This document shows positions 1 through 64,000 of a stretch of 64,000 bases of DNA, one piece after another. The notes under the pieces were generated by a model. It searched no databases and had not been told where the DNA came from. It saw only the letters and a program-made list of their open reading frames with translations. The position numbers were made by a program, and so were the translations under genes. The DNA comes from Eubacteriales bacterium (GTDB lineage: Bacteria; Bacillota; Clostridia; Christensenellales; Aristaeellaceae), in assembly GCA_031549325.1 (NCBI GenBank), contig JAVBQA010000018.1:18621-82620 (forward strand). The letters are read 5' to 3'. Position 1 is the stretch's first letter, and every line of letters begins with the position of its first letter.

Positions 1-853
1 CGCCCTGCACGCACTGAAGGTTCGCGCGGATGTTCTTCTCGCTGCCCGAAAACGGGATCGGAATCGCGCCCTTCTGCACCGCCCATTTCAGGCACACCAT
101 GGCCGGGTGGATCGAGCGCGCCCGCGCCACCTGCAGCACCTCGGGCAGCTCGGTGTCGGCCACGTCCTCGGGTGAGCGGTCGCGCTCCGGGCGGTTGGGG
201 GACCCAAGCGGGCAGAAACCGATCACCTGGATGCCCTGGCCTTGGCAGTAATCAAACAGCTCTTTCTGCTGGAAGGACGGGTGCAGCTCCATCTCGATCA
301 GCGAAGGTTTCACGCCGCAGCGCGGCAGCACCGCCTCCAGCTTGCTGATGGTCATGTTGCTCATGCCGAGGTGTCTGGCCAGCCCCTGCGCGTGCATCGC
401 TTCGAGCTCGCGCCACACGTCCATGAACTCGTCCGCAGAAAACGGCCTGCTGTCCGGGTTTCTGCTGTCGCCGTCGCAGCCGGGGGCATGGTAGTTGGGA
501 AAGGGCCAGTGCACGAAGTAAGCGTCCACATACGTGAGCCGCAGATCCCGCAGCGAGCCCTGCAGCGCCAGCGTGGGCCTGCCCGCGCCGTGCTGGTCGT
601 TCCAGACCTTGCTGGTCACGAAAATGTCCTCGCGGCGCACCTTGCCGCTGCGGAAGGCCGCGTCAAACACCTCGCCGATCTCGCGCTCGTTGCCGTACAC
701 CTGCGCGCAGTCGAACAGCCGGTAGCCCGTGTCGATGGCCATGGAGACGGCGGCTTGCACCTGCCGGGCGCTGTAGTGATCCGAGCCAAACGTGCCAAAG
801 CCGATGACGGGGATTTCGGCGCTCCCGCCCGGCAGCCTGAACGTGTTCATCAT
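1..853 (-). CDS. aldo/keto reductase; C-terminal end runs off the window
   Basis: Not in the ORF track because it has no stop in the window. Hand translation of the minus strand from ATG 853 gives MMNTFRLPGGSAEIPVIGFGTFGSDHYSARQVQAAVSMAIDTGYRLFDCAQVYGNEREIGEVFD, and the frame is still open at base 2 (..IPFSGSEKNIRANLQCVQG). AKR signatures IGFGT and DxAxxYxNE are present. ATGA overlap with the stop of the upstream ADH gene. Confidence 0.85.
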   Translation of the reverse strand, partial: MMNTFRLPGGSAEIPVIGFGTFGSDHYSARQVQAAVSMAIDTGYRLFDCAQVYGNEREIGEVFDAAFRSGKVRREDIFVTSKVWNDQHGAGRPTLALQGSLRDLRLTYVDAYFVHWPFPNYHAPGCDGDSRNPDSRPFSADEFMDVWRELEAMHAQGLARHLGMSNMTISKLEAVLPRCGVKPSLIEMELHPSFQQKELFDYCQGQGIQVIGFCPLGSPNRPERDRSPEDVADTELPEVLQVARARSIHPAMVCLKWAVQKGAIPIPFSGSEKNIRANLQCVQG

Positions 854-1929
854 GCGTTCTCCGTGCCGTCGAACACCACGGCCACCTTGCCGCACTGGCC
901 GCCCGCCATCAGCGCGTAGGCCTTGGGGGCGTCTTCGAGCTTGAAGCGGTGGGTGATCAGGTCCTCCGGGTGCAGACCCCAGCGCACGATGCGCTCGACC
1001 AGGTCCTCCATGCGCCACAGGCTGGTGACCCAGCTGCCGTAGATGGTCTTCTGGCCGTGGATGATGTCGGGCGACGGGTTGAAGTTCACCGTGCCGCCTT
1101 CGCCCACAAACGCGATCTTGCCCCAGGCGCGGGTGGCGCGGATGGCGAGCTGGCGCCCCGCGTCGTTGGCGCTGCAGTCGATCGCCTTCTCGACGCCGTT
1201 GCCGCCGGTCGCCTTCAGAATCTCATCGAGCGTCTGGTCGCCCGGCTTGAACACGTGATCCACCAGCCCAAGCTTCCGGGCCAGCTCAATGCGCTCTTCC
1301 AGCACCTCGACGCCGATCAGCTTGTTCGCGCCCATGGCCTTGGCCAGCATCAGGGTGGCCAGGCCCACCGGGCCCAGGCCCACCACCAGCACCGCGTCGT
1401 TGCCCGAAACGCTGATTTTCTCCAGCGCCTCGTACACCGTGCCAAAGCCGCAGGCCACCTGCGCGCCGTCGCAATAGGTCAGCTCGTCCGGCAGCGCCAC
1501 CAGGTCTTTCTCGTCGCACAGCACGTACTCGGCCATGCCGCCGTCGCGCTGCCAGCCGTAGGCCGCGCGGTGCTCGGAAGAGCAGCTGATCTGGTAGCCC
1601 ATGCGGCAGTCGTGGCACACGCCGCAGCCGCTGATGTGGTAAACGATCACGCGGTCGCCTTTCTTAAACCGCTTCAGGCCCGGGCCCTCTTCAACGACCT
1701 GGCCGCAGGGCTCATGGCCGGCCACCATGCCGGGGATGTAGCCCTCAGCGCCCTTGCCGGTGTGCTCTCTGTAGATACAGCGGATGTCGCTGCCGCAGAT
1801 GGTCGAGGCCATCGTCTTGACGAGTACCTGGCCGTGACCGGGCTTGGGGATGTCAAACTGCTTCATCTCGACGGTCGAGTTGCCCGGGAGGATCGCCCCG
1901 AGCATCTTCCCACAGCATGCTTCACACAT
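850..1929 (-). CDS. zinc-dependent alcohol/polyol dehydrogenase (MDR family)
   Basis: ORF 850..1974. Motifs GHEPCGQVVEEG (catalytic Zn) and CGVCHDCRMGYQISC (structural Zn), plus a GLGPVGL Rossmann motif. Start placed at ATG 1929 (MCEACC..) because GGAGGGG lies 7 nt upstream and the predicted promoter -10 (1970-1975) lies downstream of the first ATG at 1974. Confidence 0.85.
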   Translation of the reverse strand: MCEACCGKMLGAILPGNSTVEMKQFDIPKPGHGQVLVKTMASTICGSDIRCIYREHTGKGAEGYIPGMVAGHEPCGQVVEEGPGLKRFKKGDRVIVYHISGCGVCHDCRMGYQISCSSEHRAAYGWQRDGGMAEYVLCDEKDLVALPDELTYCDGAQVACGFGTVYEALEKISVSGNDAVLVVGLGPVGLATLMLAKAMGANKLIGVEVLEERIELARKLGLVDHVFKPGDQTLDEILKATGGNGVEKAIDCSANDAGRQLAIRATRAWGKIAFVGEGGTVNFNPSPDIIHGQKTIYGSWVTSLWRMEDLVERIVRWGLHPEDLITHRFKLEDAPKAYALMAGGQCGKVAVVFDGTENA

Positions 1930-1969
1930 GATCGTACCCCTCCGTCTATCATCAATAAGATTTGTGTCT

Positions 1970-1999
1970 ATCATATCGCAACATAGCGTGACGTGTCAA
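1970..1999 (-). promoter_or_regulatory. sigma-A type promoter for the ADH-AKR operon
   Basis: Minus strand reads TTGACA (1999-1994), 18-nt spacer, TATGAT (1975-1970). Confidence 0.5.
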
Positions 2000-2015
2000 T
2001 AGGATTTACAACAAA

Positions 2016-2031
2016 AACGAAACGTTTCGTT
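2016..2031. promoter_or_regulatory. perfect 16-bp palindrome; probable LacI-family operator
   Basis: AACGAAACGTTTCGTT is a perfect inverted repeat with the central CG typical of LacI/CcpA-type operators. It lies between the divergent ADH and LacI promoters. Confidence 0.6.
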
Positions 2032-2051
2032 GTGATAATCTCCTGATATTG

Positions 2052-2080
2052 TTGACACAGTGTTGGTGTCATGCTATAGT
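2052..2080 (+). promoter_or_regulatory. sigma-A type promoter for the LacI-family regulator
   Basis: TTGACA (2052-2057), 17-nt spacer, TATAGT (2075-2080). Confidence 0.55.
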
Positions 2081-2124
2081 GTTAACATGTGGGAAACGAA
2101 ACATTTTGCGATGGGGAGACGCGC

Positions 2125-3123
2125 GTGGCCAAGACATACAAGGACATACAGCGGATGACCGGGCTCTCGCTGAGCACGATCAGCAAATACTTCAACGGGG
2201 GCTCCATGCGGCCGGAGAACCGCGTCTCGATTGAGCGCGCCATCACGAAGCTGGACTACCGCATGAATCCCTTCGCCTCGGGGCTGAAGAGCCGCCGCTC
2301 GCGCAAAGTGGGCATTCTGATCCCCGAACTGACCAGCACCCACCACAGCCTGATCACCTCCGAGGTGTGCCAGCACCTGCGCGAGGCGGGCTATGACAGC
2401 GTGGTGTGCGACTGCCATCTGGACCAGGCCATCGAGCGCGACGCGCTTTTGTTTCTGCTGGACAAGATGGTCGACGGCGTGATCACCATCCCGCTGAACC
2501 AGCGCGGCGACCACCTGAAGGAGGCCGCGCGGCGCGAGGTGCCGGTGGTGCTGGTGGACCGGCTGGCGTCCGAGTTCCGCACCGATGCGGTGATCGTGGA
2601 CAATGTGAGCGCGGGCGGCATGGCCGCCGAGGCGCTGCTGGCCCACGGGCACCGGAGGATCGGGCTGATCACGGGGCTGCCGGACATCTACACCATGCGC
2701 GCGCGCGCCCAGGGGTTCCAGAGCGCGCTGATCCAATCGGGCGTCGCGCTGGACCCGGCGCTCACCCGGGAGATCGAGTTCACCGTGGACGGCGGCTACC
2801 AGGCCGCCATGGCGCTGCTCACGATGCGGGAGCCTCCCAGCGCGCTGTTCTGCGCCAACTACGACCTGATGCTGGGCATGATCATGGCGCTGAACGAGCT
2901 GGGGCTTCGGATCTACGAGGACATTTCCGTGGTGGGCATCGACGACCTGACGCTGTCCCGCGTCATCAAGCCCAGACTCACCATGATCATGCAGCCCATG
3001 CAGGAGATCGCCGCCCAGGCGTCCCGCCTGATGATGGAGCGGCTGGAGGGGCCGGTGCCCGGCATCCGCCTGGTGGAGCTGCCCACCGAGCTGATTCAGG
3101 GCGCGTCGATAAAGCGCGTGTGA
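2125..3123 (+). CDS. LacI family transcriptional regulator
   Basis: ORF 2089..3123. N-terminal HTH YKDIQRMTGLSLSTISKYFNG followed by a periplasmic-binding-protein-like sugar-binding fold. GTG 2125 is preferred (GGGGAG 5-6 nt upstream); GTG 2089 would be almost leaderless. Confidence 0.85.
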   Translation: MAKTYKDIQRMTGLSLSTISKYFNGGSMRPENRVSIERAITKLDYRMNPFASGLKSRRSRKVGILIPELTSTHHSLITSEVCQHLREAGYDSVVCDCHLDQAIERDALLFLLDKMVDGVITIPLNQRGDHLKEAARREVPVVLVDRLASEFRTDAVIVDNVSAGGMAAEALLAHGHRRIGLITGLPDIYTMRARAQGFQSALIQSGVALDPALTREIEFTVDGGYQAAMALLTMREPPSALFCANYDLMLGMIMALNELGLRIYEDISVVGIDDLTLSRVIKPRLTMIMQPMQEIAAQASRLMMERLEGPVPGIRLVELPTELIQGASIKRV

Positions 3124-3227
3124 GTCCAATGATCACAGAATGCAGAAGTTCCTGTGAACATTCCCCCTAAACCCTTTACATCGCGTGGGTTTCACGCTAT
3201 AGTGATGAGGGAAATGGGGGGTTCATT

Positions 3228-3683
3228 GTGTACACGGAACAAGATTACACGAAGGCGCGCGCGCTCATGAACAGGCGGCTGCTGTTTTCGTCGGTGTTTC
3301 TGGCGCTGGCCATCGCGTCCCTGGTCTTGGGGCTGCTCATTCGCAACAAAATCCTGATGGTCGCGGGCTGCACGCTTTTTGGCGGGCTGTTTTACTTTGC
3401 GCTGGACATGCTGGCCATGCCCTGCGTGCGCTATGGGCGGTTCCTGCGCGACATCCATGAGGGGCGCTCCCGCAAGATCCAGGCCGGTTTTGTCTCGGTT
3501 TCCGGGCAGCCGCGGCCGCAAAACGGTGTGGCTTTCTACGACGTGCTGGTGCGCGAGGACGGGGCCGACGCCGACCGGTTGCTGTACTACGACGCAAAAA
3601 AGCCGCTGCCCGCGCTGAAGCCCGGCCAACGCCTGGACATCGAATCTTTCGGCAACTACATCATCGCTTTGGGCGAGGCATAA
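3228..3683 (+). CDS. hypothetical membrane protein (two predicted TM helices)
   Basis: 151-aa ORF, GTG start after a G-rich RBS. Hydrophobic stretches LLFSSVFLALAIASLVLGLLI and LMVAGCTLFGGLFYFALDML. G/C-rich third codon positions, consistent with coding. Confidence 0.6.
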   Translation: MYTEQDYTKARALMNRRLLFSSVFLALAIASLVLGLLIRNKILMVAGCTLFGGLFYFALDMLAMPCVRYGRFLRDIHEGRSRKIQAGFVSVSGQPRPQNGVAFYDVLVREDGADADRLLYYDAKKPLPALKPGQRLDIESFGNYIIALGEA

Positions 3684-3718
3684 CGCGCCCGTTTTCCGCG
3701 AAATAGAGGAGCACATTT

Positions 3719-4105
3719 GTGAGCGTTTATCATGTGCTGGTGTGCGTCACCGGCCAAAAATCCTGCGAACGCCAGATCCGCGAGGGCGCAAAGATCGCCA
3801 AGGACATGGGCGGCGAGCTGAGCGTGCTCCACGTGGCGCCGATGGGCGCCGGCATGCTGGGGTACCCCGTCGAGGGCGACGCCATGGAGTATCTGTACAA
3901 GATCTCTTCCGAGTACGGCGCGGACATGACCGTGATGCGCTCGGACGACGTGGTTTCCAGCATCGTTTCGTTCGTGCACAAGGCGGGCGTTACCATCGTG
4001 CTGATGGGCGCTTCCAAGCGAAAGGGCGGGCGCGATTTCGGCTACGAGCTGCAAGCGCGGCTGCCGGGCGTGCTGTTCCAGACGGTCAGCGCGGACGAGG
4101 ACTGA
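3719..4105 (+). CDS. universal stress protein-like (USP/KdpD-type) domain protein
   Basis: 128-aa ORF, AGAGGAG RBS 7 nt before GTG. VLVCVTGQKSCERQIREGAKIA..LSVLHV.. resembles USP-fold N-termini. Family call is tentative. Confidence 0.55.
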   Translation: MSVYHVLVCVTGQKSCERQIREGAKIAKDMGGELSVLHVAPMGAGMLGYPVEGDAMEYLYKISSEYGADMTVMRSDDVVSSIVSFVHKAGVTIVLMGASKRKGGRDFGYELQARLPGVLFQTVSADED

Positions 4106-4202
4106 TTCTTCCTTTTATGCCGCCAATGCCCATTGAACTCTCAGCCGCACATTTTCGTCTTAAGGAAAGACAAAATCGCAATTTGCGCATGAGGTGACAC
4201 AT

Positions 4203-5300
4203 ATGAGGAACAACAACAAACGCCCGCTGAAGCTGGGAGCACTGGCGATGCTGATCGTGCTTGTGTCGGTGATGCTGGTTCCGCAGCTGGGCATGGGGGA
4301 CGCGGCGGCCCCGGCCAGGCCCGACCCCAAGGCGATTTTGGCGCTGGCGGCCGCGCCTGAGGACGGCGAACAGGACGACGAATACATGCTGGAGGAAGAG
4401 GCGCAGGGCGACGACGTCGTCGAAGAGCCCAGCGAAGAGGCCAAGTTCATCGACGACCTGCTGGACGAGATCGACATGCCCGAAAACGCGCTGGACGCCG
4501 TGAACGGCATGACCAACATCCTGCTGATCGGCATCGACGCGCGCCCCAAAGAAAAGACGGGCCGCAGCGACACCATGATCATCGCCACGCTCGACAGCGA
4601 GGGCAACTGCATCAAGCTGACGTCCTTCATGCGCGATCTGTATGTGGAGATCCCGGGCAGGAAGTCCAACCGCATGAACGCGGCCTACGTGTTCGGCGGC
4701 GCGGATCTGCTGAAAAAGACGATCAAGCACAACTTCGGCATCGAGGTGGATTACTATGTGACCGTCAATTTCACCGTGCTGGCCGACCTGATCGACCAGC
4801 TGGGCGGGCTGACGATCAACGTGGAGAAGAAGTACCTGCCCCGCGTGAATGCCGTCATCAAGATGGACAACAAGGTGCTGGGGCAGAAGATCAACACGGG
4901 GCTGGTGAAGGAGCCGGGCGAGCAGGTTCTGACCGGCCGCCAGGCGCAGGCCTACGCGCGCTACCGCTACACCGACCCCAAGGGGGACGCCGGGCGCACC
5001 GCGCGCCAGCGCGAGGTCATCATGAAGATCCTGGACAAGGTCAAGGACAAGAGCCTGATCGAGCTGGGAGAGCTGGCGCTGAAGAACATGGACAAGGTGG
5101 AGACCGACATGTCGCTGGCCGACATGCTGCGCCTGGCCCCGGCGGCGTTCAAGCTGCGCGAGGGCGAGCTGAAGGAGCTGCGCATCCCGGTGGACGGCAG
5201 CTACTCGAGCCAGATGGTGTCGGGCATGGCGGTGCTGGTGCCCAACCGCACCAAGAACAAGAAGGCCGTGGCGGACTTCATCACGGGCAAGGCGGAGTAA
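4203..5300 (+). CDS. LCP (LytR-CpsA-Psr) family cell-envelope phosphotransferase
   Basis: ORF 4194..5300; ATG 4203 follows GAGGTGA. N-terminal TM anchor. LCP core NILLIGIDARPKEKTGRSDTMIIATLD ... NAAYVFGGADLLKKTIKHNFGIEVDYYVTVNF. Confidence 0.85.
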   Translation: MRNNNKRPLKLGALAMLIVLVSVMLVPQLGMGDAAAPARPDPKAILALAAAPEDGEQDDEYMLEEEAQGDDVVEEPSEEAKFIDDLLDEIDMPENALDAVNGMTNILLIGIDARPKEKTGRSDTMIIATLDSEGNCIKLTSFMRDLYVEIPGRKSNRMNAAYVFGGADLLKKTIKHNFGIEVDYYVTVNFTVLADLIDQLGGLTINVEKKYLPRVNAVIKMDNKVLGQKINTGLVKEPGEQVLTGRQAQAYARYRYTDPKGDAGRTARQREVIMKILDKVKDKSLIELGELALKNMDKVETDMSLADMLRLAPAAFKLREGELKELRIPVDGSYSSQMVSGMAVLVPNRTKNKKAVADFITGKAE

Positions 5301-5310
5301 TTGCCGCGAA

Positions 5311-5342
5311 GCAGCCTCCCGGGCCATCCGGGGGCTGCTTTT
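5311..5342 (+). terminator. intrinsic terminator of the LCP gene
   Basis: GCAGCCTCCCGG-gcca-tCCGGGGGCTGC followed by TTTT. Confidence 0.7.
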
Positions 5343-5438
5343 GCGTGGGCGGACGCCGAACAGGTCGCCGCCAACCGTCGGACGGCGGCGGGCCGCCCGC
5401 CCGGGATCAATGACAGGATGGCGGATCATCCGATCCGT

Positions 5439-5560
5439 CAGGCTGTCAAAAAAGCATCCGGCATGCAGGGAGGGAATGTAGAGCTTGCAGGACAGCCAAG
5501 CCCAAGGGGGATTTCGGGGGCCGAAGCCCCGGTCAAAAGACGTAGTATTTTGACAGCCTG
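5439..5560 (-). mobile_element. 122-bp internally deleted, inverted copy of the TIR-bounded repeat (copy A)
   Basis: Starts CAGGCTGTCAAAA and ends TTTTGACAGCCTG. Its left ~95 bp matches the reverse complement of the right part of copy B, and its last ~30 bp matches the reverse complement of copy B's left end. The central hairpin block is missing. Confidence 0.8.
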
Positions 5561-5607
5561 AGCGCCCCTGGCGATTGAGCCAGGGGCGCTGCCGCGTGGA
5601 TGGATGC

Positions 5608-7584
5608 TCAGAACAAGGCCCTGCCCCAGGAGAACACCCGCTGATAGTACCCGGACGTGATCGAGCTGATGATCACCTTCCCGGTGCCGGAGCTCGCATG
5701 GATCGCCTGGCCGTCGCCAAGGTAGATGCCCACATGGTCGCTCAGGTCGCCGTCGCTCACGGTGTTCCAGCACACCAGGTCGCCGCGCACCAGCTGGCTG
5801 AAGCTGATCTTGGTGCCGCAGTTATAGCCCTGCATGTAAGCCGAGTGAGGCAGACTGATGCCCACCTGCTTGTAGGCGTACATGGTAAACCCGGAGCAGT
5901 CGAAGCTGTTCATGCCGGTGGATCCGAACACATACGGTTTGCCCAGCTGCTTCATGGCAGCCGCGATCACGACGTTGGCCTTGCGCTTCTTTTCGGCCGA
6001 TGCGGGCGGCGGCTTGTTGCCGTTGTCGTCATCGTCGTTGTTATTGTTATTGGGGGCGGGCGTGGGCTTCACGCTGGGGGACGGCGTGGCCGTGGGCTGC
6101 GGGTTGTCCGAGGCAGACGGCGCGTCGTTCGAGTACAGGCGGGCCAGCGTCTTTGACCCGGCCTTGCCGTCGGCGGTCAGCCGCGCCTGGCGCTGGAAGG
6201 CCTTCACCGCGTCCGCGGTGGAATCGCCATAGCTGCCGTTGATGCGCGCCTTGAAGTAGCCTTTGGACTTGAGGCGGGTCTGCAGTCGCTTCACCTGGGT
6301 GCCCTTGCTGCCGCCCTTCAACGACGCGGACAGCAGGTTTGACCGGGGCGCGCCGGACGCGAAGAGCGCCTGCTGGGTCTTGTCGTCGGCCTTGCCGGTC
6401 TTCTTGATGTTCGCGGCATCCTGGAACAGCCTCACCGCGGACACGGTGCTCGAGCCGTACTTGGCGGAGGGTACGATGTCCAGGTATCCCAGCGCTTCCA
6501 GCCGCTGCTGCAGCTGCTTGACGGCCTCGCCCTTGGAGCCGGAGCGCAGCGTGCGGTAGCCGGAGGCCGTGGGCTTGGGGGTGGGCGACGGCGTGGGTTT
6601 GGCGGGGGCCACGAACGCGCTTTCCTTCATGTAGCCGTTCTTGCCGTGCAGCCGCACCTTGTACCAGCCGTTGTCGCCCTTGCTGACGACCGTGACCTTG
6701 GTGCCCTTCTTCACCTTGACGCGCTTGGCCGAGGTGGAGGGTTTTTGATACATGTTGGCCGAGACGATGGTCTTCATCGCCTGGGCCGCCTTCTCGGGGG
6801 ACAGCGTGGGCGCGGACGTGGGCGCGGGCGTGGGCGTTAAGCTGGGCGTTAAGCTGGGCGCCGGGGTTTCCAGCGCCGACAGCTTCACAAAGCCGGTGCG
6901 GGCGCCGCTCTTGACCTTCAGCCAGTCGCCCTGCTGTTCCATCACGAGCAGCTTTGCGCCCGCCTTGAGCGAGGTGTTCTTGGCTTTGGTGGAGCGCTTT
7001 TGATAGAGCTTGGACTTCTTTGCCACCTCTTCCTCAAAGGCGCTCTGCCGCATGTAGCCCGATTTGCCGCTCACCTTGACCCGGTACCAGCCGCCTTTTT
7101 GGGACAGCACGCTGACGGCGGTGCCCTCCTCCACGCTGGACGATTTCGAGCTGGTCTTGGCCTTTTTGTACAGCTTTGCGTCCCGCATGGCCAGCATTTG
7201 CTGGGGTTCGGGCGTCTTGGCGGGCTTTTTTGTAGCCTTGGGCGTGGCCTTGGGCTTGGGGGTGGGCTTTGGCTTTTTGGTGGCGTCGGCCGACGGCTGC
7301 GCGGGCGCGCTGAACGCGCTCGACCGCATGTAGCCTTGTTTGCCGGCGACCTTGACCTTTTTCCAGCTGCCGCTGGTGCTGACGACCGTGACCTTTGTGC
7401 CCTTGTCCACGGTTTTCAGCTTTTCCGCGCTGGTCTTTGCGCTCTTATACAGAACCGCACGCTGGACGGTGACCAGGGTGCTCGGTGACTTTTTCTTGGC
7501 CGCAAACGCCGAAGCGGGCGGTTGCAGCACCGTTAGAATCAGCAGCAACGCCATCAGGCGCCTGCCGAAGCGTCGTTCACTCAA
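5608..7584 (-). CDS. secreted NlpC/P60 peptidoglycan endopeptidase with SH3b-like repeats and PG-binding domains
   Basis: ORF 5608..7704. TTG 7584 follows GGAGGGAGGGAGA and is followed by a signal peptide (RRLMALLLILTVLQPPASAFA). Four WYKVK/WLKVK SH3b-like repeats, two PG_binding_1-like repeats (VKQLQQRLEALGY, VKRLQTRLKSKGY), and a C-terminal NlpC/P60 domain (FDCSGFTMYAYKQ ... HVGIYLG). Confidence 0.9.
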   Translation of the reverse strand: MSERRFGRRLMALLLILTVLQPPASAFAAKKKSPSTLVTVQRAVLYKSAKTSAEKLKTVDKGTKVTVVSTSGSWKKVKVAGKQGYMRSSAFSAPAQPSADATKKPKPTPKPKATPKATKKPAKTPEPQQMLAMRDAKLYKKAKTSSKSSSVEEGTAVSVLSQKGGWYRVKVSGKSGYMRQSAFEEEVAKKSKLYQKRSTKAKNTSLKAGAKLLVMEQQGDWLKVKSGARTGFVKLSALETPAPSLTPSLTPTPAPTSAPTLSPEKAAQAMKTIVSANMYQKPSTSAKRVKVKKGTKVTVVSKGDNGWYKVRLHGKNGYMKESAFVAPAKPTPSPTPKPTASGYRTLRSGSKGEAVKQLQQRLEALGYLDIVPSAKYGSSTVSAVRLFQDAANIKKTGKADDKTQQALFASGAPRSNLLSASLKGGSKGTQVKRLQTRLKSKGYFKARINGSYGDSTADAVKAFQRQARLTADGKAGSKTLARLYSNDAPSASDNPQPTATPSPSVKPTPAPNNNNNDDDDNGNKPPPASAEKKRKANVVIAAAMKQLGKPYVFGSTGMNSFDCSGFTMYAYKQVGISLPHSAYMQGYNCGTKISFSQLVRGDLVCWNTVSDGDLSDHVGIYLGDGQAIHASSGTGKVIISSITSGYYQRVFSWGRALF

Positions 7585-7654
7585 GATCGTCTCCCTCCCT
7601 CCAGGGGCGGTTTTGCGCGGATTTCCGGATTGGCAAAATCGCACCAATGAAGGA

Positions 7655-7683
7655 ATTATATCACAAATGAAATCATTTATCAA
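7655..7683 (-). promoter_or_regulatory. sigma-A type promoter of the NlpC/P60 gene
   Basis: Minus strand reads TTGATA (7683-7678), 17-nt spacer, TATAAT (7660-7655). Confidence 0.6.
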
Positions 7684-7726
7684 TAATATGCAATAAATTG
7701 GCAATAATTAACGCGGAAATGCGGCG

Positions 7727-7772
7727 AAAAACCGGCCTGCACGGCGCTTTTCCGCGCCCGCAAGCCGGCCTT
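7727..7772 (-). terminator. intrinsic terminator downstream of hflX
   Basis: The minus strand forms a nested GC hairpin (GGCCGG...GGCGC-ggaaaa-GCGCC...CCGGCC-type) followed by TTTTT. Confidence 0.6.
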
Positions 7773-7795
7773 ATTTTATAAATATTAATGAAATA

Positions 7796-9553
7796 TTACT
7801 TGGCGATCATGGCCTGCACCCGGCTGATCAGCCCGGCGTCGGCCATGCAGACAACCTGCACGCCCTGCTCGGTGTACTCCTCGCTGAGCACCTGGCCGCG
7901 CTCGTGCAGCAGGTTCAGCGCCGCGCCCTTGCTGAAGGGGATGGACAGCTCCACCTTGTGCCGGAGCTGCGCGACGCGACCCGAGATCGCCTCGGTCAGC
8001 CGATCCAGGCCCATGCCCTTCTCGGCCGAGATCAGGATGGCGTCCCTCGGCTCGATCACGTCGGTCACCGGCGCGATGTCGGCCTTGTTCAGCGCCTCCA
8101 GCACCGGCTTGTCGCCCGCGCCCAAGTCCTTCAGCACGTCGAACACCACGGCGCGCTGCTCCTCATATTGGGAGGAACTGAGGTCGGACACCACCACCAG
8201 CAGGTCGGCGAAGAGCGCCTCTTCCAGCGTGGATTTGAACGCGTCCACCAGCTGGTGGGGCAGCTTTTTGATGAAGCCTACCGTGTCGACCAACAGGCAC
8301 TCGCGGTTCTCGGGCAGGGAGATCTTGCGCATGACCGGGTCCAGCGTGGCGAACAGCTTGTCCTCCACCAGCACGTCGCTGCCCGCGAGCGCGTTGAGCA
8401 GCGTGGATTTGCCGGCGTTGGTGTAGCCCACCAGCGCCACCACCACCTGCTCGGTCTTCTTGCGGCGGGCCCTGCGCATGTCGCGCTGTTTCCCCAGCTC
8501 CGCGATCTCCTTGTTCAGGTCGTCGATGCGCTTCCTTATGCGCCGCCTGTCGACCTCGAGCTGCGTCTCGCCCGGGCCGCGCGTGCCGATGCCGCCGCCC
8601 AGGCGCGACAGCTGCGCGCCCAGCCCCATCAGCCGGGGCAGCCGGTACTTCAGCTGCGCCAGCTCCACCTGCAGCTTGCCCTCGCGGCTCTCGGCGCGGC
8701 GGGCGAAGATATCCAAAATCAGCGCGGTGCGGTCGATCACGCGCACGCCCAGCACGCGCTCCAGGTTTCGCTGCTGCGCGCCGGTCAGCTCGTCGTCAAA
8801 GATCACCAGGTCGATCTGCTCGGCCTGGCACTGCATGGCCAGCTCCTCGGCCTTGCCGCTGCCGATGTAGGTGCCCGGATCGGGCCTGTTCCGGTTCTGC
8901 AGCGCGCGGCCAACCACGATCGCGCCCGCGGTGGACGCGAGGCTGTTCAGCTCGTCCAGGCTGCGCTCGTCGTCGGTTGAGACCAGCAGCGCCTTCTCGA
9001 CCTCTTCAGTCACGTCCATCTCGCGGATGGCCTGCTCCACGCGGCGGTCGGCCAGCTCGATCTCGTGCATCCACAGGTTCTGCGGGATGCGGCCGGGTTT
9101 TACCGGGCCAAAGCTGACGATGGACAGCTGGCCGTATTCGACTTCGCCCAGGAACGCCGCGCTGATGCCGGTGGCCAGGCCTCCTTCCACGCCCACGGCG
9201 CACATGGCGTCAAAGCGCAGCAGCCGCAGCGCCTGCTCGTCCACGTCGGAAAGCCGCGCGCTGCCGCCCGGATGGGTGTGGATGCAGCGGATGCCGGAGA
9301 GCCGCTCCACGTTTCGCCGCAGGTGCCGCTCGGGCAAGCCCACGCTGGCGATGGAGCCGACGGCGATCTCCAGGATCGTGCCCTCGCGGGTCATGTAGAC
9401 CATCAGCTCCCGGTTCAGCGCGTCGGTGTGTCGGATCAGCAGGTTCAGCAGCCTGTCCGGCAGGAACAGGTCGCGCTCAAACTCCATGTCGTACAGCTTC
9501 TCCAGCTCTTGCAGCACGGAATCGCGAATGCCCTCGATGTTGCCGTGTATCAT
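7796..9553 (-). CDS. hflX: GTPase HflX with an N-terminal JAB/RadC-like extension
   Basis: 585 aa. HflX core: GYTNAGKSTLLNAL (G1), DTVGFI (G3), NKAD (G4), and the preceding HflX N-domain (DRTALILDIFARRA, LQVELAQLKYRLPRL). About 185 extra N-terminal residues contain IHTHPGGSARLSDVD. AAGGGGGAAA RBS before ATG 9553. Confidence 0.9.
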   Translation of the reverse strand: MIHGNIEGIRDSVLQELEKLYDMEFERDLFLPDRLLNLLIRHTDALNRELMVYMTREGTILEIAVGSIASVGLPERHLRRNVERLSGIRCIHTHPGGSARLSDVDEQALRLLRFDAMCAVGVEGGLATGISAAFLGEVEYGQLSIVSFGPVKPGRIPQNLWMHEIELADRRVEQAIREMDVTEEVEKALLVSTDDERSLDELNSLASTAGAIVVGRALQNRNRPDPGTYIGSGKAEELAMQCQAEQIDLVIFDDELTGAQQRNLERVLGVRVIDRTALILDIFARRAESREGKLQVELAQLKYRLPRLMGLGAQLSRLGGGIGTRGPGETQLEVDRRRIRKRIDDLNKEIAELGKQRDMRRARRKKTEQVVVALVGYTNAGKSTLLNALAGSDVLVEDKLFATLDPVMRKISLPENRECLLVDTVGFIKKLPHQLVDAFKSTLEEALFADLLVVVSDLSSSQYEEQRAVVFDVLKDLGAGDKPVLEALNKADIAPVTDVIEPRDAILISAEKGMGLDRLTEAISGRVAQLRHKVELSIPFSKGAALNLLHERGQVLSEEYTEQGVQVVCMADAGLISRVQAMIAK

Positions 9554-9672
9554 TCGGTTTCCCCCTTATAGGGACGATGCGGGGCGAAGCCCCGCACCCC
9601 GCTCAAGGGACCTTGTCCCTTGGGCCTCCCGTGTTTATTCAGTTGGCGGCGTCCCGGGCGTCCGCCTCTAAG

Positions 9673-10059
9673 CTACGCCGAGATCTCCCCGGCGTCGAGC
9701 CGGTTTTTGTAGTCCTTGATGGCCTCGTGCAGCGCCTCTTCGGCCAGGATGGAGCAGTGGATCTTCACCGGCGGCAGCCCGCCCAGGGACTCGGCCACCA
9801 TCTTGTTGGTGACCATGAGCGCCTCGTCGATGGTTTTGCCCATCACCATTTCGGTGGCCTTGCTGGAGGTGGCGATGGCCGCGCCGCAGCCAAAGGTCTT
9901 GAACTTTACGTCGGTGATGACGCCGTTTTCGACCTTGATGTCGATTTTCATGATGTCGCCGCACTTGGCGTTGCCCACCGTGCCGGTGCCGCTGGCGTTC
10001 TCAATCTCGCCCACGTTGCGCGGGTTCATGAAGTGGTCCATAACTTGCTCGGTGTACAT
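9673..10059 (-). CDS. nifU: Fe-S cluster assembly scaffold NifU/IscU
   Basis: 128 aa. MDHFMNPRNVG, GNAKCGDIM, TFGCGAAIATSS: the three conserved scaffold cysteines. Confidence 0.95.
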   Translation of the reverse strand: MYTEQVMDHFMNPRNVGEIENASGTGTVGNAKCGDIMKIDIKVENGVITDVKFKTFGCGAAIATSSKATEMVMGKTIDEALMVTNKMVAESLGGLPPVKIHCSILAEEALHEAIKDYKNRLDAGEISA

Positions 10060-10102
10060 GATGCAACCTTCTTTCTGTGTATCCTCACGGGGATGCGGGG
10101 CG

Positions 10103-11269
10103 TCAGCCCGCGCTATGGTACAATGGGCTCATCTCGCGCAGCCGCGTGACGACCTTGGTCAGGGCGGCGATGGTGCGCTCGACTTCCTCCATGGTGTTGT
10201 CTTCAGAGAGGGAGAGCCGCAGCGAGCCGTGGGCGATCTCGTGGGGAAGCCCGATGGCCAGCAGCACGTGGGACGGATCCAGCGAGCCGCTGGTGCAGGC
10301 CGAGCCGCTGGAGCCCGCAATGCCTTCCAAATCCATGCCGATCAGGATGCCTTCGCCCTCGATGTAACGGATGGATACGTTGCAGTTACCGGGCAGCCGC
10401 TTGGTGGGGTGGCCGTTCAGCCGGGTCTGCGGGATGGCCGCCATGATGCCCTCGATCAGGCGGTCGCGCAGTTTCGTGAGTTTCTCGTTGTGGGCCTGCA
10501 TGTTCTGGGTGGCCAGCTCGATGGCTTTGCCCATGCCGATGATGCCGGCCATGTTCTCGGTGCCCGCGCGCTGGGTGCGCTCCTGTGCGCCGCCCACGAT
10601 CAGCGGCTGAATCTTCAGGCCCTGGCGGATGTACAGCGCGCCCACGCCCTTGGGCGCGTGGAACTTGTGGCCGGACAGCGACAGCAGGTCGATGTTCATT
10701 TTCTTTACGTCGATCGGGATCGAGCCGATGGCCTGCACCGCGTCGGTGTGGAACAGCGCGCCGTGCGCCCTGGCGATCTTCGCCAGCTCTTCGACGGGCT
10801 CGATGGTGCCGATCTCGTTGTTGGCCATCATCACGGACACCAGCGTGGTGTCCGGCCGGATGGCCTTTTCAAGGTCCTGAGGGTTCACCAGGCCGAACTC
10901 GTCCACCGGCAGGTAGGTGGCCTCAAAGCCCTCTTTTTCAAGCGCCTCGAACACATGCAGCACCGCGTGGTGCTCGATGGCGCTGGTGATGATGTGCTTG
11001 CCCTTTTGGGCGTTTGCGTATGCCGCGCCGCGAATGGCCCAGTTGTCGGATTCGGTGCCGCAGCCGGTGAAGTAGATCTCCCTCGGCTCGGCGCCGAGCG
11101 CCCTGGCCACCTGCTTGCGCGCGTCCTCCAGCGCGATGCGCGCCTCGCGGCCGAAGGCATGTACACTCGACGGGTTGCCGTAGGCGTTCGTCAGGTACGG
11201 CAGCATCGCTTCGAGCACCGGCTCGGTCACCCGCGTGGTCGCGGCGTTGTCCATGTAGATGCGGTCCAT
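10103..11269 (-). CDS. nifS: cysteine desulfurase NifS
   Basis: 388 aa. YMDNAATT N-terminus, PLP lysine motif [15 protein letters not shown], active-site loop [20 protein letters not shown]. Confidence 0.95.
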
Positions 11270-11272
11270 GTG

Positions 11273-11704
11273 TCAGCCCTCCTGTATTGCAATCAGCCGT
11301 TCGTGATCGTCCAGCATGTCCTGCAGCGTGATCCCGTCCACGATCTGGTTCAGCCCGTCGTGCAGCTTCTGCCACACGATGCGGGTGGGGCAGGAGCACG
11401 CCTTGTGGCAGGCGTCTTCCTCCAGGATGCAGTCCACCAGCGCCAGCCCGCCCTCCAGCGAGCGCAGCACCTCGCCCACGGTGATCTCCCCGGGCGCTCG
11501 GGACAGCTGATAGCCGCCCTGCGCGCCGCGCACGCTGGTCACCAGGCCGGATTTGCGCAGAATCGCGATCAGCTGCTCGAGATATGCCTCCGGGATGGCC
11601 TGCCGCTCGGCGATCGCCTTGATCGATTGCGGGCCCTCGGCGCACATCTGCGCCAGGTCGTACATCGCGTGGATGCCGTACCGCCCGCGTGTGGATAGTT
11701 TCAC
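11273..11704 (-). CDS. Rrf2 family transcriptional regulator (IscR/CymR-like)
   Basis: 143 aa. MKLSTRGRYGIHAMYDLA wHTH start. Cys residues (CILEEDACHKACSC) compatible with cluster ligation. First gene of the nifS-nifU operon. Confidence 0.9.
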   Translation of the reverse strand: MKLSTRGRYGIHAMYDLAQMCAEGPQSIKAIAERQAIPEAYLEQLIAILRKSGLVTSVRGAQGGYQLSRAPGEITVGEVLRSLEGGLALVDCILEEDACHKACSCPTRIVWQKLHDGLNQIVDGITLQDMLDDHERLIAIQEG

Positions 11705-11772
11705 CGGCGTTCGCCTCCGAATCTTTGCTGCGGATCAATCCCGACCAATTTTGTCCGGTATTCTCCACGGCT

Positions 11773-11801
11773 ATTCTATCACCGCAAAAACACCGCGTCA
11801 A
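11773..11801 (-). promoter_or_regulatory. near-consensus sigma-A promoter of the rrf2-nifS-nifU operon
   Basis: Minus strand reads TTGACG (11801-11796), 17-nt spacer, TAGAAT (11778-11773). Confidence 0.6.
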
Positions 11802-11830
11802 CCGGTGTGACGGGAAATCCGATCATTTTA

Positions 11831-11850
11831 CTCGAAATTAGCATTTCGAG
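11831..11850. promoter_or_regulatory. 20-bp palindrome (8-4-8); candidate regulator binding site
   Basis: CTCGAAAT-tagc-ATTTCGAG has perfect 8-bp arms. It lies about 30 bp upstream of the -35 of the rrf2 operon promoter. Confidence 0.35.
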
Positions 11851-11972
11851 AGAAAACGCGCTGCCGGATACGGGATCCGCCCCCGCGAACCCATAGCTCG
11901 CGGGGGCGGATTGGATCGGTTTGTTTGCGCGGGATTCCCGGGGGAGGCGGTGTGCCTTGCGGGGCAACGCCT

Positions 11973-13226
11973 TTACGCAATCACGCCGTCCGGATACAGC
12001 GGAAAGTTTTCGCACAGGCGGATGACGTCGGCCTTGACCGGCGCGATGGCGGATTCTCCCTCGCGGATCAGGCGGGCGATGAAGCCGGCGATCTTTTCCA
12101 TCTCGGGCTCCTTCATGCCGCGGGTGGTGACGGCGGGGGTGCCCACGCGGATGCCGCTGGTGATGAAGGGGCTGAGCGTTTCAAACGGGATGGTGTTCTT
12201 GTTGACGGTGATGTTGGCCTGAACCAGCAGCTTTTCCAGGTCCTTGCCGGTGACGCCGGTGCCGGTCAGGTTGATGAGCATCAGGTGGTTGTCGGTGCCG
12301 CCCGAGACCAGCTTGACGCCGTTGTCCATAAGAGCCTTGGCCAGCGCCTGGGCATTCAGGATGATCTGGTGCTGATACGCCTTGAACTCCGGCTGCATGG
12401 CCTCCTGGAAGCTGACAGCCTTGGCGGCGATGATGTGCATCAGGGGGCCCCCCTGGATGCCGGGGAAGATGGCCTTGTCGATCTGCTTGGCGAACTGTTC
12501 CTTGCACAGGATCATGCCGCCGCGCGGGCCGCGCAGGGTCTTGTGGGTGGTGGTGGTGACGATGTCGGCGTAGGGCACGGGATTCGGGTGCTCGCCGGTG
12601 GCCACCAGGCCCGCGATGTGGGCCATGTCCACCATCAGCAGGGCGCCCACCTCGTCGGCGATCTGGCGGAACAGGTCGAAGCGCAGCGTGCGCGGGTAGG
12701 CGCTGGCGCCGGCCACGATCATTTTGGGCTTGGCCTCATGGGCCAGCTTGCGCAGTGCGTCGTAGTCGATCTGCTCGTCTCGTTCGCTGACGCCGTAGGG
12801 CACAATGTTGAAGTACTTGCCCGAGATGTTCACCGGGCTGCCGTGGGTCAGGTGTCCGCCGTGCGCCAGGTTCATGCCCAGAATCGTGTCGCCCGGCGCC
12901 AGCAGCGCGAAGTACACCGCGGTGTTGGCCTGAGCGCCCGAGTGGGCCTGTACGTTGGCGTGGTCAGCGCCGAACAGCTGCTTGGCGCGCTCGATGGCCA
13001 GGGACTCGGCCACGTCCACGCACTCACAGCCGCCGTAGTAGCGCTTGCCGGGATAGCCCTCGGCGTACTTGTTGGTCAGGTGCGTGCCCATGGCGGCCAG
13101 CACGGCGGGGCTCACAAAGTTTTCGGAAGCGATCAGCTCGATGTGCTGGCGCTGGCGGGCAAGCTCCGCCGCCAGAACATCGGCAATCTCGGGATCCACC
13201 GCGCGCACGACCTTGAAATCCATCAT
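11973..13226 (-). CDS. glyA: serine hydroxymethyltransferase
   Basis: ORF 11973..13250. SHMT signature [14 protein letters not shown] (PLP lysine) and ELIASENF. Start at ATG 13226 after a G-run RBS. Confidence 0.95.
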
Positions 13227-13316
13227 AAAAATACCCCCCCGAATCCTCAATCTTTCTTTATTATACGAAAGCGTTTCGGGAAGTTCAATAGATTTGTGTC
13301 ATTGTTGACAGGGTTT

Positions 13317-14360
13317 TCACATTGCGCGCTTGTCGGGCGGGGAGGGGTGAAGCGGCTCGGGCGGCGGCAGCACGGGCTTGGCGCCGCTTGTCTGCGCTGT
13401 GCCGGTGGGCAGATCCACCTCGACGCGGGTGCCCTGCCCCAGGGCGCTCTCCAGGCGCACGCAGCCACCGTGCTGCTGGGCAATGGCCTTGACGTTGGGA
13501 AGCCCGAGCCCGCTGCCCGCGCCGTGATCCCGGGCGGTGACGAAGCGATCAAACACGCGCGCCAGAATGTCCGGCGGAATGCCCGATCCGCTGTCGGTGA
13601 CGCTCAGCTGAAACTGGGTGTCGCTGGTCAGATCCAAGCGCATCTGCACCACGCCGCCCTCGGGCGTGTGCTTAAACGAGTTGCTGAGCAGGTTCAGCGC
13701 CAGCCGGTTCATCAGTTCCGGATCGACCAGCGCGTACAAAAAAGGCACATTGGCACGAAAATGCAGCTTCACGCCCCGGCTCATGGCGATGGGCATCATC
13801 TGAATGCACAGCGAGCGCATGCGCGCCACCAGGTCGCAGCGCTGGCGGTTCGGCGCTTGGATGGAGGCGAAGCTCAGCGCGTTCTCGGACAGGTTGTCGA
13901 TTAGGTTCAGCAGGTTTTGGCAGCCGGACAGCACGGTTTGCAGCGGCTGCTCAAGCTGGTATTGCAGCGCCCCCTGCGCGGTGAAGGCCAGCGAGCTCAG
14001 CGTGTTGACGCTCTCCGTCACCAGCCGGATGGGCAGCTTCCAGTCGTGCAGCACCCGCACGAGCAGCAGCTGCAAGTCGCTCCGCAGGGTGCCGGCGGGC
14101 ATCGAGATCAGCAGCGCGCCGCGCGTGCCCACGATCAGCAGCGCGCTGCGCGGCAGGCCGTCGCCCACCAGCAGGCACCGCCGCAGCACCCGGCATCCAG
14201 GGCGGACCTGGGGGCGATAGGCCATGGACAGCTCGGCTTCCCTGGAGAAGCGGCGAAGAATGTTGAATTCAGCGTCCATTAGAAGTATTGAGCGATGGCG
14301 AAACAGAGAGGTATGCAGCGCTCTGCGGGGTCTTGTGAGCAGAACGGATGGGGATAACAT
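13317..14360 (-). CDS. cytoplasmic sensor histidine kinase (orphan)
   Basis: 347 aa, no TM segment. H-box-like HDWKLPIRLV. HATPase_c N/G boxes LLSNSFKHTPEGG, DSGSGIPPD, GSGLGLPNVKAI. GAGGTGA RBS before ATG 14360. No adjacent response regulator. Confidence 0.8.
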   Translation of the reverse strand: MLSPSVLLTRPRRALHTSLFRHRSILLMDAEFNILRRFSREAELSMAYRPQVRPGCRVLRRCLLVGDGLPRSALLIVGTRGALLISMPAGTLRSDLQLLLVRVLHDWKLPIRLVTESVNTLSSLAFTAQGALQYQLEQPLQTVLSGCQNLLNLIDNLSENALSFASIQAPNRQRCDLVARMRSLCIQMMPIAMSRGVKLHFRANVPFLYALVDPELMNRLALNLLSNSFKHTPEGGVVQMRLDLTSDTQFQLSVTDSGSGIPPDILARVFDRFVTARDHGAGSGLGLPNVKAIAQQHGGCVRLESALGQGTRVEVDLPTGTAQTSGAKPVLPPPEPLHPSPPDKRAM

Positions 14361-14512
14361 TGTGTAATCACCTCAAACAATCCATCGTATATTGATCGTA
14401 TCACACAAAAACCCGAAAATCAACCTTAAAAAGTCACAAAGAAGATATTTTTGTTACAAAAACTGTCGAAAATTGTAAAATAATTCTCAGAGATACCATT
14501 TGCAATTTGCGC

Positions 14513-14541
14513 TTGACAGGGGAAACGCCGGGTGATATAAT
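14513..14541 (+). promoter_or_regulatory. consensus sigma-A promoter of clpB
   Basis: TTGACA (14513-14518), 17-nt spacer, TATAAT (14536-14541). Confidence 0.75.
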
Positions 14542-14558
14542 AGTCAAAGAAAGTCAAA
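14542..14558 (+). promoter_or_regulatory. CtsR operator (heptad direct repeat)
   Basis: AGTCAAA-GAA-AGTCAAA matches the CtsR consensus RGTCAAA-NAN-RGTCAAA. It abuts the -10 box of a class III heat-shock type gene (clpB). Confidence 0.75.
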
Positions 14559-14589
14559 TATGCTGAACTGGCCGAAGGAGGCGTCTCAT

Positions 14590-17196
<2,607 letters not shown>

Positions 17197-17349
17197 GGGG
17201 ATTTTGCATAACAGAAAACCTGCGAAAATGGGGGGAATAGCGAAATAAATCAATTTGCTTGACAAGCCCGAAATCCATCTGCTATATTCAAAATACAATC
17301 CACTTCGATGCGTGTTGGCGGGACGCCAAGTAACGGAAAGGACACGAGA

Positions 17350-17973
17350 ATGCCGAGACAACGGGGGCAGCAGGAAGAGTCTGGTCGCAAACTTGCCATG
17401 CCATATGTAACCAGCGAGATGGCATCCATCATGCGGCATGTGGAGCTGGAACTCGATGATTCGACGCTCGTGCAGAGCTTGCACTTCAGCCCGACGGCGC
17501 TGTCGCTTGTGCGGCGGGTGATGATGTCCCAGGGGCATGTCATCACCGACACCATGCTGGCGCTGGACGAGGCAAACAACGAAATCGCGCGGCGGCTGAA
17601 CATTTCGCTGCGCTGCTACATCGATGATCCCGGGGTGGTGGGACTGGCCGAGCAGCGGCACATCACCCGCGCCGAGGTCGCCCTGGATCACGCGCTGTCC
17701 CTGCACGGGGCCAAGCTGTTGGTGATCGGCAGCGCGCCCATGGCGCTCAACCGGCTGCTCATCCGCAGGCAGGCGGGTCCGCTCCACGATCTGGTGGTGC
17801 TGGGCATGCCCACCGGATTCGCCAGCGTGGTGCAGCTGAAGGAGCGGCTCTGGGGGAGCGACATTCCGTGCATCGTGGTGCGCGGCAAACGGGGGGGCGC
17901 CAAGGTTTGCGGCGCGGTGCTCAACGCGCTGATGGCCGCCTCGGCCCGGGAACAGAATCTGATCGTCCGTTAG
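17350..17973 (+). CDS. precorrin-8X methylmutase (CbiC/CobH) family protein, orphan
   Basis: ORF 17308..17973. VIGSAPMALNRL, LGMPTGFASVVQLKE and VRGKRGGAKVCGAVLNAL resemble CbiC/CobH blocks. Start is uncertain (ATG 17350 with GGAAAGGA, or ATG 17398). Confidence 0.7.
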   Translation: MPRQRGQQEESGRKLAMPYVTSEMASIMRHVELELDDSTLVQSLHFSPTALSLVRRVMMSQGHVITDTMLALDEANNEIARRLNISLRCYIDDPGVVGLAEQRHITRAEVALDHALSLHGAKLLVIGSAPMALNRLLIRRQAGPLHDLVVLGMPTGFASVVQLKERLWGSDIPCIVVRGKRGGAKVCGAVLNALMAASAREQNLIVR

Positions 17974-17982
17974 CACAAAGCT

Positions 17983-18021
17983 GCGCGGGGGCCCGAACCT
18001 TTAAGGTTCGGGCCCCCGCTT
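17983..18021. repeat. left copy of the duplicated 39-nt terminator hairpin flanking repeat copy B
   Basis: GCGCGGGGGCCCGAACCTTTAAGGTTCGGGCCCCCGCTT has a 17-bp perfect stem. It is 38/39 identical to 18247-18285. Confidence 0.9.
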
Positions 18022-18246
18022 CAGGCTGTCAAAATACTTTGTCTTTTGACAGCGAAATGCAAGTCTTGTGAATCAGGGATTCACGGGCAGACTTGCATCC
18101 AGTGCGGAAATCGCCTGCGGGCGCGCAGGTCGCCCTTCGGCGGCTTTGATCCGGGGACTTCGGCCCCCGAAAACCCCCTTGGGCTTGGCTGCTTCTGGAA
18201 GCTCAACATTCCCTCCCTGCATGCCAGATACTTTTTTGACAGCCTG
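18022..18246 (+). mobile_element. 225-bp TIR-bounded hairpin-rich non-coding element (MITE-like), copy B
   Basis: 13-bp perfect terminal inverted repeats CAGGCTGTCAAAA / TTTTGACAGCCTG. The internal sequence is a chain of stem-loops. Same length and largely the same sequence as 44257-44481. Confidence 0.85.
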
Positions 18247-18285
18247 GCGCGGGGGCCCGAACCTTTACGGTTCGGGCCCCCGCTT
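18247..18285. repeat. right copy of the duplicated 39-nt terminator hairpin flanking repeat copy B
   Basis: GCGCGGGGGCCCGAACCTTTACGGTTCGGGCCCCCGCTT has one loop-proximal mismatch relative to 17983-18021. Confidence 0.9.
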
Positions 18286-18455
18286 GATGTAAATGGCGCC
18301 GGAGGGTTCTTTCGTGTCGCGAAAGGAATCTTCGGCTTACCGGCGCCTATATCAACCGTCCGGCCCCAGGGGGGCCAACGTCGGGACGGCATGGGCTGGC
18401 CAGGTGGGACTCCGCCCGCCTGGCCATGTGGGGAAAGCGCAGCCGGCGCAGGGGG

Positions 18456-19436
18456 TTAGCTTTGCGTCATGGTGCAGCCGCAGCGCGGGCACAGCGAGGA
18501 ATTGCAGGCGCCGCAGGTGGTGCCACAATTCGAGCAGGTGCTGGTGCTGGTGTAGACGGTGCCCATCACCTGGTTGATGTTGGCCATGCAGCTGGCGCCG
18601 CTGGCGTTGACGGTGTTGCAGTTGATGGTCGTCGGGCCGGGTTTCTGCGGGAACAGAGGCAGGCTGAAGAACTCGTCGCATACATTTTCAGCAAACTCTT
18701 CGCAGGGCGGGATCTGGCAGAAGCCATAGGAGGGAATCATCACTTCCACTTCGGCCAGGATCTTCAGCACGACGGTGACGCAGATGGTGATTTCGAACTT
18801 GCAATTCCCTATGTAATTGCCGGTGACGCAGATCGCGCTGACCAGGCTCTCCAGCGTGAAGGGCACGATGGACTCCTCGGGGATGGCGAGCAGCACGTCC
18901 TTCTGAACCGAGACCACGGCGGTACCCATCCACTCCTGGCAGCGGTCGTCCGTGAACAGCACGTCGATCGGGATGTCCACCAGGCCCTTGATGCGGGCGA
19001 ACTGGGGACGGTCGCACATGCGGTCGATGGACAGGTTCCGGATGACGCCCTTGGTGTTGGCCGAACGGCAGCTCTCAAAGTTCCATTGGCCGATGGGGGT
19101 GGGCAGCGGGCAGGGGGAGTTCTCGGCATTATGTACGGCTTGCTCGTGGGTCAGCACCCCGCCACAGTTGGGGCACTCGCAGTTGCAGGTGTTGGCCACG
19201 CAGGTGCAGGTGCAGCCTCGGCCCGAGCCAATGTTCCGGCAGTTGGGATCGGGCAGCACCGGCACGATGTTGGCCACGGTGACGACCACGTCATCCAGCT
19301 GCTCCTGCTGCAGGCAGGCGTCGTACACGTTCTTGACCTGCACGCAGATCCTTTCGTTCAGTCCGCCGCAGATGTTGCCGGTCACCGTCCCGGGACACAG
19401 CTCAGCGTTGGCGTTCTTGTAGCTATAAAACGACAT
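18456..19436 (-). CDS. cysteine-rich hypothetical protein (possible spore coat/exosporium-type protein)
   Basis: ORF 18456..19559. ATG 19436 (MSFYSYK) lies 7 nt after GGAGG. 326 aa with more than 40 Cys, including clusters GCTCTCVANTCNCECPNCGG and TCSNCGTTCGACNSSLCPRCGC. No signal peptide or TM segment. Confidence 0.7.
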   Translation of the reverse strand: MSFYSYKNANAELCPGTVTGNICGGLNERICVQVKNVYDACLQQEQLDDVVVTVANIVPVLPDPNCRNIGSGRGCTCTCVANTCNCECPNCGGVLTHEQAVHNAENSPCPLPTPIGQWNFESCRSANTKGVIRNLSIDRMCDRPQFARIKGLVDIPIDVLFTDDRCQEWMGTAVVSVQKDVLLAIPEESIVPFTLESLVSAICVTGNYIGNCKFEITICVTVVLKILAEVEVMIPSYGFCQIPPCEEFAENVCDEFFSLPLFPQKPGPTTINCNTVNASGASCMANINQVMGTVYTSTSTCSNCGTTCGACNSSLCPRCGCTMTQS

Positions 19437-19626
19437 GCGCATACCTCCTTGATGTCTCCTGGGGCGAATTCGCCCACACTGCATGGTATGCCCGAGTGCC
19501 CAAAGCGTGAAAGAACCGGAGACGACGATTCCGGGCCCGCTGCATGAAGCTGGAAACAAAACGGGCGGCCCATGCGTCTAAGGGATTGTCCCCGCGAACA
19601 GGCGGGCGAAAAGGAGGAAAAACCGC

Positions 19627-20175
19627 ATGAAAAAACTGATGAGCCTCGTGCTGGCGCTGTGCCTGTTGATGGGCATTCCCGCGCTCGCGGATCAAACCGA
19701 CCAGGAGGCGCACTACCTGTTCGGCTACATCATCGATGTGAGCGCCGGCGGGTTCGAGCTGATCACCGACAACGAAGTGGTCTATGGTTTCTCCAGGAAC
19801 GACGCCACCCAGATCGTGTCCGACGCGGGCTTGGAAATGGACAACGCGGTGGTGGTGATGTACCAGGGCAACCTGAACGTGGACGCCCAGGCCCAGTCGG
19901 TCGTGGTTTCCGAGGTCACCGTGCTGGGCACGCTGTACGGCACCGTGTCGGACGCCACCATGAACACCATCTCGGTCACGGCTTCCACCGACGGCCAGGT
20001 GTACATCTTCCCCACCGAGGACGCCGACGTGGTGGTGGGCGAGGACGGCATTTTGGTGGGCGACGAAATCGAGGTCGCCTACAAGGGGCGGCTCAGCACC
20101 GACGCCGGTCAGGCGCAGCAGCTTGAGTACACGCACATCACCGTGTACGGCCAGACGGAGAGCGGCCTCGAGTAA
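19627..20175 (+). CDS. secreted hypothetical protein
   Basis: 182 aa, AAGGAGGAAAAA RBS, signal peptide MKKLMSLVLALCLLMGIPALA, beta-rich acidic mature part with two similar halves. Confidence 0.7.
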   Translation: MKKLMSLVLALCLLMGIPALADQTDQEAHYLFGYIIDVSAGGFELITDNEVVYGFSRNDATQIVSDAGLEMDNAVVVMYQGNLNVDAQAQSVVVSEVTVLGTLYGTVSDATMNTISVTASTDGQVYIFPTEDADVVVGEDGILVGDEIEVAYKGRLSTDAGQAQQLEYTHITVYGQTESGLE

Positions 20176-20194
20176 CGGGGTTTGCGATGCGGTC

Positions 20195-20227
20195 GGATCC
20201 TTCGCGCTGCGAAGGATCTATTTTTTT
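20195..20227 (+). terminator. intrinsic terminator
   Basis: GGATCCTTCGC-gc-tGCGAAGGATC followed by TATTTTTTT. Confidence 0.8.
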
Positions 20228-20299
20228 GACCAACTCTTGCCCATACCTTTGCGAATATGTTACAATAAAGGTCGAATGTTCCGTTGGGGAGGGGCTATC

Positions 20300-21448
20300 G
20301 TGGCGGGGAAGAAATTCGTGTTCGCGCCCGACTCGTTCAAGGGCTCGCTGAGCGCGCAGGCGGTTTGCCACGCGCTTCGGCAGGCGGCGCTCGCGCATTT
20401 CCCGGAGGCGCAAACCGTGCTGGCTCCGGTGGCCGACGGCGGCGAAGGCACCGTCGAGGCGGTGCTGCTGGGCTCGGGGGGCGCGCGGCATGTCGCGACG
20501 GTGACCGGGCCGCTGGGGGATCCCGTCGAGGCGGTCTACGGGCTGCTGCCGGACGGCTCGGCCGTGATGGAGCTGGCCGCGTGCTCGGGGCTGCCCCAGG
20601 TGCCGGACGGCCGGCGCGACCCGCTGCTGACCAGCTCGCGCGGCACCGGGGAGCTGATCGGGAAACTGCTCGATCAGGGCGTGAAGAAGCTGCTGGTCGG
20701 CATCGGGGGCAGCGCCACGAACGACGGCGGCATGGGCATGCTGATGGCGCTGGGCGCGCGGTTTTACGACGAAGGCGGGCGTGCGGTGCGGGATCGCGGC
20801 GCCAGCCTGGAGCTGGTGCGGAGGGTCGACCTGTCCGGGCTGCACACGGGCGTCGCGGGCGCGGACATCACCGTGATCTGCGACGTGAACAACCCGCTGC
20901 TCGGGCCGACGGGCGCGACCTATATCTACGGCCCGCAGAAGGGCGCGGACGAGGCGCGGCTGATTCGGCTGGAAGCGGGCATGGAGAACTACGCCCGGGT
21001 GTTTTCCGCCATGGGCATCGACATACAGAGCTTCTCCGGCGCGGGCGCGGCGGGCGGCGTGGGCGGCGCGCTGGGCGGCGTGCTTCGCGCCAGGCTCCGG
21101 CGCGGCATCGACGCGGTGCTGGACGCCATCGGGTTTGACGATCTGATCGCGGGCGCGGATCTGGTGGTGACGGGCGAAGGGCGCATCGACCGCCAGTCGG
21201 TGGAGTTCTTCAAGGTGCCCGCGGGCGTGGCGGCGCGCTGCCAACCGCGGGGCATTCCGGTGGCGGCGCTGGTGGGCGGCATCGGCGAGGGCGCTGAGGC
21301 GTTTTACGGGATGGGCGGCACGGCCATCCTGTCCATTGTGGACGGGCCGATGGAGCTGAGCCGCGCCATGAGCGATGCGCCCCGGCTGATGGAACGCGCC
21401 TGTGACCGGCTGTTCCGGCTGGTGAAGATCGGCGCGGGGATGAACTGA
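20300..21448 (+). CDS. glycerate kinase
   Basis: ORF 20123..21448; GTG 20300 follows GGGGAGGGG. FVFAPDSFKGSLSA N-terminal signature, GIGGSATNDGG, VTGEGRIDRQS. Confidence 0.9.
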   Translation: MAGKKFVFAPDSFKGSLSAQAVCHALRQAALAHFPEAQTVLAPVADGGEGTVEAVLLGSGGARHVATVTGPLGDPVEAVYGLLPDGSAVMELAACSGLPQVPDGRRDPLLTSSRGTGELIGKLLDQGVKKLLVGIGGSATNDGGMGMLMALGARFYDEGGRAVRDRGASLELVRRVDLSGLHTGVAGADITVICDVNNPLLGPTGATYIYGPQKGADEARLIRLEAGMENYARVFSAMGIDIQSFSGAGAAGGVGGALGGVLRARLRRGIDAVLDAIGFDDLIAGADLVVTGEGRIDRQSVEFFKVPAGVAARCQPRGIPVAALVGGIGEGAEAFYGMGGTAILSIVDGPMELSRAMSDAPRLMERACDRLFRLVKIGAGMN

Positions 21449-21449
21449 G

Positions 21450-22130
21450 ATGGGCGCGCGGGTGACGTATCTGAACCACTCCGGGTTCCTGGTGGAACAC
21501 GGGGGAACGGCGCTGGTGTTTGACTGCATCGGTCCGTTTGACAGCCCGGCGCTGCTTCGGGCGCTGGCGGAAGCGCGCGTGATCGCGCTGGCCAGCCACT
21601 TCCATGGCGACCACTTTGACAAGCGGATTCTGGACTGGGGCTGCCCGCTGGCGCTGGGCAAGGGCATCCGGAAGGGATACGACGCCCACTATATGAAGCC
21701 GGGCGACGCGATTCGGGTGGGCGATGCGCAAGTGGAGGCGTTTGGGTCCACCGATTCGGGCGTCAGTTTCCTGGTGCGGCTGCCCGGCCTGACCGTGTTT
21801 CACGCGGGCGACCTGAACGACTGGCACTGGCGGGCCGAGTCCACCCCGGCCGAGGTCGGGCAAATGCACCGCGCGTTCACGCGCGTGCTGGACGCGCTGC
21901 CCGAGAGCGGCATCGACATCGCCATGTTCCCGGTGGATCCGCGCATGGGAGAAGGGCACGACGAGGGCGCGCGCCAGTTCATGCGGCGCTGTCATCCGCG
22001 CGTCTTCTTCCCGATGCACTTCTGGGACAGGCCGGACGCCGCGCTTCAGTTTGCGCGGGAATCGTTTCCCGGCGTCACGGTGGTGGCGCTGACAGAATCC
22101 GGACAGAGCTACGACGCGCGGGAGGTATGA
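21450..22130 (+). CDS. MBL-fold metallo-hydrolase
   Basis: 226 aa. HFHGDHFD (HxHxDH) motif; later His/Asp ligands (FHAGDLNDWH). Confidence 0.8.
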   Translation: MGARVTYLNHSGFLVEHGGTALVFDCIGPFDSPALLRALAEARVIALASHFHGDHFDKRILDWGCPLALGKGIRKGYDAHYMKPGDAIRVGDAQVEAFGSTDSGVSFLVRLPGLTVFHAGDLNDWHWRAESTPAEVGQMHRAFTRVLDALPESGIDIAMFPVDPRMGEGHDEGARQFMRRCHPRVFFPMHFWDRPDAALQFARESFPGVTVVALTESGQSYDAREV

Positions 22131-22507
22131 TCCAAATGAAGTTTCTCTTCAACCACAACAACATCAACGTGGCCGATCTGGACGCGGCGATCGCGTTTTA
22201 CGGGCGGGCGCTGGGACTGTCTGTGGCGCGCAGGAGCGGCCCGGAGGACGGCAGCTTCCTGCTGGCGTTCCTGACCGACGGCCAGAGCGCGCACCGGCTG
22301 GAGCTGACCTGGCTTCGGGATCACCCGGGCAGGTACGCGCTGGGCGAGAACGAGAGCCACCTGTGCTTCACCGTGGACGATTATCCGGCCGCCCACGCGC
22401 TGCATGAACAGATGGGCTGCATCTGCTACGAGAACGACGTGATGGGCCTGTACTTCATCGAAGACCCGGACGGCTACTGGATCGAGATCGTTCCGGCGAC
22501 GAGGTGA
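22127..22507 (+). CDS. VOC/glyoxalase I family protein
   Basis: 126 aa. FNHNNINVADLDAAIAFY ... HLCFTVDD ... DPDGYWIEIV is a typical glyoxalase fold pattern. 4-nt overlap with the upstream gene. Confidence 0.8.
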   Translation: MIQMKFLFNHNNINVADLDAAIAFYGRALGLSVARRSGPEDGSFLLAFLTDGQSAHRLELTWLRDHPGRYALGENESHLCFTVDDYPAAHALHEQMGCICYENDVMGLYFIEDPDGYWIEIVPATR

Positions 22508-22563
22508 GGGGGCAGGGCTCCGTCAGGGGCATTGTCCCCGAATCGATCCCACTGGGACAGAAC

Positions 22564-22595
22564 AAAAACGAACCGCTTTTTCGCGGTTCGTTTTC
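22564..22595. terminator. bidirectional intrinsic terminator
   Basis: AAAACGAACCGC-ttttt-CGCGGTTCGTTTT lies between the convergent VOC and beta-galactosidase genes. Confidence 0.75.
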
Positions 22596-22626
22596 GTATG
22601 GAGCGGGGCGCTCAGGGGCGGCGCGC

Positions 22627-25572
<2,946 letters not shown>

Positions 25573-25865
25573 TTAATACACGACTAAAGTATACCTGCCG
25601 GCGAGGGGTTTGGCAACCGTGAAAAAACCGGCGGGCAGACGAATGACCGCATCAAAAAAAGACCAAGGTCTGTTTATGAGGATGGAGATCGCGGGCGGCG
25701 GCGGGGCGGATTTTGCGATTCTGTCGAATTTAGGCGAATTTCAGCGCGGGATTCACGGTTTTTTGCTTTCTTTTCTATGAATTATCTGTATAATATGTGA
25801 TAACAGATGAATTTCCGCCGGTGCGCCGAAAAAGCGAGCTCGTCCCGCCCAAAGAGGTGAAAGCC

Positions 25866-29738
<3,873 letters not shown>

Positions 29739-29756
29739 GGGCGGCAACCCGGTGGA

Positions 29757-29797
29757 AACAGACAGGCTTTGGAATAAAAGACCAAAGTCTGTTTTTT
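29757..29797 (+). terminator. intrinsic terminator of the hybrid kinase gene
   Basis: AACAGA(cagg)CTTTGG-aataaaaga-CCAAAGTCTGTT followed by TTTTT. Confidence 0.6.
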
Positions 29798-29890
29798 ATG
29801 CCCGTGTGCGCTGTCTTGCGTGGGCGGGTGGGTTGTGATACAATATTCGGGTTGCCGGGTGTGCCCGAAGCTGTGATGCCGGAGGAACCT

Positions 29891-30955
29891 ATGCGAACCA
29901 TACTCAAGAGAATCGCGCTGTGCCTGGTGCCGGTGCTGGCGCTGATCGCGCTGCTCCATGTGATGGGGTTTGTCGTCACGCCCTCGGCCAGCTACACGCG
30001 TCTGATGATGCACGAGCTGTATACCGAGGATCCGCCGGACGTGGCGTTTGTCGGGGCGTCCCGCTTTTATCGGGGCGTGGACGCGCAGGCGATCAGCGCG
30101 CAGATGGGCGCGCGCGTGTTCACGCTGGCCAGCTCCAGCCAGGACATGATCGATTCCCGCTTTCTGATGGAGGAGATGGACGATGGGCACGCGCCCCGGC
30201 TGGTCTTTCTGGACGTCGGCGGCAACCGGCTGTACGCAGACGACGAGATCCGCTCCAGCCAGATCCTGATCGACTACTTCCGGCCATCGCTCAACAAGCT
30301 GCGTTACTTTGTCAGCGCGTTTGGCCCGGCGGACTATCTCGTCGGGCTGTTTCCGGGGCTGCGCTACACCAGCAGGGAGGAGCCGTTTTTTTCGGCGGAG
30401 AACCTGCGGAACGTGCGCAGAAAGCTCAGGCCCGAATACCGCGCATATCTGCCGACCGCCGGAAACAACGGCGGCGAGTGGTATGTGGGCGACGGGTTCG
30501 TGTATGACGACACCAAGCTTCTGGGCCGAACCGACGACTTTGAGATCGACCAGAGCTGGGGCCCGGGCGGTTTTGACGAGCGGCAGCTCGGCTACGCGCG
30601 CGAGATCGCCGCGCGGTGCGCGCAGAACGGCACGCGGCTGGTGCTGCTGAACATGCCGGTGCCGCTGGTGTCGCTGCGCGCGGCCGTGCAGTATGACGCC
30701 GCCGCCGTGCAGTTGCGCGAGCTCGCAGCGGCGCTGAACGCCGGGTATGTGGACCTGAACCTGATTCGGGCGGAGGCGTTCCCGCGCGACGACGCGCTGT
30801 TCGCCGATGGGGTGCACCTCAACGGCGCGGGCGCCGGGCGGCTCGCGCCGGTGCTCGCCCGGCTCGCCGAGGACTGCCTTTCGGGCGAGGTTTCCGCGCC
30901 CGACGGGCTGCTGTATCCGTCCTATCCGGCGATGATGGCGGCGCTTGGGCCGTAG
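29891..30955 (+). CDS. membrane-anchored SGNH/DltD-like hypothetical protein
   Basis: ORF 29651..30955; ATG 29891 follows GGAGGA. N-terminal TM anchor. VAFVGASRF (a block I-like motif with GAS instead of GDS) and C-terminal DGVHLN (DxxH-like block). Family call is tentative. Confidence 0.6.
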   Translation: MRTILKRIALCLVPVLALIALLHVMGFVVTPSASYTRLMMHELYTEDPPDVAFVGASRFYRGVDAQAISAQMGARVFTLASSSQDMIDSRFLMEEMDDGHAPRLVFLDVGGNRLYADDEIRSSQILIDYFRPSLNKLRYFVSAFGPADYLVGLFPGLRYTSREEPFFSAENLRNVRRKLRPEYRAYLPTAGNNGGEWYVGDGFVYDDTKLLGRTDDFEIDQSWGPGGFDERQLGYAREIAARCAQNGTRLVLLNMPVPLVSLRAAVQYDAAAVQLRELAAALNAGYVDLNLIRAEAFPRDDALFADGVHLNGAGAGRLAPVLARLAEDCLSGEVSAPDGLLYPSYPAMMAALGP

Positions 30956-30962
30956 CGCGGCG

Positions 30963-31009
30963 CACAAAAACAGGCCGGGGCTCCAGCGGGGAGCTCCGGC
31001 TTTTGTGTG
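30963..31009. terminator. bidirectional intrinsic terminator
   Basis: CACAAAAACAG-GCCGGGGCTCC-agcgg-GGAGCTCCGGC-TTTTGTGTG. An 11-bp stem flanked by an A-run and a T-run between convergent genes. Confidence 0.8.
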
Positions 31010-31016
31010 CCTGCGG

Positions 31017-33947
31017 CTATATCGCCGGATCGTCCGCGCCAGGGGGATGGCGCAGCGCCTCCCTGAGCGTGCGCATCACCTGCTCAATGTCGATGGGCTT
31101 GCTCAGGTGGCCGTTCATGCCCGCCGCGCGCGCCCGCTCCACGTCCTCGCTGTAAGCGTTGGCCGTCATGGCCACGATGGGCACCGCGCGCGCGTCCGGC
31201 CGGTTCAGCGCGCGGATCCGCTCGGTGGCCTCGTAGCCGTTGAGCCGGGGCATCTGGATGTCCATGAAGATCAGGTCGTAGTGGAAGGGCGCTGAGTGCG
31301 CAAACATCTCCACCGCCGCCTGGCCATCCTCGGCCTCGTCGATGTCCACATGGGTCGCGGCCAGCAGCTCCGAGAGCACCAGCCGGTTGATCTGCACATC
31401 CTCGGCCAGCAGGATGCGCTTGCCGGACAGCGCGGGCGGCGGCAGCTCGTCGCCCGCGCCCGCGCTGGCGGACTGCCCGCCCTTTTGCATCGTCAGCTCG
31501 AAGCGGAACGCGGAGCCCGCGCCCGGCGTGCTGTCCACCGCGATCTCGCCGCCCATTTTGTTCACCAGGTTCTGGCTGATCGCCAAGCCCAGCCCGGTGC
31601 CGCCAAAGCGCCCGGCGATGGTGTGGTCGGCCTGCTCAAACGCCACAAACAGCTTGCCGATCTGCTCCTGCGTCATGCCGATTCCGGTGTCGCTCACGCA
31701 AAAGCGCACGGTGACGGCGCAGGGCGTCTCGTCGTCCAGCGTCACCCAGAAGCCCACCGTGCCGCCGCCCGGGGTGAACTTGACGGCGTTGCCCAGCAGA
31801 TTGATCAGCACCTGCTTGAGCCGCGTCCGGTCGCCCACCACGGTCAGCGGGCCGAGCGAATGGGCGTTGGTGTCAAAGCGCACGCCCCGGTCGCCTGTGC
31901 GCTGGCCGATGATGCTGCCCACCTCGCGCATGGCCTCGTCCAGCGCGAAGGGGGCCTCGGAGATCTCGAATTTGCCGGCCTCGATCTTCGACATGTCCAG
32001 CACGTCGTTCAGGATCTCCAGCAGGTGCCCGGAGGCCACCGAGATCTCGTTCAGCGAGCGCGCGGCTTTCTCGGGATCCCGCACGTCGCGCTTGGCGATC
32101 AGCGTCATGCCGATGATCGCGTTCAGGGGCGTTCGGATCTCGTGGCTCATGCGCGCCAGGAAATCGCCCTTGGCGCGGCTGGCCACCTGGGCGGCCGCGG
32201 TTTGCACCGTCAGCTCGGCCGTGCGCGCGCGCACCGTGTCCTCCAAGCCCCTGGCCATGCGCCGGTTTTTGAGCAGCAGCAACGTCACGAACATCAGCCC
32301 CAGCGCCATCACCATGGCCAGCCCGAACAGATAGGGGATCTGCGCGCGCGCCACCTTGCCGCGATAATCAAACACCTTGCGCGTCCAGCGGTCGGCGATG
32401 GTCTGGGTGTCGATCACGTCCTGCACCTTGGACAGGATGCCGCGCAGCTTGGCCTGGCTCCTGTTGAAGCCGAGCTTGGATTCATAGACGCTGCCAAACA
32501 CCAGGTTCGTCTTGAAGCCCGGTTTTTCCAGGTAGTTGGTCAGCGACAGCAGCAGGTTCTTGGTGGCCATCACGTAATCCACCTCGCCGCGCTCCAGCGC
32601 CGAGAACGCCAGCTCGTTGGAGTCGTAAGGCACAGTGTTCCGGTTGTTGGGGAACCACTGCCTAAACACCTCTTCATAGGCGGAGCCCAGCACCAGCCCC
32701 ACGCGGGCGCGCATGGCGCCGTTGATGTCAATGTCGGGCGTGTCGGCGCGGGACAGCAGCGCGTAGTTGTCGGTGGAGTAGGGCTCGTCCGTCCACAGAA
32801 ACCGGTCCCGGCGCGCGTCGGACATGAGCAGCTCCGTCAGCATGAGGGCGTCGCCCCGCTCCAGCATCGGCAGCAGATCCATCCACAGGTCCTCTTTGCT
32901 GTTGACGGGCTCGAACGTGAGCCCGGTCAGCTCGGTGACCTGTTTCAGCAGGTCGATGGCGATGCCCTGAAACTGGCCCTCCTGCTCGTTGTAGAAGCAG
33001 GCGGGGTAGTTGTCGTACTCAAAGATCACCGGCACCGGCTCGCCATAGGACAACAGCCCCCGCAGATAGGTCTCCTCGGCGGTGGTCAGCCGGGTCATGA
33101 CGCGGTAGTGCTGATACGCCTGGCGGCCCTGGAGGTACAGCTCGCTGATGTAGGCGGCGGCGCTCTCGCTGAGCAGCAGCTTGTCCATCACCGATACGAC
33201 GGGCGCGAGCTTTTGCTGCGCGGTGGAAAAGGAAACGGAAGAATAGAGCAGCGGATAGAAGTCCTGCGCGTGGATGTTGCCGTACACGTCGAACGCCGCT
33301 TCGGCGGTGTTTTCCTCAAAGAAGGCGTCGACCACGCGCTGGCTGAGCAGGCGCTCGGCCTGCTCGTAGCTGCTCACGAACACGGTATAGGGCTTTTCCT
33401 GGAAGCGCTCGGAGACCATCTGGTAAGTGGTGGTGCCCTCGAAGAACGCGTAGCGCGGCGTGCGGATCCTGGCCAGCACGTTCAGCGGCTCGCTGTCCTT
33501 CAGCGTGAACACCTTGACGAACCGCTCGGTCATGGGCTGGGTCATCGCGTAGCGCGCCCGGCGCTCGGCGGTGGCGGTCAGCTCGCTGGTGAACGCGATC
33601 TCGCCGCTGTCCAGCTTCCGGATCAGCTCGTCCCAGTCGCAGATGGCCGGGCGGATGTCCAGCCCGAACAGCTCGCTCAGATGGTCGCACAGCAGCGCGA
33701 TAAAGCCTCCGATTTGGCCATCCTCCCGCCTAAAAGCCTCGACGGAGTCATTCATGCCGTACAGCAGCGTTTGGTTTTCCGCCCGAAGCGACTCGATCGC
33801 GTCAATTTCCTGCTGGGTCACGCCGGGAATGTCGCGGTAGTTTGTGATTTTGGGCGCAGCCGTTGCGCGCGCGCCGGCCAGCGGTGAGAAAGGCTGTGCC
33901 AGGGCGACGAGCAACAGCACCAGCGCCAAGGAGAGTATGCGGCGCAT
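31017..33947 (-). CDS. hybrid sensor histidine kinase with tandem periplasmic solute-binding (SBP family 3-like) domains and one receiver
   Basis: 976 aa. Signal/TM, two SBP_bac_3-like modules, TM, H-box [58 protein letters not shown] / [23 protein letters not shown]. Confidence 0.92.
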
Positions 33948-34254
33948 GGTTTCCTCTTTCTTCTGTTTTTTGGAAGTTACCTATAGTTTACCCGATTGAT
34001 CTGAAGAACACAAGGGAATTTCGCAAAAAGACCGCGATGGGCGCCTTCGTCCGGCGGGGGAGCGCGTGGGGCGCGCCGGGTGCGTGCGGCGCAATCTGTG
34101 CGATGTGCACGACATGGCGGGGCGCGCCGCGCACATTGGCAGTTGGCAAGGATTGGAATGTGTGGTATCATCAACCGGTTGGCAGCCTGCCGATCCCGTC
34201 CAGGTTTTGTCCGGCTGCCGCCAGCACAATACAAATGGAAAGAAGGGAATTCTC

Positions 34255-34794
34255 ATGAAAAAACGGCTTTGTCTCGCCCTGGCGTTCGCGCTGGCACTGT
34301 GCGCCTTCCATATGCCTGCACAGGCCGCGCATACCCCCGAGGCGCTGCTCAGGACCATCGAATCGCTGGCCGAAGAGGGCGGTATCCTGAACTGCGAGTT
34401 TCTGCTGAAAGACAACTACGACGAGCTGGTGGACGAGTACGGCTCGCCCGACCGCGACAACTACGTCAAGGTTGCCCACGGCAGCTATGCCACGTTCTCG
34501 TCCGACGCGTTCGTGGTGGGTTACAACAACGGCAGCGAGATCTTTGAGCTGCGTTCCTACGCCAGGCGCCTTGACGGCATCACCGAGCGCAACGTGACCA
34601 GCTTCTTCGGGGAGGCCGAGCACACCGCCTATCTGGACGGCGACCGCATCAGCAGCTATGTGCTAAAGGGCGGCTATCACCTGAAGTTTGTGTTTGACGG
34701 CAAGGAGCCCGATTCCGTGGTCAACCACTACAACGTGATCTGGATGAAGGGCACCGAGAACGACCGCGCCGACGACCACGGCCGAAAGTGGTGA
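34255..34794 (+). CDS. secreted hypothetical protein (DUF4309/YjgB-like, tentative)
   Basis: ORF 34066..34794. ATG 34255 with signal peptide MKKRLCLALAFALALCAFHMPAQA. Promoter TTGGCA-17-TATCAT about 90 nt upstream. Confidence 0.65.
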   Translation: MKKRLCLALAFALALCAFHMPAQAAHTPEALLRTIESLAEEGGILNCEFLLKDNYDELVDEYGSPDRDNYVKVAHGSYATFSSDAFVVGYNNGSEIFELRSYARRLDGITERNVTSFFGEAEHTAYLDGDRISSYVLKGGYHLKFVFDGKEPDSVVNHYNVIWMKGTENDRADDHGRKW

Positions 34795-34931
34795 CGGGCC
34801 GGCGGGCGTGAAACCGCCGGGAAATTGTTGAAAAACAGACCGAAGTATGAGATAATGAACCGAAACCTGCCGAGAGGCCGGATGGGAAACAAACGAGCGT
34901 GGTTCCAAAGAATACCAAAGGAGATGAAACC

Positions 34932-36827
34932 GTGAAAAAGTCCTTGATTTGCCTGGTTTGCCTGTTGCTTGCGCTGTGCGCGCCCGCGTTTTCCGCCATG
35001 GCCGGCGCGGAGCCCGAGGCCTCCGTGATGGCGCTGTCGGACGGCGGCGTCAGCGTGTACATCGGCGAAAACAACGCGGTCTGCGAGGCGGGCGCGAGCC
35101 AGCCGCTATTTGACGGGCCTGCGGCCTCCATCCAGTACGCCGATCAGAGCGTGATCGTGTTTACGACGGTGGACGAGTCGGGCGTCGGCCTGTACGCCGC
35201 GCCCCGCAACCTGTACAGCCTGGCGCTGCGCGGCGACGCCGGCCCGCGCCTGATCGCGGCCGCCGGCAACGAGTGCGTGTATGTGCCGCGCGACGGGCTG
35301 GTGTACTTCATCGACCAGCAGGAAGACAGCGAGCTTCGGGGCTACAATCCGCTCACCGGCAGCTGCGCCAAGGTGTGTTCCCTGGCCAGTGAGGTGCAGG
35401 CGCTGCGCGCCTCCATCGACGGCCTGCTGCTGTCCACCGCCGGCGGCGACCTGCTGCTGGTGCCCGCCACGGGCGAGCTGATCAATGCGCCGGTTCAGAC
35501 CCAGGGCGTGACCGTCCAGGTGTTTGACCGCTTTGAAACGCTGCTCGCCGCCGACGGCACGCTGTCGCTGCGCGGCGTCGCGCAGGGCATGGCCGACGCG
35601 CAGCAGATCGGCACGGACGTGCGCTGCGTCACCGCGCTGAATGGCATCGTGTACTTCCTCCGGGGCGAGGCGGACGGCGCGCAGCTGTACGAATATGATT
35701 ACTCGACCAAGGCCACCACCGCCATCGGCCAGTTCAAATCCGCGATGTTCCCGATGATGGCCGCCGCCGATGGCCGGGTGTTTATGATGGCGCAGGACGG
35801 CCGCGTGTTCTCGCTGAGCGCGGACAGCAGCAGCGTGTCGGTGTTCGCGCATTTCCCCACCACCGACAAGGACCCGCTGATGGCCGTGAGCGGCGACGAT
35901 CTGCTGGTGTACGACGCCTCCGCGCCGGACGGCGTCCCCCGGTTCGTGGCGGCCTACCCGCTGAACGGGGAAGCGCTGCCCACCATCGAGCCGGCGGACC
36001 CCGCCGCGACAGCCGAGCCGGCGGATCCCGCCGCTAAACCCCAGGGGGACGGCCCCCGGACGCTGTCCCGCGGCCTGCGCGGCGGCGACGTGAGGGAGCT
36101 GCAGCAGATCCTGCGCGCGCAGGGCTACCCGGCGGGCACGCCGGACGGCATCTACGGCGCGGGCACCGCGAGCGCCGTGCGCTACCTGCAATACGACATG
36201 GGCGTGAAGGAGACCGGCAGCGTCACGCCAGAGTTCATGGAGGCGCTGCGCGAAAAGAAGCTGCCCAGCTACGCGCGCTACGTCGAGATGCGCAAGGGCG
36301 ACCGGGGTTGCCGTGTGTATGACATGCAGCAGCGCCTGCACGCGCTGGGCTGGCTGGGACGCAAGGCGGACGGCGACTATGGCAGCAACACCGCCGAGGC
36401 CGTGAGGGCAGCCGAGAAGGCGCTGGGCGAGAAGGGCTCCGGCGTGGCCACCGTGAAATTCCTGGAGCACCTGTTCAAAAAGGACATGCTCAAAAACCCG
36501 GCGACCGACGACGCCGAGCCCACCGGAGCGTCCATCAGGCACGACCCGGAGATCTCCGAGGACGACCTGATCGGGCTGTGCCGATTCCTGAACGACCGCT
36601 TCCCGGGAGGCAACTACGACGTGAAGCGCGCGGTCTATAAGCTGCAGAGCAGGCTTGTCGACATGGGCTACCTGAAGAAGTCCCAGCGCTCCAGGATCTA
36701 TGACGCCGACACCTTCCTGGCGGTGAAGCGCGTGCAGAACGAGAACGACCTGCTGGCGCACCCCACCGGAAAGCCCGACAACAAAACGCTCGAGTTCATC
36801 TTCCCGGAAAACCAGCGCGCCTGGTAA
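34932..36827 (+). CDS. secreted protein with a beta-propeller-like N-domain and three peptidoglycan-binding (PG_binding_1-like) repeats
   Basis: ORF 34899..36827; GTG 34932 lies 7 nt after AAAGGAGA. Signal peptide VKKSLICLVCLLLALCAPAFSA. Repeats VRELQQILRAQGY, VYDMQQRLHALGW, VYKLQSRLVDMGY. Confidence 0.8.
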   Translation: MKKSLICLVCLLLALCAPAFSAMAGAEPEASVMALSDGGVSVYIGENNAVCEAGASQPLFDGPAASIQYADQSVIVFTTVDESGVGLYAAPRNLYSLALRGDAGPRLIAAAGNECVYVPRDGLVYFIDQQEDSELRGYNPLTGSCAKVCSLASEVQALRASIDGLLLSTAGGDLLLVPATGELINAPVQTQGVTVQVFDRFETLLAADGTLSLRGVAQGMADAQQIGTDVRCVTALNGIVYFLRGEADGAQLYEYDYSTKATTAIGQFKSAMFPMMAAADGRVFMMAQDGRVFSLSADSSSVSVFAHFPTTDKDPLMAVSGDDLLVYDASAPDGVPRFVAAYPLNGEALPTIEPADPAATAEPADPAAKPQGDGPRTLSRGLRGGDVRELQQILRAQGYPAGTPDGIYGAGTASAVRYLQYDMGVKETGSVTPEFMEALREKKLPSYARYVEMRKGDRGCRVYDMQQRLHALGWLGRKADGDYGSNTAEAVRAAEKALGEKGSGVATVKFLEHLFKKDMLKNPATDDAEPTGASIRHDPEISEDDLIGLCRFLNDRFPGGNYDVKRAVYKLQSRLVDMGYLKKSQRSRIYDADTFLAVKRVQNENDLLAHPTGKPDNKTLEFIFPENQRAW

Positions 36828-36840
36828 CCCCCGTTTCGAG

Positions 36841-36863
36841 GCGGGCGGACATCGTCCGCCCGC
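36841..36863. terminator. bidirectional terminator hairpin
   Basis: GCGGGCGGAC-atc-GTCCGCCCGC followed by TTTGCTTT. It lies between convergent genes. Confidence 0.65.
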
Positions 36864-36875
36864 TTTGCTTTGCCG

Positions 36876-37742
36876 TCAGGCGGAAGCGGGCGGTTTGAAT
36901 GAACTGAAATCCTTCTTCGCGCAGCCCGCCCGGCCGCCGCCCGCGCAAGCGCAGGCACAGGCGCACCCGGCGCAGGCGCATGCGCAGCCGCCGCCCCCGC
37001 CGCCGCCCCCGCCGCCCGAAAAACCTCGGCCGCCGCGGTAGCCCCCACTCAGCAGGCCGATGATGGCCAGCGGAATAAGCAGGAATCTGCCCAGGATCAC
37101 GAGGCCATCCGGCTCGGGGTAAGAAGACGCCGGTTCGGCGGCCGCCCGGATCTCCTCGGGCACCGGCGCGATGAGGATGTTGTCTCCATAGTGCGTGGTG
37201 ACCGTCTGGAACCGCTCGCCGCGCCGAAGCGGCCCGCGCCACTGCAGCGCTTCGGGGCCGTCCGCGTTGGAGCCGGTGACCAGGTCTCCCAGCCAATTCA
37301 CCTCCAGATCCAGCACGTCGATCTCGTCAAACCAACCGGGCACGAAATCCACTTTGTAGCCGTCATCCGCCAGTTCAAACAGGTTGTATTGCCTGATCGT
37401 GAAGCCGAACGTGGCGGTTTCGCCCGCGTGGAACTCGCGGTTCAGGTTGATCCATACCTTGGCCTGGTCGGAGACGTTGTAGCTCGAATACGATTCGGCA
37501 TCGCCGCTGACATTCAGGATCTCGTAGTACGGATTGGGCACGCCGATCTGCACCCAGCTCAGCGGGCCGTCCTCCTCGTCGTCCAGCACCTTCCAGGCCA
37601 GGCGGTAGCTGAGCTCCACAGTGCCGTCAGAAAACGGCGTCGCGTCGATGGTCAGCTGCTGGATCTCGTCCAGCGGCGCGGCGAAGGCCGGGGCCGCCAG
37701 GCACAGCAGCAGCGCCGCCAGGCACAGCAGTTTTTTCAGCAT
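36876..37742 (-). CDS. signal-peptide/TM-anchored protein (DUF2207-like N-domain, tentative) with a Gly10-(Cys-Ala)n C-terminal tail
   Basis: ORF 36876..37952; ATG 37742 follows GAGGAGG. Signal peptide MLKKLLCLAALLLCLAAPAFA, ~215-aa ectodomain, TM LVILGRFLLIPLAIIGLL. Tail YRGGRGFSGGGGGGGGGGCACACAGCACACACAGGGRAGCAKKDFSSFKPPASA. The start overlaps the stop of the radical SAM gene (ATGCTGA). Confidence 0.8.
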   Translation of the reverse strand: MLKKLLCLAALLLCLAAPAFAAPLDEIQQLTIDATPFSDGTVELSYRLAWKVLDDEEDGPLSWVQIGVPNPYYEILNVSGDAESYSSYNVSDQAKVWINLNREFHAGETATFGFTIRQYNLFELADDGYKVDFVPGWFDEIDVLDLEVNWLGDLVTGSNADGPEALQWRGPLRRGERFQTVTTHYGDNILIAPVPEEIRAAAEPASSYPEPDGLVILGRFLLIPLAIIGLLSGGYRGGRGFSGGGGGGGGGGCACACAGCACACACAGGGRAGCAKKDFSSFKPPASA

Positions 37743-39103
37743 GACGCGGCCTCCTCTCGGGCTTTCAGCGGGCAGTTCAGTGAGTCCGGCTCGCCCATGG
37801 CGCGGATGGCGGCGGCCTTGGGGTGGTTCCAGATGGCGCTCCATGGGTCGGACAGCATGTTTCCCAGCGCCGCGTCCTCGGAGAGCCAGCTCTGGCAGGG
37901 CGTCACCGTGCCGTCCGGCGCGACGGCCATGTTGCTCAGGCACGCGCCGCAAGCCGGCGTTTGCAGCCCCAGCTCGGCCAGGCGCTCCGTGGGCAGCCAG
38001 CCGGGGGAGGTGAAGGCGAGCTCCATGCCGCTTTGATCGGCGTAGGCCTTGGCTGCTTTCAGCGATTCAAACAGCGCGTCCGCAGGCAGGCGCGTGGCGG
38101 CCGATGATTCGGCCAGCGCGTTGCCTGTCAGGATCAGCCCGGAGCAGGACGCGTAGCGCACGCCCAGCCCGTGCAGAAATTCCAGCGTCGATCGGTAGTC
38201 GCTGTTCAGGCTGCACAGCGGCGTGTTCACGCTCACGTCCAGCCCGGCGGCGAGCGCGTTGTTGATGCCCTGCACGCTCTTCTCATGGCCGGGCGCGCCC
38301 ACCAGCCGGTCGTGGATGCCGGCTTCCCCGGCGTAAAGCGTCACCTGCACGCTGTCCAGGCTGGCCTCCCGAAGCGCCTGGCACAGCCCGGCGTCCAGTC
38401 GCGCGCCGTTGGTGTTCAGCCGCGTCACAAACCAGCGCGCATGCCCGATCAGCTCTGCCAGATCCGGGCGCATGGTGGGCTCGCCGCCGGTGAAAGTCAG
38501 CTGCGGAATGCCCGCCGCACGGCAATTGTCGATGGCTTGCTTCCACTGCTCGGTCGTCAGCTCCGCCGTTTCGGCCTGGGCTTGCCCGGCGGCGTAGCAG
38601 TGCAGGCAGCGCTGGTTGCAGTTCCAGCGGCCGTCCTTTTGCATGGCGCTGACGAGCAGGTCCATGCGGTGGGGCGCGGTCATGTGCCGGGCATAGGCGC
38701 GCAGGCTTAGCTGGCCGATCTCCAGGGAGGGGGGCGCGCCCCGGGCGATGTCGGTGAACACGGTCAGCATCGAGCCCAGGTCTTGCCGCAGCAGCGAGCG
38801 ACTGGTCAGCGGGAAGGCCTTCGCGCAGCGGGCGGCGGCGCGCCCGATGATGGCGTCGTAATCGGCGGGCGCCACCGGGTTTCCCCGGTATTCGTTGATC
38901 TCGTCCAGAAAGCAGCCGAGCAGGCACGCCCAGGCGAACCGCACCGGCAGCACCCACTGGCCGTTCAGCAACACCACGCTGGGCGCCTTGGAGAACGGGC
39001 GCCATTTGGGTGGCACCAGAAAGATGCGCGCCGCGCCCGGACCCTCCGGGTTCAGCGTGGCGTGGCGCACGCCCGCTGCGAAATCGCTCCGGCGGTTGAA
39101 CAT
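37736..39103 (-). CDS. radical SAM protein with a C-terminal SPASM/Twitch-like auxiliary cluster domain
   Basis: ORF 37736..39364; ATG 39103 follows AAGGGGGTG. CNQRCLHCY (CX3CX2C) sits at about residue 156 after a ~150-aa N-terminal extension. GGEPTM SAM-binding motif. C-terminal CGACLSNMAVAPDGTVTPC fits CX9-15GX4C of SPASM/Twitch, but the CX2CX5CX3C block is absent. Confidence 0.85.
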   Translation of the reverse strand: MFNRRSDFAAGVRHATLNPEGPGAARIFLVPPKWRPFSKAPSVVLLNGQWVLPVRFAWACLLGCFLDEINEYRGNPVAPADYDAIIGRAAARCAKAFPLTSRSLLRQDLGSMLTVFTDIARGAPPSLEIGQLSLRAYARHMTAPHRMDLLVSAMQKDGRWNCNQRCLHCYAAGQAQAETAELTTEQWKQAIDNCRAAGIPQLTFTGGEPTMRPDLAELIGHARWFVTRLNTNGARLDAGLCQALREASLDSVQVTLYAGEAGIHDRLVGAPGHEKSVQGINNALAAGLDVSVNTPLCSLNSDYRSTLEFLHGLGVRYASCSGLILTGNALAESSAATRLPADALFESLKAAKAYADQSGMELAFTSPGWLPTERLAELGLQTPACGACLSNMAVAPDGTVTPCQSWLSEDAALGNMLSDPWSAIWNHPKAAAIRAMGEPDSLNCPLKAREEAASC

Positions 39104-39129
39104 ATAATTCGCACCCCCTTGATGGGGAT

Positions 39130-39159
39130 AGTATACAATGCATGGCGTCACCGATGCAA
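39130..39159 (-). promoter_or_regulatory. candidate sigma-A promoter of the radical SAM two-gene operon
   Basis: Minus strand reads TTGCAT (39159-39154), 18-nt spacer, TATACT (39135-39130). It lies immediately after the hcp terminator. Confidence 0.45.
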
Positions 39160-39163
39160 GCGA

Positions 39164-39190
39164 CAAAAAAGCCACCCTTTCGGGTGGCTC
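39164..39190 (-). terminator. intrinsic terminator of hcp
   Basis: Minus strand reads GAGCCACCC-gaaa-GGGTGGCTC followed by TTTTTTG. Confidence 0.85.
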
Positions 39191-39201
39191 CAGGCTGTTG
39201 C

Positions 39202-40767
39202 TTAGCCCATGATGGCGGCCAGATCCTGTTCCGGCGTCGAGATCGGGTGCAGCTTGAAGGTGTCCACCAGCAGCTGCAGCACATTGGGCGACAGGAACGC
39301 CGGGAGGCTCGGCCCGATGTAAATGTTCTGGATGCCCAGGGACAGCAGCGTCAGCAGGATGCACACGGCCTTCTGCTCATACCAGCTGAGCACCAGCGTC
39401 AGCGGCAGGTCGTTCACGGAGCACTCGAACGCGCCCGCCAGCGCCAGCGCCACCTGCACCGCGCCATAGGCGTCGTTGCACTGGCCCATGTCCAGGATCC
39501 TGGGGAACGGCCCGATGTTGCCCACGTCCAGGTCGTTGAAGCGGAATTTGCCGCAGGCCAGCGTCAGGATCACGGTGTCCTTGGGGGACTGCTTCACGAT
39601 CTCGGTGTAATAGTTGCGGCCGGGCTTCGCGCCGTCGCAGCCGCCCACCAGCAGGAAGCGCCGGATCGCGCCCGCTTTCACGGCGTCGATGATCGTGCCC
39701 GCGTTGGCGAGAACGGCCTCGCGCCCAAACCCGGTCATGACGCTGTCCCCGCCGTTGATGCCCGTCATGCGCTGGGTTTCGCCATAGCCACCCAGCGCCT
39801 TGGCCTTCTGGATCAGCGCCGAGAAATCCTTGTGGCCGTTGGCGTCGGCTTTGATGTGCGCCATCCCCGGATAGCCCACCACCGACGTGGTGTAGATGCG
39901 GTCCGCATAGCTGGGCTTCACCGGCATCAGGCAGTTGGTGGTAAACAGCACCGGCGCGGGCAGGTTTTCGAACTCCTTCTGCTGGTTCTGCCAGGCCGTG
40001 CCGAAGTTGCCCTTGAGCTGCGGGTGCTTCTTCAGGTTCGGATAGGCATGGGCGGGCAGCATCTCGCCGTGGGTGTATACGTTTACGCCCGTTCCGTCGG
40101 TCTGCTCAAGCAGCATCTCCAGATCCAGCAGGTCGTGGCCGGTGATCACGATGAACGGGCCAGGCTCGACGGACAGCGGCACGGAGGTCGGCGCGGGCGA
40201 GCCGAAGCGGCCCACGTTGGCCCCGTCCAGCAGCGCCATGCACGCAAGGTTCACCTGTCCGAACTCCATCAGCAGGGAAACCCACTCATTGACCGGGTGC
40301 GCGGTGCTGAGCGCCGCCATGCCCTTGATGAACCAGTGATCCACCTGCTCGTCGCGCTTGCCCAGCATGCGGGCGTGGTGGGCGTAGGCGGCCATGCCGC
40401 GCAGCCCGAACAGCAGCGTGGAGCGCAGCGACACCTGATCCACGTCGCCGTGGAACAAATCCTCGGGATCAATGGCTTCCTCGCCGCCCAGCGCCTGGCG
40501 CTTTTTCTGCACCTGGGCCGTCAGCGCGTCGATCTGCGCCTGGTCAAAGCTCACGTTGGTCACGGCGGTGAACAGCCCGTCCTCCAGCAGGTCGATCGCC
40601 GGGGCGCAGGTCTCGCCCTTCTTCTGCATGGCCACGGCCAAGCCGATCAGCTCGCACGTCAGCGCGTCCTGGGCGCCCGCCACCACTTCGTTCTTGCCAC
40701 AAACCCCGGCCACCGTGCAGCCGGCGCCCTTGGCGGTTTGCTCACACTGAAAACAAAACATTGACAT
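39202..40767 (-). CDS. hcp: hybrid cluster protein / hydroxylamine reductase
   Basis: ORF 39202..40830; ATG 40767 follows GGGGAGGA. N-terminal MFCFQCEQTAKGAGCT cluster motif. Length about 520 aa, typical of class I Hcp. Confidence 0.93.
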   Translation of the reverse strand: MSMFCFQCEQTAKGAGCTVAGVCGKNEVVAGAQDALTCELIGLAVAMQKKGETCAPAIDLLEDGLFTAVTNVSFDQAQIDALTAQVQKKRQALGGEEAIDPEDLFHGDVDQVSLRSTLLFGLRGMAAYAHHARMLGKRDEQVDHWFIKGMAALSTAHPVNEWVSLLMEFGQVNLACMALLDGANVGRFGSPAPTSVPLSVEPGPFIVITGHDLLDLEMLLEQTDGTGVNVYTHGEMLPAHAYPNLKKHPQLKGNFGTAWQNQQKEFENLPAPVLFTTNCLMPVKPSYADRIYTTSVVGYPGMAHIKADANGHKDFSALIQKAKALGGYGETQRMTGINGGDSVMTGFGREAVLANAGTIIDAVKAGAIRRFLLVGGCDGAKPGRNYYTEIVKQSPKDTVILTLACGKFRFNDLDVGNIGPFPRILDMGQCNDAYGAVQVALALAGAFECSVNDLPLTLVLSWYEQKAVCILLTLLSLGIQNIYIGPSLPAFLSPNVLQLLVDTFKLHPISTPEQDLAAIMG

Positions 40768-40807
40768 TTTTTTAATCCTCCCCTTGATTGCTAATGATAG
40801 GATGCGC

Positions 40808-41524
40808 TCAATGGTCCTCCAGAATTCCACCGTCCGTGCCGATTGTGGTCACGCTCCAGGGAATCATCTGGCCGCAGTTCTGCAGCGCCTGCATCGCCGC
40901 GCGCTGAAGCCCGCCGCAGCAGGGCACTTCCATGCGCACGATGGTTACGCTTTTGATCCGGTTGTGCGTCAGGATCTCGGTCAGCTTCTCGCTGTAGTCC
41001 ACGTCGTCCAGCTTGGGGCATCCGATGATGGTGACCTTGTTTTTCATGAACCCCTGATGGAAGTTGGCGTGGGCGTAGGCGGCGCAATCGGCGGCGATCA
41101 GCAGGTGCGCGCCGTCGAAATAGGGCGCGTTCACCGGCACCAGCTGGATCTGCACCGGCCACTGGTTCAGCTGGGACGTGGGCACGGCGCTGGGCGCGGC
41201 GGACACCACCGGCGCGGCCGCCCGCTCGATTTTGCGCGCGTGGCTGCCTGGGCAGCCGCAGGGCAGGGGTTCCGCCTTGGGTTGCGCCTTTTGCATGTTG
41301 GCCTGCACGGCCTCGTGGTCATAGGGCAGCGCCTCGCGCTCCACAAAAGAAATCGCGTCCACGGGGCAGGCGGGCAGGCAGTTGCCCAAGCCGTCGCAAT
41401 AGTCGTCGCGCACCAGCGTTGCCTTGCCGTCGATCAGCTGCAGCGCGCCCTCCTGGCACGCCGACACGCACAGCCCGCAGCCGTTGCACTTGTCTCGGTC
41501 GATCTGAATGATCTGGCGTTTCAT
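40808..41524 (-). CDS. 4Fe-4S dicluster ferredoxin-domain protein (Hcp partner)
   Basis: The last 238 codons of the artefactual 779-aa ORF 40808..43147. ATG 41524 follows AAGGAGGG. CNGCGLCVSACQ and CDGLGNCLPACP motifs. Cotranscribed with hcp. Confidence 0.85.
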   Translation of the reverse strand: MKRQIIQIDRDKCNGCGLCVSACQEGALQLIDGKATLVRDDYCDGLGNCLPACPVDAISFVEREALPYDHEAVQANMQKAQPKAEPLPCGCPGSHARKIERAAAPVVSAAPSAVPTSQLNQWPVQIQLVPVNAPYFDGAHLLIAADCAAYAHANFHQGFMKNKVTIIGCPKLDDVDYSEKLTEILTHNRIKSVTIVRMEVPCCGGLQRAAMQALQNCGQMIPWSVTTIGTDGGILEDH

Positions 41525-41580
41525 GTGAATCCCTCCTTGACTTCGCACCTTTATCATACTATACTTGAGCCAAACAATCG

Positions 41581-41594
41581 GTTGCATCTGCAAC
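41581..41594. promoter_or_regulatory. 14-bp palindrome in the divergent ferredoxin-hcp / Crp-Fnr intergenic region; candidate HcpR-type operator
   Basis: GTTGCA-tc-TGCAAC has perfect 6-bp arms. Its centre lies about 29 nt upstream of a TATGAT -10-like hexamer on the minus strand, a class II-like position. Confidence 0.35.
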
Positions 41595-41608
41595 AAAAGG
41601 AGATTTTT

Positions 41609-42277
41609 GTGCACAATTTTTTGGATCTGATTGGCAGCTGCCCGCTGTTTGCGGGGGTCGGGCCGGAGGAGATCCGCCAGATGCTCCAATGCCTGGGCGC
41701 GCGGGGGGAGGACGTTCCCAAGGACGGTTTCGCGATGATGGCGGGGGACACCCCCGACCACGTGGGCGTCGTGCTGGCGGGAGAGCTGCGCGTGCTGCGC
41801 GAGGACGCGATGGGCGGCAGGGCGCTGCTGGCCACGCTGGGGCCGGGCGACCTGTTCGCCGAGGCGCTGGCCTGCGCGCACATCGCGAAAAGTCCGGTCA
41901 GCGTGGTGGCCACGCAGCCGTCCCGCGTGCTCAGGCTGGCGTTCGGGCGCATCCTCAGCACATGCCCAAGCGCGTGCGCGTTTCACGCGAAGCTGGTGGA
42001 GAACATGCTCGGCATCGTGGCCAGAAAGAGCATGGCGCTGCAGTCGCGCATGGAGATTCTGGAGCAAAAGAGCATCCGCGGGCGCATCCTGCGCTACCTG
42101 CTGACCCAGGGCGCGCCGGGCGAGTGGCTGCGCGTGCCGCTGGACCGGAACGCACTGGCCGACTACCTGGCGGTGGACCGGAGCGCGCTGTCCCGCGAGC
42201 TGTCGCGCATGGCGGCCGAGGGCGTGCTGGCCTATAAAAAGAGCGAGTTCCGCCTGCTGGTGGATCAGGCGATTTGA
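41609..42277 (+). CDS. Crp/Fnr family transcriptional regulator (HcpR-like by context)
   Basis: ORF 40784..42277; GTG 41609 follows AAGGAGA. cNMP-binding-like N-domain (CPLFAGVGPEEI) and a C-terminal HTH (RNALADYLAVDRSALSRELSRM). Confidence 0.85.
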   Translation: MHNFLDLIGSCPLFAGVGPEEIRQMLQCLGARGEDVPKDGFAMMAGDTPDHVGVVLAGELRVLREDAMGGRALLATLGPGDLFAEALACAHIAKSPVSVVATQPSRVLRLAFGRILSTCPSACAFHAKLVENMLGIVARKSMALQSRMEILEQKSIRGRILRYLLTQGAPGEWLRVPLDRNALADYLAVDRSALSRELSRMAAEGVLAYKKSEFRLLVDQAI

Positions 42278-42361
42278 CTGAACTAAAATGGTTGTCATTG
42301 AATACTGTGGAACAGAACTTGTTTGGATAAATAGGTTCAACGCAACGCAGGAGGAATACCA

Positions 42362-42952
42362 ATGAGCAATCGACTTGTGGGCACACAGACCGCCATCAAT
42401 CTGGGCAAGACGTTCGCGGGCGAATCGCAGGCGCGCAACCGCTATCAGTTGTTTGCCGAGGCCGCCAGGGAGGCGGGGTTCGCCAGTCTGGAGGACATCT
42501 TTCTGCAGACCGCCAATGACGAGCTCGGACACGCCGAAACCGTGTACGGGCTGCTGACCGACGGCCTGCCCGAGACGACGCTGGAACCCAGCGTGCTGGT
42601 GCCGGCGTTCAGGGGCACCGCGCCCGAGAACCTGCTGTTCGCGGCCAAGGGCGAAAACCTGGAGTGGAGCGTGCTCTACCCGCAGTTCGCGCAGGTCGCC
42701 CAGCAGGAAGGCTTTCCGGACATCGCCCAGATCTGGCAGGGCATCGCAAGCGTGGAAAAGCGCCACGACACGCGCTTCCGCGACCTGCACGCGCGCGCGC
42801 TGACCGACGCGCTGTACACGAGCTGTCTGCCGGTCACCTGGCAGTGCCTGAACTGCGGCTATCGCCACACCGGCGCCGAGGCGCCTCAGATCTGCCCGTC
42901 CTGTCTGCATCCGCAGCACTTCTATTATATCGTGCATCCCTGCATCCCGTAG
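42362..42952 (+). CDS. rbr: rubrerythrin
   Basis: 196 aa. Ferritin-like FAGESQARNRY and a second E..H helix. C-terminal rubredoxin-like WQCLNCGY...CPSC. Confidence 0.9.
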   Translation: MSNRLVGTQTAINLGKTFAGESQARNRYQLFAEAAREAGFASLEDIFLQTANDELGHAETVYGLLTDGLPETTLEPSVLVPAFRGTAPENLLFAAKGENLEWSVLYPQFAQVAQQEGFPDIAQIWQGIASVEKRHDTRFRDLHARALTDALYTSCLPVTWQCLNCGYRHTGAEAPQICPSCLHPQHFYYIVHPCIP

Positions 42953-43070
42953 CATTGGTTCCCAGTCACCCGCTGCGCCCAATCGCCATGGTTCCCGGCG
43001 ATGGGCGCTTGCTAATTTTGGCCGTTGTTGTATAATAGAAGCACAAGAACCGGGAAGGGGTGTTTGATGT

Positions 43071-44210
43071 ATGCAGTACCGCTCCATTGGCAACACGGGA
43101 TTGAACGGCAGCGTGCTGGGCCTCGGCTGCGAGCACCTGGACAACAAGCCCTACGAGCAGGTGAAGGAGACGATCGACGCCGCGCTCGAGGTGGGTGTCA
43201 ACCTGATGGATATGTTCATGCCCGGGCTCGCGGTGCGCGAGAACCTGGCCAGAGCGCTGGGCGCGCGCAGGAAAGACGTGCTGATCCAGGGGCACATCGG
43301 CTCCACAGACGTCAAGCAGCAGTACGACATCAGCCGCGACCTGCCCACCGTGAAGCGCTTCTTCGAGGACATGCTGCGGCTGTTCGGGCGGATCGAGTTC
43401 GGCATGATGTTCTTCATCGACTCGGAGGAGGACTACAAGGGCGTGTTCGACACCGGCTTTGCGGACTACGTGCGGAGCCTCAAACAGAACGGCGACATCG
43501 GGCACATCGGGTTCAGCTCCCACAACCCGGTCACCGCCATGCGCGTGATCAACACGGGGCTTCCCGAGACGATGATGTTCAGCATCAACCCGGCGTTTGA
43601 CATGCTGCCGGCCAGCGAGTACGTCTTCGACCACTTCGAGAAGGGGTTTGGGCCGGAGCTGTTCCGGGGCATCGATCCGGTGCGCGCCGAGCTGTACAAG
43701 CTGTGCGAGCAGAAGGGCATCGGCGTCACCGTGATGAAGACGCTGGGCGCTGGCAAGCTGATCAGCAGGCAGCACTCGCCCTTCGCCCAGCCGCTCACCG
43801 TGCACCAGTGCATGCACTACGCGCTGACCCGGCCGGCGGTGAGCAGCGTGCTGCTCGGCTGCAAGAGCCGCCAGGAAGTGCTGGACGCCGCGCGCTATTT
43901 TGAGCTGAGCGCGGACGAGCTTGACTATGGCCCCGCGCTGGGCACGTTGCGCAACGATTTTGCGGGCAACTGCGTCTACTGCTCCCACTGTCAGCCCTGT
44001 CCGGTCCAGATCGACATCGCTGCTGTCAACAAGTATCTGGACATCGCGAAGCTGGACGAGCTGCATGTTCCGCCGTCGGTGAAATCGCACTACAAGGCGA
44101 TGCCCGCCAGCGGCGCGGACTGCATCGCCTGCGGCAGCTGCGAGAGCCGGTGCCCGTTCGGCGTGCCGGTGATCGACAACATGAGGAAGGCGGAGGCGCT
44201 GCTCGGGTAG
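43071..44210 (+). CDS. aldo/keto reductase with a C-terminal 4Fe-4S binding domain
   Basis: 379 aa. MQYRSIGNTGLNGSVLGLGCEHL AKR start. C-terminal CSHCQPCP and CIACGSCESRCP motifs. Confidence 0.85.
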   Translation: MQYRSIGNTGLNGSVLGLGCEHLDNKPYEQVKETIDAALEVGVNLMDMFMPGLAVRENLARALGARRKDVLIQGHIGSTDVKQQYDISRDLPTVKRFFEDMLRLFGRIEFGMMFFIDSEEDYKGVFDTGFADYVRSLKQNGDIGHIGFSSHNPVTAMRVINTGLPETMMFSINPAFDMLPASEYVFDHFEKGFGPELFRGIDPVRAELYKLCEQKGIGVTVMKTLGAGKLISRQHSPFAQPLTVHQCMHYALTRPAVSSVLLGCKSRQEVLDAARYFELSADELDYGPALGTLRNDFAGNCVYCSHCQPCPVQIDIAAVNKYLDIAKLDELHVPPSVKSHYKAMPASGADCIACGSCESRCPFGVPVIDNMRKAEALLG

Positions 44211-44224
44211 GGCCTATGCGCAAC

Positions 44225-44256
44225 AGACGAGGGATGGCGTTAGCCATCCCTCGTCT
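44225..44256. repeat. left copy of the duplicated 32-nt terminator segment flanking repeat copy C
   Basis: AGACGAGGGATGGCGTTAGCCATCCCTCGTCT is 30/32 identical to 44482-44513. Confidence 0.85.
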
Positions 44257-44481
44257 CAGGCTGTCAAAAGACTGCGTCTTTTGACAGCGAAATGCAAGTC
44301 TTGTGAATCGTGGATTCACGGGCAGACTTGCATGCATCAAGGATCGCAGCCTGCGGGCGCGCAGGTCGCCCTTCGGCGGCTTTGATCCGGGGGCTTCGGC
44401 CCCCGAAAACCCCCTTGGGCTCGGCTATTCTGCAGGCTCTACGTTTTTTCCCTGTATGAAACAGACTTTTTTGACAGACTG
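44257..44481 (+). mobile_element. 225-bp TIR-bounded hairpin-rich non-coding element (MITE-like), copy C
   Basis: CAGGCTGTCAAAA ... TTTTGACAGACTG (12/13 TIR). Same length and hairpin organisation as 18022-18246. Confidence 0.85.
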
Positions 44482-44513
44482 AGACAGGGGATGGCGTTAG
44501 CCATCCCTCGTCT
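44482..44513. repeat. right copy of the duplicated 32-nt terminator segment flanking repeat copy C
   Basis: AGACAGGGGATGGCGTTAGCCATCCCTCGTCT. The outer CAAC (44221-44224) and GTTG (44514-44517) of the original 40-nt palindrome are each present only once. Confidence 0.85.
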
Positions 44514-44526
44514 GTTGTACGGGCGG

Positions 44527-46188
44527 TTACAGCGTCAGATCGTCGTACTCGCCGTAGTTCGGGGGCACGACGCCCGGGTTGAACACGCTAACCAGCCGCC
44601 CCTCCACAAAATCCAGCTGCTCGTTGCCCGACACGGCGAACGGTATGTCTCTTCCCATGTATTGGATGCTGCCGGCGGTTCGCCGGGCGGTCATCCCGAT
44701 CACCGATTTCAGCCGGCCTTCCCGATCTGTCACCAGCCGCAGCCCGGCGGGGAAGGCCAAGACCAGTTCTCCGCCGCGGTACATTTGCGCGCCCGCAGGG
44801 CCGTTCACCAGCTCGATTAGCGCGCCGTCCACGCAGCGGCTGTAGCCGGTGAACTCGGCCACCGTCTGGCCGTAGTCCACGCCGCCGGGAACCTGGGACG
44901 TCAGCAGCAGCGTGCCGTCGGGCCTCGGGAAGACGCCGATCATGCGCTCCAGATAGTCCAGCAGCGTCAGCATGGTGGGGGTGTAGTTTTCCTTGTAGCC
45001 GGGGACGCCGACCCAGGCGCTCAGGCTGCCCGCGAACCGGTCGAAGCGGGACAGCGCCGTCACGATCGGATGCAGAATCCACGACAGCTCCACATGGCGG
45101 CGGTGGTGGTCGAACATCGCGGGCAGCCGCAGCTCCGTCAGGAAGCTGATCTGTCCCGACCAGCTGTTGTGTTCGATGGTCTGGCTGAAGCCGGGCTCGT
45201 CCATGGCGATGGTGGTGATGGGGTAGCGCGCGAAGTACTTGCGGGTGTTCAGGAAATAGCGGCGCAGCGCGTCCTCGAACATCTGGTCGTCGCCCACCTC
45301 GCAGGCGAAAACCCGCATCAGGTTGTCGGTCTGGATGCGCACGAACCTTCCCAGCTTGTCCCGGTCGTAGAAATAGTGGTCGCGCTCGTCGTAGCAGTGC
45401 TCCATCAGGCTCTTCAGCGTCTGGGCGGCCTTGGCCGTCCAGTCGGCCGCGATGGAAAGCTCGTCCGCCATTTTTTGCAGGTACAGCCGCTGGCAATAGA
45501 CGTTGGCGGTCATGTCGGGCGCGAGGAACGGCAGGATGGGGGAGGCCGGATCGCACCGGGCGGGGTCGGCGTTAAGCGGCACGTCCGGGCAGTGCCAGAA
45601 GCGGGGCGATGCGTCGTTGCCGGTGTCAAACGTGCAGAACGCCTCCACGCAGCCGGTGCCGCGCGTGTCCCGGTGCTTGGCGAGCCATTCGTCATTGCGC
45701 GCGATGGCGTGGTACATCTTGCCGAGAAAAGCCTTGTCCCCGTGCAGCTGGTAGTGGTTCCACACGCAGCGCGCCAGCGGCGTGACCATCTGCACCTGGC
45801 GGTAGGCCGGGCCCGCGTCCGTGTGCTTGTAGGGGATCAGCCCGTCGTCCCGGATGTAGTCGGCGAACAGCGCAAAGCTGCTCTGCGCCGCGCCCGGGCA
45901 GAAGCGGGAAAAGACCTCGCTGTTGATGGTGCCGGTGCTCTCCAGCCAGCAGCCGATGAAGTTCGCGCCCTCGATCAGCATCGGGGAGCCGTTGGCCGAC
46001 GGCCACACGCAGCGCATCAGGCTTTCGACGGCGCGGTAGAACACGGCCTCGATCTCCGGGTGGGAGGCCGCGAACTTCACGCCGGAGCCGAGAAAGTCCC
46101 GGAGTGCGGCCTGGCCGGCCTCGGCGTCCGGGGCGGCCACGCGGGATTCGACGGTGGTGGAGCGGAGTTTTTCAAGGATGGATCGCAT
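44527..46188 (-). CDS. six-hairpin glycoside hydrolase (GH63/MGH1- or trehalase-like)
   Basis: ORF 44527..46218; ATG 46188 follows GGGGAGG. FDTGNDASPRFW resembles the (E/D)SGMDNSPRW block of GH63/GH37-type (alpha/alpha)6 enzymes. Sits in a sugar-utilisation locus. Confidence 0.65.
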   Translation of the reverse strand: MRSILEKLRSTTVESRVAAPDAEAGQAALRDFLGSGVKFAASHPEIEAVFYRAVESLMRCVWPSANGSPMLIEGANFIGCWLESTGTINSEVFSRFCPGAAQSSFALFADYIRDDGLIPYKHTDAGPAYRQVQMVTPLARCVWNHYQLHGDKAFLGKMYHAIARNDEWLAKHRDTRGTGCVEAFCTFDTGNDASPRFWHCPDVPLNADPARCDPASPILPFLAPDMTANVYCQRLYLQKMADELSIAADWTAKAAQTLKSLMEHCYDERDHYFYDRDKLGRFVRIQTDNLMRVFACEVGDDQMFEDALRRYFLNTRKYFARYPITTIAMDEPGFSQTIEHNSWSGQISFLTELRLPAMFDHHRRHVELSWILHPIVTALSRFDRFAGSLSAWVGVPGYKENYTPTMLTLLDYLERMIGVFPRPDGTLLLTSQVPGGVDYGQTVAEFTGYSRCVDGALIELVNGPAGAQMYRGGELVLAFPAGLRLVTDREGRLKSVIGMTARRTAGSIQYMGRDIPFAVSGNEQLDFVEGRLVSVFNPGVVPPNYGEYDDLTL

Positions 46189-46263
46189 AACAGCCTCCCC
46201 GTTTGCGGCCGCGGTCAACGGGCGCCAAAGAGCGTCGCGGGACCGCGGCGGCGTTGCATGTTC

Positions 46264-47655
46264 TCAAAGGTTCCAGCCCTCGGGCAGATACTTGCGCGTG
46301 GCGCCGAGCATTTTCCGAAGCAGCGCGTCGCCGTCGTCCGGGCTGATCCGATCCAGCATCGGGTCGTTCAGGAAGGTGCTGAGCGCCAGGGGGTAATCCC
46401 TGTTCAGCGCGGCTTCCAGCGCGTTTTTTTGGTTCAGCGCGTGGCGCATGACCAGCGCGTGCACGCTCCCGGGGATCGCGCCCGCCAGCACCGGGCGGAT
46501 CTCGCCGCGCCGGAACAGCGCGTTGGTCTCGACGACGCTCCCCAGCGGCAGATTCTCGATCTGGCCCCGATTGGGCACGTTCACATTGCTCACCAGGTCC
46601 CCCAGCCCCAGCAGCGCCTTGATCAGCAGGTGCCCCTCTTCGCCGGAGGGCACGAGCCGGATGGGCTCGGTGCCGGAAACCAGCGCCGCGCTGCGAAGGA
46701 GCCGCTTTTCCAGGTCGCCCACGCGCCAATCCACCGCGGTCAGGCTGAACATCCAGGATTTGGCGGTTTCGGGGCTTTGCAGGTACCCGGGCATGAACTC
46801 GGCCAGGTGGCGGTCGCCCGCCGCGCCGATCAGCCCGTAGCGCCGGAACAGGTCGAACTTCACCCGGTGCGCGCACTCGAACACGCTGTTCATCCAGTTG
46901 TCATCCTTGCCCTGGGTGAATCCGGCTGCGTAATGCTTTTCGGCGAATGCGCGAAACAGCGGGAACAGGTCCATCCCCTCGTAGCTGGCGCTGTCAAACC
47001 AGGTGAAGTGGTTCAGCCCCAGCACGTTCACGCGGATGGCCTGGCGCTTGACATCGGCGACGCCCTTCATATCCTTCAGCATGGCGGCCAGCAGCTTCTG
47101 CGTGCCGAACACCTCGTGGCAGCAGCCGAACGCGCGGATGCCGGGGAACACGTGGTACAGCGTCTGCATGCACAGCGTCATGGGGTTCGTGTAGTTGATG
47201 ACCCAGGCGCCGGGCGCGTGATCGCGGATGGCTTCGGCGATGGTCACATACATGGGGATGGCGCGCATGGCGCGCACGAAGCCGCCCGGGCCGACCGTGT
47301 CGCCCACCGACTGCCAGATGCCCAGGGCCTCCGGCGCGTGCACGTCGCTCCTCATCTCCTCGAAAGTGCCCGGCAGAATGGAGATCACCACGAAATCCGC
47401 GCCGGTGAGCGCGTCCTCCAGGGTGTCTGAAACTTCGTATCCCCAGCGCGACTTGGCATCCGGGTGGCCGGAGATCTTCTCGCCGATGGCGCGGTTGGCT
47501 TCGGCGGCCTCGCGGTCAATGTCGTAAAGGCGCACGCGGCCTTGCATGTCGGGGTCGGCGGCCAGGTCCATCATGAAGCCCCAGGCCCAGCCCCGGCTGC
47601 CGCCGCCGATGTACGCGATGCGCAGATCGCGCGCTTTTCCATGTTCAATGGTCAC
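46264..47655 (-). CDS. glycoside hydrolase family 4 (alpha-galactosidase/alpha-galacturonidase-like, NAD-dependent)
   Basis: ORF 46264..47664. IAYIGGGSRGWAW Rossmann start, NYTNPM, GCCHEVFGTQ GH4 blocks. Start is GTG 47655 or 47664. Confidence 0.85.
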   Translation of the reverse strand: MTIEHGKARDLRIAYIGGGSRGWAWGFMMDLAADPDMQGRVRLYDIDREAAEANRAIGEKISGHPDAKSRWGYEVSDTLEDALTGADFVVISILPGTFEEMRSDVHAPEALGIWQSVGDTVGPGGFVRAMRAIPMYVTIAEAIRDHAPGAWVINYTNPMTLCMQTLYHVFPGIRAFGCCHEVFGTQKLLAAMLKDMKGVADVKRQAIRVNVLGLNHFTWFDSASYEGMDLFPLFRAFAEKHYAAGFTQGKDDNWMNSVFECAHRVKFDLFRRYGLIGAAGDRHLAEFMPGYLQSPETAKSWMFSLTAVDWRVGDLEKRLLRSAALVSGTEPIRLVPSGEEGHLLIKALLGLGDLVSNVNVPNRGQIENLPLGSVVETNALFRRGEIRPVLAGAIPGSVHALVMRHALNQKNALEAALNRDYPLALSTFLNDPMLDRISPDDGDALLRKMLGATRKYLPEGWNL

Positions 47656-47752
47656 AGGGAACACCTCGATCCATGACGCGGGGCGGAGGTTACTCCGCCC
47701 CGCGTGATGATGTTTTGGGAGGGGACGCTCAAGGGGCGATGCCCGTTGCCCC

Positions 47753-49012
47753 TTACTGCTTGGCGATCATTTCGTTCAGGAAGTCAAAGGCCTCCTGCGC
47801 GGCGGTCTGGGTGTCCTTGGTTCCGAACGCCACCTCCTGGCAGATGCGCTTGAAGCCGTCGGTGAACTCCTGGTCGTTGGGGACGTTGGGATCCATGGGG
47901 GTGGTGTGGCCGGCGGCGATGGCGTACAGGTCGTAGATCATCTGGTCGACCGGGGTGGCCTGCTCGGCGATCGCGGCGCGCACATTGGCGTTGGCCGAAA
48001 TGCCGCGGTCGTTGCCCAGCACCAGGCCCACCTCCGGGGTGTTCACAAAGAAGTTGATGAACTTGGCGGCGGCGTCCTGCACCTTGCTCTGCTTGTTGAC
48101 GCAGAAGTACTGGCTGGGCATGATCCAGGCGGCGTTCTTGTCCATGTCGGGCAGCGGCATGATGGCCAGCTCGTCCTGCATCGCGTCCTGATAGCCCACC
48201 AGCTGGTTGCTGTACAGCACGCACATGGCGGCCTTGCCCGCCACCATGGAGGAGGTGTCCACGCCCTGCTCAGAGTACTGCGCGCTGGTCTCCGCGTCGG
48301 GCACCAGGCCCTTTTCGCGCCAGCCCTGCCACATGTCCAGGAAGTCCTTGATGACGGCCGCGTCGGCCTTGGTCACGCCCTCGCTGGTGTAGAGGGGCTT
48401 GTCCATCTGGCGGCTGTAGAAGCTGACGTAGTTGGTGTTGTGGCCGCTGTTGTCGGCCATGGGGAACATGCCCTCGGGTAGCAGCGGCTTGATCTTCTCG
48501 CAGTAAGCGGCCAGATCCGCCCAGCTGGCGCCCGGCGCGGGCAGCTCGGCGCCGGCGCTCTCCAGCGCCGTCTTGTTGTACACGATGCCCATCATGTTGG
48601 TGCCCAGGCACAGCCCGTAGGTGTTGCCGTCGATCGTGGCGGAATCGATGACGCCCTGGTCGATGCCCGAGATGTCAATCAGGTTGCCGAAGAAGCCGTT
48701 CAGCGGCATCAGCACATCTTTCTTCACGTAATCGGGGTAGTTGCCGCCGAACTGGATCACGTCCGGCGCGTTGCCGCCGGCCACCTGGGTGGCCAGCTTG
48801 TCCCAGTAGCTGTCGCCGCCCATGTATTCGGGCACGACCTTGATGTCCGGATTGGCGGCCTCAAACAGCTCGACCACCTTCAGCGTCTTTTCGTGGCGCG
48901 AGTCGCCGCCCCACCACACGATGCGCAGCTCGGTCTGCGCGGCCGCGCGGGCGGTCAGCCCGAGGCCCAGGACCATCGAGAGAACGAGCACCAGGCAAAG
49001 CAACCTCTTCAT
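47753..49012 (-). CDS. ABC transporter extracellular sugar-binding protein (CUT1 type)
   Basis: 419 aa. GGAGGA RBS and signal peptide MKRLLCLVLVLSMVLGLGLTARA. Followed by two permease genes. Confidence 0.88.
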   Translation of the reverse strand: MKRLLCLVLVLSMVLGLGLTARAAAQTELRIVWWGGDSRHEKTLKVVELFEAANPDIKVVPEYMGGDSYWDKLATQVAGGNAPDVIQFGGNYPDYVKKDVLMPLNGFFGNLIDISGIDQGVIDSATIDGNTYGLCLGTNMMGIVYNKTALESAGAELPAPGASWADLAAYCEKIKPLLPEGMFPMADNSGHNTNYVSFYSRQMDKPLYTSEGVTKADAAVIKDFLDMWQGWREKGLVPDAETSAQYSEQGVDTSSMVAGKAAMCVLYSNQLVGYQDAMQDELAIMPLPDMDKNAAWIMPSQYFCVNKQSKVQDAAAKFINFFVNTPEVGLVLGNDRGISANANVRAAIAEQATPVDQMIYDLYAIAAGHTTPMDPNVPNDQEFTDGFKRICQEVAFGTKDTQTAAQEAFDFLNEMIAKQ

Positions 49013-49063
49013 GAACAGATTCCTCCTAAGCTCATTGTTTTGTTGTACGCAAAGGGGCGCGTG

Positions 49064-49912
49064 TTACCCCTTGATACCGGTGGTTGCGATCCCCTGCACG
49101 AAATACTTCTGCAGCGAGAAGAACAGCGCGAAGCAGGGCGCCATGGACAGCACGGACATCGCGAACATCGGCCCCCAGCTGGACTGGCCGGACGAGTCCA
49201 TGAACATCCGAAGCCCCAGGGTCACGGTGTACTTGGCGGGCGTGTTCAGGTACAGCAGCTGGTTGAAGAAGTCGTCCCACGTCCAAAGAAAGCTGAACAG
49301 CGCGGTGGTGACCATGGCGGGCACGCACAGCGGCACGATGATCCGGAAGAAGATGCCGACTTTGCCGCAGCCGTCCAGCGTGGCCGATTCGTCCAGATCC
49401 TTGGGCAGCCCGCGCACGAACTGCACCAGCAGGAACACAAAGAACGCGTCGGTCGCCAGCAGCTTGGGCGCGATCAGCGGCAGATAGCTGTCCACCCAGC
49501 CGAAGTTGTTGAACATCACGTAGCGGGGGATGGTGGTCACGTGGGTGGGCAGCATGATGGACAGCATCATGATCCCGAACCACAGCCCCTTCAGCGCGAA
49601 TTTCAGCCGCCCGAACGCGTAAGCGGCCATCGAGCAGGACACGATGTTGCACACCACCACGCAGCCGCACACCAGCAGCGAGTTGGCGAAGAACGCGCTG
49701 AAATGGATGCGCCCCACGCCCTGCCAGCCCTTGATGTAGTGCTCGAAGGAGAAGCTCCCGGACAGCAGGCTCGGGTCGGTGAAGATGGTGTTGCCCGGCT
49801 TGAGCGAGCTGCTGATCAGCCACAGCACCGGATACAGCATCAGCACGCCGAACGCGATGATGACGGCGTGGGCGCAGCCCTTGCCCAGAATGGATCGCAG
49901 TTTTTTGTTCAT
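49064..49912 (-). CDS. carbohydrate ABC transporter permease (MalG-like)
   Basis: The last 282 codons of ORF 49064..50668, starting MNKKLRSILGK. EAA-loop motif DESATLDGCGKVGIFFRIIVP. Confidence 0.88.
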   Translation of the reverse strand: MNKKLRSILGKGCAHAVIIAFGVLMLYPVLWLISSSLKPGNTIFTDPSLLSGSFSFEHYIKGWQGVGRIHFSAFFANSLLVCGCVVVCNIVSCSMAAYAFGRLKFALKGLWFGIMMLSIMLPTHVTTIPRYVMFNNFGWVDSYLPLIAPKLLATDAFFVFLLVQFVRGLPKDLDESATLDGCGKVGIFFRIIVPLCVPAMVTTALFSFLWTWDDFFNQLLYLNTPAKYTVTLGLRMFMDSSGQSSWGPMFAMSVLSMAPCFALFFSLQKYFVQGIATTGIKG

Positions 49913-49917
49913 CGGCG

Positions 49918-50826
49918 TCACTCCCCGCTGCCGTAGCTGACCCACCCGCCCGACGAGCGGAAGATCAGCGCCGTCAGGATTCCGATGATCAGCAGCAGCA
50001 CCCAGGCCATCGCGGAGGCGTAGCCCATCTCGTAATAGTAGAAGCCCTTGGTGTAGAGGTAGAGCGTGTAAAACATGGTGCTGTCCAGCGGGCCGCCCTT
50101 GCCCGCGCTGATGACGAACGCCTGGGTGAACGCCTGAAACGCGCTGATCATCTGCATCACCAGGTTGAACAGGATCACCGGGGACAGGGCGGGCAGCGTG
50201 ATGCGGAAGAACTTGGTCAAGGGGCCCGCGCCGTCCACGCTGGCGGCCTCGTAGTATTCGTCCGGAATCTGCTTCAGCCCGGCCAGAAAGATGATCATGG
50301 AGCTGCCAAACTGCCAAACGGTGAGCAGCACCAGCGTGTACAGCGCGTACCGCGGGTTGGCGATCCAGGCGGGCGGGTTCACAAAGCCCATCATCTTCAG
50401 GAACACGTTGACCACGCCGTCCCCCGAGAACAGCCGCTTCCACAGCATGGCAATGGCCACCGAGCCGCCGAGCAGGGTGGGGATGTAGTACACCGCGCGG
50501 TACAGCCCGATCAGCCGCAGCTTCTGGTTCATGATCTGCGCGATCACCAGCGCGAACGCAAGCTTCAGCGGCACCGCCAGGAACACATAGGTGAACGTGA
50601 CCTGAAGCGACTTCAGATAGGTCTTGTCGGCGGTGAACATCTTGATGTAATTGGCCATGCCGGCCCACCTGGGCGCGGTCAGCATGTCGAACTGCGTGAA
50701 AGAATAGTAGAGCGACTGAATCATGGGGTACAGCGTCAGCACGAAGAACCCCAGCAGCCAGGGCGCGAGAAACAGGTATCCCGTCGCGTTGTCGTGAAGG
50801 GATCGCCTCAAGGCGCGTCGTTGCAT
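49918..50826 (-). CDS. carbohydrate ABC transporter permease (MalF-like)
   Basis: 302 aa. EAA-loop motif YEAASVDGAGPLTKFFRITLP. Confidence 0.88.
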   Translation of the reverse strand: MQRRALRRSLHDNATGYLFLAPWLLGFFVLTLYPMIQSLYYSFTQFDMLTAPRWAGMANYIKMFTADKTYLKSLQVTFTYVFLAVPLKLAFALVIAQIMNQKLRLIGLYRAVYYIPTLLGGSVAIAMLWKRLFSGDGVVNVFLKMMGFVNPPAWIANPRYALYTLVLLTVWQFGSSMIIFLAGLKQIPDEYYEAASVDGAGPLTKFFRITLPALSPVILFNLVMQMISAFQAFTQAFVISAGKGGPLDSTMFYTLYLYTKGFYYYEMGYASAMAWVLLLIIGILTALIFRSSGGWVSYGSGE

Positions 50827-50979
50827 GCGTTTGTCCCCTTTCAGCGGCCTTTGTTGCGTAAAGTTGTAACTATTTACACATGGATTATAGCGTCATACAC
50901 AAATGAAGTCAATAGGTCTTGCGTGATTTTGTGAAAAATGATAACATGTTATGTGGAATCAGTTACGGAGGCGGAAGAG

Positions 50980-51966
50980 ATGAACATTCGCGACATTGCG
51001 GCGCGCTGCGGCGTGTCGGTGGCCACGGTTTCGCGCGTCATCAACGACAGCAAGAGCGTCAGCGAAAAGACCCGCGAGAAGGTGCTGCGCGAGATGCGCG
51101 AGCAGGGCTTCACCCCCAACGCCTTCGCGCGCGGGCTGGGGCTGAACTCCATGCGCATGGTGGGCATCCTGTGCACCGATGTGGCCAATCCGTTCTACGC
51201 GCGGGCGGTGTCGCTGCTCTCGCTGCGCCTGCGCGGCAAGGGCCTGGACACGCTGCTCAGCTGCTGCGGCACGGCGCTGGAAGAAAAGAAGAAGTGCCTG
51301 TCCATGCTGCTGCAAAAGCGGGTGGACGCCATCGTGCTGGTGGGCGCGGCGTTCCGCGAGCGGCGGGACAACCGCCACATCATCGAGGCCGCGCGGCAGG
51401 TGCCGGTTTTCCTCATCAACGCGCTGCTGGAGCAGCCCAATGTGTATTGCGTGCTGTGCGACGAGCGCGAGGCCATGCGCGCCGGCGTGAAGCGGCTGGC
51501 GGCGGCGGGCTGCCGGAGGATTCTGTATCTGCACGACATGACGGGCTGGGCCTGGGCGGGCAGCCAGAAGCTGGACGGGTTCCGCCAGGGCATGCTGGAG
51601 GCGGGGCTGGCCCCGGACGGCGAGCTGATCCAGGCCGTGGATTCGGGCGTGGGCGCCGCCCAGGCGCGGGTGGCGCGGATGCTTCGGCAGGGCGCGGGGT
51701 TCGACGGGGTGATCGCCTCGGAGGATGTGCTGGCCGTGGGCGCGCTGAAGGCTTGCGGTGAGGCAGGGCTGCGCGTGCCGATTGTCGGCTTCAACAACTC
51801 GCTTTTGTGCGAGTGCACCACGCCCACGCTGAGCAGCGTGGACAACATGCTGGATTCGCTGTGCCCCGCCGCCGTGGACATGCTGGACCGGCTGCTGCTG
51901 GGCGGCGCGGCGCCGAACGTGGTGACGGTGTCGGCGGCGCTCGTCGAGCGGGAAACCTTTCCATAA
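50980..51966 (+). CDS. LacI family transcriptional regulator
   Basis: ORF 50938..51966; ATG 50980. HTH IRDIAARCGVSVATVSRVIND. Divergent from the ABC transporter operon. Confidence 0.88.
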   Translation: MNIRDIAARCGVSVATVSRVINDSKSVSEKTREKVLREMREQGFTPNAFARGLGLNSMRMVGILCTDVANPFYARAVSLLSLRLRGKGLDTLLSCCGTALEEKKKCLSMLLQKRVDAIVLVGAAFRERRDNRHIIEAARQVPVFLINALLEQPNVYCVLCDEREAMRAGVKRLAAAGCRRILYLHDMTGWAWAGSQKLDGFRQGMLEAGLAPDGELIQAVDSGVGAAQARVARMLRQGAGFDGVIASEDVLAVGALKACGEAGLRVPIVGFNNSLLCECTTPTLSSVDNMLDSLCPAAVDMLDRLLLGGAAPNVVTVSAALVERETFP

Positions 51967-52003
51967 AAGGAAAACGGCGGGCCGATGCGCTCATCAGCCC
52001 GCC
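51964..52003 (-). terminator. intrinsic terminator downstream of hydF
   Basis: Minus strand reads GGCGGGC-tgatgagcgcatcg-GCCCGCC followed by GTTTTCCTTTT. Confidence 0.55.
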
Positions 52004-52039
52004 CCGCGCCCCGGCCGCCTGTGCGTGGGCGTTCTTTTT

Positions 52040-53239
52040 TTATCCTCTGAGCGGCTCCAGGCACCGCGCCAGAATCCCGTTCATGTGCGCGATCAGCACG
52101 CCGTAATTCACCATGGGCACGCCCTGCGCCTGGGCCTGGTCGACCCGCGCGCGCATCTGCGCCGCGGTCAGCATGCAGCCGCCGCAGTGAACCACCAGTT
52201 TATAGGGCGACAGGTCCTCCGGGAAAGCGCCCCCGCTGGTGAAGTGGAATTCCGGCTGCGCCCCGGTGTGCGCGCGCAGCCAGCCGGGGATCTTGACCGT
52301 GCCGATGTCCTCGCACTGGCGGTGGTGGGTGCAGCCCTCCGAGACCAGCACGGCGTCGCCGTCCCTCAGGGAGTCGGCCGTTTCCGTGCCGGCCACCAGC
52401 GCGTCCAGATCGCCCTTGTAGCGCGCGAACAGCATCGAAAACGAGGTCAGCGGCAGCTCCTTCGGCGTCTGTCTGGCGATGGCGCCAAACACCTGCGAGT
52501 CGGTTACGACCAGCGCGGGCGGGGAGTTCAGCAGGCCCAGCGCGGCCCCGTATTCGACATCCCGCGTCACGACGGGGATCGCCCCGCCCTCCAGCAGATC
52601 GCGGATCACCTGCTGCTGGGGCAGGATCAGCCGTCCCTTGGGCGCGCCCGGATCGATGGGCGTCACCAGCACGCAGGCCTGGCCGGGGCCGACCAGGTCG
52701 CGCACCAGCAAGCGCGCCGGGTCGTCCGGCTTCATGCCGGCCAGCAGCGCCAAAAGCGCTTGGACGCCTTCTCCTGTGCTGGCGCTGACGGGCAGCAAGC
52801 GGGCCCCGTATTGTTCGGCCAGCGCCTCCCACCGGGCGTCTGCGCCCAGATCCGCCTTGTTGGCCGCGATGACCAGCGGTTTTTGCTGTTGCCTGGCTTG
52901 CGCGAGAAAGGCGCGCTCCCCATCGGTTGGGGCCTGGCTGCCGTCGGCCACGAACAGCAGGATGTCGCAGCCGGGAAGCTCCCGCATCGCCCGGGCCACC
53001 CGCTGCCGCCCGAGCGCGCTGTCGTCGTCCAGTCCGGCGGTGTCGATCAGCGTCACCGGGCCAAGGGGCAGCAGCTCCATCGCCTTTTTCACCGGGTCGG
53101 TGGTGGTGCCGCGCCGAGCGGACACGATGGACACGCTCTGCCCGGTCAGCGCGTTGAGGAGGCTGGATTTGCCCGCGTTGGCGCGCCCAAAGATCGCGAT
53201 GCGCGCGCGGGACGCCTCGGGGGTCTGGTTCATGCTCAT
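52040..53239 (-). CDS. hydF: [FeFe] hydrogenase H-cluster maturation GTPase HydF
   Basis: ORF 52040..53260. GRANAGKSSLLNALTGQ P-loop and a C-terminal CxHx(n)HCxxC-type cluster site (EGCTHHRQC ... VHCGGC). Start is ATG 53239 (AAGGAG RBS), or 53260 coupled to the hydE stop. Confidence 0.9.
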   Translation of the reverse strand: MSMNQTPEASRARIAIFGRANAGKSSLLNALTGQSVSIVSARRGTTTDPVKKAMELLPLGPVTLIDTAGLDDDSALGRQRVARAMRELPGCDILLFVADGSQAPTDGERAFLAQARQQQKPLVIAANKADLGADARWEALAEQYGARLLPVSASTGEGVQALLALLAGMKPDDPARLLVRDLVGPGQACVLVTPIDPGAPKGRLILPQQQVIRDLLEGGAIPVVTRDVEYGAALGLLNSPPALVVTDSQVFGAIARQTPKELPLTSFSMLFARYKGDLDALVAGTETADSLRDGDAVLVSEGCTHHRQCEDIGTVKIPGWLRAHTGAQPEFHFTSGGAFPEDLSPYKLVVHCGGCMLTAAQMRARVDQAQAQGVPMVNYGVLIAHMNGILARCLEPLRG

Positions 53240-53256
53240 GGGCGCTCCTTTTTTCA

Positions 53257-54312
53257 TCATGCGGGGTTGCGCGGCGTGTTCAGGCGCGGTTCGCCCAGGC
53301 GGCAGTGGTCGCCGCGCCCGAAATCCGGGGTGAATCCGGCGACGGCGACGCTGTCCATGATCTGGCGCAGGCCCTCGTCGACGCCGCTGTCGATGCCGAT
53401 CTTGCCGTCATACAGCAGGTAATCCCCCCGGCGCTCGGTGGGGGTGAGGTTGGGCATGACCACGTTGGCCCCCGCCCTAAGGCCCAGCTCGCGCCCGCCG
53501 GGCACCAGCGTGCCCAGCGCCGTGGTGGCGGGCAGCATCGCCTGGGGCAGCAGCAGCCGGACCAGCGCCAGCATGGTCAGCGTCAGGGACAGGGAACCGG
53601 GCGGTTCGCCCGCGAACGGCGTGTCCGACTGGGGCAAGAAGGGCCCGATGCCCACCATCTCGGGCTGAAGCGCCTTCAAAAACAGCATGTCCTGAGCCAG
53701 CGTTTCAAACGTCTGCCCCGGGCTGCCCGCCATGAACCCCGCGCCCACCTGGAACCCCAGCTCCTTCAGCGCGAACAGGCAGCGCTTGCGGGAATCCAGC
53801 GTCTGCGCGGGCGGGTGCAGCCGCGCGAAGTGGGCGGCGTCGGCGGTCTCATGGCGCAGCAGGTAGCGGTCGGCGCCCGCTTGGCGCAGCCGCTTGTACA
53901 TCTCCGGGGGCAGCTCGCCCATGGACAGCGTCAGCGCGGCGCCGGGGAACTCGGCCTTGATGCGTTCCACGACGTTCACCATCTGCCCGCCGTTGTAAAC
54001 CCCGTCCTCGCCGCCCTGCAGCACGAAGCTGTGAAAGCCGCGCTCGCGCCCGGCGCGCACGCAGCACAGGATTTCCTCCGGGGACAGCCGGTAGCGGCGC
54101 ACGCCCTTGTTGCCCCTGCGCAGCCCGCAGTAGTAGCAGTCCATCCGGCAGACGTTGCTGAACTCCACCAGGCCGCGGAAGAACACCCGGTGACCATAGT
54201 AGGGCAGCCGCGCCTGGTCGGCGGCGCGCAGCAACGCCCCGGACGGCCCCCGCGCCTCCCGCTCGATCAGGGCCGCCCACTCCGCCTTGTTCAGCGCGCC
54301 CAGATCATACAT
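53257..54312 (-). CDS. hydE: [FeFe] hydrogenase maturase HydE (radical SAM)
   Basis: ORF 53257..54375. ATG 54312 overlaps the hydG stop by 8 nt. CRMDCYYCGLR radical SAM motif; biotin-synthase-like length. Context is hydG-hydE-hydF. Confidence 0.88.
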   Translation of the reverse strand: MYDLGALNKAEWAALIEREARGPSGALLRAADQARLPYYGHRVFFRGLVEFSNVCRMDCYYCGLRRGNKGVRRYRLSPEEILCCVRAGRERGFHSFVLQGGEDGVYNGGQMVNVVERIKAEFPGAALTLSMGELPPEMYKRLRQAGADRYLLRHETADAAHFARLHPPAQTLDSRKRCLFALKELGFQVGAGFMAGSPGQTFETLAQDMLFLKALQPEMVGIGPFLPQSDTPFAGEPPGSLSLTLTMLALVRLLLPQAMLPATTALGTLVPGGRELGLRAGANVVMPNLTPTERRGDYLLYDGKIGIDSGVDEGLRQIMDSVAVAGFTPDFGRGDHCRLGEPRLNTPRNPA

Positions 54313-55699
54313 ACAAATCACGCTCGCCGGCCCGGATGCGCTCGATGTTCTCGCGGGTCTTTTCGCGCATGACATCGCTCGCGATGTTGGGCAGCTGCTG
54401 CCCGATCAGCGCCTCGGTCTTGGCCTGGAACGCGTCGCTGCCGTAATCCATGGCGTACTCCATCAGCGTCATCAGCCCGTTGGGCAGGCACACGTTCTTG
54501 ATGTTGCCGCTCTTGGCCAGGCTCATGAATCGGTCGCCGGTTCTCCCCTTTCGGTAGCAGGCCGTGCAGAAGCTCGGCACCACGCCCTCGTCCATCAGCC
54601 AGTCGATGATCTCGGCGGCGGAGCGGTTGTCGGCCACCTCGAACTGGGAGGACTTGCTCTCCCGCCTGGCGTAGCCGCCCACCTCCACCGCGGAGCCGCC
54701 GCTGACCTGGGAGACGCCGATGCCGATCAGCTTTTTTCTCATGTCCACGCGCTCGCGGGTGGAGATGATCATGCCGGTGTAGGGAACCGCCAGCCGCAGC
54801 ACCGCCACCAGCTTCAGGAACTCGGCGTCGCTCGGGATGTGTTTGGCGACGGAGGCGTCCGCGCCGTCAGCCTTCTGGATGCGCGGCACCGAAATCGTGT
54901 GGAACCCCACGCCGTATTCTTGCTCCAGGTGCTCGCCGTGCAGCATCAGCGCGATCACCTCGAACCGGTAGTCGTACAGCCCGAACAGTACGCCCGCGCC
55001 CACGTCTTCGATCCCGGCCCGCATGGCGCGGTCAAACGCCGTCAGGTGGTAGAAGTAGTCGCGCTTCGGGCCGCCCGCGTGCACCGCCTCGTAGGTGGGG
55101 TGGTGGTAAGTCTCCTGGAACAGGATGTAGGTGCCGATGCCCGCGTCGTGCAGCTTTTTGTAGTCCTCCACGGTGGTGGCGGCAATGTTCACGTTGCAGC
55201 GCCGGATGTCGCCGTTCCCGAACTTCATGTCGTACACAGTTTTGAGCACGTCAGTGACGTAGTCGATGGGGCAGTTGACCGGGTCTTCGCCCGCCTCCAG
55301 GGCCAGCCGCTTGTGGCCCATGGCCTCGAGCAGCCTGACCTCTTCGCGCACTTCGTCAAGCGTCAGCTTGCGGCGCTCGAATTGGTGGTGGCAGTTGAAC
55401 CCGCAGTACAGGCAGTTGTTCACGCAGTAATCGCTGACGTACAGCGGCGCGAACAGCACGATGCGGTCGCCGTAAATATGGCGCTTGATTTTGTTGGCGA
55501 TGCGAAAGATGCGCAGGATGTGCTCGGCGCTGTCCGTGCAGATCAGCGCCGCCACCTCCCGGTGGGACAGGCCCTGCAGGCGGTCGGCCTTGTCCAGGAT
55601 GCGGTCGAGCGCCTCGGCGGGGGTGTCCGAAGCCGAGGCCAGCAGCGACTGGATGTAGTCGTGGTCGATGAAAGGTTTGTCAAAGCCGTAGTGTTTCAT
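54305..55699 (-). CDS. hydG: [FeFe] hydrogenase maturase HydG (radical SAM tyrosine lyase)
   Basis: ORF 54305..55735; ATG 55699 follows GAGGGAGGA. CVNNCLYCGF motif and a C-terminal CX2CX22C-like region (FCTACYRKGRTGDRFMSLAKSGNIKNVC). Confidence 0.9.
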   Translation of the reverse strand: MKHYGFDKPFIDHDYIQSLLASASDTPAEALDRILDKADRLQGLSHREVAALICTDSAEHILRIFRIANKIKRHIYGDRIVLFAPLYVSDYCVNNCLYCGFNCHHQFERRKLTLDEVREEVRLLEAMGHKRLALEAGEDPVNCPIDYVTDVLKTVYDMKFGNGDIRRCNVNIAATTVEDYKKLHDAGIGTYILFQETYHHPTYEAVHAGGPKRDYFYHLTAFDRAMRAGIEDVGAGVLFGLYDYRFEVIALMLHGEHLEQEYGVGFHTISVPRIQKADGADASVAKHIPSDAEFLKLVAVLRLAVPYTGMIISTRERVDMRKKLIGIGVSQVSGGSAVEVGGYARRESKSSQFEVADNRSAAEIIDWLMDEGVVPSFCTACYRKGRTGDRFMSLAKSGNIKNVCLPNGLMTLMEYAMDYGSDAFQAKTEALIGQQLPNIASDVMREKTRENIERIRAGERDLYV

Positions 55700-55762
55700 G
55701 GGTGTTCCTCCCTCGATGCCGTGACAACCATTCATGCAGCCGATGGAGGGGTTTTGTTGGGG

Positions 55763-56023
55763 TTACTCTGGCCGGATGGCCTCGCCCGCGATGGACGCCT
55801 TTACCGTCACGCCCGGGAGTTTCCCGAGCTTCCCGGTGAACGCGTTGATCCGGTCCAGCTCGGACACCACCGTCAGCGCGATCAGCGCCACGCCGCTCTT
55901 TTCGAACGGGATGCCCATCCGGCCGCGCAGCATGTCGTTGTACTCGGACACCACGTCGTTGAACGCGCGCTGGGTGACCCGGGGCTGTTCCAGAATGACC
56001 GAGATGATCGCCGCCCGCCTCAT
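55763..56023 (-). CDS. TM1266-family iron-only hydrogenase system regulator (small ACT/NikR-C-like protein)
   Basis: 86 aa. AIISVILEQPRVTQRAFNDVVSEYNDMLRGRMGIPF matches my recollection of this small family. Located directly upstream of hydG. Confidence 0.7.
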   Translation of the reverse strand: MRRAAIISVILEQPRVTQRAFNDVVSEYNDMLRGRMGIPFEKSGVALIALTVVSELDRINAFTGKLGKLPGVTVKASIAGEAIRPE

Positions 56024-56037
56024 GGCTGCTGCCCCCT

Positions 56038-56078
56038 TAAAAAGAATGTTCCCCTCCGGCTGACGGCCAAAGGGGAAC
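56038..56078 (-). terminator. intrinsic terminator/attenuator inside the hyd operon leader
   Basis: Minus strand reads GTTCCCCT-ttggccgtcagccgg-AGGGGAAC followed by ATTCTTTTT. It ends 14 nt upstream of ATG 56023, immediately before its AAGGGGG RBS. Confidence 0.6.
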
Positions 56079-56201
56079 AGCGAATGACGCTTTTGCTCAC
56101 CTCGGGCGAATCAGACGAATCTTCTTCGGAAGGCACGGGGTTTTTTGCTGTTCACACATCGCAAGTGGTTACTCGCGTCGCATGAATGGTTGTTCAGATG
56201 C

Positions 56202-56230
56202 ATCATAGCAGATGGATAGGAATTTGTCAA
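56202..56230 (-). promoter_or_regulatory. sigma-A type promoter of the TM1266-like/hydGEF operon
   Basis: Minus strand reads TTGACA (56230-56225, overlapping the fucosidase stop codon), 17-nt spacer, TATGAT. Confidence 0.55.
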
Positions 56231-57681
56231 GTGCAGAATCCGGCCTTGCGGTTCAGCCGCACCGCCAGCGGCAGCGGCTGGGCGAGCAGATCGGCGTCCA
56301 GCTTCACATGCAGCCCGTCCGCCAGCTGCCGGGCCTCGAGCGCTCTGCCCTCCATGCTGGTGGCGATCCGGTAGCCGTCCGCTTCCCGCACTTCAGCCAG
56401 CACCAGCTCGTCCTCCGGCCGGCCCAGCGCGATGGCGTAAAGCGTCTGGCCGCGCGTGGTGTAGCGAATGTCGCGCCCGGTGAACCGGGGCCGCTTGCCG
56501 TCGGTAAACTCGCCCTCGGGGGCCTGGGTCGGCCCCTCGCCGGACACGCGCCAGGCGCGGGAGCCATAGATCGCCTCGCCGTTTTTCGAAAGCCACCGGC
56601 CAATCTCCTGCAGCATCTCGCGCTCGCGCTCCGGGATGGCGCCGTCCGCCCTGGGGCCGATGTTCAGCAGCATGCAGCCGTTTTTGGCGACCACCTCGAT
56701 CAAGTCGCACAGGATCTCGAGCGGCTGCTTGTAGTCGTGATCGTCCACATAGCCCCAGGAGTTCTTGCTGACCGAGGTGTCGTTCTGCCACAGCATCTTC
56801 GGGATGCCGGGCACCTGGCCGCGCTCCACGTCGAAGATGGCGCAGCCCGGGTCGAACGCCCGGTACTTGTAGTTGATGGCGACGCCCTCGCCCCACTCGG
56901 CCGCGCGGTTGTAGTAGAACGCCGCGAACTTTTCGAGGTAGGGCCGAAAGCACAGGTGGGTCACCCACCAGTCGAACCAGACCAGCTGGGGGCGGTGCAG
57001 ATCCACCAGCTCGCAGGTGCGGGCCAGCCAGTCGTCCATGAACTCGGCCGTGGGCGGCACCGCGGTAACGCTGAACTGATCCACCAGCCCGGGCGCGGCC
57101 GGGCCGTAGAAGTCCTCGAGCTCGGGGGTGTAGTCGCTCGGGATCTTGTGCACGCCGTCCATGTACCAGTAGTGCTCGGCGCGGTGGCTGGACGCGCCGC
57201 ACACGATGCCCTCCGCCCGCGCCGCCTGAAACAGCTCGCCCAGGATGTCGCGCCGGGGCCCCATCTGTTTCGCGTTCCAGCGGCTGAGCTCGCTGCCATA
57301 CATCTGGAAGCCGTCGTGGTGCTCGGCCACGGGCACGATGTACTTCGCGCCCGACGCCACAAACAGCTGCGCCCAGTCCCGGGCGTCGAAGGATTCCGCC
57401 TTGAAAAGGGGGATGAAGTCCTTGTAGCCGAAGGATTTCTGCGGGCCGTAGGTCTTGATGTGATGCTCAAAATGGGGGGAGCCGGGCTGGTACATCAGGC
57501 GCGGGTACCACTCGTTGCCGAACGCGGGCACGCAGTACGGCCCCCAGTGGATGAACAGCCCGAACTTGGCGTCCTGATACCAGTCGGGCGCCCGGTACGC
57601 CGCCAGCGACGCCATGCTGGCCGAGAAAGGCCCCTGCTCGATCACCCGCTGGATGTGGGTCAGCCGTTCCGAATGGTTCAT
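56227..57681 (-). CDS. alpha-L-fucosidase, glycoside hydrolase family 29
   Basis: The last 484 codons of ORF 56227..58428; ATG 57681 follows GGAAAGGAG. GH29 blocks KFGLFIHWGPY and YIVPVAEHHDGFQMY. Confidence 0.9.
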   Translation of the reverse strand: MNHSERLTHIQRVIEQGPFSASMASLAAYRAPDWYQDAKFGLFIHWGPYCVPAFGNEWYPRLMYQPGSPHFEHHIKTYGPQKSFGYKDFIPLFKAESFDARDWAQLFVASGAKYIVPVAEHHDGFQMYGSELSRWNAKQMGPRRDILGELFQAARAEGIVCGASSHRAEHYWYMDGVHKIPSDYTPELEDFYGPAAPGLVDQFSVTAVPPTAEFMDDWLARTCELVDLHRPQLVWFDWWVTHLCFRPYLEKFAAFYYNRAAEWGEGVAINYKYRAFDPGCAIFDVERGQVPGIPKMLWQNDTSVSKNSWGYVDDHDYKQPLEILCDLIEVVAKNGCMLLNIGPRADGAIPEREREMLQEIGRWLSKNGEAIYGSRAWRVSGEGPTQAPEGEFTDGKRPRFTGRDIRYTTRGQTLYAIALGRPEDELVLAEVREADGYRIATSMEGRALEARQLADGLHVKLDADLLAQPLPLAVRLNRKAGFCT

Positions 57682-58460
57682 AAATGCTCCTTTCCTTGCG
57701 AGGCGCCGCCGTCTTCGCGGTACTGCTGGGGGCTCTTGCCGGTGGACTGGCGGAAGATGCGCGAGAAGTAGCCCTGATCCTGATAGCCCACGCGCTCGGC
57801 GATCTGGCGCACGCTCTGCCCGGGGAACGCCCGTAGCAGCCGCTTGGCCTCGTTGATCCGAAGCGCGGTCTGGTAGCGCTGGGGCGGCTCGCCGTACTTC
57901 TTGGCGAACAGCCGCGAGAGGTGCGCGGCGCTGTAGTTCATGCTGCCCGACAGCGCGCTCAGGCTGATCTCCTCGAACGCGTGCCGCTCGATGTGCAGCC
58001 GGATCGCGCAGAGCGCCTCGTCGACGCCGGTCATGGCCGGACCCATGGCCCGGCGCGCCGCGCCCCGCCGCGCGTCCAGCTGGATGCGCACCTGGGTCAG
58101 CGCGCGGGAAAGCTCGTCCTGCGCGATGGGCTTGAGCAGATAGTCGAACGCGCCCAGGCGCAGCGCCGTCCGGGCATACTCGAACTCGCCGTAGCCGCTG
58201 AGCAGCACGCACGCCGCGCACAGGCCGCGCTCCGTGGCGGCCTTCAGCAGCTCGATGCCGTCCATCACCGGCATGCGGATGTCGGTGATCAGAAGATCCG
58301 CGGGCTGCTCCGCCAGCAGATTCAGCGCTTCTTTGCCATTCTGCGCCATGCCGCACACGCAAAACGGCTGGCCGCTCTTCTCGATCTTGCGCCGAAGCGC
58401 CTCGAGCAGCAGCGGCTCGTCCTCGCACAGCACCACGCGGTAGGGTCCGCTCTGCGTCAC
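57678..58460 (-). CDS. two-component response regulator, AraC-type output (YesN-like)
   Basis: 260 codons from GTG 58460 (GTGA overlap with the kinase stop). REC domain LLITDIRMPVMDG. AraC HTH SAAHLSRLFAKKYG ... GYQDQGYFSRIFRQSTG. Confidence 0.88.
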   Translation of the reverse strand: MTQSGPYRVVLCEDEPLLLEALRRKIEKSGQPFCVCGMAQNGKEALNLLAEQPADLLITDIRMPVMDGIELLKAATERGLCAACVLLSGYGEFEYARTALRLGAFDYLLKPIAQDELSRALTQVRIQLDARRGAARRAMGPAMTGVDEALCAIRLHIERHAFEEISLSALSGSMNYSAAHLSRLFAKKYGEPPQRYQTALRINEAKRLLRAFPGQSVRQIAERVGYQDQGYFSRIFRQSTGKSPQQYREDGGASQGKEHL

Positions 58461-60205
58461 GGTTGATCGCCTCCCCGATGGTTGCCGACGGTGACCCGGG
58501 CGCCGCCGCCGTTCAGGTTTTGGATGTGCAGCAGGAAGTCGTCCCCGTAGCACAGCTTCAGCCGCATGGCGATGTTCAGCAGGCCCATGCCGCCGATGCG
58601 CATGGACGGCAGCACGCCCCGCCGGCGCACCAGTTCGACGGCCTCGATCAGCCCGTCCAGCGTGCGCCCGTCCAGCCCCGGCCCGTCGTCCATCACGCTG
58701 GCGCGCCAGCCCGCCACCACGCCGCGCACCTCCACCCGGAGGCGCCAGGGCGGCTGCCTGGTGCAGCCGTACTTGATGGCGTTCTCCACAAGCGGCTGGA
58801 TGGACAGCTTGGGGATGCGCAGCCCCAGGATCTCCTCGTCCACGCGGATCTCGGCGACCAGGTTCGCGCCGTAGCGCAGCTTCATGCACTCGATGTAGTC
58901 GTCCAGGTGGGCGATCTCATCCCCGACGGGCACCATGCCCTCGCCGTCCGCGCCGATGTAGCGCAGCATCCGGGAGATGCTCCCGATCATGTGCGCCGCC
59001 CGCGCGTTGTCGCCCAGGTCGACCAGCGCCTCCAGGTTGGAGAGGGTGTTGTAAAGGAAGTGCGGGTTCATCTGGCTCTGCAGCGCCAGCATGTGGGACT
59101 GCAGCTCCTGCTGCTTGGTTAGCATCAGCTCGTCGACCGAGCGGGTGAGCCGCCCCTTCAGCTGGTCAAAGCTGCCCGACAGCGCCGCCAGCTCGTCCAG
59201 GTCCGGCTCCGTCGGCTCCTGCTCGTCCTGGCCGTCCAGCGTGAACCGCGCCATGCGCCCGGCCAGCGCGTGGATGGGCCGGGTGAACTGGCGGGAGGCG
59301 AGATAGGCCAGCCCCAGCGCCAGCGCCAGCAGCCCGCCCAGCATCCAAAGCGTCGTGCGGGTCATGGCGTTCAGCGGCGCCAGCACCGCGCTTCTGGCCC
59401 TGACGGCGGCCAGCGTCCAGTCGCACTCGGACGACGTGCGCCACGCCACCAGGTCCTCTTCAAGCTCCAGAATGCCGGAGCTGCCGTCCCCGGGCATGGC
59501 CTCGCGCACCCGGTCGGGCAGCGAGCCGCCCAGCGGATACACCAGCGCGCCGTCGCCGTTCCAGATGAACACGTCCATCGGGCCTTCCTGGGACACGCCG
59601 TCCAACAGGTTCATGGCGTCGGCCACCACCTCCACCACGCCCAACTGGCTGCGGAAGCTCTGCTTCACGACGCGCCGCAGCGCGATGTAGCGGTTGTACT
59701 TGATCAGCGCGCCGTCCTGGGCCGGCAGGGACAGCACCTTCGCGCCATCCCTGGCGAGCACCTCGGCCAGCCAGGGCAGCGCGCCCGGGCTGTAGGCATA
59801 CTGGCCGTTCACCATGCCGGTGGCCACCATGACCGGCTTCTCCAGCGCATACAGCCGGATCTCGGCGGCGGGTAGCATGGGGCCGTTGACGAACACCAGG
59901 TGGTCGGAAAGCTCCGTCAGCGCGTCGTGGGGCAGCCGCCCCTGGGCGTTCAGCCGCTCCATGGCGGCGCGCACGCGCGAGGAATGGGTGATCGCCACGC
60001 TCACCGAGTTCAGCGAGCGGATGCTCTGGTCCACGGCGGCCATCTGGGCGCGGGCCGAGTCCCTGAGCGATTCGTAGGCGGTGCGCTTCAGCGAAGGCGA
60101 CATGGCCAGGTACAGCAGCAGGTACACCGACAGCGCGACCAGCAGCGCGATCAGCGCGAAGTACGCGAACAGGCGCGCGCGAATCCGCGAGCGTGCCCTG
60201 CGCAT
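58457..60205 (-). CDS. sensor histidine kinase (YesM-like, HAMP + His_kinase + HATPase)
   Basis: ORF 58457..60280; ATG 60205 follows AGGTGAGGTGG. Two TM segments. NPHFLYNTLSNL (LytS/YesM-type H box); HATPase_c LVENAIKYG, DDGPG. Confidence 0.88.
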   Translation of the reverse strand: MRRARSRIRARLFAYFALIALLVALSVYLLLYLAMSPSLKRTAYESLRDSARAQMAAVDQSIRSLNSVSVAITHSSRVRAAMERLNAQGRLPHDALTELSDHLVFVNGPMLPAAEIRLYALEKPVMVATGMVNGQYAYSPGALPWLAEVLARDGAKVLSLPAQDGALIKYNRYIALRRVVKQSFRSQLGVVEVVADAMNLLDGVSQEGPMDVFIWNGDGALVYPLGGSLPDRVREAMPGDGSSGILELEEDLVAWRTSSECDWTLAAVRARSAVLAPLNAMTRTTLWMLGGLLALALGLAYLASRQFTRPIHALAGRMARFTLDGQDEQEPTEPDLDELAALSGSFDQLKGRLTRSVDELMLTKQQELQSHMLALQSQMNPHFLYNTLSNLEALVDLGDNARAAHMIGSISRMLRYIGADGEGMVPVGDEIAHLDDYIECMKLRYGANLVAEIRVDEEILGLRIPKLSIQPLVENAIKYGCTRQPPWRLRVEVRGVVAGWRASVMDDGPGLDGRTLDGLIEAVELVRRRGVLPSMRIGGMGLLNIAMRLKLCYGDDFLLHIQNLNGGGARVTVGNHRGGDQP

Positions 60206-60381
60206 GCGCACCACCTCACCTTTATGGGCATTATACGCCATCCGTTTACAATCGGCAATTGTGTGGCGGCCATATATCATTTTTATCCTATAATATCAGC
60301 GGATTTGTTCATAGACTGAATATGTTAATTCGAATAGACTGGTGTTACAGCAATATCCACAATTTGAGGAGGTATGTTTCT

Positions 60382-61668
60382 ATGAAGAGGCTGTTGAGCG
60401 CGCTGTTGACCATCCTGCTGCTGGCCGCGACGCTGCCGGGGCTTGCCTTGGCCGAGGACGTGACGCTGGCGATGCAGGTGTCGGTCGGCTGGACGGACGA
60501 GGCCGACGAGGCGCTGGCCCAGAAGTTCTTTGAGGAGACCGGCGTCAAGATCGACTTCCAGATCGTGCCGGCCGACCAGCACCACGACCTGCTCAAGACC
60601 AAGCTCTCCGCGGGGGAGGCGCCCGACATCTTCTGGATCCAGGCCAGCCCGCTGAACATCTACGGCGAGCTCGACCCGGAGAAGAACTGTCTGGACATGA
60701 GCGGCGCGGCGTGGGAGTCCGCCATGCCCGAGGCGCGCATTGAGGCCGTCAGCTACAACGGCAAGCTTTACGGCCAGGCCATCTGGAACAAGTCGGTGTC
60801 CTTCCCGATCTACTACAACAAGACGCTGTTCGCTGAGCTCGGCCTGGACGTGCCGCTGACGTTCGACGCGTTCAAGGACGCCTGCCAGAAGGTCAAGGAC
60901 AGCGGCGTCATCCCCGTCTACGAATACGTGTCCGACGGCTGGCACCACGGCCTGATCGCGGCCCAGATCGGCGGCCGCATCGAGCAGCTGATGCCGGACG
61001 CGATCGAGAAGCTGAACGCCAACCAGCTGAAGCTGAAGGACACCCCCTTCAAGACGGCGCTGGAGCAGGCAAAGGAGCTGGTGGACCTGGGGTACTATGG
61101 GGACGACTACATCAGCAACATCGGCAACGACACCCAGGAGGTCATGGCGAACCGCGAGTACGCCATGGTGCTGGGCATGGGCGTGGACGAGCAGGTCAAG
61201 AAGGACTATCCGGACTGCGCCGATGAATTCGGCATGTTCCTGATCCCGCTGCTGGACAACCACACCTCCCAGTCCGATCCCTACGGCCCGGCCAAGTTCG
61301 CCAGCGCCGCCACCAAGTACCCCGATCAGGTCAAGGCCTACTTCGAGTTCTGCATGAAGCCGGAGAACCTGCAGTACAAGCTGGACAACAACACCCGCGG
61401 CTGGACCAGCCTGGACGTGACCGAGCGGACCGGCGTCGTGCAGCACTTCACCGACGCCGAGAAGGAACTGATGGGCACCATCACCGATCAGGACTACGGC
61501 GTGGTGTTCCAGAACCGCGTGAAGTACTTCAACGAGGAGTGGATGGAGTACTGCAAGGATCTGACCAGCTACTTCCTGGGCGAGCTGACCGCCGAGGGCG
61601 TGTGCGACGCCATCGACGAGCGCCGCGCGGCCATGGCCGTGGCCCAGGGCGACCCCAACTGGAAGTAA
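60382..61668 (+). CDS. ABC transporter extracellular sugar-binding protein
   Basis: ORF 60193..61668; ATG 60382 follows GAGGAGG. Signal peptide MKRLLSALLTILLLAATLPGLALA. Confidence 0.88.
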   Translation: MKRLLSALLTILLLAATLPGLALAEDVTLAMQVSVGWTDEADEALAQKFFEETGVKIDFQIVPADQHHDLLKTKLSAGEAPDIFWIQASPLNIYGELDPEKNCLDMSGAAWESAMPEARIEAVSYNGKLYGQAIWNKSVSFPIYYNKTLFAELGLDVPLTFDAFKDACQKVKDSGVIPVYEYVSDGWHHGLIAAQIGGRIEQLMPDAIEKLNANQLKLKDTPFKTALEQAKELVDLGYYGDDYISNIGNDTQEVMANREYAMVLGMGVDEQVKKDYPDCADEFGMFLIPLLDNHTSQSDPYGPAKFASAATKYPDQVKAYFEFCMKPENLQYKLDNNTRGWTSLDVTERTGVVQHFTDAEKELMGTITDQDYGVVFQNRVKYFNEEWMEYCKDLTSYFLGELTAEGVCDAIDERRAAMAVAQGDPNWK

Positions 61669-61837
61669 CCGCCGAATCGGCGGGTTGGTCTCGCGGCTGC
61701 CGGAAAACGGTAGCCGCGAGGCATGAGAGAGGCGCGGATTCCAAGGCCGGGATCGCGCGGCAGGGGCGGCGGTGGGTCGCCCGCCCTGATCCATTCCCCG
61801 GCGCGCGGAATGGATTCCCCCGACGGGAGGTATGCTC

Positions 61838-62701
61838 ATGCGCAAGGTCTATCCCATGTACTTTGTGATGCCGGCGCTGGCCCTGTATCTGGCGCTTTTC
61901 ATCTACCCGAGCGTCATCGGCATCGGGTTTTCGTTCACCAACTGGAACCGCTACACGAGCGACGCGCAGTACATCGGCCTGGAAAACTTCAAGAACATCT
62001 TCATCGCCAACAAGCCCTACCTGAAGTACATCGGCAACACGCTGATGTTCACCGTGGTTTCAAACGTCGTGAAGATCATCCCGGCGCTGTTTCTGGCGAT
62101 CATGCTGGGCGGGGCCATGCGCGGCAAGAACTTCTACAGAAGCGTGATGTTCTTTCCGTACGTGCTGTCCACGCTGGTGGTCTGCATCATCTTCAAGGCC
62201 ATGATGAACCCGCGCAACGGGCTGATCAACCAGCTGCTGGAGCTGCTGGGCATCCCGGCGCAGAAGTGGCTGGCCGACCCAAACCTCGTGTGGCCGTCCA
62301 TCTTTTTCGTGGACGCCTGGAAGGGCATCGGCTACGTGATGACGATCTTCGTGGCGGGCCTGCAGTCCATCTCGATCTCGTATTACGAGGCCGCCGACAT
62401 CGACGGCGCGTCCTTCTTTCAGAAGCTCTGGAGCATCACGCTGCCCATGCTGATGCCCTCGATCATGGTGAACGTGATCTTCGGGCTCACCTATGGGCTG
62501 AAGGTGTTTGACATCATCTACGCGCTGACCAACGGCGGTCCGGGCCGCATGACCGAGGTGCTGAACACCGCCATCTTCAGCGAGATCGGCGCGGGCAACC
62601 TGGCCATGGCGTCCGCGCTGTCGACGCTGCAGTTCGTGCTGATGGGCATCCTCGGATACTTCATCATCAAGGCCATGCTGAGGCGGGAGGTGGAGGCGTG
62701 A
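61838..62701 (+). CDS. carbohydrate ABC transporter permease
   Basis: ORF 61832..62701. EAA loop YEAADIDGASFFQKLWSITLP. Confidence 0.88.
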   Translation: MRKVYPMYFVMPALALYLALFIYPSVIGIGFSFTNWNRYTSDAQYIGLENFKNIFIANKPYLKYIGNTLMFTVVSNVVKIIPALFLAIMLGGAMRGKNFYRSVMFFPYVLSTLVVCIIFKAMMNPRNGLINQLLELLGIPAQKWLADPNLVWPSIFFVDAWKGIGYVMTIFVAGLQSISISYYEAADIDGASFFQKLWSITLPMLMPSIMVNVIFGLTYGLKVFDIIYALTNGGPGRMTEVLNTAIFSEIGAGNLAMASALSTLQFVLMGILGYFIIKAMLRREVEA

Positions 62702-63525
62702 GGGGCAAGAAGCGGATCTATGGCGCGCTCAAGCAGTGCCTGGCCATCCTGCTGTGCGTGATCATGCTGACCCCGTTCGTCATCATCGCGCTGAACTCGG
62801 TCAAGACCGAGGCCGAGGCCAAGCGCATGCGGCTGTCGTTCCCCAGCGGCCCCTGGCAGTGGGAGAACTTCGCCAACGTCATCGAGCGGGGCAATCTGGT
62901 GTCCTCCTTCGGCAACAGCGTGCTGTTCGCGGTGGTGGGCACGCTGGGGTCGACGCTGCTGGCGGCCATGGCGGCGTTTGTGCTGTCCAGGCGGCGGACC
63001 AGACTGAACCAGGCCATTTACTTCTTCCTGGTGATGGGCATCGTGATGCCGGTGAACATGGTGGCGCTGCTGCGGGTGACCCAGGCGCTGCGCTCGATCA
63101 ACCCGCCGCTGACGATCATCTTGCTCTACGTCACGACGAACCTGCCCATGGCGCTGTTCGTGATTCACGGCTTTGTGGGCACGGTGCCGCGCGAGCTGGA
63201 CGAGGCCGGGCTGATCGACGGCGCCACGCCGCCGCAGCTGTTCTTCCGGATCGTGCTGCCGCTGATCCGGCCGGTGCTGGTCACGGTGATGCTGCTGGTG
63301 TTCACCGGCATCTGGAACGACTTCCAGTTTCCGCTGTACATCCTGAACAACAGCGCCAACTGGCCCATGCCGCTGGCCATCTACAACTTCTTCGGCATGT
63401 ATGAAAACAAGTGGCACCACATTTTCGCCGACATCGTGCTCACCTGCCTGCCCGCGATTCTGGTGTACCTCATCGCGCAGCGGCAGATCATCTCCGGGCT
63501 GATCAGCGGCGCTGTGAAGGGGTAA
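62698..63525 (+). CDS. carbohydrate ABC transporter permease
   Basis: 275 aa. EAA loop DEAGLIDGATPPQLFFRIVLP. 4-nt overlap with the upstream permease. Confidence 0.88.
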   Translation: MRGKKRIYGALKQCLAILLCVIMLTPFVIIALNSVKTEAEAKRMRLSFPSGPWQWENFANVIERGNLVSSFGNSVLFAVVGTLGSTLLAAMAAFVLSRRRTRLNQAIYFFLVMGIVMPVNMVALLRVTQALRSINPPLTIILLYVTTNLPMALFVIHGFVGTVPRELDEAGLIDGATPPQLFFRIVLPLIRPVLVTVMLLVFTGIWNDFQFPLYILNNSANWPMPLAIYNFFGMYENKWHHIFADIVLTCLPAILVYLIAQRQIISGLISGAVKG

Positions 63526-63530
63526 TGCGT

Positions 63531-64000
63531 ATGGCATACCGATTGGTTTCCCAGGATGAGAACTGCGCGCTGTTTCAGGACGGCGAGAACCGGCTGCGCA
63601 TCCAGGCGCAGGGCGGCGCATGTGTGCGCGTGACCCAGACCACCAAGCCGGAGTTCCTGCTTGGGTGTGAGCCGATGCTGGTTCGGCGCGACCTGCCCCC
63701 GGAGGCGCGGCTGCGCGTGGCGCGCGAGGGGGACGGCTATGCGATCCGGCTGGATGCGTTCAGCGTGCTGCTCAGCGGCGGCGGCGCGCTGCGCTATGTG
63801 CGCGCCGACGGCGCGCTGCTCACCCGCGAGCCGGACGAGGGAGGGCGCGCGCTGCGCCCCATCGACATCCTGCGCCACAGGTTCGATCCGGATGCGCCGC
63901 TCGCCGAGGAGATCGGCGTGGACGGCGCGCGCGCCCGCGCCCAGGGCACGCCCTACGTGGACCGGCGGGGCTACCAGACCCGGCTGCGCTTCGTGTTTCA
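63531..64000 (+). CDS. N-terminal fragment of a protein running off the window (possibly a glycoside hydrolase, e.g. GH31-type)
   Basis: Not in the ORF track. Hand translation from ATG 63531 (GAAGGGG RBS) is open to base 64000: MAYRLVSQDENCALFQDGENRLRIQAQGG.... The function is only suggested by its position after the sugar ABC genes. Confidence 0.5.
   Translation, partial: MAYRLVSQDENCALFQDGENRLRIQAQGGACVRVTQTTKPEFLLGCEPMLVRRDLPPEARLRVAREGDGYAIRLDAFSVLLSGGGALRYVRADGALLTREPDEGGRALRPIDILRHRFDPDAPLAEEIGVDGARARAQGTPYVDRRGYQTRLRFVF

Follow-up and report, generated by a model that had tools for sequence, protein, structure and literature searches.

The window, the whole stretch of 64,000 nucleotides analysed here, belongs to the genome of an uncultured Clostridia-type bacterium (Bacillota/Eubacteriales type, 64.6% G+C). 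It contains three copies of a short element lying between genes, two of them bordered on both sides by a repeated stem-loop. The features are as follows, in order of position.

5439–5560, minus strand: element copy 3 (122 bp, internal deletion, both 13 bp terminal inverted repeats perfect), between convergent LytR_cpsA_psr and NlpC/P60 ORFs
5561–5590: single stem-loop adjoining the terminal-hairpin end of copy 3, present once in the window
17983–18021: left copy of the 39 nt target duplication (stem arms 17985–18001 and 18003–18019)
18022–18246, plus strand: element copy 1 (225 bp, non-coding), between a CbiC ORF and a convergent Cys-rich ORF without a Pfam match
18022–18034: left 13 bp terminal inverted repeat (TIR) of copy 1, CAGGCTGTCAAAA
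18025–18037 and 18041–18053: terminal hairpin of copy 1, formed by the left TIR and its inverted subterminal copy
18057–18066 and 18089–18098: one of the internal hairpins of copy 1
18234–18246: right 13 bp TIR of copy 1, TTTTGACAGCCTG, a perfect match to the left TIR
18247–18285: right copy of the 39 nt target duplication, 38/39 (97%) identical to the left copy with a single loop difference
44225–44256: left copy of the 32 nt target duplication, stem-loop AGACGAGGGATGGC-GTTA-GCCATCCCTCGTCT
44257–44481, plus strand: element copy 2 (225 bp, 86% identity to copy 1), between an aldo-keto reductase with a 4Fe-4S domain and a convergent MGH1-like hydrolase
44482–44513: right copy of the 32 nt target duplication, 30/32 identical to the left copy and with the loop in the same orientation

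The three copies are 86–91% identical across their aligned parts, and the terminal 13-mer occurs nine times in the window at up to two mismatches, against 1.3 expected. The right TIR of copy 2 carries one mismatch (CAGTCTG). Copies 1 and 2 differ by 1 nt insertions and deletions, and ORFs across the element are not kept; there is thus no conserved reading frame and nothing coding. The conserved left end of the element is CAGGCTGTCAAAA-N9-GTCTTTTGAC, in which the 13-mer folds back on the inverted subterminal copy, and the right-end consensus from 20 copies (reverse complement) is CAG-N-N-TGTC-R-AAAAA-G. As single-stranded DNA the region folds far more stably than shuffled sequences (z = −9.6), which is expected from its stacked hairpins. 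A class C group II intron or another structured RNA was considered and rejected because no Rfam ribozyme or RNA family matched: a scan of the window gave no match at the gathering thresholds, and a scan of the region at E values up to 1 gave chance-level matches far under the gathering scores. The 303 bp unit, which comprises the element with its flanks, had no BLAST match among plasmids, and a full-text literature search with the end sequence returned unrelated primers only.

The left 39 nt copy begins 9 nt past the stop codon of the cbiC-like gene, and each 39 nt copy holds a GC-rich stem of 15–17 bp as reported by the repeat finder. When the 18 kb flanks are compared in direct register, a GC prefix and a TT suffix, which are not complementary, are common to both copies; the loops then differ at one position, against two in inverted register. 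At 44 kb the asymmetric loop GTTA reads the same way in both flanks. The shared edges and the loop orientation identify the flanks as direct and not inverted repeats and, since the 44 kb stem-loop differs from that at 18 kb, as target sequence lying outside the element. Apart from these two hairpin pairs, the 64 kb window has no exact direct repeats of 20 nt or longer that lie 60–1500 bp from each other. Copy 3 has no flanking duplication, and its hairpin at 5561–5590 has no second occurrence in the window.

Most of what the initial annotation had read from this locus is borne out. The coordinates and sequences of the 225 bp unit, its perfect 13 bp TIRs and its lack of coding capacity hold; the repeat finder confirms the 38/39 identity of the 39 nt flanks, here placed in direct orientation; the 44 kb pair (30/32) is indeed a different hairpin, so that the duplication belongs to the target; the ORF check agrees that all three copies lie between convergent genes; and no copy contains a gene, in keeping with a non-autonomous element. 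Its statement that a terminator had been duplicated whole stands in part. A 15–17 bp stem-loop is present in both flanks, but the 18 kb hairpin has no T-tract and a simple terminator scan makes no call there, so at that site it is a putative terminator.

Copies and their flanks were then surveyed in public genomes and metagenomes, where 64 further loci (those cited by L number in the survey and the geometry below) share the same end. The left-end pattern was matched at eight loci in two GTDB 'Bacillota bacterium' MAGs, OH_CBB_177 and OH_PDB_32 (JAEYPB01 and JAEZTD01), and a relaxed form of it at 56 metagenome-contig loci. Element length varies from about 160 to 346 bp across loci, and the ends are the conserved part. 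Just beyond the terminal-hairpin end almost every locus has a terminator-like stem-loop. Many of the metagenomic target sites do carry A- and T-tracts.

After overlapping contigs had been merged, 18 independent insertions, the two window copies among them, were found to have their own stem-loop directly duplicated at both element ends. These duplications are 23–39 nt long with 0–2 mismatches, are unique in sequence to each site and abut the element without a spacer, and asymmetric loops (GTTA, CTCGAAATGAA and CATGGGT) keep the direct orientation. Locus L001 is a further case in which the match is only 13 nt because the two loop sequences differ, and at L013 and L038 the second hairpin copy is decayed or truncated. 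About one third of the complete copies are without a second hairpin copy (window 5439–5560, L009, L023 and L039); at L009 and L023 different hairpins lie on the two sides. Solitary terminal hairpins were seen at L005, L016 and L032.

With 18 independent sites each carrying its own hairpin sequence, the duplication is derived from the target and follows the hairpin; it is a footprint of transposition. The element is short (under about 600 bp) and has TIRs, dispersed copies and a copy-specific target duplication, as MITEs do, and we regard it with high confidence as a non-autonomous MITE that is accompanied by duplication of a stem-loop. A duplication of 23–39 nt is atypical for MITEs. The survey also disposes of the reading in which the hairpins belong to the element, so that TIRs of about 50 nt would delimit a mobile unit of 303 bp. 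That reading could draw on the repeat finder, which reports a 50 nt inverted repeat, 92% complementary, covering the hairpin and the 13-mer; such a repeat arises from the self-complementarity of a palindrome. The hairpin differs in sequence and length at every copy, the three asymmetric loops and the GC/TT edges are direct and not inverted, and the different hairpins at 18 kb, at 44 kb and at the other loci refute it.

Empty sites bear on a second reading, namely that the MITE inserted without any duplication between tandem hairpins that already existed, or that local recombination doubled the hairpin afterwards. The host CbiC has no relative above 70% identity among 5.8 billion proteins, and in the distant relatives that are available (CbiC 66–69% identical) a single hairpin and no element follow cbiC. 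This agrees with a single-hairpin state before insertion, at the distance of those relatives. That distance leaves some room for pre-existing tandems, which the unlike hairpins on the two sides at L009 and L023 also favour. Overlapping metagenome contigs, which are element-bearing by construction, showed one indel between them (L011 versus L053), an unrelated small gene. Against pre-existing tandems, the repeat adjoins both element ends without a spacer at 18 independent sites, its edges are dyad-symmetric, no other tandem hairpin duplication occurs in the 64 kb and the relatives have one hairpin downstream of cbiC; we consider this reading highly improbable.

The geometry of the duplication was analysed by reconstructing the 18 empty sites and locating the stem in each. 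In 16 of them the offsets from the duplication edge to the foot of the stem are equal, within 2 nt, on the 5' and 3' sides. The duplicated segment is normally the GC-rich stem-loop itself, and the flanking A- and T-tracts stay outside it. The two exceptions are L057, where both cuts fall 12 bp within a 24 bp stem, and L011, which is asymmetric with the far edge 7 nt inside; because of them, a description as cutting at the base of a cruciform is only approximate. Duplication length and hairpin length are correlated with r = 0.59, outliers included. The proposal in the initial annotation that the duplication follows the size of the stem-loop is therefore upheld by 18 insertions of 23–39 nt, symmetric in 16.

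A variable stagger of 23–39 bp centred on a dyad is hard to fit to attack on B-form DNA. An extruded palindrome would fit it, since extrusion would bring the two attack points together at the foot of the junction. On this geometric ground we put the chance that the target is attacked in a cruciform state at about even.

To place the ends of the MITE, IS1182-family ends were collected. IS1272 was recovered from a staphylococcal plasmid through its neighbour fabI, its transposase was used to find further IS1182-family members in plasmids, and an alignment of three transposases yielded 46 IS1182 loci in viral contigs (IMG/VR). The resulting set of 33 ends, derived or identified by motif, comprises those of ISClbu1, a Butyrivibrio pCY186 copy, IS1272, Ralstonia and Agrobacterium copies and approximately 28 viral-contig copies. 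Near the tip, GGCTGT is present in 22/33, GGCTGTC in 13/33 and GTGTCAAAA in 6/33. The derived ends include GGGGCTGTCGCAYTAA, GGGGCTGTCTCAAAAC, GAGGCTGTCTCAAAATG, GGGGCTGTCCAAAAAG, GAGGTTGTGTCAAAACG, AGAGGGTGTGTCAAAATG and GAGGCTGGGACAAAAC, of which GAGGCTGTCTCAAAATG, GGGGCTGTCCAAAAAG and AGAGGGTGTGTCAAAATG exemplify the motif; a proteobacterial end reads GGCCGAGGCTGTGTGAAAAC.

The string AGGCTGTC/GTGTCAAAA near the tip is common to the MITE ends and to IS1182-family ends; the MITE ends in which such strings occur are CAGGCTGTCAAAA on the left and CAGCGTGTCAAAAAAG and similar sequences on the right. The IS1272 end, GAGTCTGGGACATAAA, is related to CAGGCTGTCAAAA, and the ends of ISClbu1, the Butyrivibrio pCY186 copy and the IMG/VR copies follow (G/A)GGCTGTC...AAAA or G(G/T)TGTGTCAAAA. 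A terminal hairpin like that of the MITE, in which the end repeat is followed by an inverted subterminal copy, is also found in ISClbu1 and in the IS1182-family copies L094, L096, L097, L099 and L117. The resemblance is one of a 7–9 nt motif and of this architecture, not of aligned sequence from any particular parent, and the assignment to the family is provisional in that sense. From the end motifs and the terminal-hairpin architecture, an IS1182-type DDE transposase would be the likeliest driver, and we hold this to be probable.

In some respects the IS1182-family elements differ from the MITE. They encode a transposase of about 540 amino acids with PF05598, PF01609 and PF13751, and the 22 autonomous copies whose flanks were examined have no target duplication, so duplication of a whole hairpin is demonstrated here for no IS1182-family transposase. 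A few autonomous copies lie in or next to palindromes, and palindromic remnants span the junction in L102, L114 and L122. The direct repeats recorded in ISfinder for the IS1182 family range from 0 to 60 bp.

The longer element with the same termini and a transposase that was envisaged in the initial annotation did not appear: the window, 547 kb of MITE-bearing loci and the 46 viral-contig IS1182 loci yielded no copy in which these ends enclose a transposase. An IS1182-type transposase (PF05598, PF01609, PF13751) is absent from the MITE-bearing loci and from the window, whose 64 kb are the part of the host genome that was covered. Searches with tblastn of all MITE-bearing DNA, using the IS1272, IS30 and ISAs1 transposases and then 49 IS1182-family ORFs, gave nothing relevant. 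The exact CAGGCTGTCAAAA end occurs in none of ISClbu1, the Butyrivibrio pCY186 copy and the viral-contig IS1182 copies; the left-end pattern had no match in viral contigs, and in genome and metagenome contigs it matched only short elements.

Several candidate parents were rejected. Relaxed end-repeat pairs 0.9–3.5 kb apart at all loci proved to be chance pairs inside genes, such as that for EF-G in L011. L029 has the sole distant second hairpin copy; that region, with an IS110-like fragment and an HTH gene, does not qualify as a parent. A homologue search seeded with L097, the IS1182 copy with the closest end (GGGGCTGTCCAAAAAG), led to close relatives among which Dysgonomonas (Bacteroidota) is the only named member, and these are not the host lineage. 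The ISAs1 family was considered on account of 'CAGGG' ends and was rejected because the ends of the E. coli H-repeat, CAGGGAAAGATCA, differ.

Duplication of whole inverted repeats by a mobile element is rare but has precedents. IS1630 of Mycoplasma fermentans (IS30 family) duplicates target inverted repeats, with lengths quoted as 19–26 bp and, for strain M64, as 16, 23, 25 and 26 bp (PMC2853133, PMC3317919). ISMhom-1 of M. hominis, also of the IS30 family, makes a similar duplication of target inverted repeats (PMC7648426). They resemble the MITE in their behaviour: the targets are inverted repeats, often terminator-like, there is little primary-sequence specificity and the whole repeat is duplicated, over 16–26 bp for IS1630 against 23–39 nt here. 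The elements themselves differ. IS1630 and ISMhom-1 are autonomous, are 1.2–1.4 kb long with 27 bp ends and an IS30-type transposase and reside in AT-rich mycoplasmas, whereas the MITE is a 225 bp non-coding element with IS1182-like ends in Bacillota of 64.6% G+C.

A MITE of this type could accordingly be imagined as the cargo of an IS30-family, IS1630-like transposase. IS30-family elements are the only documented duplicators of inverted repeats; IS1630 makes duplications of 16–26 bp that are inverted repeats of variable sequence (PMC3317919, PMC2853133), ISMhom-1 is similar (PMC7648426), and the autonomous IS1182 copies sampled have no duplication. The MITE ends, however, are unlike IS30 ends, the comparison being with those of E. 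coli IS30 (TGTAGATTCAAT...), and have AGGCTGTC/GTGTCAAAA and the terminal hairpin in common with numerous ends of the IS1182 family. Nor was any IS30-like transposase or InsI-like (IS30) ORF found in the window or the MITE-bearing loci. We regard an IS30-family driver as unlikely.

The IS1182 family offers the complementary precedent. IS1272 and TnSha1, IS1182-family elements of staphylococci, target hairpins, many of them confirmed terminators, with no primary-sequence specificity, and on insertion they remove some of the stem-loop without making a duplication (PMC4923244). Palindrome targeting by some IS1182 members is attributed to Siguier et al., as cited in PMC4923244 and PMC5678879. In the cruciform model of Wan et al. 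(PMC5678879, Fig. 13), the stem-loop is lost when the 3' feet are attacked and is duplicated when the attack falls on the 5' feet. Where IS1272 removes or replaces a portion of the stem-loop, the MITE copies it in full, a difference that in the model corresponds to attack at the 3' feet versus the 5' feet. Given this model and the IS1630 precedent, the view in the initial annotation that no described element family behaves in this way had to be given up: the mechanism that it proposed is essentially the published 'pathway b', and the behaviour is precedented. Neither IS1182 nor duplications of hairpin length are mentioned in a review of prokaryotic MITEs from 2024. What appears to be new is that the duplicator is non-autonomous, that its ends point to IS1182 and not to IS30, its breadth in uncultured Bacillota and the clear dyad symmetry.

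The explanation that we favour is a hairpin-targeting MITE with IS1182-like ends that duplicates the stem-loop into which it inserts; taken as a whole, we give it a probability of roughly 60%. The preference for hairpin targets is evident from the outward flanks, nearly all of which are stem-loops. The target is a terminator-like, GC-rich stem-loop that occupies the short gap between two convergent genes. At the moment of attack it would be extruded as a hairpin or cruciform, so that both points of attack adjoin at the base of the four-way junction, and fill-in of the two single-stranded gaps would copy the whole stem-loop, leaving the element between two direct stem-loop copies of 23–39 nt. 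Three parts of this scheme are predicted: that the chemistry is of DDE type, that the driver belongs to IS1182 and that the target is in a cruciform state.

Movement that does not involve a DDE transposase would have to be ascribed to an HUH/Y1 single-strand transposase, a recombinase that acts on folded single strands, a junction-resolving nuclease or replication template-switching from the terminal hairpin of the element to a target hairpin, which would copy the element and double the hairpin. No transposase partner was found, the terminal hairpin is conserved, the single-strand folding is very stable (z = −9.6) and solitary terminal hairpins exist (L005, L016 and L032), all of which would suit such agents. 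TIRs with a flanking direct duplication are, on the other hand, the signature of staggered DDE strand transfer, and the end motif matches a DDE family; we judge the non-DDE routes improbable. IS200/IS605-type elements have neither TIRs nor a flanking duplication, and an origin from an IS200/IS605 or REP/RAYT element, for which subterminal hairpins alone would be expected, does not fit the presence of both. Similarly doubtful is a proposal in which neither an IS1182- nor an IS30-type transposase is involved and an unrecognized structure-specific mechanism lets the conserved terminal hairpin of the element engage the extruded target hairpin; candidate agents would be a junction-resolving or single-strand-specific enzyme, or template switching during replication. 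If true, it would explain why more than 0.5 Mb of element-bearing DNA contains no transposase partner, and such a hairpin-to-hairpin mechanism would be a new class of mobile DNA.

On the favoured explanation, a hairpin-targeting MITE with IS1182-like ends, no new field is opened, as IS1630 is already known to behave in this way and a link to the IS1182 family is plausible. The 18 dyad-symmetric, stem-loop-sized duplications nevertheless constitute a clean natural data set, which indicates that a transposase can select its target by DNA structure, here an extruded palindrome, and not by sequence. The 'duplication' outcome, which the published IS1272 model predicted and had not observed, is seen in the MITE. 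MITE finders that expect duplications of 2–15 bp will miss such elements.

Other mobile elements also use structure-associated intergenic palindromes as safe landing sites, as the MITE does. IS1397 and ISKpn1 (IS3 family) insert into REP or other palindromic units, and class C group II introns insert after terminators. IS1397 enters the loop, splits the palindrome and makes a duplication of 3–4 bp; the group IIC introns are ribozymes and make none. For the bacteria that carry the MITE, terminator hairpins between convergent genes are safe harbours, and each insertion makes tandem terminators. As the first hairpin copy would lose its T-tract, the 3' untranslated regions of the two adjacent genes probably come to include the element.

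Terminal hairpins, formed in the MITE by the left end repeat and its inverted subterminal copy, were also found on their own at three other loci:
L005, 2028, minus strand: solitary hairpin
L016, 6359-6392: solitary hairpin
L032, 2884-2914: solitary hairpin
These hairpins are 31-35 nt in length and take the form CAGGCTGTCAAAA-loop-TTTTGACAG(C/G)CTG, with no other recognisable element sequence beyond the hairpin at any of the three loci. They may represent what deletions left behind, minimal units or the products of excision. A further solitary terminal hairpin, CAGGCTGTCAAAATACTGCGTCTTTTGACAG, stands ahead of a stem-loop and another element:
L004, 6626-7010: solitary terminal hairpin, stem-loop, element of ~270 bp and the same stem-loop repeated
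The ~270-bp element differs from the MITE and has a diverged end (AGGCATCGAAAAA-loop-TTTTTCGAAGC); it looks like a second subfamily that likewise duplicates hairpins.

The MITE copies in two Bacillota MAGs, OH_CBB_177 and OH_PDB_32 (L002 7231-7576, L006, L007 and L008), are at least 340 bp in length; compared with the 225-bp copies of the window, they hold additional modules in their interior, which accounts for the greater length. L002 and L006 share a left flank and differ in internal content.

One MITE-bearing locus was rejected as an autonomous parent:
L029, 369-2256, minus strand: MITE left end adjoining its target hairpin
After the left end come an IS110-like transposase fragment and an HTH/XRE membrane-protein gene. 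The 3' half of the target hairpin recurs 1.9 kb away. The arrangement is a nested or rearranged insertion.

Two further features were recorded:
Window, 18456-19559, minus strand: Cys-rich ORF of 367 codons (true start uncertain), convergent neighbour of the MITE copy at 18 kb
L057, 299-421, minus strand: fragment with similarity to the N-terminal part of an ISAs1-type transposase (E. coli YhhI, E = 9e-7)
The Cys-rich ORF has no Pfam match; between this ORF and the right copy of the duplicated target hairpin there is a distinct hairpin at 18397-18426. The L057 fragment is 11 kb from the MITE copy of that locus. Between two metagenome contigs that are 98-99% identical (L053 4855-5264 versus L011 3829-3847), a ~393-bp segment with a small gene is present in one only; this polymorphism is unrelated to the MITE.

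In many IS1182-family elements the ends likewise form a terminal hairpin (end repeat plus inverted subterminal copy), an architecture of which no discussion was found in the literature examined:
L077, 1090-2918: ISClbu1, terminal-hairpin ends
L094, L096, L097, L099 and L117: IS1182-family copies, terminal-hairpin ends
One further copy of the family lies inside a palindrome:
L102, 1292-3362: autonomous IS1182-family copy
In L102 the palindrome halves, CTTGGATAA and TTATCCAAAG, lie one on each side of the element, which suggests insertion near the loop of the palindrome, a geometry that differs from that of the MITE.

Follow-up and report, generated by a model that had tools for sequence, protein, structure and literature searches.

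The window, by which the whole analysed stretch of 64,000 nucleotides is meant, contains a gene for a radical SAM (rSAM) enzyme and, directly coupled to it, a gene for a membrane protein that ends in a Cys/Ala-rich tail. The pairing of these genes, the invariance of the tail motif and the domain architecture of the proteins are shown by the presented results. The interpretation of the two genes as a dedicated enzyme-substrate module is favored over its opposite by a modest margin, and a similarly cautious preference applies to the tail as the substrate of the rSAM enzyme, which is an inference made without any modification having been observed. The first-pass annotation, made from the sequence alone, had proposed the downstream membrane protein as the substrate; the gene pairing and the motif invariance support this proposal, and the modification itself is only inferred. 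It had also failed to recognize the pair as a described system, which held in the literature searched, where no paper on the pair was found. In Pfam nothing beyond generic domains describes the pair, and NCBIfam has no family for it either.

Pairing of the two genes across genomes

One test proposed in the first-pass annotation was whether homologues of the rSAM enzyme consistently adjoin genes for such tails, and the outcome was positive. The tail gene neighbors the rSAM gene in 75 of 75 evaluable genome loci, being located downstream in 71 and upstream in 2, with the tail frameshifted in the other 2. These loci represent different species genomes, and the survey took the closest 80 of at least 592 relatives; orphan enzymes at intermediate identity could have escaped. 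When the search was conducted from the tail side, with an alignment of tail proteins, the rSAM gene was found directly upstream in 8/8 metagenome loci. A nearest-start-codon estimate for 69 related loci gave an overlap of 1-17 nt in 46 of them and a gap of no more than 28 nt in the others. The pair is also present, with a 4-nt overlap, in a cultured isolate, Sporobacter termitidis DSM 10068. The association still holds for distant rSAM relatives (31-35% identity), the partner of which is a DUF2207-like protein ending in CACACACAGGG[GA]AGC; these relatives, L083 and L084 among them, retain the full SPASM motif, including CX2CX5CX3C. No other conserved neighbor family was detected, as ORF clustering over 88 loci returned only the rSAM enzyme and the tail protein. 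In some loci (L002, L031 and L071) a single rSAM gene is accompanied by two or three paralogues of the tail protein, an arrangement which, by analogy, resembles multi-precursor RiPP loci. An orphan tail fragment with no rSAM gene within 5 kb upstream was found at a single locus (L090), apparently a relic of a deletion. The module is very abundant, being present in at least 592 species-level genomes, and the membrane protein by itself forms 954 clusters at 50% identity. The genomes checked belong almost all to Clostridia, including Lachnospiraceae and Oscillospiraceae of the human gut, and come mostly from gut and rumen; the family also occurs in Butyrivibrio.

Conservation of the Cys/Ala motif

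The tail of the window's membrane protein reads GGGGGGGGGGCACACAGCACACACAGGGRAGCAKKDF, which confirms the Gly/Cys/Ala tail noted earlier. Its center is the motif C253-ACACAG-CACACACAGGGRAGC274 (36921-36986, minus strand), which contains 8 Cys residues and, on the basis of the alignment and codon usage, is the proposed site of modification. The pattern C-A-C-A-C-A-C-A-G-G-G-R-A-G-C-x-x-K-x-F is invariant in 70 homologues, in which mean identity elsewhere is only 33%, and its core is an invariant block of 15 residues, C260-A-C-A-C-A-C-A-G-G-G-R-A-G-C274. Of 138 additional proteins, each representing a 50% cluster, 113 carry the motif as well. In 77 copies the synonymous codons of the motif vary freely and all of them are used; therefore, it is the peptide and not the DNA that is under selection. 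The tail is thus a conserved motif and not a low-complexity region. Few features of these proteins are conserved as strongly as the 15-residue motif, which makes some important role in the cell likely. The motif is followed by the segment A-K-K277-D-F279-SSFKPPASA and the stop codon (36876-36920, minus strand), in which K277 and F279 are invariant in the alignment and which may be a recognition element. Across the family the post-motif segment is Lys-rich, with a median length of 22 aa. Family tails contain from 6 to 14 Cys (mode 8), compared with 0.5% Cys in the ectodomain, and some of them show a CXXX repeat, (C-A-S-S)n. The tail does not contain C/S-x-P/A-x-R, the motif recognized by anSME.

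Architecture and topology of the membrane protein

In the AF2 model, the membrane protein consists of a helix (residues 2-21), a beta-sandwich (25-184), a transmembrane helix (213-232) and a disordered part (233-288). The extracytoplasmic beta-sandwich domain (approximately residues 22-205; 37128-37679, minus strand) is supported by pLDDT values mostly above 90, by Foldseek and by its acidic flanks; its Foldseek matches are the lumenal domain of ribophorin-I/OST1 and the N-terminal domain of M1 aminopeptidases. The transmembrane helix (37047-37106, minus strand) agrees with a hydropathy scan of family members, in which one such segment was found at an equivalent position. It is followed by a flexible Gly/Arg-rich spacer, predicted to be cytoplasmic (residues 233-252; 36987-37046, minus strand; pLDDT below 50). 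The spacers of the family have a median length of 21 aa and are composed of G (33%), S (12%), R (10%), Y (10%) and H (9%). Moreover, K and R are enriched before the first hydrophobic segment, and D and E on the outer flanks of both hydrophobic segments. The signal peptide, the single transmembrane helix and this charge bias together predict that the tail faces the cytoplasm and the ectodomain the outside. The N-terminal domain of Pfam DUF2207 (PF09972) is matched weakly by 45 of the 70 homologues (best E 6.2e-7), and the window's own protein gave no Pfam match to DUF2207 at E<=0.1. One source names a homologue of the membrane protein 'DUF2207 domain'.

Gene layout and flanking elements

Both genes are located on the minus strand. 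The rSAM gene (37736-39103; 455 aa) encodes an N-terminal beta/alpha domain, an rSAM core and a Twitch-type C-terminal domain, and the gene of the bitopic membrane protein (36876-37742; 288 aa) encodes a signal peptide, a DUF2207-like ectodomain, a transmembrane helix and the Cys/Ala tail. The rSAM stop codon overlaps the start codon of the membrane protein in ATGCTGA (37736-37742, minus strand), which is read as translational coupling. The rSAM ribosome-binding site is AAGGGGGTG (39120-39112). A longer rSAM ORF of 542 aa with a GTG start also exists; the 455-aa start is favored because homologues align from Met1 and because the hcp terminator falls inside the longer ORF. The upstream hcp gene is genuine (Pfam Prismane, 514 bits), and its intrinsic terminator (39164-39190, minus strand; -25.8 kcal/mol, z -3.6, followed by TTTTTT) is inferred to separate the pair from hcp. 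A weak candidate promoter, TTGCAT-18-TATACT (39130-39159, minus strand), consists of TTGCAT at 39159-39154, an 18-nt spacer and TATACT at 39135-39130; it was not called by the consensus scan, since its -35 element fits the consensus at only three of six positions. A GC-rich hairpin with a 10-bp stem (36841-36863; -22.9 kcal/mol) is located between the pair and a convergent gene. It has a T-run on the plus strand only and no U-tract after it on the minus strand, and it is interpreted, on sequence evidence, as a terminator of the convergent plus-strand gene that could stop transcription of the pair only weakly, if at all.

Most of what the first-pass annotation had claimed about this layout was confirmed, namely both ORFs and their overlap in ATGCTGA, together with the strong hcp terminator (by hairpin energy, z and T-run). 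Two claims held only in part: the letters of the promoter are present, with a weak -35 element and no call by the scan, and the hairpin described as a bidirectional terminator has a strong stem and a T-run serving only the plus-strand gene.

Domains and nearest relatives of the radical SAM enzyme

Membership of the enzyme in the radical SAM superfamily is met by the Pfam match to Radical_SAM (PF04055) at residues 162-295 (72.4 bits, cut-off 29.5). The CX3CX2C motif, read as CNQRCLHC in the translation, provides the ligands of the SAM-binding [4Fe-4S] cluster, C162, C166 and C169 (38597-38620, minus strand), and is invariant in 71 homologues. The C-terminal domain matches Pfam SPASM at residues 385-440 (35 bits, cut-off 21.5) and contains CLSNMAVAPDGTVTPC (C388...G398xxxxC403). 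The Twitch-type auxiliary-cluster region, C385-x2-C388-x9-G398-x4-C403 ... C444 (37772-37951, minus strand), rests on this match and on the four Cys of the domain that are invariant in the homologue alignment (C385, C388, C403 and C444). The full two-cluster SPASM pattern (CX9-15GX4C ... CX2CX5CX3C ... C) is not met by the window's enzyme, in which the CX2CX5CX3C block is absent and only C444 occurs past C403. The domain is therefore inferred to be Twitch-type with one auxiliary cluster, the number and type of clusters being unreadable from sequence alone. The barrel contains two more conserved Cys residues. C297 showed no variation among 24 sequences and was at least 90% conserved among 71, and C320 was conserved at approximately 90%. 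The enzyme has no signal peptide and, according to Pfam, no cobalamin-binding domain.

The AF2 model of the enzyme (pLDDT 89, pTM 0.89) gave SkfB (2e-16), SuiB and CteB as the top Foldseek matches, with alignments spanning 425-460 columns, and the best sequence-profile match in the PDB was the thioether synthase SkfB (1.5e-17). SkfB, SuiB and CteB, three RiPP maturases, are thus nearest to the enzyme by sequence and fold; SkfB, BtrN and MoaA are all significant matches (PDB profile, Foldseek). None of the curated NCBIfam families was matched at its cut-off among the best 25 of 58 matches, the best score being 89.9 bits against a cut-off of 650. The radical SAM families compared included AhbC/D, NirJ, PqqE, MftC, GeoRSP, ScmE/F, TIGR04133, ACGX and Tes, and the matches below threshold span many chemistries (AhbC/D, NirJ, MoaA, PqqE, MftC).

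The N-terminal domain (approximately residues 1-135; 38699-39103, minus strand) is a candidate RRE-like module for substrate recognition, on the basis of its AF2 secondary structure and family conservation. The model places strands at residues 13-17, 25-30, 42-46 and 50-54, followed by helices at 56-72, 79-96 and 102-120, a four-strand/three-helix order which we take to be RRE-like. The RRE of RiPP maturases is a PqqD-like winged helix with three strands followed by three helices, and it binds the precursor. H14, G23, R26 and P125 are invariant in the family, and the domain is retained in relatives at 31-35% identity. No sequence match to Pfam (including PqqD), to other RREs or to the PDB was obtained for the domain, either alone or as a profile. 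Substrate recognition by this domain is a possibility which depends on the predicted model and on analogy, without binding data.

Several earlier claims about the enzyme can thus be judged. The CX9-15GX4C segment without a CX2CX5CX3C block was confirmed (C388-x9-G398-x4-C403), and the placement of CNQRCLHCY near residue 156 failed. The N-terminal extension as a recognition module is plausible, given the AF2 fold and the full-length Foldseek matches, and has not been shown, no RRE sequence match having been found. Membership in a family with a known unrelated substrate, which would have refuted the substrate hypothesis, was not found, all NCBIfam scores lying far under their cut-offs.

Proposed mechanism

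In the proposed mechanism, the 288-aa protein would be inserted in the membrane with its DUF2207-like beta-sandwich directed outward and its last ~55 residues in the cytoplasm. The cytoplasmic rSAM enzyme would dock on the tail through its N-terminal beta/alpha domain, probably reading the invariant GGGRAGC-x-x-K-x-F end, and its CX3CX2C cluster would cleave SAM to produce the 5'-deoxyadenosyl radical. With a single Twitch-type auxiliary cluster, the enzyme would then modify the invariant (Cys-Ala)n block. The likeliest products would be sactionine- or ranthionine-type thioether cross-links derived from Cys; these would convert a floppy tail into a rigid cross-linked ladder. Thioether formation is proposed by analogy and, overall, is rated as somewhat less likely than not. 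The modified protein is proposed to remain in the membrane, as no protease or exporter accompanies the pair. Positions recur with a period of two in C260/262/264/266 and, past the GGG turn, in the conserved G273, [S/A/T]275, K277 and F279. Such a pattern would fit a nested beta-hairpin ladder, a possible geometry which is speculative.

A bolder interpretation, which is slightly more likely to prove wrong than right, is that the pair represents a new class of posttranslational modification system, in which a RiPP-type maturase acts on the cytoplasmic tail of a permanently membrane-anchored, full-size protein and produces a Cys-Ala knot that is either cross-linked by several bridges or able to bind metal. 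The known roles of radical SAM/SPASM maturases are mainly the production of small secreted peptides and the activation of a small number of soluble enzymes. If true, this interpretation would extend RiPP-type chemistry to integral membrane proteins through the intracellular tail of a surface-exposed protein.

Alternative explanations

The alternative that survives best, although rather unlikely, retains the tail as the substrate and replaces the chemistry. The enzyme could epimerize Ala or Cys to the D-form, oxidize Cys to formylglycine or a different carbonyl, form novel C-C or C-S bonds, or turn Cys into a heterocycle that chelates metal. Radical SAM/SPASM-Twitch enzymes perform many reactions, several of which are covered by the NCBIfam matches below threshold. 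The conserved barrel residues C297 and C320 also speak for this alternative, since YydG and other radical SAM epimerases use a Cys to donate the H atom, and the His/Gly-rich spacers beside the Cys block would suit a metal-binding end product. However, the nearest relatives by sequence and fold are SuiB and the Cys-dependent cross-linkers SkfB and CteB. Moreover, the tail lacks the anSME motif, and the enzyme lacks the cobalamin-binding domain expected for methylation.

It is unlikely that the tail is not a substrate and serves as a metal- or Fe-S-binding or docking segment, which would hold the enzyme at the membrane or provide ligands for a cluster, perhaps in place of the lost second auxiliary cluster, the substrate of the enzyme being something else. 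In favor of this explanation, tails that combine C-x-C-x-C-x-C, a total of 6-14 Cys and His/Gly-rich spacers look like metal-binding ones, a disordered tail could fold upon metal binding, and the window's enzyme lacks the CX2CX5CX3C block that distant relatives keep. However, the tail partner is likewise present in the distant relatives whose SPASM motif is complete, and therefore the tail does more than compensate for a lost cluster. Furthermore, the residues that are not ligands (A, G-G-G-R-A-G, K, F) are more invariant than simple metal binding requires, and the architecture and fold matches of the enzyme are those of peptide maturases.

The modification of a membrane lipid or small molecule, as by the lipid synthases Tes/GDGT-MAS or bacterial MSS, with the membrane protein merely recruiting the enzyme to the bilayer, is very unlikely. 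GDGT-MAS is the second-best PDB sequence match, but only over core residues 164-262, and Butyrivibrio, in which the family is found, is a genus noted for its diabolic-acid lipids (PMC13159169). Against this, the NCBIfam Tes model scores 44 bits (cut-off 450), and the invariant Cys-Ala motif would be left unexplained. MSS is reported to have homologues across numerous phyla and hydrophobic stretches close to the C terminus (PMC13159169); the relatives retrieved here, in contrast, are almost all from Clostridia, and the C terminus of the window's enzyme is a Twitch-type domain, although no direct alignment with MSS was made. Finally, an incidental adjacency of functionally unlinked genes, for which nothing speaks beyond the missing experimental data, is practically ruled out by the constant adjacency from both the enzyme and the tail side, down to 31% identity, with usually overlapping start and stop codons and no other conserved neighbor.

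Comparison with known systems

The substrate reading is best compared with SkfB/SkfA (PDB 6efn), SkfB being the best match by profile and, with 440 aligned columns, by fold. SkfB combines an N-terminal recognition domain, a CX3CX2C core and a one-cluster Twitch-type C-terminus, and acts on Cys of a ribosomal peptide. However, it shares only approximately 19% identity with the window's enzyme (Foldseek alignment). SkfA is a small exported peptide whose operon also encodes a transporter and a protease, whereas the tail proposed as the target here belongs to a 288-aa membrane protein and is predicted to lie in the cytoplasm, with no other conserved gene nearby. The SCIFF/CteB system of Clostridia (PDB 5wgg) is similar in that CteB is among the top fold matches. 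SCIFF is a Clostridia-wide module of a maturase and a Cys-rich target, the physiological role of which is unknown; its soluble target peptides are ~45 aa long and the SPASM domain of CteB is complete, with two clusters, in contrast to the membrane protein tail and the Twitch-type, one-cluster enzyme proposed here. The NCBIfam model of the SCIFF maturase was not among the best 25 matches of the rSAM enzyme.

QhpD/QhpC and anSME (PDB 4k37) are precedents in which SPASM enzymes target Cys of full-size proteins and not of short RiPP precursors. What they modify are soluble enzymes or subunits destined for export, and they are not known to have an N-terminal recognition domain. Although anSME is a significant match by fold and sequence, it is distant (1.4e-5 by sequence), and an anSME identity was rejected on account of the tail without the anSME motif and the 150-aa N-terminal domain of the enzyme.

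Haft's Cys-repeat targets (CXXX-repeat, ACGX-repeat, FibroRumin) similarly combine a SPASM-type maturase with a neighboring target of regularly spaced Cys, but they are mostly short peptides. Judging from its names, the TIGR04133/TIGR04134 rSAM-lipoprotein pair likewise connects an rSAM enzyme with an envelope protein. The window's enzyme, however, scores only 57.5 bits with TIGR04133 (cut-off 425) and 45.6 bits with ACGX (cut-off 400). Family tails match FibroRumin at E 0.01-0.6 (10 bits, cut-off 45), and one family member matches TIGR04134 at E 5.5e-4.

DUF2207 proteins combine an ectodomain, transmembrane segments and a Gly-rich cytoplasmic tail. To our knowledge, neither a (Cys-Ala)n-GGGRAGC motif nor a radical SAM partner has been described for DUF2207, and no paper linking DUF2207 with radical SAM enzymes was found in the literature searched. 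The ectodomain of the family studied here is weakly homologous to the N-terminal domain of DUF2207 proteins such as SMU.243 of S. mutans. The only functional study found connects DUF2207 in S. mutans with stress tolerance and biofilm (PMC10457818). The function of the DUF2207 family is unknown and, if the proposed enzyme-substrate reading is true, the pair would provide the first functional handle on one of its branches.

Organization of the gene pair

The radical SAM (rSAM) enzyme, of 455 aa, is encoded on the minus strand at 39103..37736, and its 288-aa membrane-protein partner on the same strand at 37742..36876. The ORF listing and the reverse-strand sequence confirmed both reading frames of the first-pass annotation, together with the ATGCTGA common to the enzyme stop and the membrane-protein ATG. 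A ribosome-binding site, AAGGGGGTG, is located 5' of the 455-aa gene. A longer GTG-initiated ORF of 542 aa was rejected in favour of the 455-aa start, because all homologues align from the Met of the 455-aa form and the hcp terminator falls inside the longer ORF.

The gene upstream of the pair is hcp (Pfam Prismane, 514 bits), and its terminator hairpin at 39164-39190, previously described as strong, was found to be so (-25.8 kcal/mol, z -3.6, T-run). The cluster at 39202-42277, comprising hcp, a same-strand gene for a 238-aa protein with a 4Fe-4S ferredoxin domain and a divergently oriented regulator of the Crp/Fnr type, which we take to be an hcp stress unit, is cut off from the rSAM pair by this terminator. 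Two regulatory features had been proposed for the pair itself and each held only in part. The promoter TTGCAT-18-TATACT is present, although it is weak, with a -35 element matching at 3/6 positions, and it was not called by the promoter scan. The hairpin at 36841-36863, read as a bidirectional terminator, is real, but it has a T-run on the plus strand only, and this T-run belongs to a convergent gene whose product is secreted, 642 aa long and equipped with three PG_binding_1 domains (34899-36827, plus strand). We conclude that it is the terminator of this converging gene and at best a weak stop for the rSAM pair.

Elsewhere in the window, a very Cys-rich ORF of about 367 aa (18456-19559, minus strand) contains a GCTCTCVANTCNCECPNCGG block in its interior and CSNCGTTCGACNSSLCPRCGC at its C terminus; nothing obvious ties it to the rSAM pair.

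Conservation of the pairing

The survey of the enzyme used one genome per species. At least 592 species genomes carry an enzyme relative, and the best 80 loci were fetched, nearly all of them labelled Clostridia (Lachnospiraceae, Oscillospiraceae, Hungatella, Butyrivibrio, Allofournierella), with a few MAGs labelled otherwise. Four loci ending less than 600 nt from the enzyme stop were excluded, as was L079, whose downstream homologue is cut short by the contig end, leaving 75 that could be evaluated. The tail protein is the next same-strand gene in 71 of these 75 and lies immediately upstream in two (L029, L033); in two more (L004, L005) the tail motif is still there, but a shift within the YGG-rich spacer has put it in a different frame. 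The enzyme and tail genes overlap start to stop in 46/69 loci and are separated by no more than 28 nt in the others, as estimated from the nearest start codon. Sporobacter termitidis DSM 10068, a cultured isolate, also has the pair. The question raised by the first-pass annotation, whether rSAM homologues consistently lie beside such tails, was thus answered positively; its interpretation survives this test, and the observation as a whole is confirmed with minor corrections to three details.

Searching metagenomes with the alignment of the membrane protein returned eight loci, all with the enzyme gene directly upstream. Three of them (L083, L084, L085) are deep relatives, whose enzymes are 31-39% identical to that of the window over the aligned regions; the L085 enzyme is covered only for residues 288-435, whereas the whole gene is present in L083 and L084. 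Their partners (L083:1951-3057, L084:4950-6248, L085:555-1514) end in CACACACAGGG[GA]AGC. The L083 and L084 enzymes retain the N-terminal domain as well as an intact CX2CX5CX3C block, which is missing from the window enzyme; the partnership would therefore be older than the inferred loss of a second auxiliary cluster. The change of the motif R to G/A accompanies the predicted two-cluster enzymes, and the L083 and L085 tails have an extra H-x-CPVC after the motif end.

When the ORFs of 88 loci were clustered all against all, only the enzyme and tail-protein families were conserved, and no protease, exporter or regulator was found as a conserved neighbour. The third-largest cluster held generic ABC ATPases, whose positions varied, and the fourth was made up of shadow ORFs opposite the tail gene. 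In some loci (L002, L031, L071) a single rSAM gene is accompanied by two or three tail-protein paralogues, in tandem or nearby, one of which, in L002:7307-9962, lacks the tail.

The cysteine-rich tail

The block C260-A-C-A-C-A-C-A-G-G-G-R-A-G-C274 of the membrane protein is invariant in 70 homologues, as are K277 and F279, although the alignment columns average 33% identity. All synonymous codons occur at every motif position (TGT/TGC, four GCN, four GGN, AGR/CGN) among the 77 copies from the fetched loci, and therefore conservation acts on the peptide; a simple DNA repeat or an RNA element is rejected on the same ground. The number of Cys per tail is 6-14, with a mode of 8, compared with 0.5% Cys in the ectodomain. 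The TM helix is separated from the motif by a spacer of variable length that is rich in G/S/R/Y/H.

A full HMM scan for the membrane protein across 1.84 billion representatives gave 954 clusters at E<=1e-3. The canonical motif was present in 113 of the 138 new best matches, most of the others being fragments or frameshifted translations; rare variants were GSGRAGC, GGGRVGC and SSGRAGC.

Assemblies often contain interruptions in the YGG/HH-rich spacer, which encodes the tail linker: L004:7308-8260 and L005:2240-3190 have frameshifts there and L089:1-498 an in-frame stop. These interruptions may be sequencing or assembly errors in a repetitive stretch, or possibly real slippage resembling phase variation.

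Small stand-alone precursor peptides bearing the motif were also considered. A protein search with the tail alone gave 18 ORFs of 43-81 aa. The short ORFs inspected proved to be fragments of interrupted genes, such as that in L089 or the retrieved proteins P0254-57, whose start 'MEDMDIMED' is a frameshifted YGGYGYYGGY spacer, and no convincing free-standing precursor was found among them.

An orphan 73-aa ORF with the complete tail motif occurs at L090:5001-5222, after a 2323-aa surface protein and ahead of a gene whose translated start, in our reading, resembles argininosuccinate synthase; no rSAM gene lies within 5 kb upstream. The arrangement is repeated in L091 and L092, three contigs in all from related samples, and the ORF could be either a deletion relic or a free-standing peptide. 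A phage origin of the family was rejected: viral contigs yielded a single member, located at the edge of its contig.

Architecture of the enzyme

Pfam detects Radical_SAM at residues 162-295 (72 bits) and SPASM at 385-440 (35 bits). All 58 NCBIfam matches are sub-threshold, the best reaching 90 bits against a cut-off of 650, and therefore the enzyme belongs to no curated NCBIfam family. Alignments of 24 and 71 homologues show invariant C162, C166, C169, C385, C388, C403 and C444; C297 does not vary among the 24 sequences and is conserved in at least 90% of the 71, and C320 is about 90% conserved. The CX3CX2C motif is thus formed by C162/C166/C169 and not placed at about residue 156, as the first-pass annotation had it. 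Its statement that the CX2CX5CX3C block is missing did hold: C388-x9-G-x4-C403 represents the first half of the SPASM motif and the full SPASM test fails. Judged from sequence alone, the C-terminal domain therefore looks Twitch-like, with Cys sufficient for one auxiliary cluster.

The AF2 model of the enzyme is confident (pLDDT 89, pTM 0.89). Foldseek against the PDB placed SkfB first (2e-16), followed by SuiB and CteB, all RiPP maturases, in alignments of 425-460 columns; a profile search of PDB sequences likewise placed SkfB first (1.5e-17). Ahead of the barrel the model has an N-terminal domain (13-120) of four strands and then three helices. This order resembles that of a RiPP recognition element (RRE). 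Neither the single sequence nor a 22-sequence profile of the domain found a meaningful relative in Pfam or PDB, the best matches being weak (E 0.03, utrophin and dystrophin actin-binding domains), and these searches gave no sequence-level proof of an RRE. The assignment remains a possibility resting solely on predicted topology.

Architecture of the membrane protein

The AF2 model (pLDDT 80) comprises an N-terminal hydrophobic helix, a well-predicted beta-sandwich (25-184), a TM helix (213-232) and a disordered tail (233-288). In the window protein the hydrophobic helix looks like a cleavable signal peptide, predicted to end AFA|AP. Across 116 homologues, the stretch preceding the first hydrophobic segment carries 3.3 K+R on average and the two outer flanks 3.2 and 3.9 D+E, which fits a predicted topology with the N terminus in, the ectodomain out and the tail in. 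Therefore, the tail is predicted to lie in the compartment of the enzyme.

The window protein matched no Pfam or NCBIfam model, but the model of the DUF2207 N-terminal domain gave weak matches to 45/70 homologues, the best at 6e-7. The fold predicted for the ectodomain sandwich (37128-37679, minus strand) matches the lumenal domain of eukaryotic ribophorin I/OST1 and that found at the N terminus of M1 aminopeptidases (Foldseek E about 1e-7). These matches are an unexpected structural link for a DUF2207-like domain. A sub-variant (L079:1288-2358; P0375, P0381) has a zinc-ribbon-like cytoplasmic CxxC...CxxC segment after the TM helix; in L079 an rSAM gene lies upstream, and the contig stops short of the C terminus, so that the Cys-Ala motif is unseen.

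Proposed function and alternatives

The pair is strictly co-inherited and translationally coupled, and it unites a maturase architecture with an invariant Cys-rich peptide in the same predicted compartment; the simplest account is therefore that the tail is the substrate. We favour this reading by a modest margin, the modification being inferred and none having been shown. If the enzyme acts as SkfB, CteB and related enzymes do, it would grip the tail with its N-terminal domain and form the 5'-deoxyadenosyl radical at the CX3CX2C cluster, and Cys thiolates, possibly presented by the auxiliary cluster, would become linked to carbons of nearby residues. Such thioether formation is itself suggested only by analogy, and overall the balance tips slightly against it. 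The period-two putative donors C260/262/264/266 are mirrored after the GGG turn by the period-two series G273, S/A/T275, K277 and F279, which would suit a nested beta-hairpin ladder, a possibility that remains speculation.

The alternative that survives best keeps the tail as the substrate and changes only the chemistry, which is possible. It is unlikely that the tail binds a metal or Fe-S cluster, or merely docks the enzyme, instead of being modified. A lipid-directed enzyme recruited to the membrane is very unlikely. In its favour, the radical SAM lipid synthase GDGT-MAS is the second-best PDB sequence match, over the enzyme core only, and Butyrivibrio, which carries the family, makes diabolic acids. 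However, the bacterial membrane-spanning lipid synthase (MSS) is reported to have homologues in many phyla, as well as hydrophobic regions close to its C-terminal end (PMC13159169), and neither feature fits the rSAM family. Chance adjacency of the two genes is all but excluded.

Comparison with known systems

NCBIfam release 20.0 holds no model for the enzyme or the membrane protein, and Pfam offers only generic domains for the two. Membership in FibroRumin and TIGR04134 was rejected, the weak matches being judged compositional. The literature searched contained nothing on the pair and nothing linking radical SAM with DUF2207; GGGRAGC occurred once, in an unrelated context judged not to be this motif, and CACACA with radical SAM retrieved unrelated material only. 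Summarizing, the tail-as-substrate reading describes a robust, widespread two-gene modification module that is apparently undescribed; its chemistry is inferred, and its biological role has yet to be shown. The closest known systems are SkfB/SkfA and SCIFF/CteB, and the pair, its activity being inferred by analogy, would work like a RiPP maturase and its precursor. It is a member of neither, since the full SPASM test fails, no curated family reaches its threshold, the proposed target is a full-size membrane protein and RiPP accessory genes are absent. QhpD/QhpC and anSME/sulfatases provide a precedent for substrates that are proteins and not peptides, although theirs are soluble exported proteins.

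Follow-up and report, generated by a model that had tools for sequence, protein, structure and literature searches.

The locus lies between two convergent genes in the window, the whole 64-kb stretch of DNA that was analysed. An aldo-keto reductase gene and a glycoside hydrolase gene point their 3' ends at each other, and the space between them contains a short non-coding element bracketed by two near-identical stem-loops. The features of this locus, and of two further copies of the element in the window, are:

43071-44210, + strand: ORF for an aldo-keto reductase with a C-terminal 4Fe-4S domain (Pfam PF00248 and PF13187), its 3' end toward the insertion
44221-44224, no strand: CAAC, outermost left arm of the reconstructed original palindrome; occurs once, outside the duplication
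44225-44256, no strand: left copy of the 32-nt target duplication, AGACGAGGGATGGCGTTAGCCATCCCTCGTCT; perfect hairpin with 14-bp arms and a 4-nt gap (repeat finder)
44257-44481, + strand (the orientation that places the terminal palindrome at the 5' end): probable mobile element of MITE type, non-coding, 225 bp (direct reading and repeat finder)
44257-44269, + strand: left terminal inverted repeat, CAGGCTGTCAAAA; 0-1 mismatch among the ends in the window
44260-44288, + strand: H1, the terminal palindrome (GCTGTCAAAAGAC-tgc-GTCTTTTGACAGC), formed by the left terminal repeat and an inverted copy of it after it (repeat finder)
44292-44333, + strand: H2 hairpin (ATGCAAGTCT...AGACTTGCAT; inner stem GTGAATC/GATTCAC), from repeat finder and fold, conserved in the subfamily
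44389-44404, + strand: hairpin GGGGGC-TTCG-GCCCCC with a C(UUCG)G-type tetraloop, from reading, fold and alignment
44469-44481, - strand: right terminal inverted repeat, CAGTCTGTCAAAA as read on the - strand; 12/13 against the left
44482-44513, no strand: right copy of the 32-nt target duplication, AGACAGGGGATGGCGTTAGCCATCCCTCGTCT; 14-bp arms with 2 mismatches, terminator-like in a scan
44514-44517, no strand: GTTG, outermost right arm of the reconstructed original palindrome; occurs once, outside the duplication
44527-46218, - strand: ORF for an MGH1-like (GH63-type) glycoside hydrolase (Pfam PF22422), convergent with the reductase
17983-18285, + strand: sister copy including its duplication, with the 225-bp element at 18022-18246, downstream of cbiC
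5439-5560, - strand: third copy, 122 bp, with an internal deletion of ~103 bp between short CTTTGA repeats

The right end of the element reads TTTTGACAGaCTG / TTTTGACAGACTG and forms a 12/13 terminal inverted repeat with CAGGCTGTCAAAA. Direct reading and the repeat finder reproduce base for base the anatomy given by an earlier, sequence-only reading of this DNA: a 225-bp element at 44257-44481, a 12/13 terminal inverted repeat, flanks identical at 30/32 positions, and single CAAC and GTTG arms. The 13-nt terminus is present at six ends in the window with 0-1 mismatch, where chance would give 1.3 matches. In the 18-kb and 5-kb copies the terminal inverted repeats agree at 13/13 positions, and such repeats are conserved throughout the superfamily.

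The two differences between the flanking copies (44225-44256 and 44482-44513; 30/32 identical) both weaken the stem of the right copy. The loop CGTTAG has equal polarity in both hairpins, so the duplication is direct and not inverted. A 24-nt core of the hairpin occurs at only two sites within 64 kb, both in direct orientation, with none expected by chance. When this copy is viewed singly, the repeat finder places both flanks within one 49-nt inverted repeat. In-silico excision of the element together with one repeat yields a 40-nt palindrome, with the ends of the duplication at offsets -4/-4. This reconstruction, from which the ancestral site appears to have been a single palindrome, upholds the earlier proposal that excision restores such a structure.

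Of the two stem-loops, the right copy lies closest to the 3' end of the - strand gene, and it alone (44487-44508) was scored as terminator-like by a simple terminator scan. The left copy is plausibly a retained terminator-type stem-loop for the + strand gene. Judged by sequence, terminator function is plausible for the 44-kb hairpins in general.

The 18-kb copy lies between 39-nt direct repeats (17983-18021 and 18247-18285) that are 38/39 identical, and its duplication overshoots a 35-nt palindrome by 2 nt per side. The 18-kb and 44-kb elements are 90-97% identical in blocks, and their duplicated hairpins differ. The 5-kb copy has perfect terminal repeats, no target duplication, and a different hairpin on each side (the one at 5561-5590 has a 12-bp stem); its neighbours are a convergent LytR-type gene on one side and an NlpC/P60 gene on the other. 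All three window copies are located just past gene 3' ends.

The 225-bp element is unable to encode a transposase, the ORFs that cross it being spurious and overlapping. It is short and non-coding, has terminal inverted repeats, is associated with duplications whose sequence is specific to each site, and is dispersed (three copies in 64 kb), all as seen in MITEs. Taken in aggregate, these data indicate that the 225-bp sequence is, with high probability, a non-autonomous transposon (MITE) of an Oscillospiraceae/Eubacteriales superfamily that inserted in, and duplicated, a terminator-type stem-loop between the convergent genes.

Stem-loop duplication across the superfamily

Relatives of the element were sought with a genome scan for the terminal palindrome, using the pattern GGCTGTCAAAA-N5-9-TTTTGACAG. 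The scan returned more than 114 loci, overwhelmingly in Oscillospiraceae/Eubacteriales MAGs, and individual MAGs such as Ca. Onthomonas avicola and Lapin-012 bin104 contain many copies. A full-length close homologue of the window element is present at one locus only (L022; 86% identity), and three others (L026, L052 and L093) carry more distant, partial homologues within the window's subfamily. The remaining loci represent sister subfamilies that have in common H1, the opposite terminus CAGAGTGTCAAAAAAGG and the general layout. The relatives are 174-346 bp long. An exact search with an internal 27-base pattern of the window element found no match in genome or metagenome contigs, and blastn of the window element against plasmids likewise found none.

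A first pass gave 29 elements of 174-302 bp, each between copies of a different duplicated hairpin. A covariance model built from 12 of these then gave 48 strong, strand-specific matches. The final survey comprises 50 full-length elements: the three window copies, and 47 from Oscillospiraceae/Eubacteriales genomes, window-subfamily relatives included.

Abutting direct repeats of 20-40 nt (median 28) flank 38 of the 50 surveyed elements (76%), and the terminal repeats abut the direct repeats within 0-4 nt. Every duplicated site has its own sequence and consists of a whole GC-rich stem-loop; the hairpin form is all that the sites have in common. Within the window's subfamily, L052 carries a hairpin duplicated perfectly over 33-34 nt, and in L026 the duplicated hairpin measures ~22 nt. 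Sequence conservation in the alignments ends exactly at the terminal repeats. The possibility, raised beforehand, that the flanks are part of a larger composite repeat is answered by the different hairpin sequence at every site.

The duplication tracks the hairpin in both size and position. From the two long duplications in the window, the sequence-only reading had argued for target cleavage guided by structure rather than by a ruler. The flank survey supports this: across the 38 copies, longer duplications go with longer local palindromes (best palindrome at each site; Pearson 0.84, p = 7e-11; Spearman 0.88), and the duplication exceeds the palindrome by a median of 1.5 nt (range -8 to +5). 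The same reading had placed the two breakpoints symmetrically, 4 bp inside the stem. The symmetry is general, as in 32/38 copies the two ends of the duplication differ by no more than 2 nt in their distance from the dyad; the 4-bp offset is an outlier and not a rule, since the cuts mostly lie at the foot of the stem or 1-2 nt beyond it. Together, the length correlation and the dyad-centred ends support a target cut that follows structure and is not set by a fixed ruler. In five to eight copies the palindrome reaches 3-8 nt past the duplication, so the cut is not always at the stem base. These include the 44-kb copy; L031, L097, L101 and L087 are others in which the palindrome exceeds the duplication.

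The long duplication is missing in 12 of the 50 copies. L079 instead has a 6-7-bp duplication (GGAATT(G)) and the second L098 copy one of ~10 bp, in each case at a hairpin-free site. This suggests that a hairpin-free target is given an ordinary small stagger. In six copies (L099, L064, L095, L004, L022 and the window's 5-kb copy) the hairpins on the two sides differ, which a simple model of insertion leaves unexplained. Some may be old insertions whose hairpin copies have diverged and yet still fold. This reading is possible for some cases because the site in L104 that is orthologous to that of L095 keeps a 20-nt duplication. Alternatively, recombination between copies may have exchanged their flanks.

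The collected loci included no empty site, only orthologous filled sites (L083/L096, L104/L095 and L020/L009). For the 44-kb copy, the lack of an orthologous empty site reflects the distance of the available genomes: the nearest homologues of the flanking reductase, from Eubacteriales/Christensenellales MAGs, are only 78% identical. P0002 seemed near-identical by bit score and proved to be a distant homologue with an internal duplication.

The search for an autonomous partner or its transposase was similarly negative; it covered the window, 850 kb of loci with relatives, and collections of viral, metagenome, plasmid and phage sequences. No multi-copy transposase emerged when 1171 ORFs of the related loci were clustered all against all. 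Viral-contig scans for a parent element gave nothing or chance matches only, and neither blastn of plasmids and phages with a sister element nor a second metagenome scan produced a match. Terminal-repeat pairs 0.9-2.6 kb apart were considered as parent elements and set aside, as they enclose a lipase-like gene, an aminotransferase, DegV and glycerate kinase. MAG assemblies often lose multi-copy insertion sequences, so the absent partner proves little. The enzyme family and its chemistry are therefore assumed in what follows, and no IS family is assigned.

A folded core in the interior of sister elements

H1 is the signature module of the superfamily and is invariant in three alignments. It is present at one end of the element only and is the sole repeated palindrome, the flanking hairpins being unique to their sites. 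The tetraloop hairpin is also retained in part of the window's subfamily, with C(UGCG)G at the equivalent position in L026 and L093. The window element folds with z-scores of -5.4 and -6.0, both strands folding equally well. A scan found no promoter-like site within or beside the element. An internal sigma-70 promoter beginning at the TTGACA of the terminal repeat was considered and dismissed for want of an acceptable -10 element.

The sister subfamilies have five or six helices in common, in which sequence varies and pairing is kept. In a model-based alignment of 48 sister elements, 96.9% of cells are paired, and 35 of 61 pairs have compensatory double changes, several with three pair types. 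None of 500 shuffles matches the observed pairing, and sliding the partners by 1-3 columns reduces it to 36-48%. On the strand with H1 at its 5' end, G-U pairs number 108 and A-C pairs 16. In two subfamilies, UNCG-class tetraloops have been swapped (UUCG for UGCG). These values come from an alignment fitted to the covariance model, and the sequences represent two main clades. RNAalifold applied to a mixed-subfamily MAFFT alignment missed helices, the columns being out of register, and the covariance-model alignment was used instead. The covariance model, R1, does not detect the window subfamily, and the covariation evidence belongs to the sister subfamilies only.

An interior that is conserved and covaries, as in the sister subfamilies, is unusual among MITEs. 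Mobilisation may require this structure, or it may be an undescribed RNA; the fold could act as RNA, as single-stranded DNA or through palindromes that bind protein. At the gathering score, Rfam 15 gave no match to the element, either in the window or at 16 related loci; permissive thresholds give chance-level matches only. No description of the element superfamily or of its conserved folded core was found in the literature. One possibility, speculative and improbable, would be that the ~200-nt covarying core (H2-H6, a long-range helix and the exchanged UNCG loops) is a working part of mobility, an RNA or single-stranded DNA scaffold that aids capture of extruded hairpins. If true, the element would represent a new class among structure-guided mobile elements, one whose reading of target shape depends on a nucleic-acid fold as well as on a protein.

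Mechanism of insertion, rival explanations and known systems

A direct duplication means, by standard DDE logic, that the joint on each target strand lies 5' of the segment that is duplicated. With this logic and the demonstrated anatomy, family-wide rule, length correlation and symmetry, a model of insertion can be drawn. We infer DDE chemistry, attack at the 5' feet, extrusion of the target as hairpins or a cruciform, and near-neutrality of the product. If a transposase of DDE type is supplied in trans, insertion would likely involve: extrusion of the palindrome as a cruciform or hairpins, which is the easiest picture; joining of the element's two 3' ends to the target at points related by the twofold symmetry of the palindrome, each at the 5' foot of its own strand's stem-loop; and gap repair, which would copy the whole stem-loop between the joints and so leave a hairpin on either side of the element. 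The stem base, rather than a fixed spacing, would determine where the joints fall, giving a duplication of 20-40 nt that follows hairpin size. B-form DNA would separate such joints by 20-40 bp, and neither their spacing nor their helical phase would be constant; extrusion of a cruciform would bring them side by side, related by the twofold axis.

The principle is already known from the behaviour of IS1630 and from the IS1272/IS1182 model. For IS1630, an IS30-family element of Mycoplasma fermentans, duplications of 16-26 bp are reported, far longer than usual and variable from site to site (cited in PMC3317919). These resemble the 20-40-nt duplications of the family here in being long, variable in length and composed of inverted repeats. 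IS1630 is an autonomous element of 1.2-1.4 kb that encodes an IS30-type transposase, ends in 27-bp terminal repeats and belongs to an AT-rich mollicute. The present element is non-coding and 225 bp long; its family makes duplications of up to 40 nt, and the hosts are high-GC Clostridia. Its termini (CAGGCTGTCAAAA) are presumably unrelated to IS30 ends.

IS1272/IS1182 of Staphylococcus also target stem-loops, which vary in size and sequence and often lie shortly after the end of a gene (PMC5678879). In pathway b of the IS1272 model, attack at the 5' feet of both cruciform stem-loops duplicates the stem-loop, while IS1272 itself uses the 3' feet, deleting the stem-loop without duplication (PMC5678879). 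IS1272 thus replaces the stem-loop that the family here duplicates in 76% of copies, although some copies of this family, like IS1272, lack a duplication. IS1272 is moreover autonomous, with a length of 1.9 kb and 16-bp terminal repeats, and no transposase of IS1182 type turned up for the element here.

The insertion sequences that target REP/BIME (IS1397, ISKpn1, ISPpu9/10 and others) similarly use extragenic palindromes as safe landing sites (PMC1525189, PMC12288879). Their targets form a conserved family of repeated palindromes, and insertion occurs in or beside the loop with short or no duplications; in contrast, the targets here are unique hairpins that have no sequence in common, and the entire hairpin is duplicated. 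Identity of the flanking hairpins with REP, BIME or REPIN sequences is ruled out by their being unique to each site. MITEs with termini of IS5 type (such as MITEPgRS of P. gingivalis; ISNme1 and ISPg4 termini) are likewise small, non-coding, intergenic and multi-copy, often beside terminators. Their terminal repeats, of GAGnCTGTTGCA(AAA) style, resemble GAGGCTGTCAAAAA here (Table 2 of PMC4596501), and the ends of ISPg4 (GAGACTGTTGCA) and ISNme1 (GAGACCTTTGCAAAA) resemble the present termini loosely. So short a resemblance could be coincidental. IS5-type MITEs differ in making duplications of 2-9 bp, with no reported hairpin duplication or covarying multi-helix core.

Holliday-junction resolvases of RuvC type, which have an RNase H fold, offer an analogy of paired, dyad-symmetric cleavage at the base of a four-way junction; no homology is claimed. 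The comparison draws on the established behaviour of RNase-H-fold enzymes in junction cleavage. Resolvases nick and religate and do not join foreign DNA, unlike the process proposed here. Two further assignments were discarded: an IS630/Tc1-like element, for which the CAG...CAAAA termini look alike, by the lack of a TA target; and an IS200/IS605-derived element by the terminal repeats, the long duplications and a terminal palindrome at one end only.

Insertion by transposase into an extruded palindrome has to be weighed against other origins for the same architecture. Were the flanking hairpins part of the repeat unit (hairpin-element-hairpin), no target duplication would be needed, and the single-copy view, in which the flanks resemble one long 49-nt inverted repeat, has that appearance. 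The survey refutes this arrangement, now extremely unlikely: the hairpins are wholly different among the three window copies and 38 copies elsewhere, the 44-kb hairpin is found nowhere else in the window, and conservation stops at the terminal repeats. It is also very unlikely that insertion was site-specific or driven by homology, as in duplication of an integrase attachment site or the long target duplications of restriction-modification type, with no staggered transposase cut. Variable long target duplications made without a transposase, from 30 bp upward, are indeed documented for restriction-modification units (PMC2853133). Such routes need a core common to element and target, whereas the targets all differ and the hairpin sequence is absent from the element; this also rules out an integrase attachment site. 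Furthermore, defined terminal inverted repeats lie within 0-4 nt of the direct repeats, the repeat boundaries follow the stem base, and no integrase is nearby, the serine recombinases in L007 and related loci adjoining a different palindrome context.

The main alternative to a cruciform is that the same transposase chemistry acts on a hairpin in single-stranded DNA, either the lagging-strand template or a gene end opened by transcription; the two would look alike in sequence. Consistent with a single-stranded target, the insertion sites are strong palindromes at gene 3' ends, and the element is itself a chain of hairpins with covarying stems and a G-T/G-U bias to one strand (108 vs 16). A two-sided direct duplication, however, requires joining of both target strands at dyad-symmetric points, and the single-strand transposons IS200/IS605 are not known to make duplications or to have terminal inverted repeats. 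This alternative is unlikely. Doubtful, too, is a structured RNA gene or cis-regulatory RNA module that would spread by virtue of its RNA function, its terminator hairpins being its own transcription boundaries and the transposon features secondary. The covariation, the G-U excess, the UNCG loop exchange and folding z-scores of -4.7 to -6 all point to RNA, and all come from sister subfamilies. Pairing there is inflated by the fitting of the alignment to the model; in the window's subfamily the members are too few for covariation, and the two strands of the window element fold equally well. No promoter-like site was found in or beside the element and no Rfam family matches. RNA function alone also leaves the terminal repeats and site-specific duplications unexplained, and would add to the transposon reading and not replace it.

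Insertion of a non-autonomous transposon at an extruded palindrome remains the preferred reading. Target choice by shape is documented for few bacterial transposons and from a handful of insertions, and the present family gives dozens of independent events. The stem-following duplications of 20-40 nt, the dyad-centred breakpoints and the short duplications at hairpin-free sites make the capture model directly testable once the transposase is found.

Fate of the duplicated hairpins

In the proposed mechanism each neighbouring gene would be left with a stem-loop, and the cost of insertion would be low. The sequence-only reading had suggested that each convergent gene keeps its own intact terminator. 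The survey fits retention of the hairpin: in 28 of the 33 ungapped duplicate pairs a substantial hairpin persists on both sides; at the 44-kb site, the terminator scan scores only the right copy. Insertion leaves tandem terminator copies with a hairpin-rich spacer of ~200 nt between the genes. Such tandem hairpins can confuse the annotation of terminators, small RNAs and repeats in gut Clostridia, and they offer homology for rearrangements. Among the ungapped pairs, 13/33 are identical. The differences between duplicates in the others comprise 20 in loops, 7 wobble changes, 2 compensated changes and 10 that break the stem.

Hairpin copies, shared sites and solo palindromes

The related loci (L-numbers) come mostly from Oscillospiraceae and other Eubacteriales MAGs and were recovered by scanning for the terminal palindrome. 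In the flanks of L098:6575-6809 and L104:1120-1350, the stems of the two hairpin copies are identical and the loops are reverse-complemented: AGAC versus GTCT in L098, and GGCA versus TTCC (near TGCC) in L104. This looks like an inversion of the loop inside one hairpin copy, occurring after the duplication.

Three orthologous sites are each filled in two different species (L083:7433-7708 and L096:2063-2346; L104 and L095; L020 and L009). At the L083/L096 site, the hairpin copies are more alike within each genome than between the orthologues, which means either that this terminator was hit independently in the two species or that the two hairpin copies evolve in concert.

The 31-nt terminal palindrome (GGCTGTCAAAATACTGCGTCTTTTGACAG) also stands alone, with the remainder of the element absent, at L092:2461-2493 and L114:6626-6656, in each case adjoining a terminator hairpin. 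These solo palindromes may be footprints left by excision, or what a deletion has left behind.

Internal cargo and a second miniature element

L052:7231-7576, a member of the same subfamily as the window copies, has an insertion of ~120-130 bp in its interior, and this insertion is in turn rich in hairpins. A perfect 33-34-nt hairpin duplication still flanks this element despite the insertion; additional internal cargo is therefore tolerated.

Immediately adjoining the solo window-type palindrome of L114 is a separate miniature element of a different type (6657-6930 with its flanks; the element itself, ~197 bp, occupies 6698-6894). It has termini of its own, AGGCATCGAAAAACC... and ...GGAGACTTTGTTGATGG, and around it a hairpin of ~36 nt (CTGAGyGGCCrGGGCATTTCGCCCCGGCCGCTCA) is duplicated. 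Hairpin duplication may therefore extend beyond a single element type.

Other palindromes, repeats and RNAs

Palindromes of a similar type, GGCTGTCAAAA...TTTTGACAGCC, occur in L007, L013, L023, L047 and L067 (for example, L007:4570-4769), where they directly adjoin, at the 3' end, genes for small serine recombinases (YGYVRVS...), a context that differs from that of the miniature elements. A separate repeat family, found repeatedly in Ruminococcus and Oscillospiraceae MAGs, is present in L008, L010, L015, L029, L032, L035, L089 and L100 (for example, L035:5690-5790); here the palindrome GGCTGTCAAAATCAAAGATTTTGACAG lies between the inverted repeats AATACTAATTC / GAATTAGTATT and a second hairpin. 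L035 also holds, at 7650-8000, a tandem array of at least 11 copies of a 30-nt unit (TTTTTGAAAGCCTGAATCTTTCACATCAAA) that reaches the end of the locus.

The 6S RNA gene and RT-5 RNA matched by the Rfam scan of the related loci (L002:5103-5296 and L101:3284-3383) have no relation to the element. In the window, the internal direct repeats at 6058-7433 (46-nt and 66-nt families) fall within the NlpC/P60 gene (5608-7704) and match the SH3 and peptidoglycan-binding domains that recur in its product.
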